Assembly: GCF_003334765.1 (NCBI RefSeq)
Contig: NZ_QOWT01000074.1
Length of the DNA stretch: 2,082 nucleotides
Strand: one strand, 5' to 3'
Source: Escherichia coli
GTDB lineage: Bacteria > Pseudomonadota > Gammaproteobacteria > Enterobacterales > Enterobacteriaceae
Shown: one piece after another, positions 1 through 2,082 of the stretch
How positions within the stretch are numbered: position 1 is the first letter of the stretch
How the letters are laid out: each line of letters opens with the position of its first letter
Translations under genes and position numbers: made by a program
The notes under the pieces: generated by a model
Database searches by the model: none
What the model was told of the DNA's origin: nothing
The model's input: only the letters and a program-made list of their open reading frames with translations

Positions 1-123
1 TATGGGACGAAATAAGGCAGCGGCAATACCTGGAAAAATTTAATATGGTATGAAGGAGAACCTGTCGGTTACGCTTAATATACACGGTACACTGTCAGCT
101 CAGGGGATACATGAACCGTTATC

Positions 124-324
124 TCACCAGCTACACAGTATACACACACTGACGCTGACAGTAGTCAGCAGGACCACAATAATCAGCGCCAGCAGTATGG
201 TAACGATACGGTCTGTATTCCGGTAGTAGCCGAAGGGGTCGACAGAACCACAATACGGGCAACACACTGTATTATGAGTAATCGCGTTTCCACAGTCCCT
301 GCACTTCTTTTTGCGTATCACCAT
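124..324 (-). CDS. Small zinc-ribbon protein with a C-terminal transmembrane helix (about 66 aa), function unknown
   Basis: ORF track 124..327 (-). The translation has a CxxC-x9-CCxxC zinc-ribbon pattern (CRDCGNAITHNTVCCPYCGS) followed by an uninterrupted hydrophobic stretch (IVTILLALIIVVLLTTVSVSVCILC), consistent with a single-pass or tail-anchored membrane protein. On the minus strand an AGGAGG Shine-Dalgarno (plus coordinates 335..330) sits 5 nt upstream of the ATG at 324..322, so I prefer the ATG at 324 over the GTG at 327. Not assigned to a named family. Confidence 0.6.
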   Translation of the reverse strand: MVIRKKKCRDCGNAITHNTVCCPYCGSVDPFGYYRNTDRIVTILLALIIVVLLTTVSVSVCILCSW

Positions 325-327
325 CAC

Positions 328-523
328 TCCCTCCTCACAGCCTTACCCGTAACCGGTTTTTTACATTAAAAAAACAACGCTGAAAATTCAACCGTCAGTC
401 CGGAGACGACCGTTCGGGTTATCACAGAGTGCCTGAGACAGTGTCCTGCCGGAGGTCACTTCAGGGACTCTGCGCATTTTTTACGACGTGGCTATTCCGT
501 ATGAACCATACGGAGATTTAACC
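328..523. promoter_or_regulatory. Divergent intergenic region, presumably carrying promoters for the minus-strand small gene and the plus-strand YagK/YfjJ-like gene
   Basis: 196-bp non-coding gap between two divergently oriented start codons. It contains an AT-rich palindrome (356..375) and a perfect 7-bp inverted repeat at 497..513. I found only weak sigma70-like hexamers (for example TTTACA at 360..365 on plus; TTGAAT/TAATGT on minus at 391..386 and 368..363), so no precise promoter is called. Confidence 0.3.
497..513 (+). promoter_or_regulatory. Perfect inverted repeat CCGTATG-aac-CATACGG overlapping the Shine-Dalgarno of the downstream gene
   Basis: Read directly: 497..503 CCGTATG, loop 504..506, 507..513 CATACGG (exact reverse complement). 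The GGAG at 511..514 is the likely Shine-Dalgarno for the ATG at 524 and lies partly in the 3' arm. Confidence 0.3.
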
Positions 524-1093
524 ATGACCTACAAATACAACCCCTTCTGGCAGCAACGTATTCGTGAGACGGTGCGGCACGCACTGAATGTTCATCCCCG
601 CCTGACGGCATTGCGGGTTGACCTGCGTCTCCCGGATGTACCGGCAGCAACGGACGCAGCTGTGATATCCCGCTTCATCAATGCCCTGAAAGCCCGAATC
701 GACGCTTACCAGAAACGTAAGCATCGGGAAGGTAAACGCGTGCATCCCACAACCCTGCATTACGTCTGGGCCCGGGAGTTTGGGGAGTGCAAAGGTAAAA
801 AACACTATCACCTGATGCTGCTGGTCAACCGGGATACCTGGTGTCGTGCCGGTGATTACCGCGCTCCGGAGTCTCTGGCCGGGATGATTAAACAGGCGTG
901 GTGCAGTGCCCTGGGAGTGGATGTCGGGTGCCATGCCACGCTGGTGCATTTCCCGGCCTGGCCGGCGGTGTGGCTGGAACGCGATGATGACACTGGCTTT
1001 CAGCAGGTGCTGGAACGTGCTGACTATCTGGCGAAGGAACATACCAAAGCTCACTGCACCGGTGAGCGCAATTTTGGCTGTAGCCGGAGTTGA
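524..1093 (+). CDS. YagK/YfjJ family protein (Pfam 'Inovirus Gp2'-like), putative replication-initiation or nicking protein of a mobile element
   Basis: ORF track 488..1093 (+). I recognise the overall sequence character (N-terminal MTYKYNPFW..., HYVWAREFGE, KKHYHLMLLVNRD) as the YagK/YfjJ family found in E. coli cryptic prophages CP4-6 and CP4-57; this is from memory, not a search. HYHLMLL at 803..823 resembles an HUH-type motif. Start preferred at ATG 524 (GGAG at 511..514, 9-nt spacer) rather than GTG 488, which would add 12 residues and place the 497..513 palindrome inside the coding sequence. Stop TGA at 1091..1093. Confidence 0.8.
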   Translation: MTYKYNPFWQQRIRETVRHALNVHPRLTALRVDLRLPDVPAATDAAVISRFINALKARIDAYQKRKHREGKRVHPTTLHYVWAREFGECKGKKHYHLMLLVNRDTWCRAGDYRAPESLAGMIKQAWCSALGVDVGCHATLVHFPAWPAVWLERDDDTGFQQVLERADYLAKEHTKAHCTGERNFGCSRS

Positions 1094-1169
1094 GCACGAC
1101 TGGCGCGCCAATACCCGGCAAACCAAAAGTATGGGTTGTTGTCTGGCGGCAACGATGTATCCACTCGCC

Positions 1170-1193
1170 CACTGACTGTTTTTTACGTCAGTG
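1170..1193. repeat. Inverted repeat CACTGAC-N10-GTCAGTG with a T6 run in the loop
   Basis: Read directly: 1170..1176 CACTGAC pairs with 1187..1193 GTCAGTG; the loop 1177..1186 is tgttttttac. It lies in the 253-bp gap between the YagK/YfjJ-like gene and the first Cys-rich gene. The T-run is inside the loop, not 3' of the stem, so it is not a canonical intrinsic terminator. Confidence 0.3.
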
Positions 1194-1346
1194 TTCCATT
1201 GTGTGACAACCACAGTGCTGTAACAGCAACCAGCCTGCTTTACCCAAACTCCAGTCCAGATTTTAACTGAACCGCCATTCACACCCTGACCACGCTGCCC
1301 GTACCGGGACGGCTGTTGCCTGCGTGTCGTCTGGCGGCTGAGGTAT

Positions 1347-1754
1347 ATGACTATGTACGCAAAATCCTTTATCGCTCTTGATGGCAACGGACGTCTGACG
1401 GGCGCCCGTACTGCACAGGCCGCACCTTATGCTAACTACACCTGCCACTTGTGTGGCAGTGCACTCAGATACCATCCGCAATACGAAACTGAACTTCCCT
1501 GGTTTGAACACACTGACGACAGGCTGACAGAGCACGGTCAACAGTGCCCTTATGTCAGGCCGGAGCGCAGAGAAATACAGTTGATTAAACGTCTGCAGCA
1601 ATTCGTACCGGATGCCTTACCCGTGGTGCGTAAAGCCAGCTGGCACTGCAGACAATGTCACCACGATTATTATGGGGAGCAGTACTGCACACACTGCCAG
1701 ACCGGAGGATTCAGTATTCCCCGGACAACTCAGGAGGAAATATGCGAATTCTGA
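1347..1754 (+). CDS. Cys-rich putative zinc-ribbon protein (135 aa; paralog A of a tandem pair), function unknown
   Basis: ORF track 1347..1754 (+). Conserved pattern C-HL-C-GS...PWFEH...C...W-H-C-RQ-C-xx-DYYGE-xx-C. The CxxC-x14-[W/H]F[A/E]H spacing recalls the N-terminal zinc ribbon of CoiA-like competence proteins (CxxC...HFAH); that is a motif-level resemblance only. GAGG at 1340..1343 is 3 nt from ATG 1347 but 9 nt from the in-frame ATG at 1353, so the true start may be 1353. Stop TGA at 1752..1754. Confidence 0.65.
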   Translation: MTMYAKSFIALDGNGRLTGARTAQAAPYANYTCHLCGSALRYHPQYETELPWFEHTDDRLTEHGQQCPYVRPERREIQLIKRLQQFVPDALPVVRKASWHCRQCHHDYYGEQYCTHCQTGGFSIPRTTQEEICEF

Positions 1755-2082
1755 ACTGTTATATGGCGAATGACAGCAAAGGCCATTTTGTTACGGCGAA
1801 AGAAGCTGCGAAGCACAACCGACAGGACGTTTTGTGCTGTGTGTCCTGTGGATGCCCGTTAACACTTCAGCGGGGCAATGACGGACAACCACCGTGGTTT
1901 GAACATGACCAGATGACTGTCGCTGAAAAAATCCTGCTGCGATGTACCTGGCTTGACCCGGCAGAGAAAGAGGCCCGTCGTTTGCATCTGCAGGGCATGA
2001 CGGTTCCGGATTATACGGTGAAGGTGAGAAAGTGGTTTTGTGTGATGTGTGACGAAGATTATGAGGGGGAAAAGTGCTGCCC
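1742..2082 (+). CDS. Cys-rich putative zinc-ribbon protein (paralog B; 3' end truncated by the window), function unknown
   Basis: Translating by hand from ATG 1742 gives MRILNCYMANDSKGHFVTAKEAAKHNRQDVLCCVSCGCPLTLQRGNDGQPPWFEHDQMTVAEKILLRCTWLDPAEKEARRLHLQGMTVPDYTVKVRKWFCVMCDEDYEGEKCC..., open to the window end. It aligns with paralog A at A-x-D-x-x-G-x-x-T-x-A-x-x-A, CxxCG, PWFEH, VPD...VRK, W-x-CxxC-xx-DY-x-GE-xx-C. AGGAGG at 1732..1737 precedes the ATG. The start overlaps the 3' end of paralog A by 13 nt in a different frame. An alternative in-frame ATG lies at 1763. Confidence 0.6.
   Translation, partial: MRILNCYMANDSKGHFVTAKEAAKHNRQDVLCCVSCGCPLTLQRGNDGQPPWFEHDQMTVAEKILLRCTWLDPAEKEARRLHLQGMTVPDYTVKVRKWFCVMCDEDYEGEKCC

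Follow-up and report, generated by a model that had tools for sequence, protein, structure and literature searches.

Proteins that join a short zinc ribbon to a transmembrane (TM) helix are known from families such as Zn_Ribbon_1 (PF13240), Zn_ribbon_3 (PF13248), and DZR (PF12773). In these families, a pair of CxxC motifs, approximately 10 residues apart, is placed at the extreme N-terminus, and basic residues and one TM segment are present. Most of them have an extracytoplasmic domain after the helix, and no function has been assigned to them. C-tail-anchored inner-membrane proteins, e.g., ElaB and YqjD, are also found in bacteria. TssL of the EAEC T6SS is another inner-membrane protein of this kind (PMC3426401). 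In the C-tail-anchored proteins, a cytoplasmic functional domain is followed by a single helix at the C-terminus, with hardly any tail in the periplasm, and these proteins tether a cytoplasmic activity or a partner to the membrane. The type I toxins, i.e., Hok/Gef, Ldr, TisB, and Ibs, are small proteins of mobile or accessory DNA with a single hydrophobic helix. The helix is their conserved effector, and they are controlled by antisense or overlapping RNA. The Cys residues of the Hok family are periplasmic (PMC12648545). In Escherichia coli K-12, the yagK and yfjJ genes are located in CP4-6 and CP4-57, respectively, which are islands of the P4-integrase type with AlpA and YfjI-like genes.

The window, i.e., the whole 2,082-nucleotide stretch of E. 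coli DNA that was analysed, contains a small gene whose product resembles several of these systems (Table 1). The protein sequence of 66 residues is MVIRKKKCRDCGNAITHNTVCCPYCGSVDPFGYYRNTDRIVTILLALIIVVLLTTVSVSVCILCSW. It shares the N-terminal CxxC pair, the basic residues, and the single TM segment with the short zinc ribbon families, but it stops at the end of the helix. Because those families have no assigned function, they inform on the shape of the small protein but not on its mechanism. In its predicted topology, the small protein matches the C-tail-anchored proteins, and their tethering is the mechanism proposed for it, although there is no sequence kinship and those proteins have larger cytoplasmic domains of a type other than the zinc ribbon. 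The type I toxins are alike in size, in the single hydrophobic helix, and in the mobile or accessory setting. However, the conserved part of the small protein is the predicted cytoplasmic Cys4 ribbon, and the small gene has no conserved antisense promoter. The island of the window is of the same type as the K-12 islands, with AlpA and YfjI-like genes, whereas the K-12 yagK and yfjJ loci have no zinc-ribbon/TM gene; the small gene goes only with a 189-aa YagK-like subfamily of Escherichia islands. The small protein is an ordinary, though well-supported, hypothetical protein of known architecture, and it does not represent a new kind of system.

Table 1. Features of the window, with positions counted from its first nucleotide
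Feature	Position	Strand	Basis or remark
CDS of the small gene, 66 aa, zinc-ribbon/TM protein	124..324	-	ORF call; tblastn 100% to WP_001297219.1; frame-specific selection
Shine-Dalgarno AGGAGG of the small gene (extended GAGGAGGG, 336-329)	330..335	-	5-nt spacer to ATG
C-terminal hydrophobic helix (predicted tail anchor), codons 40-66, at most a few residues past the membrane	127..207	-	Kyte-Doolittle 2.8-3.0 in all variants; AlphaFold2 helix
N-terminal domain (predicted cytoplasmic), codons 1-39, basic; knuckles C8xxC11 and C22xxC25 (nt 303-250), invariant GYYRxTDR linker	208..324	-	dN/dS 0.02-0.32; Cys conservation
YagK/YfjJ-family protein (PF11726, 'inovirus Gp2 family'), 189 aa, HYHLMLL motif	524..1093	+	Divergent neighbour of the small gene
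First Zn_ribbon_11/DUF7828 gene of a paralogous pair, downstream of the YagK-like gene	1353..1754	+	
Second Zn_ribbon_11/DUF7828 gene; leaves the window	1742..2082	+	13-nt overlap with the first
Variable spacer 3' of the small gene, toward the convergent Hha/YmoA-family gene in most islands	1..123	.	
Shared divergent intergenic region, 199 bp	325..523	.	Highly conserved
A/T-rich core within the intergenic region	355-392		
Promoter-like site in the A/T-rich core	360-387	+	
Inverted repeat in the intergenic region	425-436/461-472		
Inverted repeat overlapping the Shine-Dalgarno of the YagK-like gene	496-503/507-514		

The small gene was found on the minus strand, with the ATG at 324-322, 66 codons, and the TGA stop at 126-124. 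In the mechanical ORF list, the gene was one codon longer and started with GTG at 327. The minus strand 5' of the start reads GAGGAGGGAGTG-ATG, and the fuller read is TGAGGAGGGAGTG-ATG. An earlier sequence-only reading of this DNA had described a protein of about 66 residues, with a CxxC-x9-CCxxC motif and one C-terminal hydrophobic helix, behind a near-consensus AGGAGG. The ORF, the Cys motif, and the hydrophobic tail were all seen, and the AGGAGG is present at 335-330, i.e., 5 nt before the ATG. This Shine-Dalgarno region is strong and unsequestered, and it is purine-rich in all variants compared. In the class C variant, one of the helix classes described below, the ATG is changed to ATC and the purine-rich region is retained; the GTG at codon 2 is likely to be the start codon of this variant. 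No convincing sigma-70 promoter for the small gene was found on the minus strand, where the best candidates scored 7-8/12. The weak candidates are TTGAAT-17-TAATGT at 391-363 and TTCATA-18-AAAAAT at 505-476. A terminator-like site 3' of the small gene was not found in the window.

The length of an ORF is uninformative as evidence here, because a 289-aa ORF runs antisense to the neighbouring gene. For this reason, divergent copies of the locus, taken from complete E. coli genomes and from assemblies encoding variant proteins, were compared codon by codon. In all pairs of seven copies, codons 1-39 showed a pN/pS of 0.22 in the annotated frame (pS 0.49, pN 0.11), whereas four of the five other frames showed 0.82-1.54. 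The fifth alternative frame, which is antisense, showed 0.28, as expected from codon-position complementarity, yet it has at least two stops in every copy. Third codon positions hold 29 of the 52 variable sites in the seven copies. In the ribbon domain, the pairwise Nei-Gojobori dN/dS was 0.02-0.32, at dS values between about 0.3 and more than 2. Because purifying selection across the seven divergent copies is specific to the annotated frame, the small gene is regarded as a genuine coding gene, which agrees with the earlier proposal of a real small gene. The frame-specific pN/pS and the pattern of dN/dS also indicate that the N-terminal domain is conserved as protein rather than as DNA sequence.

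The sequence-only reading had named a conserved gene on the other strand, or a loss of the Cys residues in related islands, as findings that would speak against the small gene. No conserved opposite-strand gene was found over the region. The plus-strand ORF at 50-226, which was considered as an antisense gene, has stops in most variants, and its upstream half lies in non-homologous DNA. The remaining antisense frames over the small gene are likewise interrupted by stops in most variants. The Cys residues are conserved, as follows.

The Cys motif of the small protein is C8-x2-C11-x9-C21C22-x2-C25, at residues 8-25. In the family alignment of 13 members, C8, C22, and C25 were invariant, and C11 was at least 90% conserved. 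In a joint alignment of 19 sequences including remote relatives, four Cys were the only invariant columns. At position 21, one natural variant (P0008) has Y instead of Cys, and the remote relatives lack this Cys altogether, so C21 is probably not a ligand, and the zinc ligand set is most likely C8/C11/C22/C25. A Cys4 zinc ribbon is marked by two CxxC knuckles on either side of a short beta-hairpin spacer, with four conserved Cys. The small protein has the two knuckles and the four Cys, i.e., C8xxC11-x10-C22xxC25, and the domain would be expected to bind zinc. In the Pfam search, the best hits of the query were zf-ChsH2 (E 0.014) and Zn_ribbon_3 (E 0.092), and all hits were below significance. 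Among the remote relatives, 6 of 19 matched Zn_Ribbon_1 or Zn_ribbon_3 at E<=0.001, with the best values at 2e-6 to 4e-6. NCBIfam returned rubre_like_arch alone, at 16.6 bits against a cut-off of 32. Sequence matches in the PDB were generic ribbons only, e.g., RNAP subunit P, the reverse gyrase finger, and Nop10, at E>=5e-4. In the AlphaFold2 model, which was built from a shallow alignment of 13 sequences, ribbon residues 1-34 had a pLDDT below 50.

The C-terminus of the small protein is hydrophobic over 25-27 residues. The best 19-aa window, residues 40-58, averages 2.99 on the Kyte-Doolittle scale and is followed by 8 more residues. On the N side of the helix, the query has 7 K/R against 3 D/E. 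In all seven copies, the mean value of the best 19-aa window was 2.8-3.0, the N side had 5-8 K+R against 2-4 D+E, and the tail beyond the window was 1-8 aa. AlphaFold2 modelled a helix at residues 35-65 with pLDDT >90. A tail-anchored protein is recognized by a single helix within ~30 residues of its C-terminus, a short segment beyond the helix, and a positively charged N side, and all these features were found in the small protein. It is reasonable to consider it a tail-anchored protein of the inner membrane with its N-terminus inside. The single C-terminal helix and the cytoplasmic N-terminus that had been suggested from the letters alone are supported by the hydrophobicity, the positive-inside bias, and the modelled helix.

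The homologues were grouped into at least three classes. The N-terminal 39 residues are almost invariant in all of them and the helices differ, i.e., IVTILLALIIVVLLTTVSVSVCILCSW in class A, IFTALLALLVVVLLVTSAVSMYVLW in class B, and LLCLLTLLLVLILVTVSGVSVFVLLP/Q in class C. The dN/dS of the helix was 0.2-0.55 within classes and 0.45-1.96 between classes, and the hydrophobicity is retained across classes. These values indicate that the helix is under purifying selection within each class. Helix positions 44, 47, 52, 59, and 63 are invariant. A conserved face of the TM segment, which would point to specific packing of the helix, was not significant, since equal clustering was seen in 15% of random subsets. 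Fast evolution of a helix is compatible with a toxin, as many membrane toxins tolerate hydrophobic substitutions.

The small protein is already in RefSeq as WP_001297219.1, a "hypothetical protein" annotated by PGAP in a genome that is 99.6% identical over the whole window. Elsewhere it is listed as a 'zinc-ribbon domain-containing protein' or a 'predicted nucleic acid-binding Zn ribbon protein'. Among 40 E. coli records taken as a spread sample, 35 had an annotated CDS under the match. The expectation that the gene is of a kind often missed by gene callers was not borne out, because PGAP annotates exactly this protein. In the literature library searched, no paper was found that mentions WP_001297219.1, its peptides, or, in a relevant way, the Pfam families of its neighbours.

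A 421-bp piece, comprising the small gene and the intergenic region, was found in 3,655 of 5,426 complete E. coli genomes. It occurs at 7,357 places, with a median of 2 and a range of 1-6 per genome, and all but 5 of the places are chromosomal. Plasmid matches to the small gene were limited to eight records, several of which are megabase replicons. Among 50,697 phage records, the only match covered 20 residues and lay at the end of a single record of 4.5 kb. The profile search of 1.84 billion cluster representatives gave 25 proteins at E<=1e-10, all of Escherichia type and many of them frameshift variants. When the small-protein alignment was searched against one genome per GTDB species, no genuine match was found in any species representative; the sole match, on a contig of 683 bp that resembles E. 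coli but belongs to a Paenibacillus assembly, is evidently contamination. Some copies are disrupted, i.e., one is frameshifted (L003) and two have no CDS (H27 and H50). The small gene is real, annotated, and previously unstudied, and it is present in about two thirds of E. coli genomes.

Beyond the family, the profile gave marginal matches (E 1e-6 to 1e-3) to other small proteins of the same layout with no assigned function. Several of these remote look-alikes share the pattern C-x2-C-x10-C-x2-C-[SN]-S-x-DPFG-basic-TM. Two of them are placed in conjugative/T4SS clusters, P0147 between TraG_N and TraH, and P0143 near DotM_C. In PHROGs, weak matches were found to phage families of unknown function with an N-terminal ribbon and a TM segment (phrog_38187, E 2e-5, and phrog_10292). 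In PADLOC-DB v2, which covers known anti-phage defence systems, neither the small protein nor the three operon-side neighbours matched at E<=0.1, and Rfam gave nothing on the window at E<=1. That the small gene arose when the ribbon at the C-terminus of the adjacent Zn_ribbon_11 protein was duplicated was also considered and rejected, as BLASTP found only CCPxCG, at E 0.02 in a single comparison.

Gene order was examined in nine loci, of which one comes from a Salmonella assembly and the other eight from Escherichia. In all nine, the YagK-like gene and the two Zn_ribbon_11 genes are on one strand and the small gene is divergent, so the divergent arrangement described in the sequence-only reading is a conserved one. 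In most loci, a gene of the Hha/YmoA family is convergent with the small gene, 270-345 bp past its stop. Farther out in the islands, AlpA, a 190-200-aa protein, YfjI (DUF3987), a YeeP-like GTPase, and Ag43 were found. The islands are tRNA-associated genomic islands of Escherichia. In their regulatory/replication-like part, to which the small gene belongs, the genes are ordered as AlpA, with others in between, then Hha-like, zinc-ribbon/TM, YagK/YfjJ-like, and the two Zn_ribbon_11 genes. The earlier placement of the small gene in a mobile island was correct. Homology between the island variants stops at the stop codon of the small gene.

The intergenic region showed a p-distance of 0.01-0.16, which is below the synonymous sites of the small gene (about 0.49) and of the YagK-like gene (0.06-0.37). 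Because the region is more conserved than the synonymous sites of either flanking gene, it is plausible that the two genes share regulation. The co-regulation proposed in the sequence-only reading is upheld to this extent by the 199 bp.

The pairing of the small gene with YagK/YfjJ-type genes did not hold as a general rule. The neighbour in the window is 38-40% identical to YagK and YfjJ of K-12, and no homologue of the small gene was found beside K-12 yagK or yfjJ, or in KpLE2. A scan with a YagK-family alignment, using one genome per GTDB species, gave 30 loci, and the small gene was missing from 28 YagK-family loci of other species. The closest YagK-like orthologues, 66-69% identical, were found in Hafnia paralvei, Tenebrionibacter, Siccibacter, Superficieibacter, and an Enterobacteriaceae MAG. 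These keep both Zn_ribbon_11 genes, and neither the small gene nor another ribbon-TM ORF was found upstream of them, so that the gene is absent beside orthologues in four other genera as well as beside yagK and yfjJ. The comparison indicates that the trio of the YagK-like gene and the two Zn_ribbon_11 genes is the conserved core, and that the small gene and the Hha gene are an Escherichia-clade addition at its edge. Because the closest trios in other genera lack it, the small gene can be considered an accessory of the Escherichia clade and not an obligate partner of YagK/YfjJ-family genes. The trio works without the small gene elsewhere, which weakens the idea that the small protein acts on the trio.

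For the role of the small gene, the reading we prefer is a lineage-restricted inner-membrane protein that carries a Cys4 ribbon on a tail anchor and tethers or sequesters a partner. We give this reading about an even chance, and its weight lies mostly on the structure and less on the function. The protein would be expressed divergently from the YagK/YfjJ-like operon across the 199-bp control region. Its basic cytoplasmic domain, of ~39 residues, would be built around the ribbon of C8, C11, C22, and C25, and the single C-terminal helix would hold the ribbon on the cytoplasmic face of the membrane. The conserved ribbon may be the working surface and the helix mainly an anchor. There, the ribbon could bind a partner of island or host origin, be it protein or nucleic acid, and thereby tether or sequester it at the membrane; both the expression and this tethering role are what we infer. 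A reading as binding module and anchor is favoured because the ribbon is nearly frozen and the helix is free to vary as long as it stays hydrophobic. The same pattern of constraint, with a fixed ribbon and a fast helix, argues mildly against a pore-forming role, and permeabilisation of the membrane appears to be the less likely mode of action.

The small gene is common and selected, although none of the results suggests that its product works in an unusual way. Of the large tRNA-associated islands that carry Ag43, CbtA/YeeU modules, and Hha paralogues, it occupies the part that is understood least. The YagK/YfjJ-like protein and the two Zn_ribbon_11 neighbours likewise have no assigned function. 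Should the ribbon indeed bring a partner to the membrane, the small protein would give a handle on the regulation of the islands. The bacterial small membrane proteins would also gain a zinc-binding example; the word 'zinc' is absent from a 2025 review of these proteins (PMC12648545).

A more specific role, as a novel type of membrane-anchored island regulator, is a long shot. The ribbon would capture a DNA-processing protein of the island and so gate its replication, excision, or silencing, and the rapidly diverging helix classes would prevent cross-talk between co-resident copies. Candidates for the captured partner are the HUH-like YagK/YfjJ protein, a Zn_ribbon_11 protein, and the adjacent Hha/H-NS silencing complex.

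Other explanations differ from the tethering protein in the part that is supposed to act. A membrane-damaging effector, i.e., a type I-like toxin, a holin-like factor, or an abortive infection protein, would work through oligomerisation of the helix and depolarisation of the membrane, with the ribbon as a sensor or regulatory domain. This is unlikely, although small membrane toxins are commonly carried by mobile elements (PMC12648545), and the small protein is a single-helix protein of a mobile island that also bears CbtA/YeeU toxin-antitoxin modules. The supposed effector, the helix, is the least conserved part of the protein. An antisense promoter-like site with a score of 10/12 lies inside the small gene at 155-183, and a type I-like antisense RNA starting there was considered; it was rejected because the site is lost in other variants. 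The region holds 2 promoter-like sites against a shuffle mean of 0.8, so about one is expected by chance. Neither an antisense RNA gene nor homology to a toxin family was found, as Rfam was empty and Pfam, NCBIfam, and PADLOC gave no toxin or holin match for the small protein. The features of a holin or a lysis cassette were also not found. The neighbours are Hha-like, YagK-like, and Zn_ribbon_11 genes, with no lysis genes among them, and the protein is hydrophobic to its end, in or just past the membrane, and it lacks the charged tail that holins typically have. Moreover, genomes carry up to 6 copies of the gene with its strong Shine-Dalgarno, and no cognate antitoxin is visible.

That the small protein excludes competitors, i.e., that it is an island immunity factor that keeps related elements, phages, or conjugative DNA from entering or becoming established, is distinctly improbable. 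The placement of the look-alikes P0147 and P0143 in conjugative/T4SS clusters and the weak match to the ribbon-TM phage proteins of phrog_38187 (E 2e-5) point in this direction, but the similarity to the remote look-alikes is marginal (E 1e-6 to 1e-3), and these proteins have no known function. The gene itself is essentially absent from phages and true plasmids, and no transfer machinery adjoins it in the islands. The helix has diversified into classes, as specificity determinants often do, yet almost nothing of the protein, a tail of 1-8 residues, would reach the periplasm. Very unlikely, in turn, is a young and dispensable orphan ORF without a cellular role, or a decaying one, that would persist only by being carried along with the conserved sequence that controls the YagK-like operon. 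The restriction of the family to Escherichia-type islands (25 representatives at E<=1e-10, many of them frameshifted), its absence from every GTDB species representative scanned and from beside the orthologous trios of other genera, and the broken copies (L003, H27, and H50) would agree with an orphan. However, codons 1-39 are under purifying selection despite a synonymous divergence of about 0.5, and because third positions vary freely, this selection cannot be due to a constraint on the nucleotides. The reading frame and the hydrophobicity are kept across three helix classes, and most of the about 3,650 genomes carry the gene intact and annotated.

The YagK/YfjJ-like gene and the two paralogous DUF7828/Zn_ribbon_11 genes (window 524-2082) were kept as a unit at five loci outside Escherichia (L020-L024). 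The trio was found in Hafnia, Tenebrionibacter, Siccibacter, Superficieibacter, and one Enterobacteriaceae MAG, with identities of 64-69% and 48-50%. As judged from sequence, the trio is an uncharacterised three-gene module spanning genera. The two Zn_ribbon_11 genes share a 13-nt overlap (1742-1754), which suggests their translational coupling.

Other matches were found in assemblies with unexpected labels (L025, L046, and L027/L028). Assemblies carrying the labels Paenibacillus tengchongensis (683 bp) and Collinsella MAG contained contigs that share 92-94% identity with the E. coli module, and 'Citrobacter sp. 18056' and 'Chryseobacterium sp. 18061' gave near-identical YagK-family matches. 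The public assemblies involved are likely to be contaminated or cross-assigned.

In the YagK/YfjJ-like protein (524-1093, +), the HUH-like motif 'KKHYHLMLLV' was found, and its HYH is also retained in K-12 YagK and YfjJ. Weak matches were to PF23343, i.e., REP_ORF2-G2P, and phrog_2969, i.e., 'replication initiation protein'. The motif and the weak family matches together give a hint that this protein may be a rolling-circle Rep/relaxase-like nuclease.

The region 325-523, comprised of the intergenic sequence and the 5' leader of the YagK-like gene, showed p-distances of 0.01-0.16, below those of the synonymous sites of either flanking gene. Two repeats were identified there. Both arms of the perfect inverted repeat are retained in the island copy L002, with a 5-nt insertion in the loop. 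Taken together, the inverted repeat and the 12-nt repeat are a possible operator or translational hairpin.

On the other side of the small gene, window 1-140 was compared with six island copies (L002, L008, L010, L012, L014, and L015), and alignable homology did not extend past the small gene's stop codon. Between this gene and the convergent Hha-family gene, the spacer is unalignable across the classes of variant C-terminal helix, so the small gene, by its alignments, is a marker of a mosaic boundary. A 9-nt inverted repeat was also found at the small gene; its pair 259/346 is altered on both sides in L015 and broken in L012, variants too few to judge the pairing. The antisense promoter-like site inside the small gene lacks conservation in the other variants and probably matches by chance.

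Coordinates of the sequence features (in the window unless a locus is named)
Feature	Position	Strand	Description
12-nt repeat	425-436/461-472		within the intergenic region
Perfect 8-bp inverted repeat	496-514		TCCGTATG-AAC-CATACGGA; overlaps SD of YagK-like gene
Promoter-like site	155-183	+	CTGACA-17-AATAAT; antisense within small gene; 10/12
9-nt inverted repeat	254-262 and 343-351		TACGGGCAA / TTACCCGTA; connects codons 21-24 of small gene with its 5' leader, shortly before SD
Second Zn_ribbon_11 gene, start	1742	+	ATG, inside end of first gene
First Zn_ribbon_11 gene, stop	1752-1754	+	
Gene divergent from YagK-like orthologue	L020 1928-3904; L021 1929-3899	-	656-658 aa
Remote look-alike genes	L016 5001-5219; L018 5001-5237		strand opposite to surrounding cluster

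In Hafnia and Tenebrionibacter (L020 and L021), a large divergent gene fills the slot held by the small gene in Escherichia. Its product begins with KSVAVKNFRCY...GRNDIGKSTIL and, at this N-terminus, looks like an OLD/AAA-type ATPase.

Two remote look-alikes of the small protein, P0147 and P0143, have the CxxC-x10-CxxC-S-x-DPFG-basic-TM pattern in common. They are set in F-type tra (TraG_N/TraH) and Dot/Icm-like clusters and may represent a broader family of ribbon-TM small proteins carried by conjugative elements.

Follow-up and report, generated by a model that had tools for sequence, protein, structure and literature searches.

The palindrome that immediately precedes a YagK/YfjJ-like gene in an Escherichia coli genomic island is probably the centre of a translational block that acts in cis, within the 5′ leader of that gene's mRNA, as judged from its conservation and its predicted fold. 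We refer to the gene as gp2 herein, as its family also carries the name 'inovirus Gp2 family'. The feature is real and conserved, and the comparison of homologous sequences makes it almost certain that it is functional. Its most likely role, given the same comparison and the modelled structure, is that of a hairpin that would sequester both the Shine-Dalgarno (SD) sequence and the AUG and so throttle the synthesis of a Rep-like island protein that is itself uncharacterised. As a mechanism this is ordinary, a further example of well-known SD sequestration.

The window, by which we mean the whole 2082-bp stretch of DNA that was analysed, represents one module of a CP4-type genomic island of E. 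coli. The locus is present in about 3800 of 5426 complete E. coli genomes (about 70%), and multiple copies are frequent. Regulators of the AlpA and Hha types are encoded near gp2 (for the features of the window itself, see Table 1). The gp2 neighbours, alpA and the zinc-ribbon genes, are kept across genera, which speaks against independent movement of the cassette. The 189-residue gp2 product belongs to the YagK/YfjJ family (PF11726) and appears to have a Rep-like (HUH-type) fold with invariant H-Y-H and Y-x-x-K motifs. Using this protein as query, searches of NCBIfam, PADLOC and PDB sequences returned no matches, a PHROGs search returned only a family of unknown function, and Foldseek gave no significant match in the PDB. 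A scan of viral contigs yielded one match only. Our literature search found no functional studies of YagK/YfjJ or Gp2-family island proteins.

Table 1. Features of the gp2 locus, in window coordinates unless a locus is named
Feature	Position	Strand	Remarks
Small zinc-ribbon membrane ORF	124-327	minus
Sigma-70-like promoter match TTTACA-16-GAAAAT	360-387	plus	consensus match, 9/12
Long imperfect hairpin, then CGCA and U6 (477-482)	425-472	plus	predicted fold
TTTTTTAC(G/A) motif	477-485	plus	directly 5′ of the helix; invariant in the E. coli clade
Outer 5′ arm, CGTGGCTA	487-494	plus	pairs with 519-526, hence with the start codon
Inner 5′ arm (anti-SD), TTCCGTATG	495-503	plus	496-503 form the perfect 8-bp stem; T495 wobbles with G515
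Loop, AAC	504-506	plus	alternative allele AACGAAAC, 5 nt longer
Inner 3′ arm, CATACGGAG	507-515	plus	holds the SD GGAG (512-515)
Outer 3′ arm, TAACCATG	519-526	plus	holds the start codon ATG (524-526)
YagK/YfjJ ('inovirus Gp2 family') gene, 189 aa	524-1093	plus
Second exact copy of the motif, TTTTTTACG	1179-1187	plus	86 nt past the stop codon, upstream of the zinc-ribbon genes
Zinc-ribbon start-region helix	1321-1331 with 1343-1357		seen again in E. coli variants and Serratia
Two zinc-ribbon genes	from 1353; from 1742 past the window end
IS110-family insertion	L002 3158-4126; L003 2697-3665; near window 1750

Natural variants of the locus were also recovered. Several E. coli strains carry an IS110-family (RNA-guided) element with an internal stop, at an identical site between the two zinc-ribbon genes. 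Insertion of an IS110 element at the palindrome was considered and rejected, as the insertions of these strains sit between those two genes. A 45-bp copy of the element beside IS1414 in strain NRZ14408 raised the idea of a mobile leader cassette, which we likewise rejected, since the copy is a deletion remnant of the same locus. Natural deletion variants occur among the metagenome copies L133 and L097 and the loci L008 and L009: one has lost the entire leader and SD between CAACC/TAACC repeats (window about 396-520), another lacks 323-474, and two loci retain the hairpin block and have lost most of the gp2 gene.

The sequence CCGTATG-AAC-CATACGG stands at 497-513 exactly as first described. 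It is a perfect inverted repeat as predicted, with an actual length of 8 bp rather than 7: TCCGTATG (496-503) and CATACGGA (507-514) enclose a 3-nt loop and make up the sole perfect repeat of at least 8 bp with a loop of 3-10 nt in the window. The 3′ arm does overlap the GGAG of the SD, although this tetranucleotide occupies 512-515 and not 511-514, and 8 nt rather than the claimed 9 lie between it and the ATG at 524-526. In the RNA fold a ninth pair, the wobble U495-G515, is added, together with an outer helix in which CGUGGCUA (487-494) pairs with UAACCAUG (519-526). The structure is therefore larger than the hairpin originally proposed to cover the SD, as the resulting two-part stem-loop (487-526) pairs the SD and the AUG both.

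A palindrome of this kind had been expected about once by chance, and the caveat was right: among dinucleotide shuffles of the window, with loops of 3-10 nt counted, we found a mean of 1.27 perfect 7-bp hairpins per shuffled window. Perfect 8-bp hairpins averaged 0.28 and occurred at least once in 21% of shuffles, so that the palindrome alone, in a single sequence, is not significant. The 46-nt element as a whole (484-529) folds at -15.2 kcal/mol (z = -3.8) and beats 200 of 200 shuffles; the allele with the 8-nt loop reaches -23.3 kcal/mol (z = -6.4) and is also better than 200 of 200. RNA folding, which had been proposed as a check, returned the two-part helix as the minimum-free-energy, centroid and RNAalifold consensus folds alike. 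Pairing probabilities at 37 °C are 0.99 for the AUG and 0.95 for the SD GGAG. The SD value hardly moves with temperature (0.96 at 20 °C, 0.95 at 42 °C, 0.94 at 50 °C and 0.92 at 60 °C), and we rejected a thermosensor since SD pairing stays above 0.9 from 20 to 60 °C. Opening of 509-530 costs 13.8 kcal/mol in silico, and by these in silico values the helix is stable enough to limit 30S binding.

Several of these measures are to be read against their background. Predicted SD pairing does not discriminate, as shuffled leaders average a probability of 0.6-0.8, and we did not use it as evidence. Structured start regions are common among the neighbouring island genes (median -9.7 kcal/mol from -40 to +10), with gp2 ranking fifth of 44. 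Folding is about equally favourable for the plus and the minus strand, so energy cannot separate an RNA role from a DNA role; the lone pointer to the sense strand is that single-sided changes give G·U rather than A·C. Neither strand of the window matched an Rfam family at E values up to 5.

The position of the helix depends on where gp2 begins. Translation from GTG 488 or ATG 524 had been weighed in the original prediction; the GTG is indeed present and in frame, and the choice falls on ATG 524. PGAP annotation uses ATG 524, and the 189-aa form dominates the protein clusters, with 3421 members versus 20 for the 201-aa GTG-start form. The orthologous proteins of Rouxiella, Enterobacter, Salmonella, Serratia, Klebsiella, Cedecea and Pectobacterium measure 188-189 aa, and their alignment starts at M1. 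Between GTG 488 and ATG 524, a common E. coli allele has 5 extra bases, which shift the frame, and a stop closes the upstream frame of Rosenbergiella six codons ahead of the ATG. On these grounds the gp2 start is ATG 524. The start codon is now fixed, while some database entries carry the 201-aa GTG-start form.

Since conservation of the arms had been named as a check on their function, we compared leaders of two sources: diverged copies in E. coli, and a metagenome scan for which a coding-sequence pattern, and not the leader, served as anchor. The E. coli-clade comparison comprised 53 distinct sequences with a protein identity of 84-100%. The arms are under clear purifying selection in this clade: none of the 16 arm positions varies, and only 2 of the 28 positions in 496-523 do. 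Third-codon positions vary at 42 of 100 sites (Fisher p = 5e-4 versus 496-523), and upstream non-coding positions at 140 of 151 (~93%; Fisher p = 2e-20). T495 varies, and 496-503 are invariant throughout. Length varies only through a 5-nt indel within the loop, with the arms identical; among the fetched loci the 3-nt loop AAC is found in 58 and the 8-nt loop AACGAAAC in 18.

Covariation of the two arms had been proposed as a further check. The perfect stem is uninformative here, as it never varies in the E. coli clade. Changes at the other paired positions mostly retain pairs or make new ones. C487U and C522U yield wobble pairs, G488A replaces G-U with A-U, U495C replaces U-G with C-G, and C492U (C492T in the DNA), which is present in most distinct variants, turns a C·A mismatch into a U-A pair. 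By a rough count, 5 of 7 substitution events preserve pairing versus about one third expected, an excess that is only suggestive. In one E. coli variant with an unrelated leader (L061), the SD pairs with UCUUCC.

The comparison across genera drew on loci of Hafnia, Kosakonia, Tatumella, Rosenbergiella, Siccibacter, Salmonella, Serratia, Klebsiella, Pectobacterium, Rouxiella and others, with a protein identity of 60-69%, and their leader can be aligned with that of E. coli (alignment A3). Mean pairwise identity is 0.8-0.9 in the leader from about -57 to -10, 0.2-0.3 further upstream and 0.4-0.5 in the spacer between SD and ATG. As codon positions 1 and 2 give 0.81 and 0.84 and third positions 0.50, the leader from -57 to -10 is conserved about as well as codon positions 1 and 2 and far above third positions. 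The loop-proximal TATGAAC and the TTTTTTAC motif are conserved as sequence, which a plain hairpin would not need.

The SD of these other genera, CCGGAG, has a different pairing partner: the segment C(U/A)CCGGU, which lies some 30 nt upstream and is separated from it by an inner GGUUAU/AUAACC stem. RNAalifold recovers this SD stem unaided. Across its 7 pairs, 91% of cells are paired, five changes lead to wobble, and one compensatory change from G-C to A-U is carried by four sequences of the Tatumella and Rosenbergiella types, probably as a single event. The score of the stem was reached by 2 of 500 column shuffles; inclusion of the E. coli rows adds extra unpaired cells to it. Covariation across the leaders is modest and thin. 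Pairing of the SD has been maintained in evolution. In the aligned columns of A3, the left arm of E. coli, CCGUAUG, falls on GGUUAUG, the inner-left segment of the other genera, whose outer-right arm shares its columns with the right arm of E. coli. The two pairings are consequently mutually exclusive, yet the SD is buried in both. Occlusion of the ribosome site by the hairpin as RNA, the central claim of the original prediction, is therefore supported in silico, as the arms are invariant, the indel is confined to the loop and the SD is paired in every homologous leader. We did not extend this to an SD hairpin throughout the family: contiguous stems of at least 8 bp were found in 7 of 31 distant paralogues versus 1 of 20 control genes, a difference that is only suggestive.

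Upstream of gp2 the only promoter-like match is the sigma-70-like TTTACA-16-GAAAAT, which is conserved in diverged E. coli copies (alignment A1) and, if used, would give a 5′ UTR of about 130 nt. Promoter scans of four other-genera loci returned no matches. The long imperfect hairpin at 425-472 and its U6, as modelled, look like a terminator or attenuator. A terminator scan does not call this hairpin, and the U6 comes only after a 4-nt spacer. The hairpin belongs to the E. coli clade only, where substitutions in its inner part go uncompensated, one lineage has a shorter form owing to a 24-nt internal deletion and some strains have it deleted; the other genera have no equivalent hairpin ahead of the T-run. 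We also considered a decoy SD or a switch within this hairpin and rejected both, as its variants are mostly non-compensatory and the SD-like CCGGAGG of the loop lacks conservation.

In the mechanism that we propose, the inner helix (495/496-503 with 507-514/515) would pair the SD GGAG (512-515) with the anti-SD UUCC, and the outer helix (487-494 with 519-526) would sequester the AUG. With an opening cost of about 14 kcal/mol at the ribosome-binding site, 30S subunits should bind rarely, and the level of the Rep-like protein would be very low. Initiation would need transient breathing of the helix, possibly with the single-stranded U-tract on its 5′ side as a standby site; alternatively, an activator might relieve the block. 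The U-tract could be either such a standby site or part of a -10/start-site region. We infer that the region is transcribed, that its translation is limited by the fold and that relief takes one of these forms.

With SD-sequestering hairpins, expression is expected to drop steeply with helix stability; the MS2 coat gene and the analysis of de Smit and van Duin reportedly provide examples. The gp2 leader resembles such hairpins and the standby model in that a stable local helix covers the SD and the AUG, and in that an unstructured U-rich tract, which in the model could serve as a standby site, adjoins the helix. RNA thermometers of the ROSE and FourU types are similar in pairing the SD with an upstream pyrimidine stretch in a short hairpin. 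The gp2 helix differs from them in being too stable, with a pairing probability of 0.94 at 50 °C, in placing its anti-SD UUCCG in a perfect 8-bp stem and not in a U4 or mismatch-rich one, and in having no Rfam match.

By analogy of layout, the closest documented analogue is the leader of IS200 tnpA from Salmonella and E. coli, in which an SD-sequestering stem-loop blocks 30S binding and the protein is very scarce (PMC4513863). There, a terminator-like inverted repeat is followed by a second repeat that sequesters the SD, ahead of a small HUH-type gene, and the role of a ribosome toehold has been proposed for a single-stranded tract that lies just ahead of the structured ribosome-binding site; the tisB mRNA is the named example of ribosome standby (PMC4513863). 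The order in the window is the same, with the putative terminator hairpin at 425-472 and its U6 preceding the SD helix; this hairpin is poorly constrained and confined to the E. coli clade. The window shows no sequence similarity to the IS200 leader and no Rfam match, its leader pairs the AUG as well, its protein is YagK/YfjJ (PF11726) and not a Y1 transposase, and its gene is not an independent 700-bp mobile unit but one whose neighbours are conserved.

The sequence beside the helix bears on the rival readings. The TTTTTTAC motif has a mean pairwise identity of about 0.9 across genera, and the window holds two exact copies of TTTTTTACG versus 0.01 expected. In the looser form TTTTT(T/A)AC (consensus GGTAWTTTTTTAC), the motif lies on the plus strand at 357-365, 477-485 and 1179-1187. 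It flanks the Gp2 gene in nearly all orthologous loci (L011-L018, L053-L061), in the same orientation on both sides, at about -54 and at +609 to +624 from the ATG, the latter about 45-55 nt past the stop. The downstream copy is usually preceded by a GC-rich hairpin, as in an ordinary terminator. Possible identities of the motif are a -10/start-site region, a U-rich standby site, a terminator tail or a nuclease site. In the window, a perfect 7-bp hairpin CACTGAC/GTCAGTG (1170-1193) holds the second TTTTTTAC motif as its 10-nt loop; this stem is not conserved in the E. coli variants L009 and L061.

HUH enzymes often recognise DNA hairpins. Given this and the flanking motif copies, we weighed a role at the level of DNA, in which the hairpin and TTTTTTAC would together form an origin or end that the adjacent HUH-fold protein recognises or nicks as single-stranded DNA, after the manner of rolling-circle origins or the ends of IS200/IS605. 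We regard such a role as unlikely. In common with rolling-circle dso sites, the left and right ends of IS608 and REP/TnpA-REP elements, the hairpin stands beside a short conserved motif and close to a gene for a protein with an apparently HUH-like fold, and copies of the motif in one orientation flank that gene. The motif would fit a promoter or terminator element equally well. Unlike those signals, the gp2 hairpin overlies the ribosome-binding site, and close orthologues do not share its arms, which are remodelled between proteins that are 65% identical, while the right arm always holds the SD and the E. coli helix reaches the ATG, which only a role as RNA accounts for. The 5-nt loop indel is tolerated, Foldseek offers no significant PDB match for the protein, and the second motif copy usually follows a GC-rich hairpin in the manner of a terminator. 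Nor did we find the varied genomic contexts of an HUH unit, as downstream neighbours are conserved across genera, with one viral-contig match; with alpA and the zinc-ribbon genes kept in place, the cassette does not appear to move itself. It is very doubtful, too, that the flanking TTTTTTAC motifs and their adjacent hairpins are ssDNA cleavage signals, with a palindrome that, like the left end of IS200/IS605, would be dual in nature, a nuclease site as DNA and a translational block as RNA. If this were true, CP4-type islands would harbour the gene cassette as a rolling-circle or peel-and-paste module, either active or domesticated.

The hairpin could also act as RNA with a main role other than occlusion of the SD, either as a 5′-terminal stabilising stem-loop or as a site for a protein or small RNA at TATGAAC, and we consider this quite unlikely. 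Conservation across genera starts abruptly at GTA-T6-AC, where TAnTTT matches three key -10 positions and is followed by a C-then-purine start context; if transcription began after TTTTTTAC, only 2-4 nt would separate the 5′ end from the helix. This match is accompanied by neither a -35 nor an extended -10 element, however, and the promoter scan was negative there. The loop-proximal bases are conserved in sequence, as binding at TATGAAC would predict, but the loop of the commonest allele is 5 nt shorter. Either form of this reading leaves the constant pairing of SD and AUG unexplained.

A chance palindrome without selected function, seemingly conserved because its copies diverged recently, is very unlikely. 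An 8-bp palindrome does arise in 21% of shuffled windows, the E. coli stem lacks covariation, and a decayed pseudogene copy, KFu019, retains the palindrome. Recent divergence is nevertheless hard to reconcile with third-codon and upstream sites that vary heavily among the same 53 sequences in which the arms do not. The cross-genus conservation of the leader, which equals that of codon positions 1 and 2, and replacement of the pairing partner with the SD still paired argue against it as well.

Coupling of the helix to an upstream event had been raised in the original prediction. In its most concrete form, ribosomes on a mini-ORF from AUG 501 to UAA 519-521 (MNHTEI*) would melt the helix and reinitiate at ATG 524. 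The stop of the mini-ORF lies 2 nt ahead of the ATG in the window allele, a GUG mini-ORF of Rosenbergiella likewise stops 2 nt before the ATG, and in the distant marine paralogues L023 and L025 a 10-codon upstream ORF runs from the left arm to an AUGA overlap with the main start. But AUG 501 has no SD and is itself paired, the 8-nt-loop allele shifts the frame to give a 23-codon overlapping ORF, and the upstream AUG of most genera simply shares the reading frame of the gene. As the mini-ORF is limited to the 3-nt-loop allele and lacks an SD, we consider coupling highly improbable. The palindromes of L023 and L025 are very similar to that of the window (TCCTATGA/TCATAGGA and TCCTATGG/CCATAGGA).

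A double-stranded palindromic operator for a dimeric regulator, also suggested at the outset, is extremely improbable: the arms are perfectly symmetric and adjoin a possible promoter region, and AlpA-type and Hha-type regulators are encoded nearby, but the spacing of the half-sites is 3 nt in 58 loci versus 8 nt in 18 with identical arms, a difference of 5 bp or half a helical turn, the arms are not conserved but replaced in orthologous loci, and the single-sided changes that give G·U pairs in RNA would be mismatched half-sites in duplex DNA.

Similar structures were seen at other genes of the module. The start region of the first zinc-ribbon gene (ATG 1347/1353) lies within a helix of UGCGUGUCGUC and GAC(U)AUGUACGCA. 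In other genera alpA, the next gene after Gp2, has its own conserved anti-SD, UCUCCC, which pairs with its SD GGGAGA; the pairing was found in the roughly 100 nt before alpA in L011, L013, L053, L055, L057, L058 and L060. The same leader in other genera contains a possible short upstream ORF that begins just past the TTTTTTAC motif. As far as these sequences indicate, the whole module seems to share the theme of buried ribosome-binding sites.

YagK/YfjJ ('inovirus Gp2') proteins are widespread in enterobacterial islands. A strongly conserved translational block suggests that the gp2 protein is harmful or tightly rationed, which fits a DNA-nicking Rep-like enzyme. Such a block would also account for the gene possibly appearing silent in expression studies, and the leader hairpin is a defined, mutable element for turning the gp2 gene on.

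Follow-up and report, generated by a model that had tools for sequence, protein, structure and literature searches.

An AT-rich inverted repeat between two divergent genes of a common Escherichia coli island module looks like the core of ordinary divergent promoters

The closest described counterparts of the sequence considered here are bidirectional sigma-70 promoters, in which the -10 elements of the two strands overlap, positions 2 and 6 of the hexamers are paired, and the two transcription starts are separated by 18 bp (Warman et al., bioRxiv 10.1101/2020.01.31.928960; PMC12825309). Such promoters are enriched in horizontally acquired DNA and easier to detect when H-NS is absent (Warman et al., bioRxiv 10.1101/2020.01.31.928960; PMC12825309), and an AT-rich spacer near -18 is reported to be stimulatory. 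The window analysed here, a 2,082-nucleotide stretch of E. coli DNA, carries an AT-rich inverted repeat that resembles these promoters, as far as its sequence alone can tell, in its TANNNTA centre with A(-11) and T(-7) paired, in its AT-rich flanks, and in its location in acquired DNA between divergent genes. The centre offers one hexamer per strand, TACATT on top and TAATGT below, whose positions 2 and 6 pair with each other as in the 18-bp bidirectional promoters, and the starts predicted for that geometry fall at 374 (top) and 356/357 (bottom). It is unlike the promoters of Warman et al. in that the symmetric top-strand hexamer TACATT has no usable -35 element, and the better plus-strand candidate is a separate one whose -35 lies over the minus-strand -10, with starts ~38 bp apart rather than 18. 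The arrangement is also like that of back-to-back overlapping divergent promoters, as the two predicted cores share a short AT-rich segment on which polymerase would be accommodated in one orientation at a time. Taken as a whole, the inverted repeat is real and conserved, and it looks like an ordinary divergent promoter core and not a special structural element.

The locus is a module of a tRNA-associated E. coli genomic island. The window has matches in 3816 of 5426 complete E. coli genomes (~70%), usually at two places per genome, and the island with the best match also holds Ag43, a YfjI-family gene, and many IS elements. Annotation of this best match places a hypothetical or zinc-ribbon ORF at 124-324 on the minus strand, an 'inovirus Gp2 family' gene at 524-1093, and two zinc-ribbon genes from 1353, and the repeat lies within the 199-bp gap that separates the divergent small ORF and Gp2 gene (Table 1). 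Nearly all homologues of the small ORF, which begins at the annotated ATG at 324, are from E. coli. An intact ORF with both CxxC motifs is retained by 89 of 121 copies, and frameshifts or loss of the second CxxC are seen in some of the copies. Less disturbed, native copies of the island carry an Hha/YmoA-family gene just beyond the small ORF, convergent with it and often truncated or frameshifted, and in the closest genome match IS66 sequence takes the place of this gene. On the other side of the Gp2 gene, positions 1094-1346 contain no ORF, and other genera carry an alpA-family gene there, between the Gp2 and Zn_ribbon_11/DUF7828 genes. On the plus strand of the window, the 8-mer ACACACTG is found at 144, 262, 1508, and 1689; an 8-mer multiplicity of four was seen in just 4 of 300 random sequences.

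Table 1. Coordinates of the features discussed in the text (positions are those of the window; promoter elements are predictions)
Feature	Position	Strand	Description
Small ORF, 66 aa	124..324	-	N-terminal CxxC...CxxC zinc ribbon, then a hydrophobic C-terminal stretch
Left arm of repeat, GTTTTTT	356..362		T6 tract
Predicted Gp2-facing sigma-70 promoter	360..387	+	-35 TTTACA (360-365), 16-nt spacer with the A7 run, -10 GAAAAT (382-387); predicted start near 394
Centre of repeat, TACATTA (TANNNTA)	362..368		Overlapping putative -10 hexamers: TACATT, top, 362-367; TAATGT, bottom, 368 to 363
Predicted small-ORF sigma-70 promoter	363..391	-	-35 TTGAAT (391 to 386), 17-nt spacer with a T7 run, -10 TAATGT (368 to 363); predicted start near 356/357
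Right arm of repeat, AAAAAAC	369..375		Full A run is A7, 368-374
Leader hairpin, then CGCA and T6 (477-482)	425..482	+	Arms 425-436/461-472; between the predicted plus-strand start and the Gp2 gene
Hairpin TCCGTATG-AAC-CATACGGA	496..514	+	Overlaps the GGAG ribosome-binding site of the Gp2 gene
YagK/YfjJ ('inovirus Gp2') gene	524..1093	+	Protein with a predicted HUH-nuclease fold

The sequence anatomy of the repeat, its position, and its conservation within E. coli are direct observations. Positions 356-375 read GTTTTTTACATTAAAAAAAC, and a repeat search recovered the two arms exactly where the sequence-only reading of this DNA had put them, as 7-nt arms (356-362/369-375) that are 100% complementary with 6 nt between them; a second register (357-363/367-373, TTTTTTA/TAAAAAA) leaves 3 nt between the arms. 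That reading had described a pair of T6 and A6 tracts, of which the T6 tract stands and the A tract proves to be seven nucleotides long. It had also placed the repeat about 30 to 50 bp upstream of the start of the minus-strand small gene, and the measured distance from the ATG at 324 is 32-51 bp; the annotated Gp2 start at 524 lies 149-168 bp downstream of the repeat on the other side. With 18 of 20 positions A or T and two TpA steps, 356-375 is the most AT-rich 20-mer of the window. Judged against dinucleotide-preserving shuffles of the window, perfect 7-nt inverted repeats with a loop of at most 10 nt are frequent (six registers at four places against 1.6 +/- 1.5 expected), as are runs of at least six A or T (6 against 0.64 +/- 0.79 expected, with 6 reached in no shuffle). 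Because both counts top the shuffle expectation, the occurrence of two long tracts side by side exceeds chance. An earlier caution that low complexity makes a chance origin plausible was fair, and the symmetry itself bears no sign of selection. As a structure the palindrome is negligible: folded as single-stranded DNA, 346-385 reaches -4.5 kcal/mol, which is not significant (z -1.09) and is matched by 27 of 200 shuffles. An Rfam search of the window with E values up to 1 and a literature search for the exact repeat sequence each returned no match. The repeat was also considered as an intrinsic terminator and rejected as such, as a terminator scan placed no site there and merely a 3-bp CCG/CGG stem precedes the T6 tract.

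We consider it an even bet that the palindrome is the core of two overlapping, back-to-back sigma-70 promoters that serve the small zinc-ribbon ORF and the Gp2/YfjJ gene. The proposal that the repeat occupies the promoter zone of both genes holds insofar as it lies in their shared control region and overlaps the best promoter-like sites on both strands, these sites being predicted ones. Each strand would draw a -10 element from the TACATTA centre, in which the critical A(-11) and T(-7) positions are paired. On the bottom strand, TAATGT together with TTGAAT 17 bp away would start the small-ORF mRNA at about 356/357 with a leader of ~32 nt, and on the top strand TTTACA, drawn half from the T tract and half from the centre, would act as the -35 element for GAAAAT, giving a transcript from near 394 with a leader of ~130 nt. 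The T6 and A7 tracts would thereby make up spacer, discriminator, and -35 sequence, where AT-rich DNA would help RNA polymerase to bind and to open the duplex. Since the two polymerase sites overlap, binding in one orientation should exclude binding in the other. We infer that transcription starts at the repeat in the first place, how strong the promoters are relative to each other, and that they exclude one another. On the promoter reading, the palindrome would reflect the symmetry of the promoters.

The predicted small-ORF promoter is conventional in its layout, with a spacer of 17 bp, inside the usual 16-18 bp, a predicted start that precedes the ATG at 324 by 32 nt, and a GGAGG ribosome-binding site within the predicted 32-nt leader. 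The plus-strand candidate TTTACA-16-GAAAAT has 9 of 12 matches in a consensus scan and was also found by a position weight matrix (PWM) scan. In this PWM scan, which was built on approximate consensus frequencies, the minus-strand site ranks second and the plus-strand site third in the whole window, and each is the best of its strand in the intergenic region; their scores of 9.07 and 8.5 compare with a best score of 10.8 +/- 1.4 and a third-best score of 9.0 in random sequence of 2 kb. As the score is within the random range, the small-ORF promoter counts as a consensus match only. TACATTA is the sole TANNNTA in the intergenic region, and the frequency of TANNNTA is at chance level. The upstream regions of yagK and yfjJ in K-12 have no homology to the 199-bp intergenic region, and the start-site resources for K-12 are therefore inapplicable here.

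Conservation of the repeat in related islands, which the sequence-only reading had proposed as a check, is borne out: the repeat is present in 12 of 12 aligned E. coli and Salmonella copies. Mean column identity across these copies is 92% in the intergenic region, and in a sliding profile the repeat, at ~0.89, falls within the 0.82-0.96 seen elsewhere in the intergenic region and through the Gp2 gene, so that it is conserved but no more than its surroundings. Identity falls sharply only to the left of about 270, inside the small ORF, where the C-terminal half of the encoded protein is strongly divergent (column identity 0.44-0.68); the start of the small ORF and the intergenic region remain at about 0.9. 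Alleles were counted by a pattern scan of metagenome contigs, which yielded 123 copies; a scan of viral contigs yielded 3 loci only. The T run is T6 in 108 copies and CT5 in 15, the loop is ACATT in 103 and GCATT in 20, and the A run is A7 in 90, A8 in 22, A6 in 8, and interrupted in 3, with all 22 A8 copies belonging to one flanking haplotype. Just 2 of the 15 CT5 copies have the matching G in the A run, so the symmetry is mostly unrestored, and, judged by these alleles, the symmetry itself shows no sign of selection. Two metagenome contigs delete about 258-346, which removes the start of the small ORF and keeps the palindrome, and another joins about 392 straight to about 519, with the entire Gp2 leader gone.

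The same 123 copies bear on the promoter reading in both directions. Of the minus-strand elements, 112 copies retain the -35, 103 retain the -10, and 93 retain the 17-nt spacer; the plus-strand -10 is GAAAAT in 69 copies and GGGAAT in 50. A G at 363, found in 20 copies, removes A(-11) on the top strand and T(-7) on the bottom strand; a full-length small ORF is present in 17 of the 19 G363 copies with enough flanking sequence, which counts against the promoter reading. This -10-breaking GCATT allele is associated with a degenerate small ORF (10/19 versus 22/102 copies, Fisher p 0.009), an association that is only suggestive because the lineages are not independent. Among the Gp2 loci of seven other genera (Rouxiella, Enterobacter, Salmonella, Serratia, Cedecea, Klebsiella, and Pectobacterium; 63-69% protein identity), the small ORF and the repeat are both absent, and this joint absence counts in favour of the promoter reading.

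The protein encoded to the right of the repeat is of interest in its own right. A Pfam match to REP_ORF2-G2P at 5e-5, invariant HYH and YxxK motifs, and a confident structure model (pLDDT 85) together indicate that it has an HUH-nuclease fold. A sequence search of the PDB gave no match, an NCBIfam search gave nothing significant, and a PHROGs search returned families of unknown function only, and literature searches on YfjJ, YagK, and Gp2 found genome descriptions only, with no nicking activity known for the family. A homology scan of genome contigs with the Gp2 protein recovered two short contigs only, both resembling E. coli contamination. The leader of the gene is structured, as 394-530 folds with a z of -2.81, and within it the hairpin, CGCA, and T6 of 425-482 resemble an attenuator. 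Six other genera preserve a run of T5-7 and then A1-2C at about 47 nt ahead of the Gp2 ATG. Closer to the gene, the stem of the 496-514 hairpin is kept among E. coli copies with a loop, variable in length, of AAC or AACGAAAC, and the equivalent place in other genera is occupied by a hairpin that differs in sequence, which suggests translational control.

The other explanations of the repeat can be weighed against these data. One of them, which we regard as unlikely, is that the repeat is a bent, AT-rich docking site at which nucleoid proteins, either H-NS together with the island's own Hha paralogue or Fis or IHF, silence or shape the divergent promoters. It draws on the extreme AT content and two TpA steps of the 20-mer, on the Hha/YmoA-family gene immediately beyond the small ORF in native contexts, on the readier detection of bidirectional promoters without H-NS, and on curvature. 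Intrinsic bending by the A and T tracts, as proposed from the sequence, is indeed predicted by a wedge model, with a local bend of 17.8 degrees per turn at 363 that lies at the 99th percentile of the window; the controls of this model reproduce the known difference between A4T4 and T4A4. The same controls, however, identify the T-then-A order found here as the weakly bent one (8.2 degrees per turn for T4A4 versus 24.7 for A4T4). H-NS filaments need long AT-rich tracts, and the AT-rich stretch at this site spans only ~20 bp amid DNA of ~50% GC (60-nt windows around the repeat have a GC content of 0.38-0.50, against 0.53 for the window overall), a composition that would suit H-NS poorly. The suggested binding of IHF and Fis finds as little backing, as the IHF consensus WATCAANNNNTTR has 0 matches in the window with up to one mismatch allowed, and no degenerate Fis match (15-bp core G...AT-rich...C) covers 356-375, the one-mismatch Fis matches in the window numbering 5 against 3.4 expected, that is, at chance. 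The proposal of an UP element fails on position: the tracts lie inside the predicted core promoters, between -35 and +1 of both, as spacer, -35, -10 flank, and discriminator, and not at -40 to -60 of either, and the segments that do occupy -40 to -60, 338-358 and 393-413, are not AT-rich. With UP elements and phased A-tract bends the repeat shares A and T tracts with predicted curvature, and it differs from them in the placement of its tracts inside the core and in having just two of them in the weakly bent T-then-A order. Very improbable, in our judgement, is a slippage-prone homopolymer that alters spacer length and thereby switches promoter strength in the manner of phase variation. An A run does sit in the spacer of both predicted promoters and varies from 5 to 8 among copies, but its length is not independent of the flanking haplotype, as all of the A8 copies share one flanking sequence and A7 prevails in 90 of the 123 copies; we rejected the phase-variable tract on this ground. 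Homopolymer runs of seven are, moreover, short for contingency loci. A further reading, which we also hold to be fairly unlikely, is that the tracts have no specific function and hitchhike in a recently spread, highly similar island module, with their symmetry incidental. The repeat is conserved to the same degree as the flanking coding and non-coding DNA, its symmetry is broken without compensation in most variants, the hairpin energy is not significant, the promoter-like scores lie inside the random range, and the Gp2 loci of other genera do without the repeat. Set against this, a promoter for the small ORF has to lie within about 60 bp of the repeat and the best candidate sits here, the adjacent T6 and A7 are far in excess of expectation, and the repeat segment is kept where the identity of the small-ORF protein has dropped to 63-76%.

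The HUH fold of the neighbouring protein raises a different prospect, in which the repeat would be part of a replication origin or nick site for the Gp2/YfjJ protein; the easily melted T6/A7 tracts would allow unwinding or extrusion, and the protein would recognise TTTTTTAC. We hold this to be improbable for the repeat, and there is, if anything, a slightly slimmer chance that the HUH-fold YfjJ/YagK 'Gp2' protein recognises or nicks TTTTTTAC, one copy of which is inside the palindrome, and that the duplex opens at the T6/A7 tracts. The sequence occurs three times on the coding strand (357-364, 477-484, and 1179-1186), always between genes, where 0.05 occurrences would be expected on both strands; the copy at 1179 lies in the loop of a hairpin at 1170-1193, and in six other genera a T run with AC directly after it has been preserved ~47 nt upstream of the Gp2 genes. 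The HUH fold, with its invariant HYH and YxxK, and the three copies of TTTTTTAC therefore keep this reading alive. As a conserved set of sites, the three copies are weakened because the third is limited to one E. coli haplotype group, and the T run that comes after the Gp2 gene in other genera forms the tail of a hairpin of the ordinary terminator-like kind. Nothing equivalent is found at the position of the repeat in the seven other-genera Gp2 loci, the repeat has no stable hairpin, and no nicking by this protein family is known. Like rolling-circle double-strand origins, the repeat lies upstream of an HUH-fold gene, would be easily melted, and carries a T-rich motif ending in AC; unlike them, it has no GC-stabilised hairpin and is not conserved across genera. 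For the DNA-unwinding element mentioned in the sequence-only reading, the fold of the neighbouring protein is only indirect support, and the absence of the repeat from other genera speaks against it. With no significant hairpin and no counterpart in the seven loci of other genera, the repeat fails to show the hairpin or nick motif, conserved among relatives next to the rep gene, that would be expected of a rolling-circle origin or DNA-unwinding element.

If the promoter reading is right, a 20-bp segment sets the expression of two uncharacterised genes in ~70% of complete E. coli genomes, and the locus would add one more case to the symmetric, AT-rich promoters that are characteristic of DNA acquired horizontally. 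Such a result helps annotation and is not surprising. The HUH fold of the YfjJ/YagK neighbour and the structured leader of the Gp2 gene are more interesting by-products of the analysis than the repeat itself. Should TTTTTTAC prove to be recognised by the HUH-fold protein, common genomic islands of E. coli would conceal, in this module, a unit of rolling-circle-type replication or mobilisation. The HUH fold itself offers a concrete biochemical test for these islands.

Follow-up and report, generated by a model that had tools for sequence, protein, structure and literature searches.

The closest known counterparts of the protein analyzed here are YfjJ and YagK of Escherichia coli K-12, encoded in CP4-57 and CP4-6, respectively. 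In CP4-57, the gene order is alpA-yfjI-yfjJ, with yfjI matching the PHROG family 'DNA helicase' (E = 5e-82). Our literature search found no functional study of any member of this family, whose genes appear in publications as annotations or island markers. The protein encoded in the window, that is, the entire 2,082-nt stretch of E. coli DNA that was analyzed, resembles YfjJ and YagK in that it matches PF11726 over the full length, contains the same HUH and YxxK residues, and is hosted by a tRNA- or tmRNA-integrated island carrying a tyrosine integrase and AlpA. In contrast to these proteins, to which it is 36% (YfjJ) and 40% (YagK) identical, it is 19 aa shorter, and its gene neighbors a pair of DUF7828 zinc-ribbon genes in place of YfjI or YagL. 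Given this level of identity and the shorter length, it represents a third paralogous lineage of the family. The gene and its family carry existing annotations, and Pfam already implies the relationship to HUH proteins, so that none of these is novel as such.

The ATG of the corresponding open reading frame (ORF) is separated by 8 nt from a Shine-Dalgarno GGAG (512-515), and the same ORF is present in RefSeq as WP_021545344.1, under the product name 'inovirus Gp2 family protein', with identical ORFs found in E. coli chromosomes. The initial annotation located the ORF correctly but, having counted the stop codon, gave its product as 190 aa instead of 189 aa. The proposed membership in the YagK/YfjJ family was confirmed by a Pfam search with the 189-aa protein, in which PF11726 (YagK_YfjJ_C) was matched with an E value of 6.3e-48 across positions 1-170 of the 170-position model, followed by a weak second match to PF23343 (REP_ORF2-G2P; E = 5e-5). 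NCBIfam contained no model for the protein, neither the protein nor the family profile had a sequence match in the PDB, PADLOC detected nothing for the protein or its neighbors, and Rfam detected nothing in the window at E <= 1. An antisense 289-aa ORF spanning the whole gene (518..1387, minus strand) was considered and rejected as a shadow ORF, because it is open in the present allele only, being interrupted by 1-2 stops in the five other E. coli alleles and by 1-15 stops in six orthologues. The features of the window are collected in Table 1.

Table 1. Coordinates of the features in the 2,082-nt window
Position	Strand	Feature	Remarks
124..327	-	Divergent 66/67-aa ORF with N-terminal CxxC...CxxC zinc ribbon and C-terminal hydrophobic helix	RefSeq 'hypothetical'
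357-364, 477-484, 1179-1186 (+); 795-802 (-)	+ and -	Copies of TTTTTTAC	Three intergenic, on both sides of the gene
477..484	+	TTTTTTAC, T-run followed by AC, AT or AAC	Conserved in 12 other genera and followed, 15 nt later in every case, by a TATGAAC-like heptamer (500-506)
497..513	+	Hairpin CCGTATG-AAC-CATACGG	3' arm overlaps Shine-Dalgarno GGAG, 512-515
524..1093	+	YagK/YfjJ-family (PF11726) single-domain HUH protein, CDS	ATG to TGA, 189 aa; stop codon included in the coordinates
611..631	+	L30-R-V-D-L-R-L36, motif-I-like segment	First beta strand; R31 and D33 at least 90% conserved
776..778	+	E85 codon	Strand beside the HUH strand; invariant; putative third metal ligand
803..823	+	H94-Y-H96-L-M-L-L, HUH motif (motif II)	Central strand 93-102; alignment and model
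1025..1036	+	Y168-L-A-K171, YxxK motif (motif III)	Y168 and K171 both invariant
1094..1352	.	Non-coding spacer, occupying the alpA slot of orthologues in other genera	Hairpin 1170-1193 with TTTTTTAC in the loop
1353..1754	+	Zn1, 133-aa DUF7828 + Zn_ribbon_11 protein	Conserved partner gene
1742..2082	+	Zn2, paralogue of Zn1 (~30% identity)	Truncated by the window boundary

To identify relatives of the protein, an exhaustive phmmer search was performed, resulting in 695 clusters at 50% identity, and residue conservation was assessed in an alignment of 74 full-length members that are 31-68% identical to the query. All 74 also match PF11726. Six columns of this alignment, and no others, are invariant (74/74): E85, H94, H96, W126, Y168, and K171. 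R31 and D33, both within the 'RVDLR' segment, as well as K175, R182, and G185, are conserved in at least 90% of the members. The HYHLMLL segment, initially noted as a possible HUH motif, maps exactly to the nucleotides given for it, as residues 94-100, and is not a chance occurrence, because H94 and H96 are invariant among 74 relatives at this level of divergence. Furthermore, 62 of the 74 members match PF23343 at E <= 1e-3, with stray matches to Rep_1, RepSA, Helitron_like_N, and Phage_GPA among a few of them. The arrangement of the motifs, in which a motif-I-like strand is followed by HUH and then by a single-tyrosine YxxK, is that of the Rep class. No catalytic tyrosine had been named with confidence in the initial annotation; the candidate is now Y168, invariant together with K171, which we propose to be the catalytic residue based on its conservation and position. 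The metal site of AAV Rep consists of Glu, His, and His and, by analogy, E85 would be the third metal ligand.

An AlphaFold2 model built from the 74-member alignment (pLDDT 95.6, pTM 0.90) supports this reading. In the model, E85 is located on a strand (residues 79-86) adjacent to the HUH strand (93-102), whereas Y168 lies near the C-terminal end of a helix (156-170) that follows the HUH strand, with K171 positioned just past this helix. The predicted structure displays the alpha/beta fold characteristic of HUH Rep-class proteins, and its best structural matches are HUH Rep nucleases, namely, SIRV1 ORF119, parvovirus NS1, Helraiser, and RepB. In the library of viral structures (BFVD), replication initiators of microviruses rank highest (E about 1e-5, TM 0.4-0.5). 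Thus, the identification of the HUH motif, put forward from a short string of residues, holds at the levels of residue conservation, profile matches, and predicted fold.

The 189-aa gene is under purifying selection. Six E. coli alleles with 86-98% nucleotide identity all retain 189 codons along with the HYH and YLAK residues, and show pairwise dN/dS of 0.09-0.31, with values of about 0.1 obtained against the orthologues from Klebsiella and Serratia. Full-length 189-aa alleles dominate the databases, forming clusters of 3421, 2204, 1153, 917, and 862 members, and many truncated copies are found there as well. Among 5426 complete E. coli genomes, window-like DNA was detected in 3816 (~70%), almost always in the chromosome and at a median of 2 places per genome (maximum 6), and the gene region alone was detected in 4026 genomes, in up to 9 places.

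The locus is mobile DNA that belongs to a CP4-type tRNA-integrated island. The copy in NZ_CP033884 (locus L004) is a less disrupted example, in which a tyrosine integrase (25519-26784; 35% identical to K-12 IntA) abuts a tRNA-Phe gene (26982-27057) that adjoins yqgA/speC, 4.4 kb from the gene of interest. This island also encodes an AlpA-like protein (PHROG_66; E = 1e-10), a GTPase, Ag43, DUF932, antirestriction, RadC/JAB, and DUF987 proteins, and CbeA/CbtA. Two further E. coli genomes contain the same island backbone split by IS66, IS110, and IS3. The mobile-element context suggested in the initial annotation is thus upheld by the integrase, the tRNA gene, and the AlpA-like regulator; as for the att boundaries, which had also been proposed as a check, no distal repeat was found in a search for a second tRNA-Phe 3' end (up to 4 mismatches per 23 nt) within 76 kb. 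Directly after Zn2, all three E. coli contexts examined carry an IS66-family element (tnpA/tnpB/tnpC; ~22500-24700 in L001, L004, and L005), in a slot that, in other genera, can hold a second Gp2-like gene. Upstream of the module described below, ~350 nt beyond the small zinc-ribbon ORF, five E. coli alleles (L017-L021) contain a Hha/YmoA-family gene (~45-355), which is intact in L017-L019 and frameshifted or partial in L020-L021.

The gene order Gp2-AlpA-Zn1-Zn2 is syntenic in 12 other enterobacterial genera, and alpA adjoins the Gp2-family gene in every non-E. coli locus examined. The flanking small genes had been assumed to represent cargo; this view is not tenable for the two zinc-ribbon genes, whose conserved synteny with the Gp2 gene across 12 other genera makes them part of the island backbone. 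Zn1 and Zn2 are arranged in tandem, with ends overlapping by 13 nt, and both combine DUF7828 with Zn_ribbon_11 and share eight invariant Cys/His residues. A faint match to CoiA_N was obtained with one zinc-ribbon orthologue, and a search for structural matches of Zn1 and Zn2 returned none. In E. coli, the AlpA-like gene is inverted and located about 1.5 kb upstream (L004 18794-18997). A 200-aa hypothetical gene next to it was considered as a degenerate Gp2 and rejected (hhalign probability 0.3%). The spacer between the Gp2 gene and Zn1 occurs in E. coli in two forms, of 259 or 165 nt, with about 200 of the 259 nt, including the hairpin, swapped for unrelated DNA of ~110 nt in three of the six alleles; no remnant of alpA was found in the spacer of the window. 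Because the segment holding it is swapped in half of the alleles, the spacer hairpin, which with TTTTTTAC in its loop resembles a CRESS-virus origin, was rejected as an essential nick site. Most E. coli alleles retain the small divergent ORF upstream of the gene, one has it frameshifted, and searches with it gave only weak PHROG and NCBIfam matches.

Some loci encode a second, divergent Gp2-family protein (L027, 8147-8695; L028, ~8213-8560; L031, ~2410-2787; L012, 10994-11560), either immediately after Zn2 or as the tandem neighbor of an intact copy. The second copies in L028 and L031 were detected by tblastn only. The translated copies from L027 and L012 lack YxxK and have EYK or PYL in place of HUH; judging from these substitutions, they are catalytically dead paralogues, each paired with a copy predicted to be active.

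Across 13 genera, only ~60 nt of the non-coding DNA, those upstream of the ATG, could be aligned. This block consists of the T-run ending with AC, a gap of exactly 15 nt, TATGAAC, the hairpin, with TATGAAC in or beside its loop, and CGGAG. Among the E. coli alleles, the stem is kept and the loop varies, AAC being replaced by AACGAAAC. RNAalifold predicted no consensus structure for the block, and pairing was then tested on a hand-drawn structure; it holds for 81.8% of the cells from the other genera, compared with 25-49% when the partner columns are slid. Four stem pairs are changed on both sides in the other genera, which amounts to some covariation. Of 12 sequences folded to minimum energy, 11 have the Shine-Dalgarno sequence buried, the z-scores ranging from -1.8 to -5.9. 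The hairpin could be a translational brake, a recognition hairpin for the Rep, or both. More generally, the conserved block could be a rolling-circle origin, and a promoter with a translational operator hairpin would fit the sequence equally well. The octamer TTTTTTAC is present in the window in four copies, compared with 0.04 expected, and further copies precede the AlpA-like gene of E. coli loci by ~90 nt and the alpA gene of Klebsiella and Enterobacter by ~100 nt; in K-12, the motif directly follows the yfjJ stop codon. A profile search of genome contigs yielded nine usable loci, and a generic scan for promoters and terminators returned no more than chance.

Taken together, we tentatively favor the possibility that the protein is a Rep-type HUH nickase that initiates rolling-circle processing of the excised island, with replication as the outcome, while acknowledging that catalysis, substrate, and replication are all parts that we infer. 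Under this scenario, a catalytically competent, single-tyrosine Rep-class HUH endonuclease, with motifs I-II-III and HUH preceding the tyrosine, would perform a backbone function of tRNA-integrated, integrase/AlpA-type (CP4-like) islands. A divalent metal held by E85, H94, and H96 would polarize the scissile phosphate of island DNA that is single-stranded or extruded, and Y168, assisted by K171, would attack it, yielding a 5'-phosphotyrosine link and a free 3'-OH, from which rolling-circle synthesis of the island in its excised, circular form would be primed. A separate helicase would be required because the 189-aa protein lacks a helicase domain, and unwinding might be provided by a host helicase of the UvrD/Rep type or, in some islands, by their own YfjI helicase. 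Expression would probably be coupled to excision, given the near-universal adjacency of alpA, and kept low by the hairpin that buries the Shine-Dalgarno sequence. The rolling-circle scenario fits the nearest relatives of the protein, the order of its motifs, the alpA coupling, and the order of alpA, yfjI (helicase), and yfjJ in CP4-57. Several observations count against it. YfjI was not detected in the flanking 6-10 kb of the 12 orthologous loci from other genera, and a single tyrosine leaves the termination of a replication round unexplained. The E. coli islands, riddled with insertion sequences (IS), may no longer be able to excise. Finally, our searches of plasmid and phage records identified no small rolling-circle plasmid or bona fide phage that uses a member of this family as its Rep, so that replication has never been seen to depend on the family; an 11.7-kb 'plasmid' (CP101363) considered as such a replicon was rejected because it is a linear chromosomal fragment.

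The main rival explanation, which we regard as rather unlikely, is that the protein is a Rep-like relaxase acting at an island oriT, such that the excised island would be mobilized in the form of ssDNA with the help of a conjugative plasmid or an integrative and conjugative element (ICE), with replication being a by-product, as with ICE relaxases. The chemistry and the supporting evidence are identical to those of the rolling-circle scenario. Moreover, the island backbone includes antirestriction, RadC/JAB, and DUF932 genes, such as typically occupy the leading regions of conjugative elements, and no genes for phage structure or packaging were seen. Family members occur in only 64 of 72,556 plasmid records, nearly all of these being large plasmids or misfiled chromosomes; 39 of the 64 are conjugative plasmids. 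However, in canonical HUH relaxases, the tyrosine precedes the HUH motif, which is the opposite of the order in the 189-aa protein, and its closest relatives in both sequence and fold belong to the replication initiators instead of the Mob or Tra relaxases. Furthermore, no coupling protein, oriT, or mating-pore genes were found nearby, and related islands of Pseudomonas are reported to move by jumbo-phage transduction (10.1101/2024.08.29.610337).

We consider it improbable that the protein is non-catalytic or decaying, that is, an HUH-fold DNA-binding regulator, an excision accessory factor, or a relic of a dead island. The abundance of IS in the islands, the failure to find the distal att site within 76 kb, and the truncated database copies are all compatible with decay, and the existence of the dead paralogues implies that non-enzymatic roles do occur in the family. 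Nevertheless, the present copy keeps all the invariant catalytic residues, full-length alleles predominate, dN/dS is low, and the invariance of E, H, H, Y, and K among relatives with 31-68% identity is hard to reconcile with DNA binding alone. A role directed at foreign DNA, either interference or defense through nicking the intermediates of ssDNA phages or plasmids, or a satellite-like hijacking of a helper phage, is quite improbable: the protein is related to the Reps of ssDNA phages, and defense cargo, including restriction-modification systems, OLD/AAA, and TIR, as well as AbpAB in CP4-57, is common beside the module, but PADLOC had no match to the protein or its neighbors, and the gene is fixed in the backbone beside alpA, outside the variable cargo region.

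The RefSeq product name raises the question of an inovirus connection, and the term 'inovirus Gp2-like' in the initial annotation can be retained as a remote-homology label only, no true inovirus relative having been detected. When all ORFs of M13, Pf1, and Pf3 were searched with the family hidden Markov model (HMM), no annotated gene was matched: the lone match at E < 1 was to a short ORF on the non-coding strand of Pf3 (E = 0.012), and the best ORF on a coding strand had an E value of 2.2. A tblastn search of 50,697 phage records produced one match, an unverified 4.5-kb contig with 3.7x coverage (OR844780.1; L011), and close relatives were found in 2 of 2.9 million IMG/VR contigs. No genes for coat, Zot/pI, assembly, or ssDNA-binding proteins were identified in the 40-kb contexts or in the orthologous loci. 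Given these results, a remnant of a filamentous prophage, as the RefSeq name suggests, is very hard to credit, as is a Y1 HUH transposase or RAYT-type enzyme, for which flanking inverted hairpin ends and REP-like repeats were sought and none found. From the near-absence of the family in phage, IMG/VR, and plasmid records, together with the null result for M13, Pf1, and Pf3, we conclude that the family is, by the distribution of its sequences, island-specific, and that its link to the Reps of ssDNA phages is one of remote homology only. The interpretation of the 'inovirus Gp2' name as evidence of filamentous-phage ancestry, made in at least one publication (PMC9769692), is unsupported by the present evidence, and the name is misleading. 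Among the database records, a 683-bp 'Paenibacillus' contig with 0.59x coverage (L032) contains an E. coli allele of 94% identity, and four plasmid matches (H21-H24) are to records of 0.8-4.9 Mb filed as plasmids (three from E. coli and one, of 1.0 Mb, from Klebsiella). These records, as well as OR844780.1, probably reflect contamination or misclassification.

A broader extension of the rolling-circle scenario can be envisaged, although we deem it unlikely in this complete form. Gp2-AlpA-Zn1-Zn2 would constitute a self-contained, excision-coupled rolling-circle initiation unit, sometimes trailed by a catalytically dead Gp2 paralogue, and the CP4-type islands of most E. coli genomes, commonly termed cryptic, would be autonomous rolling-circle replicons or ssDNA donors once excised. 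The T-run and the hairpin would then combine the function of a nick site or origin with that of a translational operator for autoregulation, with the DUF7828 pair acting as origin-recognition or loading factors. The K-12 'y-genes' yfjJ and yagK belong to this family, of which the present lineage alone reaches about 70% of the complete E. coli genomes. An active nickase, if the prediction is right, would mean that CP4-type islands are not inert once excised but could copy themselves or donate single-stranded DNA, which would bear on the persistence and spread of islands carrying Ag43, toxin-antitoxin, and defense genes.

With the gene II proteins of Ff-type inoviruses (M13 pII, Pf1 ORF430, and Pf3 ORF301), the family has in common the RefSeq name and, as predicted, the general task of rolling-circle nicking, whereas similarity at the level of the family profile and an inovirus genome context are lacking. 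SIRV1 ORF119 Rep and the nuclease domains of parvovirus NS1 and AAV Rep share 10-14% sequence identity with the 189-aa protein, come from viruses with archaeal or eukaryotic hosts and, in the case of the parvoviral proteins, are fused to an SF3 helicase. In size and in the lack of a helicase domain, the protein is similar to plasmid Reps (about 190-260 aa). Finally, it shares with PF23343 REP_ORF2-G2P, the microvirus/gokushovirus Rep, pMV158 RepB, and pC194-type Rep_1 proteins the succession of motifs I-II-III, the HUH metal site, and the location of the tyrosine on the helix that follows.

What the first reader, a model, noticed from the sequence alone, without database searches (positions are those of the whole stretch)
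1094..1346. 253-bp non-coding gap downstream of the rep-like gene with a hairpin and flanking 13-bp direct repeats; candidate origin, nick site, or regulatory RNA region
Between the YagK/YfjJ-like stop and the first Cys-rich gene there is no credible ORF. The gap contains CACTGAC-N10-GTCAGTG (1170..1193), a GGCGCGCC palindrome (1112..1119), and a direct repeat GTTGTCTGGCGGC (1138..1150) versus GTCGTCTGGCGGC (1326..1338), a 12 of 13 match that brackets the gap. Rolling-circle initiators typically act on hairpin-containing origins close to their own gene, so this is a reasonable place to look for an origin or nick site, but that is inference. By my rough estimate a repeat of this length and quality is expected about once by chance in a 2-kb window, so the statistical support is weak.
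Basis: partly seen in the sequence, partly recalled or inferred. Interest (0 to 1): 0.3.

Follow-up and report, generated by a model that had tools for sequence, protein, structure and literature searches.

The report
Gene remnant plus conserved leader, not origin
The gap after the rep-like gene is ordinary island spacer: a dead fragment of a second rep-like gene, followed by two short conserved non-coding blocks that travel with the downstream zinc-ribbon genes, and the hairpin and repeats flagged as a possible origin are not conserved.

Summary
The flagged features are real, but one coordinate is wrong: GGCGCGCC lies at 1102-1109, not 1112-1119. The conserved start of the downstream gene is 1353, so the gap is 1094-1352.

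- Window 1100-1177 is the decayed 3' end of a second, 'type-B' YagK/YfjJ gene. It holds the palindrome and the first repeat copy.
- The 7-bp left arm of the hairpin was created by a 26-nt deletion between two CTGAC repeats in that remnant. The stem is absent or only 4-5 bp at the same site in related loci.
- Gap length ranges from 142 to about 690 bp. One strain carries an IS100 inside it.

Two blocks are under constraint:
- Block H (1172-1215) starts at the type-B stop codon in relatives.
- Block Z (1264-1340) lies directly before the ribosome-binding site of the DUF7828 zinc-ribbon gene in 32 of 33 distinct versions of that locus and in no locus without it. The second repeat copy lies inside Block Z.

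The most likely role of the conserved parts is cis-regulation of the zinc-ribbon operon. Evidence for an RNA structure is inconclusive. Interest is low.

The parts
524..1093 (+). Type-A YagK/YfjJ ('inovirus Gp2 family') gene with an HUH-nuclease-like product
1094..1352 (+). The whole intergenic gap, 259 nt. Its length varies among related loci: 142-381 nt, or about 690 nt where alpA is present.
1100..1177 (+). Pseudogene remnant: the last ~27 codons of a type-B YagK/YfjJ gene, lacking its final ~8 codons and stop
   Evidence: tblastn: LARQYPANQKYGLLSGGNDVSTRPLT against type-B LAYMTKIQQKHGLLLYGCNEVSARPLT, 56% identity, E 2e-5. Smith-Waterman score 55 against 27.4 +/- 3.4 for shuffles, 0/400 reach it. 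The nucleotide alignment shows a 26-nt deletion between CTGAC repeats.
1101..1110 (.).
   Evidence: It lies in the 1094-1171 segment, which has no counterpart in the other gap types compared and is only loosely alignable, through the type-B remnant, to Citrobacter-, Klebsiella- and Salmonella-type loci.
1138..1150 (+). Direct-repeat copy 1 (GTTGTCTGGCGGC), inside the remnant (codons L-L-S-G-G)
   Evidence: Not present in any other arrangement.
1170..1193 (.). The left arm is the P-L-T codons of the remnant. The loop and right arm are the start of Block H.
   Evidence: Stem lost in L008, L055, L059 and L068. It is 4-5 bp in L056 and L066.
1172..1215 (.). Block H: conserved non-coding block, TGAC-TG-TTTTTTAC-GTCA-N9-(GTGTGACAACCAC). 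In relatives it begins at the type-B stop codon.
   Evidence: 75-86% identity to Citrobacter, Klebsiella and Salmonella loci, against 25-44% for the adjacent spacer. Alignments. The left half is missing in the L002-type gap.
1216..1262 (.). Variable spacer. IS100 is inserted at 1220-1224 (GTAAC) in strain GN02050.
1264..1340 (+). [not shown]
   Evidence: Intact upstream of 32 of the 33 distinct zn1 or zn1-remnant loci read: the 29 in alignment A6, plus window, L051, L009 and L012, with L011 truncated. Absent from Gp2 loci that lack the gene. 87-91% identity against 61-70% for the coding sequence. Indels rule out coding.
1326..1338 (+). Direct-repeat copy 2 (GTCGTCTGGCGGC), part of Block Z. TGGCGG (1332-1337) is complementary to CCGCCA (1272-1277).
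1340..1343 (+). Shine-Dalgarno sequence (GAGG) of the zinc-ribbon gene. The conserved start ATG is at 1353.
1353..1754 (+). zn1: DUF7828 + Zn_ribbon_11 protein. It overlaps the start of zn2 (1742).

Best explanation
The gap is a composite spacer inside a mosaic CP4-like island module. It is not a replication origin. Reading 5' to 3':

1. 1100-1177 is the dead 3' end of a type-B YagK/YfjJ gene. In Citrobacter, Klebsiella, Salmonella and some E. coli islands an intact type-B gene occupies this position. This remnant contains the GC palindrome and the first repeat copy. A 26-nt deletion between two CTGAC repeats fused its P-L-T codons (CCA CTG AC) to the T-run that normally follows the type-B stop codon. 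That deletion created the 7-bp left arm of the hairpin by accident.

2. 1172-1215 (Block H) is a conserved block that normally starts at the type-B stop codon.

3. 1216-1262 is free spacer and tolerates an IS100 insertion.

4. 1264-1340 (Block Z) is a conserved GC-rich leader fused to the ribosome-binding site of the DUF7828 zinc-ribbon gene.

Inferred mechanism. No intrinsic terminator lies between the type-A gene and zn1 in this island type, so zn1-zn2 are probably transcribed at least partly by read-through. Block Z then acts in cis on zn1 expression, most likely as part of the 5' UTR (translation, stability or protein binding next to the Shine-Dalgarno sequence). Block H is probably a promoter, operator or boundary signal for the same operon.

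Shown: the anatomy, the homologies, the conservation and the linkage. Inferred: the regulatory role and whether it acts at the RNA or DNA level.
For: Commonness: the sequence is present in 3816 of 5426 complete E. coli genomes, with a median of 2 copies.

Gap types: 165 nt (L002, L003), 259 nt (window), 371-381 nt (L006, L008), and an IS100 insertion (L007). In nine AlpA-type loci from at least six other genera, the interval holds a compensated GC-hairpin + T-run terminator, an alpA-like gene and a 44-aa CxxC ORF.

Remnant: with the statistics given under 'parts'. Synteny agrees: the type-B gene directly precedes Block H, and its stop TGA is the TGAC just before TTTTTTAC.

Hairpin as ssDNA: z = -3.8 in the window; z = +0.42, -0.57, +0.22 and -0.11 at the orthologous sites of L008, L055, L056 and L068; z = -2.0 in L066.

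Terminators: none predicted on the + strand in the gap.
Against: - No transcription data were available, so promoters, transcription start sites and read-through are inferred.
- The consensus scan finds no sigma-70 promoter in the gap, and by eye both strands of Block H give only weak -35/-10 matches.
- The L002-type gap lacks the left half of Block H, and L011 lacks the 3' part of Block Z including the Shine-Dalgarno sequence. Neither block is therefore indispensable in every lineage.
Confidence: 0.6

Rival explanations
1. Origin or nick site. The hairpin, or Block H with its TTTTTTAC motif, is the cis site where the YagK/YfjJ HUH nuclease nicks to start rolling-circle replication or transfer of the excised island.
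For: - The protein has the HUH fold and motifs.
- Block H is conserved and abuts the stop codon of type-B HUH genes.
- TTTTTTAC occurs three times on the + strand of the window, always in non-coding DNA around the type-A gene: 357, 477 and 1179. It is also conserved about 47 nt upstream of type-A genes in other genera.
- From my own knowledge: CRESS and geminivirus Reps nick a ...TATTAC loop, and IS608 TnpA cleaves after TTAC. Salmonella L056 reads TTTATTAC.
Against: - The stem is not conserved and arose by deletion.
- AlpA-type loci have no Block H. There the T-run is the tail of an ordinary terminator with compensated stems.
- The L002-type gap has lost the T-run.
- Apart from the remnant in the gap itself (1100-1177), the window holds no type-B gene, yet it keeps Block H.
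- There are no iterons.
- Similarity between the gap and the type-A upstream region does not go beyond a 9-mer; 22% of shuffles score as well.
Confidence: 0.1
2. [not shown]
For: - Its position is fixed, directly 5' of the Shine-Dalgarno sequence.
- The variable positions fall in predicted loops: CCC-N4/5-GGG with 8 different loop sequences, and GGC-N4-GCC.
- Isolated compensatory changes occur: CCCG/CGGG to CCCA/UGGG, and GACGGC/GUCGUC to GAAGAC/GUCUUC in L054; C-G to U-A in L019.
- The spacing in the CCC...GGG dyad varies between 4 and 5 nt, which fits a hairpin better than a double-stranded DNA operator.
Against: - The thermodynamic z-score is only -1.55.
- RNAalifold finds no stable consensus with 29 sequences.
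- Two mutually exclusive models fit about equally well.
- There is no Rfam match at E <= 1.
- The stems are mostly invariant, so they carry little information.
Confidence: 0.3
3. Block Z contains a sigma-54 promoter (GG-N10-GC) that drives zn1-zn2.
For: Window 1303-1318, CGGGACGGCTGTTGCC, matches TGGCAC-N5-TTGC at 8 of 10 positions with the correct spacing. This was read from the sequence against the consensus recalled from my own knowledge. The GG and GC are kept in most Enterobacteriaceae versions.
Against: - The TT of the -12 element varies among relatives (AC, AT, GC, CT).
- Budvicia loses the GC, and L009 and L012 lose the register.
- No enhancer-binding protein gene is seen nearby.
- Position -23 is G rather than the usual C.
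Confidence: 0.04
4. Block H is a promoter on the minus strand that makes an antisense or small RNA running into the 3' end of the rep-like gene.
For: On the minus strand, TTGTCA (5/6 match to the -35 consensus), an 18-nt spacer and TAAAAA (4/6 match to the -10 consensus) coincide exactly with the two conserved sub-blocks of Block H. The spacer between them is variable (hexamers read by eye).
Against: The -10 lacks the T at -7, and the consensus scan did not report it. No terminator or conserved antisense structure follows it. In the window the target would be a pseudogene remnant. There are no expression data.
Confidence: 0.08

Closest known systems
Rep-adjacent origins of rolling-circle replicons: HUH Rep nick sites in hairpin loops (pMV158 dso, CRESS-DNA virus and geminivirus nonanucleotide) and rep-ori modules of satellites such as SaPIs
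   Same: An HUH-type gene lies next to a non-coding stretch that contains a hairpin with a T-rich ...TTAC loop.
   Different: The stem is not conserved and was created by a deletion. There are no iterons. The conserved DNA follows the downstream zinc-ribbon gene or the type-B gene, not the adjacent type-A gene. No nicking or replication data exist for any YagK/YfjJ protein that I could find.
Structured 5' leaders that control translation initiation (RNA thermometers, ribosomal-protein-type autoregulatory leaders, CsrA-bound leaders)
   Same: A conserved element of about 77 nt is fixed directly upstream of the Shine-Dalgarno sequence. It is more conserved than the coding sequence, and its variable positions fall in putative loops.
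   Different: There is no significant covariation and no stable consensus fold. No Rfam family matches. No ligand or binding protein is known.
Pseudogene remnants and deletion scars in mosaic E. coli genomic islands (CP4-6, CP4-44, CP4-57, and pheV-, selC- or leuX-type islands)
   Same: The locus shows a truncated paralogue fragment, deletion between short direct repeats, IS insertions, and many alternative gene orders at one locus.
   Different: Nothing unusual. This is the ordinary state of these islands.

Membership tests
Rolling-circle (HUH Rep) double-strand origin / nick site | The hairpin or nick sequence is conserved among homologous elements | tested here: not met
   The stem is absent in L008, L055, L059 and L068, and 4-5 bp in L056 and L066. 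ssDNA z-scores are about 0 at orthologous sites against -3.8 in the window. The left arm was made by a 26-nt deletion.
Rolling-circle (HUH Rep) double-strand origin / nick site | The cis site co-occurs with its cognate Rep gene | tested here: not met
   Block H follows type-B genes in relatives and is missing after type-A genes in AlpA-type loci. Block Z follows zn1 and is absent from 20+ Gp2 loci that lack zn1.
Rolling-circle (HUH Rep) double-strand origin / nick site | Iterons or Rep-binding direct repeats lie next to the nick site | tested here: not met
   No tandem repeats. The single 12/13 repeat pair is not conserved, because copy 1 is private to this island type.
Rolling-circle (HUH Rep) double-strand origin / nick site | Sequence-specific nicking with covalent Tyr attachment, and Rep-dependent replication | not testable with these tools
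   Needs biochemistry and plasmid assays.
HUH endonuclease superfamily (for the upstream protein) | HUH metal-binding motif, a catalytic Tyr (YxxK) and the Rep-like alpha/beta fold | tested here: met
   [not shown]
Structured cis-regulatory RNA (5' leader) | The consensus secondary structure is supported by covariation | tested here: inconclusive
   RNAalifold covariation terms are -0.1 and -0.04. Hand-built models show 4-7 pairs with double changes and shuffle ranks of 175/500 and 13/500.
Structured cis-regulatory RNA (5' leader) | Position relative to the regulated gene is conserved across taxa, with conservation above the neutral level | tested here: met
   The element is always directly 5' of the zn1 Shine-Dalgarno sequence in Escherichia, Citrobacter, Klebsiella, Salmonella, Serratia, Hafnia, Siccibacter, Budvicia and others. 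Identity is 87-91% against 61-70% for the coding sequence.
Known RNA families (Rfam 15) | A match to a curated covariance model | tested here: not met
   No match at E <= 1 on either strand of the window.
Intrinsic (Rho-independent) terminator after the rep-like gene | A GC-rich hairpin immediately followed by a T-run | tested here: not met
   No + strand terminator is predicted in the gap. In the window the T-run sits inside the hairpin loop. AlpA-type relatives do have a canonical terminator with compensated stems.

The most novel reading that the evidence does not exclude
TTTTTTAC, with its adjoining short inverted repeats, is the recognition or nick site of the YagK/YfjJ HUH nucleases. It recurs just upstream of type-A genes in many genera, at the stop codon of type-B genes (Block H), and on both sides of the type-A gene in this window. 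If that reading is right, these widespread 'Gp2-like' genes in CP4-type islands would belong to an undescribed HUH-driven replication or mobilisation module, and Block H would be its cis site.
Probability: 0.07. Interest if true: 0.7.

Novelty: new member of a known kind. Interest (0 to 1): 0.2.

Why it matters
This module is present in about 70% of complete E. coli genomes, usually in two copies, and none of its genes has a known function.

Showing that the flagged hairpin and repeats are by-products of gene decay removes a tempting but wrong origin candidate.

The analysis also leaves three testable things:
- A strongly conserved leader of about 77 nt (Block Z) tied to the DUF7828 zinc-ribbon genes across Enterobacterales.
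- A second conserved block at the end of type-B HUH genes (Block H).
- Structural and motif support that YagK/YfjJ proteins are HUH nucleases.

None of this is surprising for island biology, so the practical value is mostly for annotation and hypothesis pruning.

Tried and rejected
- Rfam at E <= 1 on both strands: no match.
- Consensus promoter and terminator scan: nothing in the gap on the + strand.
- Tandem repeats or iterons: none.
- GC skew on a 2-kb window: uninformative, with no sign change specific to the gap.
- Idea that 1094-1264 is a diverged copy of the type-A upstream region: rejected. Local alignment finds only the 9-mer GTTTTTTAC, and 22% of shuffles score as well.
- Idea that the type-A gene is a cassette bounded exactly by TTTTTTAC: not supported. 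Homology between L008/L052 and the window starts 28 nt before the upstream T-run, and the downstream T-run belongs to the type-B 3' flank.
- PADLOC and NCBIfam for the module's proteins: no hits.
- Phage collection: the only hit is an UNVERIFIED 4.5-kb low-coverage contig.
- PDB sequence search for the Gp2 profile: nothing significant.
- K-12 CP4-44 region: no match, so K-12 transcriptome resources cannot be used.
- Literature on YagK, YfjJ, DUF7828 and PF11726: no functional study found.

Full report
**What the window is.** The 2082-bp window is a very common E. coli genomic-island module. Megablast finds it in 3816 of 5426 complete genomes, with a median of two copies per genome, almost always on the chromosome. 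RefSeq annotation of the best match gives these genes:
- a small hypothetical gene on the minus strand (window 124-327)
- an 'inovirus Gp2 family' (YagK/YfjJ) gene (524-1093)
- a 'putative zinc ribbon protein' starting at 1353
- a second zinc-ribbon gene that overlaps the end of the first

Pfam assigns the first protein to YagK_YfjJ_C (6e-48), with a weak REP_ORF2-G2P match. It assigns the zinc-ribbon protein to DUF7828 + Zn_ribbon_11.

**Checking the observation.**
- GGCGCGCC is at 1102-1109, within TGGCGCGCCA at 1101-1110. It is not at 1112-1119.
- The downstream gene's conserved start is 1353, so the gap is 1094-1352.
- In dinucleotide shuffles, a perfect 7-bp hairpin appears in 16% of 253-nt gaps.
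A pair inside the gap alone appears in 1.9% of shuffles.
- The pair is one of 31 direct-repeat families in the window.
- There are no tandem repeats and no Rfam match at E <= 1.
- No + strand promoter or terminator consensus falls in the gap.
- The whole gap does not fold unusually well as RNA on either strand. The hairpin alone is stable as ssDNA: -6.5 kcal/mol, z = -3.8.

**The premise about the upstream protein.** This holds.
- An alignment of 14 homologues, including a paralogue at 21% identity, keeps H94-x-H96 and Y168-L-A-K171 invariant.
- Foldseek hits are weak, and a sequence search of the PDB finds nothing.
- I found no functional study of this family.

**Comparative anatomy in E. coli.** A sensitive search with the gap alone shows that only its last ~73 nt are shared by all island variants. 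Fetching representatives shows these gap types:
- 165 nt in L002 and L003
- 259 nt in the window
- 371-381 nt in L005, L006 and L008
- an IS100 insertion in L007, at window 1220-1224

The segment 1094-1171, which holds the palindrome and repeat copy 1, has no counterpart in the other E. coli gap types compared. In L005, L006 and L008 the gap contains a 78-nt copy (97% identity) of the type-A gene's own upstream region (window 449-526), followed by a deletion.

**Comparative anatomy in other genera.** One scan of species-representative genomes plus look-ups of zinc-ribbon homologues gave about 50 further loci. Two arrangements recur.

(i) 'AlpA type', found in Hafnia, Siccibacter, Tenebrionibacter, Superficieibacter, Serratia, Citrobacter braakii and others:
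- the type-A gene
- a GC-rich hairpin plus T-run terminator whose stems are compensated (CCGGCC/GGCCGG, CGGGC/GCCCG, GGTC/GACC)
- an alpA-like excisionase/regulator gene
- a conserved 44-aa CxxC...CxxC ORF
- zn1 and zn2

(ii) 'Type-B type', found in Citrobacter freundii, Klebsiella aerogenes, Salmonella and some E. coli:
- a 197-aa gene
- a type-B YagK/YfjJ gene of about 190 aa (HYHAH...YLTK)
- a gap of 142-180 nt
- zn1

**The 5' half of the gap is a gene remnant.**
- Translating window 1094 onward in frame gives ...LARQYPANQKYGLLSGGNDVSTRPLT. This aligns with the C-terminus of type-B proteins, LAYMTKIQQKHGLLLYGCNEVSARPLT, at 56% identity over 27 aa (tblastn E 2e-5).
- The Smith-Waterman score is 55, against 27.4 +/- 3.4 for 400 shuffles, none of which reaches it.
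- In intact loci the type-B stop codon is the TGA of '...CTGACTGTTTTTTACGTCAG'.
- Relative to Salmonella L066, the window lacks 26 nt between two CTGAC repeats. That joins the P-L-T codons (CCA CTG AC) directly to the T-run.
- This deletion is what makes the perfect 7-bp left arm CACTGAC.
- At the orthologous site the ssDNA folding z-scores are +0.42 (L008), -0.57 (L055), +0.22 (L056), -0.11 (L068) and -2.0 (L066, 5-bp stem), against -3.8 in the window.
- The palindrome, the first repeat copy and the strong hairpin are therefore by-products of a decaying coding sequence.

**Two blocks are constrained.**

Block H (1172-1215) reads TGAC-TG-TTTTTTAC-GTCA, then 9 variable nt, then GTGTGACAACCAC.
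- It is 75-86% identical between the window and the Citrobacter, Klebsiella and Salmonella loci.
- The adjacent spacer is 25-44% identical and the zn1 coding sequence 61-70%.
- Its left half is missing in the L002-type gap.
- It is absent from AlpA-type loci.

Block Z (1264-1340) lies immediately 5' of the zn1 Shine-Dalgarno sequence.
- It is intact upstream of 32 of the 33 distinct zn1 or zn1-remnant loci I read. These are the 29 in alignment A6 plus window, L051, L009 and L012. The exception is Rosenbergiella (L011), described below.
- No Gp2 locus that lacks zn1 has it.
- It stays with zn1 when the Gp2 gene is deleted (L004) or absent (L064).
- It is 87-91% identical to the Citrobacter and Klebsiella versions.
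- Single-base indels, and a frame change in L014, exclude coding on either strand.
- Repeat copy 2 is part of Block Z.
- Rosenbergiella (L011) has a clean 56-nt deletion of its 3' part, including the Shine-Dalgarno sequence.

**Is Block Z an RNA structure?** The result is suggestive but unproven.
- The single-sequence z-score is -1.55.
- RNAalifold proposes a long hairpin with 13 sequences (covariation term -0.1). With 29 sequences it falls back to a few short stems (-4.8 kcal/mol, covariation -0.04).
- Two hand-built, mutually exclusive models pair 87-88% of cells. They contain 4 and 7 pairs with double changes, with shuffle ranks of 175/500 and 13/500. Both models were derived from these same sequences.
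- Points in favour: variable positions cluster in putative loops (CCC-N4/5-GGG has eight different loop sequences), and there are isolated compensatory changes in L054 and L019.
- A sigma-54-like GG-N10-GC match in the E. coli version is not conserved in register elsewhere.

**Verdict on mechanism.** What remains is an intercistronic spacer made of a pseudogene remnant plus two conserved cis-blocks linked to the zinc-ribbon operon. I infer the following, without having shown it:
- In this island type zn1-zn2 are reached by read-through from the type-A gene, or from a weak promoter in Block H.
- Block Z modulates zn1 expression next to its ribosome-binding site.

A residual possibility of about 0.1 is that Block H, or the TTTTTTAC motif, is a target of the HUH nuclease. 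The motif recurs upstream of type-A genes in many genera and at type-B stop codons. Only biochemistry can settle this.

**Scores.** Interest is 0.2. The flagged features are explained as ordinary island decay. The conserved leader is an undescribed instance of a familiar kind of element, so the novelty class is 'new member of a known kind'.

Noticed in passing
window 477-520; L010 2450-2500 and equivalents in L009, L011-L016, L058, L061, L071: A conserved module sits upstream of type-A YagK/YfjJ genes in many genera: TTTTTTAC-N6-CCGGT-N21-ACCGG directly followed by AG of the Shine-Dalgarno sequence. In L011 and L015 a G-C pair covaries to A-U (CCAGT...ACTGG). In the window the equivalent is a perfect 8-bp hairpin, TCCGTATG-AAC-CATACGGA (497-515), whose 3' arm contains the GGAG of the ribosome-binding site. 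This is a possible translational or autoregulatory element.
   Followed up: partly
L010 3483-3617; L014 3477-3614; also L009, L012, L061, L062, L071: A conserved 44-45-aa ORF with two CxxC pairs (MEKRRRTQPWTIPPRWTCPRCQRRYCGIKPCPVCFRPSGAPAQP) lies between alpA and zn1 in AlpA-type islands. The gene calls on these contigs do not include it, and it has no PHROG or PADLOC hit.
   Followed up: partly
L005, L006, L008, L052 (for example L008 2330-2700): Some E. coli islands carry a full type-B gene followed by only the promoter-leader and first codons of a type-A gene (78 nt, 97% identical to window 449-526), then Block H. This shows repeated recombination and deletion among paralogous HUH genes at this locus.
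   Followed up: yes
L011 3639-3675: The Rosenbergiella locus has a clean 56-nt deletion between CCACG repeats. It removes the 3' part of Block Z and the Shine-Dalgarno sequence, leaving zn1 without an obvious ribosome-binding site.
   Followed up: no
window 356-375: An AT-rich perfect inverted repeat, GTTTTTT-ACATTA-AAAAAAC, lies in the divergent region between the minus-strand 67-aa gene and the type-A gene. It overlaps the only + strand promoter-like site there (TTTACA-16-GAAAAT, 360-387).
   Followed up: no
window 124-327 (minus strand): An annotated 66/67-aa hypothetical protein has an N-terminal CxxC...CxxC zinc ribbon and a C-terminal hydrophobic helix. It has weak PHROG hits of unknown function. 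It travels with the type-A gene in E. coli.
   Followed up: no
window 1742-1754: The zn1 stop codon and the zn2 start codon overlap by 13 nt (ATGCGAATTCTGA), which suggests translational coupling of the two zinc-ribbon genes. In L009 and L012 zn1 is reduced to a short N-terminal stub fused ahead of zn2.
   Followed up: no
L050 (OR844780.1) and L018 (NZ_WACP01000054.1): Two public records probably contain contaminating E. coli island DNA. One is a 4.5-kb UNVERIFIED 'Escherichia phage ECO111 5-P' contig at 3.7x coverage. The other is a 683-bp 'Paenibacillus tengchongensis' contig at 0.59x coverage, which encodes a Gp2 protein 94% identical to the one in the window.
   Followed up: no
L010 4591-5226; L013, L014, L017 downstream of zn2: In AlpA-type islands a further, divergent YagK/YfjJ-like gene of about 211 aa follows zn2. 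The zinc-ribbon pair is therefore bracketed by two HUH-like genes.
   Followed up: no

Follow-up and report, generated by a model that had tools for sequence, protein, structure and literature searches.

The window analysed here, a stretch of 2,082 nucleotides from an Escherichia coli contig (NZ_QOWT01000074.1), carries a YagK/YfjJ-type gene, a conserved non-coding block and two overlapping genes, A and B, the second of which runs past the window end:

524..1093, plus strand: YagK/YfjJ-type ("inovirus Gp2 family") gene, 189 aa (Pfam, PGAP)
1264..1343, plus strand: conserved non-coding block directly 5' of gene A (cross-locus alignment)
1353..1754, plus strand: gene A, 133 aa, DUF7828 + Zn_ribbon_11 (ORF and translation, Pfam)
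1356..1613, plus strand: gene A module 1, DUF7828 (residues 2-87; Pfam E 5.2e-31, model positions 1-87 of 87)
1632..1730, plus strand: gene A module 2, Zn_ribbon_11 (residues 94-126; Pfam E 8.4e-9)
1732..1754, plus strand: A/B junction, with AGGAGG (1732-1737) inside the end of A, the ATG of B at 1742 and an overlap of 13 nt (1742-1754)
1742..2082 and beyond the window end, plus strand: gene B, first 113 of 144 codons (translation, Pfam)
1751-2008, plus strand: gene B DUF7828 (residues 4-89; Pfam E 9.3e-31, model positions 2-86 of 87)
from 2018, plus strand: gene B Zn_ribbon_11 (residues 93-128; Pfam E 2.4e-18 for full-length B)

An in-frame ATG of gene A is also found at 1347; the ATG at 1353 (MYAKSF...) is the conserved one and serves as the start both in the PGAP annotation (label "putative zinc ribbon protein", WP_000270962/WP_000270978) and in the orthologs. 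An earlier, sequence-only reading of this DNA had described the two genes as tandem, diverged paralogs sharing by eye roughly a third of their residues. Both open reading frames are indeed found in these places, and BLASTP aligns A and B with 29% identity over 109 residues (E 8e-13), which identifies them as diverged paralogs with a similarity well past chance. The same reading had considered whether B is complete. In a 99.6%-identical E. coli chromosome the full gene is an intact 144-aa CDS (L001:16742-17176), as it also is in locus L004, and B is therefore neither a stub nor a pseudogene. Orthologous copies of A and B occur in at least six further genera, and each protein shares 50-70% identity with its own orthologs in other genera (59-70% for gene A) as against the 29% between A and B. 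Hereby, the overlap is mostly preserved at 13 nt (Klebsiella plasmid, Hafnia, Superficieibacter, Yokenella and Salmonella loci) and measures 10 nt in the Serratia oryzae and Pseudocitrobacter loci. The dN/dS ratios of orthologous pairs (0.13-0.28 for A, 0.08-0.23 for B) indicate that purifying selection acts on both genes.

The sequence-only reading could not place the two proteins in a named family. This does not hold: by their Pfam matches (DUF7828 at E about 1e-31, Zn_ribbon_11 at E 8e-9 and 2e-18) A and B are full members of DUF7828 (PF25165) + Zn_ribbon_11 (PF11682, formerly DUF3279), and RefSeq annotates both. PGAP uses the names "putative zinc ribbon protein" and "zinc-ribbon domain-containing protein" for the family, and identical proteins hold RefSeq WP_ accessions. 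DUF7828 and Zn_ribbon_11 together make up one small protein family restricted to Enterobacterales, and a search with the DUF7828 profile alone gave 164 hits with just two architectures, DUF7828 by itself or joined to Zn_ribbon_11. The pair thus belongs to a family that is already catalogued and still uncharacterised. An NCBIfam scan of A and B gave no match, PDB searches with a single sequence and with the DUF7828 profile returned non-significant zinc-ribbon matches only, and Foldseek against AFDB50 retrieved nothing beyond the family itself (AlphaFold model of B, a confident one: pLDDT 87.7). Literature searches on the Pfam names, "Ybl85" and "putative zinc ribbon protein" yielded nothing relevant. 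Many members carry the UniProt name "DNA-directed RNA polymerase, beta subunit/140 kD subunit", which is almost certainly a propagated error, and one member is called "Competence protein".

To evaluate residue conservation we used an alignment of 40 divergent family sequences, numbered as in B. Five residues are invariant (C33, C36, F53, H55 and C100), and conservation reaches at least 90% at C68, W98, C103, Y107, G109, C113, C116 and G119. The resulting pattern is a CCHC site followed by a CxxC...CxxC ribbon. In gene A the proposed ligands of module 1 are C31 (1443-1445), C34 (1452-1454), H53 of the PWFEH motif (1509-1511) and C65 (1545-1547), and those of module 2 are C99, C102, C112 and C115; in gene B they are C33, C36, H55 and C68 as well as C100, C103, C113 and C116, the last of which is encoded beyond the window. 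The two Cys/His modules per protein that had been proposed earlier are thus recovered as a CCHC and a CCCC site, the ligand columns being either invariant or conserved to at least 90%. Two structural zinc ions per protein are probable, one in the CCHC site around PWFEH and one in the four-Cys ribbon.

The gene adjoining the pair, which lies 260 nt upstream of the zinc genes in E. coli, had been recognised as YagK/YfjJ-like, and Pfam confirms this (YagK_YfjJ_C, E 6e-48; REP_ORF2-G2P, E 5e-5). Its product contains the motifs LRVDL, HYHLMLL (HUH-like) and YLAK, i.e. by motif content the set of an HUH-type rolling-circle initiator or nickase: the beta-strand motif 1, H-hydrophobic-H and Y-x-x-K. 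The elements RVDL, H-x-H and Y-[LM]-x-K are retained by the upstream Gp2 copy in every locus. A natural fusion ties the two kinds of protein together in six protein clusters of 454-468 aa, in which DUF7828 + Zn_ribbon_11 is joined to a Gp2-like region. The clusters share 45-52% identity with one another, and the named ones come from Serratia. Hereby, the Gp2-like region aligns along the entire neighbouring YagK_YfjJ protein (E 5e-23), and the AlphaFold model of one fusion reaches a pLDDT of 79 and a pTM of 0.65. A candidate relation of the C-terminus of fusion P0167 to the Klebsiella protein "Gp2b" drew no support from BLASTP (E 1.3); it is the fusion's own upstream neighbour that matches significantly. 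A degenerate second Gp2-like gene is often found 3' of the zinc genes. Both this downstream copy and the Gp2-like domain of the fusions have lost the H-x-H and Tyr-Lys motifs, and owing to this degeneration the link to an active nickase is an indirect one.

The position of the zinc genes is fixed. Outside E. coli, 19 loci extend far enough upstream to be judged, a non-random sample biased to B-type relatives since it was collected by means of a single peptide pattern (PWFEHDQ) and a handful of manually chosen proteins. In every one of the 19 a Gp2-type gene is followed by an AlpA/HTH gene and then by one or two zinc genes, all co-oriented. These loci come from Klebsiella, Raoultella, Entomohabitans, Kosakonia, Cedecea, Hafnia, Superficieibacter, Yokenella, Pseudocitrobacter, Budvicia, Serratia, Proteus/Morganella and Salmonella, along with Cronobacter-type and metagenomic loci. 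Variable cargo, such as restriction-modification, type VI secretion, Rhs toxin and conflict-system genes, begins 3' of the zinc genes. A fixed place after Gp2 and AlpA in every examined locus, across more than ten genera, marks the zinc genes as backbone and not cargo; they belong to the core backbone of AlpA-regulated integrative islands. Independent support comes from a study of Pseudomonas islands, which counts a Gp2-like gene and alpA among the likely core element functions (PMC12595487). A paper on integrative mobilizable elements in Pseudomonadota (PIMEs) makes no mention of Gp2 or of zinc proteins. The E. coli form has the Gp2 gene but no AlpA-type gene between Gp2 and A; a search of this interval in the window for an alpA remnant found none. 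Of the complete E. coli genomes about 70% contain DNA of the gene pair, often more than once, and the module is also found on large IncHI1B/IncFIB plasmids. In K-12 MG1655 the CP4-6 and CP4-44 regions hold no copy of A or B, and yagK is the only match to Gp2, at 40%.

We propose, with a probability of about 0.4, that the zinc proteins are zinc-dependent partners of the Gp2/AlpA module by which the island would replicate or be mobilised. They would bind the Gp2-type protein, and perhaps also a specific DNA site, and in this way target or control the nicking and replication, or the mobilisation, of the excised island. Hereby, the B-type protein would be the universal form and the A-type protein an old extra copy. 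A and B would be made together from their overlapping, probably translationally coupled genes, and A would likely work with B as a hetero-oligomer. Solo B-type genes occur at some loci, and such a heteromer thus cannot be obligatory. We infer zinc binding, Gp2 binding, the A-B complex and any effect on replication or transfer; what the data show is membership in the family, its conservation, the synteny, the fusion and the purifying selection. A more far-reaching version, which we put forward as a rather doubtful extension, sees the zinc proteins as specificity or switch subunits of an undescribed life-cycle module of the islands. After AlpA-driven excision, B or A-B would bring the HUH-type Gp2 nickase to a defined site or license it there, these very common enterobacterial islands would then replicate or be mobilised as rolling circles, and the conserved block before gene A would serve as a feedback point. 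If true, this would account for the spread of CP4-57-, CP4-44- and SRL-type islands, which are usually deemed immobile remnants.

The conserved block bears on the alternative that survives best. Its core spans 1295-1337 (CTGCCCGTACCGGGACGGCTGTTGCCTGCGTGTCGTCTGGCGG) and is followed by a Shine-Dalgarno GAGG at 1340-1343. The block is near-identical in E. coli and the Klebsiella plasmid, where the coding DNA is just 71-79% identical; it is recognisable in 16 of 17 aligned loci, in a single copy per locus and each time immediately 5' of the first zinc gene. A structured RNA leader in the block was considered and discarded (RNAalifold consensus of just -1.6 kcal/mol, best enclosing stems no longer than in shuffled sequence), and an Rfam scan of the whole window gave no match. 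Such a block, conserved above the genes themselves, would suit proteins that act as small zinc-finger regulators of transcription or translation, controlling island genes, adjacent cargo or a helper element in an Ogr/Delta-like manner, with the block as their own operator or leader. The small size and two zinc sites of the proteins, their place after an AlpA-type regulator, and weak profile matches to RPB12/RpoP zinc ribbons (E 0.1) point in the same direction, as does P4 Delta, a tandem duplication of an Ogr-like unit. However, the RPB12 matches are non-significant, Pfam Ogr_Delta matches neither A nor B up to E 10, and the recurrent fusion partner is Gp2-like instead of a DNA-binding or sigma-like domain. 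Moreover, the family is nearly neutral in charge (median pI about 7.6, net charge about +1; pI 6.7-6.9 for A and B), unlike what a strong DNA binder would show. Taken together, we regard a regulatory role as unlikely.

Less probable still is a function in defence or anti-defence, with the two proteins as a sensor or inhibitor carried as island cargo, a framing close to that of the sequence-only reading, which had expected accessory or defence cargo. Defence-type genes do lie immediately 3' of the zinc genes, e.g. restriction-modification in locus L027 and SMEK_N/CTD10, MC6 and DUF2326 in locus L023. However, among the PADLOC-DB 2.0 defence models A has no match and B a best, non-significant one at E 0.064. 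From locus to locus the cargo changes, and the zinc genes are always found before its boundary, with the backbone. Both the Gp2-like fusion in Serratia and the occurrence of the same module on the large IncHI1B/IncFIB plasmids speak against this function as well. The cargo expectation is thus not upheld. PHROGs contains no family for A or B, tblastn retrieved none of 50,697 phage records, and 2.9 million viral contigs of IMG/VR gave two hits. As judged by these searches, the zinc genes are neither phage-borne nor known defence genes.

To a similarly small degree we credit the idea that the proteins are CoiA-like adaptors in DNA processing, with DUF7828 as a true homolog of the CoiA N-terminus that would direct ssDNA, whether incoming or excised, into recombination. 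DUF7828 shows the same order of motifs (beta strand, A-x-D-x-x-G, CxxC, aromatic-F-x-H, Cys), the single UniProt name "Competence protein" would fit, and CoiA_N matches appear below threshold (E 0.39 for B, 0.1 for the Serratia fusion P0167). These matches are non-significant, however, which agrees with the earlier view of a resemblance at motif level only, and CoiA_N is not among the Pfam matches listed for gene A. The CoiA nuclease domain is absent, and no architecture beyond the two named above occurs among the 164 DUF7828 hits. Finally, decaying remnants without function, as the many truncated or frameshifted family copies in databases and the IS elements near the E. coli pair might suggest, are effectively refuted by dN/dS ratios of 0.08-0.28 over both genes, by CDSs that are intact in the examined E. 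coli genomes, with 2992 genomes containing at least 80% of the A+B DNA, and by ligand residues kept across genera.

In conclusion, for a partnership of the zinc proteins with the Gp2/AlpA module the backbone placement and the Gp2 fusion yield a concrete, testable idea about two uncharacterised families. It bears on how islands that carry adhesins, toxins and defence systems replicate or move, in a family that besides E. coli spans Salmonella, Klebsiella, Serratia, Proteus and large resistance plasmids. Two misleading labels are corrected as well, the "RNA polymerase beta subunit" of UniProt and the expectation of defence cargo.

Among known systems, RPB12/RpoP zinc ribbons share a CxxC knuckle followed by a beta hairpin; the profile matches (E 0.1-0.8) are non-significant and cover about 25 residues only, and this weak likeness is probably the origin of the RNA polymerase name in UniProt. 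Ogr and Delta of phages P2 and P4 are small, Cys-rich zinc-finger activators of late genes, and Delta, a duplicated Ogr-like unit of a P4-type element, echoes the A-B pair. The spacing of their sites is nevertheless unlike that of A and B, quite apart from the missing Pfam match, and in Serratia the A/B-type zinc module is fused to a Gp2-like domain instead of being free-standing. The N-terminal domain of CoiA (CoiA_N, PF25164) has a similar order of short motifs with a zinc-type site, CxxC ... F-x-H ... C. In A and B, however, with 133 and 144 aa, the two zinc modules cover the whole protein, with neither the CoiA nuclease nor its C-terminal domain, and their setting is a mobile island, whereas CoiA is a competence gene. 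The nuclease domain in question is a central one of PD-(D/E)XK type (PMC1189080). Among HUH enzymes, IS91-family transposases and Helitron Rep have zinc-binding accessory domains of their own. The zinc modules described here, however, are usually separate proteins, and the HUH-like domain fused to them in Serratia is devoid of its catalytic motifs.

The window is E. coli island DNA. A search with all 2082 bases finds matches in 3816 of the 5426 complete E. coli genomes, at a median of two sites each and at most six, and 3205 genomes contain at least 80% of the window. RefSeq annotates four genes under the window, named a small hypothetical protein, an 'inovirus Gp2 family protein', a 'putative zinc ribbon protein' and a 'zinc-ribbon domain-containing protein'. 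The features discussed here are:

124-327, minus strand: small hypothetical protein (WP_001297219.1, RefSeq)
524-1093, plus strand: Gp2, the YagK/YfjJ-type gene
1264-1343, core 1295-1337: non-coding block of about 80 nt directly before A, conserved across genera
1347-1754, plus strand: ORF of zinc-ribbon gene A, with its conserved start at the second ATG (1353) and a product of 133 aa
1732-1737: AGGAGG, four bases ahead of the B start
from 1742, plus strand: zinc-ribbon gene B, overlapping A by 13 nt and leaving the window after 113 codons

The small minus-strand ORF (66-67 aa) encodes a CxxC...CxxC knuckle with a hydrophobic, membrane-like tail behind it. Two further E. coli islands (L004 and L005) conserve this ORF. 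Its hits are to uncharacterised phage families (phrog_38187, E 2.5e-5) and, at a weak level, to a rubrerythrin-like domain (E 0.005).

As the sequence-only reading had proposed, A and B are paralogs, with 29% identity across 109 residues (BLASTP, E 8e-13). The motif set described there is likewise recovered when 40 divergent members of the family are aligned, as a CxxC...(P)WFEH...C site followed by a CxxC-x9-CxxC ribbon. C33, C36, F53, H55 and C100 (B numbering) are invariant, and conservation reaches at least 90% for C68, W98, C103, Y107, G109, C113, C116 and G119. From this Cys/His pattern and a confident AlphaFold model of B (pLDDT 87.7, pTM 0.57) we infer that the family probably binds zinc. 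The worry that B might be a pseudogene does not apply, since a chromosome of 99.6% identity has B as an intact CDS of 144 aa.

The view that the pair belongs to no named family had to be given up, as both proteins match Pfam DUF7828 (A, E 5e-31; B, E 9e-31) and Zn_ribbon_11, formerly DUF3279 (A, E 8e-9; B, E 2e-18). Being already catalogued and annotated, A and B are thus not novel as objects. NCBIfam, PADLOC and PHROGs scans of both proteins returned no family, a PDB sequence search no relative, a Foldseek search against AFDB50 only family members themselves, and a literature search for both Pfam names no paper. A profile of DUF7828 alone finds just two architectures, DUF7828 by itself and DUF7828 with Zn_ribbon_11. 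With 274 cluster representatives (E up to 1e-3) in a set of 1.84 billion proteins the family is small, and nearly all named members are from Enterobacterales. The few entries from Collinsella, Veillonella and Pseudomonas aeruginosa (including L007) share 96-98% identity with the E. coli genes, which suggests contamination or mis-binning; the name 'DNA-directed RNA polymerase, beta subunit/140 kD subunit', carried by many UniProt/AFDB members, is almost certainly a propagated error. The zinc-ribbon genes are not phage-borne: 50,697 phage records held zero matches, and 2.9 million viral contigs only two to the family.

In a non-random sample of loci, annotated with custom profiles and precomputed Pfam hits, the co-oriented order Gp2, AlpA-type/HTH gene, zinc-ribbon gene(s) is found in all 19 loci from outside E. 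coli whose upstream DNA was long enough; in E. coli, the only difference is that no AlpA gene lies between Gp2 and A. The zinc-ribbon genes are often followed by a second, degenerate Gp2-like gene (L003:8493-9059; L014-L016, about 7426-8061; L025:4861-5403; L020:8423-9586) and sometimes by a DUF2913 gene, beyond which the content varies between loci:

L027: restriction-modification genes
L020: type VI secretion genes
L021: Rhs toxin genes
L023: SMEK_N/CTD10, MC6 and DUF2326 genes
E. coli: IS66 or catabolic genes

The zinc-ribbon genes are therefore island backbone, not cargo. The Gp2 protein of the window matches YagK_YfjJ_C (6e-48) and, more weakly, the REP_ORF2-G2P replication protein family (5e-5). 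It carries LRVDL, HYHLMLL and YLAK, which we take to be the motif set of HUH-type rolling-circle initiators, and equivalents are retained in the upstream Gp2 copy of every locus. The downstream copy has lost the His pair (H-x-H) and the Tyr-Lys motif (Y-x-x-K) and, judged by these residues, is probably an inactive paralog. Moreover, in six protein clusters (P0167 and P0196-P0200; named members from Serratia) of 454-468 aa and 45-52% mutual identity, an N-terminal DUF7828 plus Zn_ribbon_11 module is fused to a degenerate Gp2-like region; the 300 C-terminal residues of the fusion protein align with the entire neighbouring YagK_YfjJ protein (E 5e-23). The fusion loci keep the usual gene order. 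A conserved fusion together with an invariant gene order is a classic sign of proteins acting together.

Our tentative main reading, to which we give a probability of about 0.4, is that A and B, stabilised by zinc, serve the island's Gp2/AlpA module as partner subunits. In that role, they would assist in targeting or controlling a Gp2-type nickase during replication or mobilisation of the excised island. The non-random choice of loci weakens this reading, and two findings count against it: A and B are near neutral (pI 6.7-6.9; family median 7.6), which does not favour strong DNA binding, and both the fused and the downstream Gp2 copies are catalytically degenerate. A role as Ogr/Delta-like regulators ranks next and appears unlikely. 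The framing of the genes as accessory cargo with a defence or anti-defence role did not survive the empty PADLOC scan and the fixed position ahead of all variable content, and we regard such a role as improbable. A CoiA-like DNA-processing role is similarly improbable; the resemblance stays, as first described, at motif level, with CoiA_N hits below significance (E 0.39 for B, 0.1 for a Serratia relative).

The A/B duplication is old and both copies have been retained. A large Klebsiella IncFIB/IncHI1B plasmid carries an equivalent pair with the identical 13-nt overlap, whose proteins, by their beginnings MYAKSFMALDGNGRLTGA and MRMLKCYLANDREGHF, are orthologs of A and B, respectively. The same overlap occurs in Hafnia, Superficieibacter, Yokenella and Salmonella, and one of 10 nt in Serratia oryzae and Pseudocitrobacter; its conservation is suggestive of translational coupling and of a joint complex. 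Orthologs from different genera are 59-70% identical for A and 47-53% for B, whereas A and B share only 29%. Decay of the pair is contradicted by selection (dN/dS 0.13-0.28 for A, 0.08-0.23 for B; 0.08-0.28 overall) and can practically be dismissed. Every solo gene in the loci examined (Raoultella, Entomohabitans, Kosakonia, Cedecea, Klebsiella oxytoca, Budvicia, Proteus/Morganella and a Cronobacter-type locus) is of B type, which makes B the universal form and A an added partner.

Further variants were observed. Among the E. coli proteins P0032, P0033, P0038, P0040, P0047, P0052, P0055 and P0081, a third paralog type starts MNGIKTGLGITPGEH, and many proteins are mosaics joining MNGIKTGLGITPGEH-type parts to B parts at varying junctions; these are either genuine products of recombination between copies of the island or chimeras from the assembly of repeated islands. 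In Serratia oryzae and Pseudocitrobacter, the A-type gene is directly preceded by an extra ORF of 46-55 aa (L013:18-185, L017:6410-6550) that encodes only a Zn_ribbon_11-type ribbon and is possibly a third mini-paralog. In P0072 (238 aa), a DUF7828-like unit lacking the C-terminal ribbon precedes an entire B-type protein, which could reflect either a tandem fusion or a wrongly called start.

The non-coding block before A is near-identical between E. coli and the Klebsiella plasmid, while flanking coding DNA is 71-79% identical; its cross-genus conservation exceeds that of the zinc-ribbon genes. A recognisable core, GGGACGG-N5-GCCTGC-RTGTCRT..., is present in 16 of 17 loci, a single time per locus and always about 45 nt ahead of the first zinc-ribbon gene. 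Candidate roles for the block are those of an operator, promoter or leader for A and B, or of a site for Gp2 or the zinc-ribbon proteins. A structured-RNA reading was dropped (RNAalifold consensus -1.6 kcal/mol, enclosing stems no longer than in shuffles; no Rfam match).

The whole module (Gp2, AlpA, A, B, the second Gp2-like gene, DUF2913) lies at 66239-69637 of the Klebsiella NDM-1 plasmid NZ_CP082986.1 (L003), one of the conjugative IncFIB/IncHI1B plasmids of about 340 kb that carry it, and is thus not limited to chromosomal islands. Other genes on the E. coli island are those for Ag43, a YeeP-like GTPase, YfjI and Hha. In two E. coli islands an IS66-family element lies about 350 bp past the end of B, followed by a phytase-like esterase gene (L001:17531-19440, L004:11185-13344); the O145:H28 island (L005) has different genes there and no IS66 after B. 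The assignment to the backbone, the fusion with Gp2 and the block upstream of A are new and jointly provide a testable hypothesis for a very common protein pair. Among known islands, CP4-6 and CP4-44 of K-12 MG1655 hold no A/B copy, and the order around IS66 and the phytase-like esterase agrees with the published table of the Shigella SRL island. A Pseudomonas island study independently counts the Gp2-like gene and alpA among the likely core functions (PMC12595487).

Follow-up and report, generated by a model that had tools for sequence, protein, structure and literature searches.

A fixed pair of predicted zinc-ribbon paralogs beside a YagK/YfjJ gene probably marks the backbone end of an SRL-PAI-type island in Escherichia coli

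The backbone of the SRL PAI of Shigella flexneri contains, from orf34 to orf41, genes for Vis/AlpA, Hha and a YfjJ/inovirus Gp2 protein, an ORF listed as having no similarity, the IS66 genes L0013-L0015, and a phytase-like esterase (Luck et al. 2001, re-annotated; PMC6980539). An inovirus Gp2-like gene has been placed among the likely core functions of Pseudomonas genomic islands (bioRxiv 10.1101/2024.08.29.610337). Papers that name YfjJ, YagK or 'inovirus Gp2' list the gene only, and our literature search found no paper naming DUF3279, Zn_ribbon_11 or DUF7828, the domain families to which the small proteins described below are assigned.

The DNA analysed here, termed the window, is a stretch of 2,082 bp from E. 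coli, under which RefSeq places four genes: those for a small minus-strand hypothetical protein, an inovirus Gp2 family protein, and two zinc-ribbon paralogs, A and B (Table 1). By megablast the window is matched in 3,816 of 5,426 complete E. coli genomes, with a median of two window matches per genome. The top full-length match is in NZ_AP022298.1 (99.6%), and strains 600468 and SX48 are 100% identical to the window over positions 1347-2082. The wider gene order comprises Ag43, a YfjP-like GTPase, YfjI, AlpA/Vis, Hha, Gp2, the zinc-ribbon ORFs, IS66, an esterase and fec, a setting which, judged by its genes, resembles an SRL-PAI-type integrative island.

Here, we describe a computational analysis of the 3' end of this window and of the DNA that follows it in related loci, which are designated by L numbers. 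We present evidence that the window most probably (at a probability of about 0.78) ends inside an ordinary protein-coding gene, which is the second in a fixed two-gene pair of predicted zinc-binding paralogs, and that no third copy follows and the duplication is ancient.

Extent of paralog B and the DNA beyond it

The initial annotation held that paralog B runs off the window, and its reading frame is indeed open from ATG 1742 to the final base, ending ...WFCVMCDEDYEGEKCC. In E. coli chromosomes that match the window at 99.4-100% identity, the frame continues past the edge for 31 codons, PRCGTGVYSRTWGRQEVPSEDARADNPLQRL, and reaches a stop 94 nt beyond it, which gives a full protein of 144 aa and a window-equivalent end at 2176. 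This 144-aa form is annotated in L001-L004, L018, L022 and L023; in L001 it occupies 13742-14176 as a RefSeq zinc-ribbon domain-containing protein (WP_122995920.1 / WP_001221615.1). An alternative allele class of 134-135 aa continues for about 22 codons beyond the equivalent point. The expectation that B would end within about 20 codons was right in that the gene soon ends, and the shorter allele class would fit it, but the 31 codons of the 99.4-100% matches exceed it.

Table 1. Features of the window (positions in nt; position 1 is the first base)
Feature	Position	Strand	Details
Small divergent ORF, predicted CxxC...CxxC zinc ribbon and hydrophobic helix	124..327 (RefSeq 124-324)	-	RefSeq hypothetical; 5' of Gp2 in most E. 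coli loci examined
YagK/YfjJ ('inovirus Gp2 family') protein, 189 aa	524..1093	+	Pfam YagK_YfjJ_C, E 6e-48; RefSeq
Paralog A (first-position DUF7828 + Zn_ribbon_11)	1347..1754	+	135 aa from ATG 1347
Coupling junction (putative)	1732..1754	+	Shine-Dalgarno AGGAGG 1732-1737; B ATG 1742; A TGA 1752-1754
Paralog B (second-position DUF7828 + Zn_ribbon_11)	1742..2082	+	Translation; 113 codons and 2 nt, then window end
Window-end stretch	1981..2082	+	B residues ~80-113: end of inter-domain helix/linker, first knuckle C100/C103, second-knuckle C113

The motif DYEGEKCC, which lies at the window edge, had been taken for the last conserved motif of B. This proved incorrect, as the alignment of A and B extends through CPRCGTGVYS / CTHCQTGGFS. 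Near-invariant across 41 diverse homologues are C33, C36, H55 and C68, which belong to the N-terminal DUF7828 domain, and W98, C100, C103, G109, C113 and C116, the last of which lies in CPRCGTGVYS and is conserved in at least 90% of these proteins. Since C113 is inside the window and C116 outside it, the second zinc knuckle of the predicted C-terminal C4 zinc ribbon is halved by the window edge.

The description of A and B as paralogs with coupled starts is well borne out. BLASTP aligns A with full-length B at 31% identity over 118 aa (E 4e-15), and this alignment, together with the Pfam domains DUF7828 and Zn_ribbon_11 that the two proteins share, makes their paralogy real and far past chance. 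The start of B overlaps the stop of A by 13 nt. Among ten tabulated relatives the overlap is 13 nt in six and 4 nt in three, and L015 has a 51-nt gap. The overlap and the AGGAGG sequence at the junction are consistent with translational coupling. RefSeq starts paralog A at ATG 1353, which yields a 'putative zinc ribbon protein' of 133 aa. Insertion of an IS110-family element exactly between A and B uncouples the pair in a single E. coli lineage near cobU (L006 7445-9405, L021 7004-8964) and leaves both frames intact.

The initial annotation had also named what would speak against further copies, a prompt end of B with an element boundary or unrelated genes after it, and this is what was found. 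In L001-L004 and L018, about 260 bp of non-coding sequence that contains no family member separates the stop, 94 nt out, from the left end of an IS66-family element (GTAAGCG...), beyond which lie a phytase-like esterase gene and IS debris, with fecI/fecR in three loci. Alignment with the IS-free loci L022 and L023 places the IS66 insertion point about 262 bp past the B stop and the end of the conserved DNA 165-260 bp past B; in L022 the cargo that follows is for sugar utilisation, in L023 for the gentisate pathway. In other lineages the DNA 3' of B contains either an ISL3 remnant or a type VI secretion cluster along with small hypothetical genes. Because the conserved DNA ends so close to B and varying cargo follows, the conserved backbone has no gene beyond B on that side. 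Around and 3' of the pair, an Rfam scan gave no match and a promoter/terminator scan remained at background level.

In NZ_CP072204.1 (L007, 8846-9336), the BREX-1 methyltransferase gene pglX ends in frame with the final 27 codons of B (...TGVYSRAWGRQEVPSEDARADNPLQRL, then the stop), and past the join come B's usual 3' DNA and cargo of the L022 type. As read from the sequence, recombination or a deletion within B produced this join, through which PglX gains a foreign C-terminal tail.

Copy number and age of the duplication

A family HMM built from a 12-sequence alignment was run on all stop-to-stop six-frame segments of 27 loci. Exactly two adjacent same-strand copies are present in 20 of the 27 (L001-L006, L008-L011, L014-L016 and L018-L024), and loci with pairs come from E. 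coli, from Klebsiella and Moellerella plasmids, and from metagenomes. L026 has two copies with alpA between them, and L025 (CP088535.1) has two separate pairs. A single copy is found in L013, where it is a fusion gene, and in L012 and L017, both of which are cut by a contig end; L007 and L027 have zero copies by this HMM. Three adjacent copies occur in none of the 27 loci, and no degenerate remnant was detected 3' of B with filters off at E<=10. The motif check that had been proposed for finding further copies gave at most two WFEH sites per locus.

Beyond these loci, tblastn of B was run against 72,556 plasmids; among the 25 records listed, B matches two places in 19, three in none, and four in two. 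In one of the four-place records, CP088535.1, the pairs lie 6 kb apart with IS66, the esterase gene and IS5 between them, and its four family genes are the product of island accretion, not a tandem array. The record itself (41,067 bp, labelled a non-mobilizable plasmid) consists entirely of genomic-island genes, namely an integrase, CbtA/CbeA, RadC, an anti-restriction gene, an autotransporter and the two zinc-ribbon pairs, and it looks less like a plasmid than like an island that was excised or circularised, or else an artefact of assembly.

These results bear on the suggestion that a third or further DUF7828/Zn_ribbon_11 copy lies just past the window as part of a tandem array. The adjacency of A and B, with overlapping start and stop, would suit such an array, as would the up to seven places that match the A/B pair in some genomes and the four family genes on the one 41-kb record. 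However, all loci with downstream sequence have two copies followed by non-coding DNA, IS elements (IS66 or ISL3 among them) or unrelated genes, the HMM finds neither a third copy nor a remnant, several places per genome represent several islands, and the genes of CP088535.1 are two separate pairs. Moreover, the DNA-level repeat between A and B is only 19 nt long, at the PWFEH codons, and thus offers no substrate for recent amplification. The multi-copy array was accordingly given up for the loci sampled, and we consider it extremely improbable.

The duplication that gave rise to A and B appears instead to be old. In a neighbour-joining tree of ten pairs, the first-position proteins (MYAKSF...) form one clade and the second-position proteins another. 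Such position-specific clades indicate that the duplication is old and fixed, with each position constituting its own orthologous lineage. The second-position (B) proteins are the more variable and have a mosaic make-up: N-terminal ends of at least three types (MRILNCY..., MNGIKTGLG... and MQF...) are recombined with C-terminal ends of no fewer than three types, and some of these combinations are singletons in public assemblies. The first-position (A) proteins are far more uniform.

Protein family and neighbouring genes

Pfam assigns DUF7828 (PF25165) to residues 4-89 of both B (E 9e-31) and A (E 5.5e-31), in each case wholly within the window. Zn_ribbon_11 (PF11682, formerly DUF3279) matches residues 93-128 of full-length B (E 2.4e-18) and residues 96-128 of A (E 8.6e-9); its profile has 37 positions and four cysteines (CxxC...CxxC), and the window covers residues 93-113 of the match in B. 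Set against the RefSeq family (for example WP_000270978.1 and WP_001221615.1), both window genes match both Pfam models full-length. Compared with the annotated RefSeq genes the window is 99.4-100% identical, and the sole difference is the last 31 codons of B beyond the edge. On these profile matches, A and B are members of an already catalogued DUF7828 + Zn_ribbon_11/DUF3279 family, and do not merely resemble it.

The family is small: of 1.84 billion cluster representatives, 267 match it at E<=1e-3, and every named relative belongs to the Enterobacterales. NCBIfam, PADLOC and PHROGs contain no model for either A or B. A scan of GTDB species representatives, which was very pattern-specific, gave matches only in two contigs (L011 and L012) of one 'Collinsella sp.' MAG, JAIJJM01. 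L012 is a relative at 35% identity. L011 shares 98% identity with the E. coli gene, and enterobacterial contamination of the actinobacterial MAG bin is the most likely reason. Among the AFDB50 matches to a model of B, many UniProt family entries are named 'DNA-directed RNA polymerase, beta subunit/140 kD subunit', and others 'Ybl85' or 'Competence protein'. For zinc-ribbon proteins of 130-170 aa, the RNA polymerase name seems to be an annotation error that has been propagated.

Likeness to CoiA is slight. The CxxC...WFEH region of B gave non-significant matches to the CoiA N-terminal domain (PF25164, E 0.39) and DUF7830 (PF25169, E 0.077), the fusion protein P0181 described below gave E 0.1, which is also non-significant, and the CoiA nuclease domain is absent; the likeness is no more than a lead. 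A sequence search of solved structures with the pair returned noise (E>=0.28). An AlphaFold2 model from the 12-sequence alignment was discarded (pLDDT 63), and its Foldseek search against the PDB gave nothing at E<=0.001.

In the E. coli loci, the metagenomic loci L008 and L014 and a Klebsiella plasmid, the pair directly follows a YagK/YfjJ gene and shares its strand. This synteny persists as protein identity falls from 100% to about 28%, and the metagenomic relatives with YagK/YfjJ upstream share 35-45% identity. In some relatives alpA separates Gp2 from the pair, or one copy from the other. The apparent exceptions are L020, in which IS100 replaces the upstream gene, L026, for which no Gp2 gene is listed, and L015 and L016, in which a same-strand 198-aa ORF without a Pfam match occupies the Gp2 position. 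The Gp2 protein of the window has a weak Pfam match to REP_ORF2-G2P (residues 59-119, E 5e-5) and contains the motif H94-Y-H96-L-M-L-L and a C-terminal Y-L-A-K (...ADYLAKEH...), motifs of a kind that we take to be found in HUH Rep proteins. A sequence search of solved structures found no relative of YagK/YfjJ.

One locus joins the two protein types in a single polypeptide. In L013, a contig from Logan SRR28251006, one zinc-ribbon gene stands in place of the pair and encodes P0181 (454 aa; 2797-4161), in which N-terminal DUF7828 and Zn_ribbon_11 domains are fused to a YagK/YfjJ-like domain. The C-terminal domain of P0181 aligns with the adjacent 350-aa YagK/YfjJ protein over about 300 residues at 21% identity (E 5e-23), a level of identity which argues that it is not an assembly duplicate. 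The link from P0181 to the window Gp2 runs through this neighbour, which matches the window Gp2 at E 1e-7; a direct likeness of the P0181 C-terminus to the window Gp2 was unsupported (BLASTP E 2.3). A protein of Serratia oryzae, AFDB A0A1S8CN06 (466 aa), may be a second fusion of this type.

A partner gene directly 3' of B had also been thought plausible. None is present in the window's lineage, and the suggestion holds only for distant Klebsiella plasmid relatives, which have a second Gp2-type gene there. On the K. pneumoniae plasmid NZ_CP110517.1 (IncFIB/IncHI1B type; L024 4343-7741), the order is Gp2, AlpA, ZnA, ZnB, a divergent Gp2-type gene (188 aa) and DUF2913, an order in which the pair is flanked by Gp2-family genes on both sides. 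On the other side of Gp2 in the window, the small divergent ORF has weak PHROG matches (E 2.5e-5) and falls outside the A/B family; its product is predicted to be a zinc ribbon with a membrane anchor.

Possible role and relation to known islands

The fusion protein and the strict synteny point to joint action of the zinc-ribbon proteins and YagK/YfjJ. That the two work together physically is a tentative proposal, to which we give somewhat less than even odds. A and B would be made in coupled fashion from their overlapping frames and would act together, probably as a hetero-oligomer. They may then assist the Rep-like YagK/YfjJ as zinc-dependent partners that bind nucleic acid or provide specificity, and the whole would serve the maintenance, replication or mobilisation of integrative islands of the SRL-PAI / CP4-57 type. 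We infer this mechanism as a whole, from coupled synthesis to island maintenance, with confidence a little short of one half. A more specific version is doubtful: YagK/YfjJ and the two position-specific zinc-ribbon paralogs could form a three-component HUH-Rep-like machine that replicates or mobilises excised P4-integrase-type islands (SRL PAI, CP4-57-like, Ag43/fec), with the mosaic second subunit setting DNA-site or partner specificity.

Two other roles have to be weighed against this partnership. Ogr of phage P2 and Delta of its satellite P4 are small zinc-finger activators, and by analogy A and B could be stand-alone zinc-finger transcription regulators of island genes that act independently of YagK/YfjJ. 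Their small size and cysteine richness, in an island with AlpA/Vis-type and P4-type integrase functions, would suit such a role, as would the position of alpA within the cluster in some relatives. However, Pfam scans of A and B that retained every domain at E<=10 found neither an Ogr/Delta-type family nor any known DNA-binding family, and both the P0181 fusion and the strict synteny favour YagK/YfjJ as the partner; independent regulators therefore seem unlikely. Less probable still is that the pair is defence or anti-defence cargo, for instance a sensor or inhibitor directed against phage or host restriction, rather than part of the backbone. Anti-restriction, RadC and toxin-antitoxin genes do occur in these islands, an HNH/ScoMcrA gene lies nearby in L010 and a UvrD-like helicase in L009, BREX is joined to the B remnant in L007, and a mosaic, variable second-position protein is what arms-race selection might produce. 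Against this, PADLOC-DB v2 matches none of A, B, Gp2 and the small ORF at E<=0.01, A and B have no PHROG matches, the family was not found in 50,697 phage records, and the pair keeps a fixed place beside YagK/YfjJ in the conserved, not the variable, part of the island.

The feature that drew attention to the window edge is thus an ordinary one, the truncation of a gene that is already annotated, and there is no array of the kind hoped for. What the edge cuts into appears nevertheless to be an old, fixed, position-specific pair that marks the conserved-backbone end of a very common class of E. coli/Shigella islands (about 70% of complete E. coli genomes). The synteny and the natural fusion further provide a testable lead, namely that the zinc-ribbon proteins are partners of the uncharacterised, Rep-like YagK/YfjJ and form one functional unit with it.

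Relative to the K-12 proteins YagK and YfjJ of the cryptic prophages CP4-6 and CP4-57, the upstream neighbour in the window belongs to the same family, and the backbone is of the same AlpA/YfjI/YfjP type; the K-12 CP4-44 region yielded no DUF7828/Zn_ribbon_11 copy in the family HMM scan. The correspondence with the SRL PAI extends to gene order. Compared through the published ORF table, and not through nucleotides, the window loci match its order from AlpA/Vis to the esterase, which is reversed in the table. Further downstream, the E. coli loci also have fecI/fecR. One difference stands out: the two zinc-ribbon genes of the window take the place of a single ORF (orf38) that the SRL PAI table gives as 'no similarity'.
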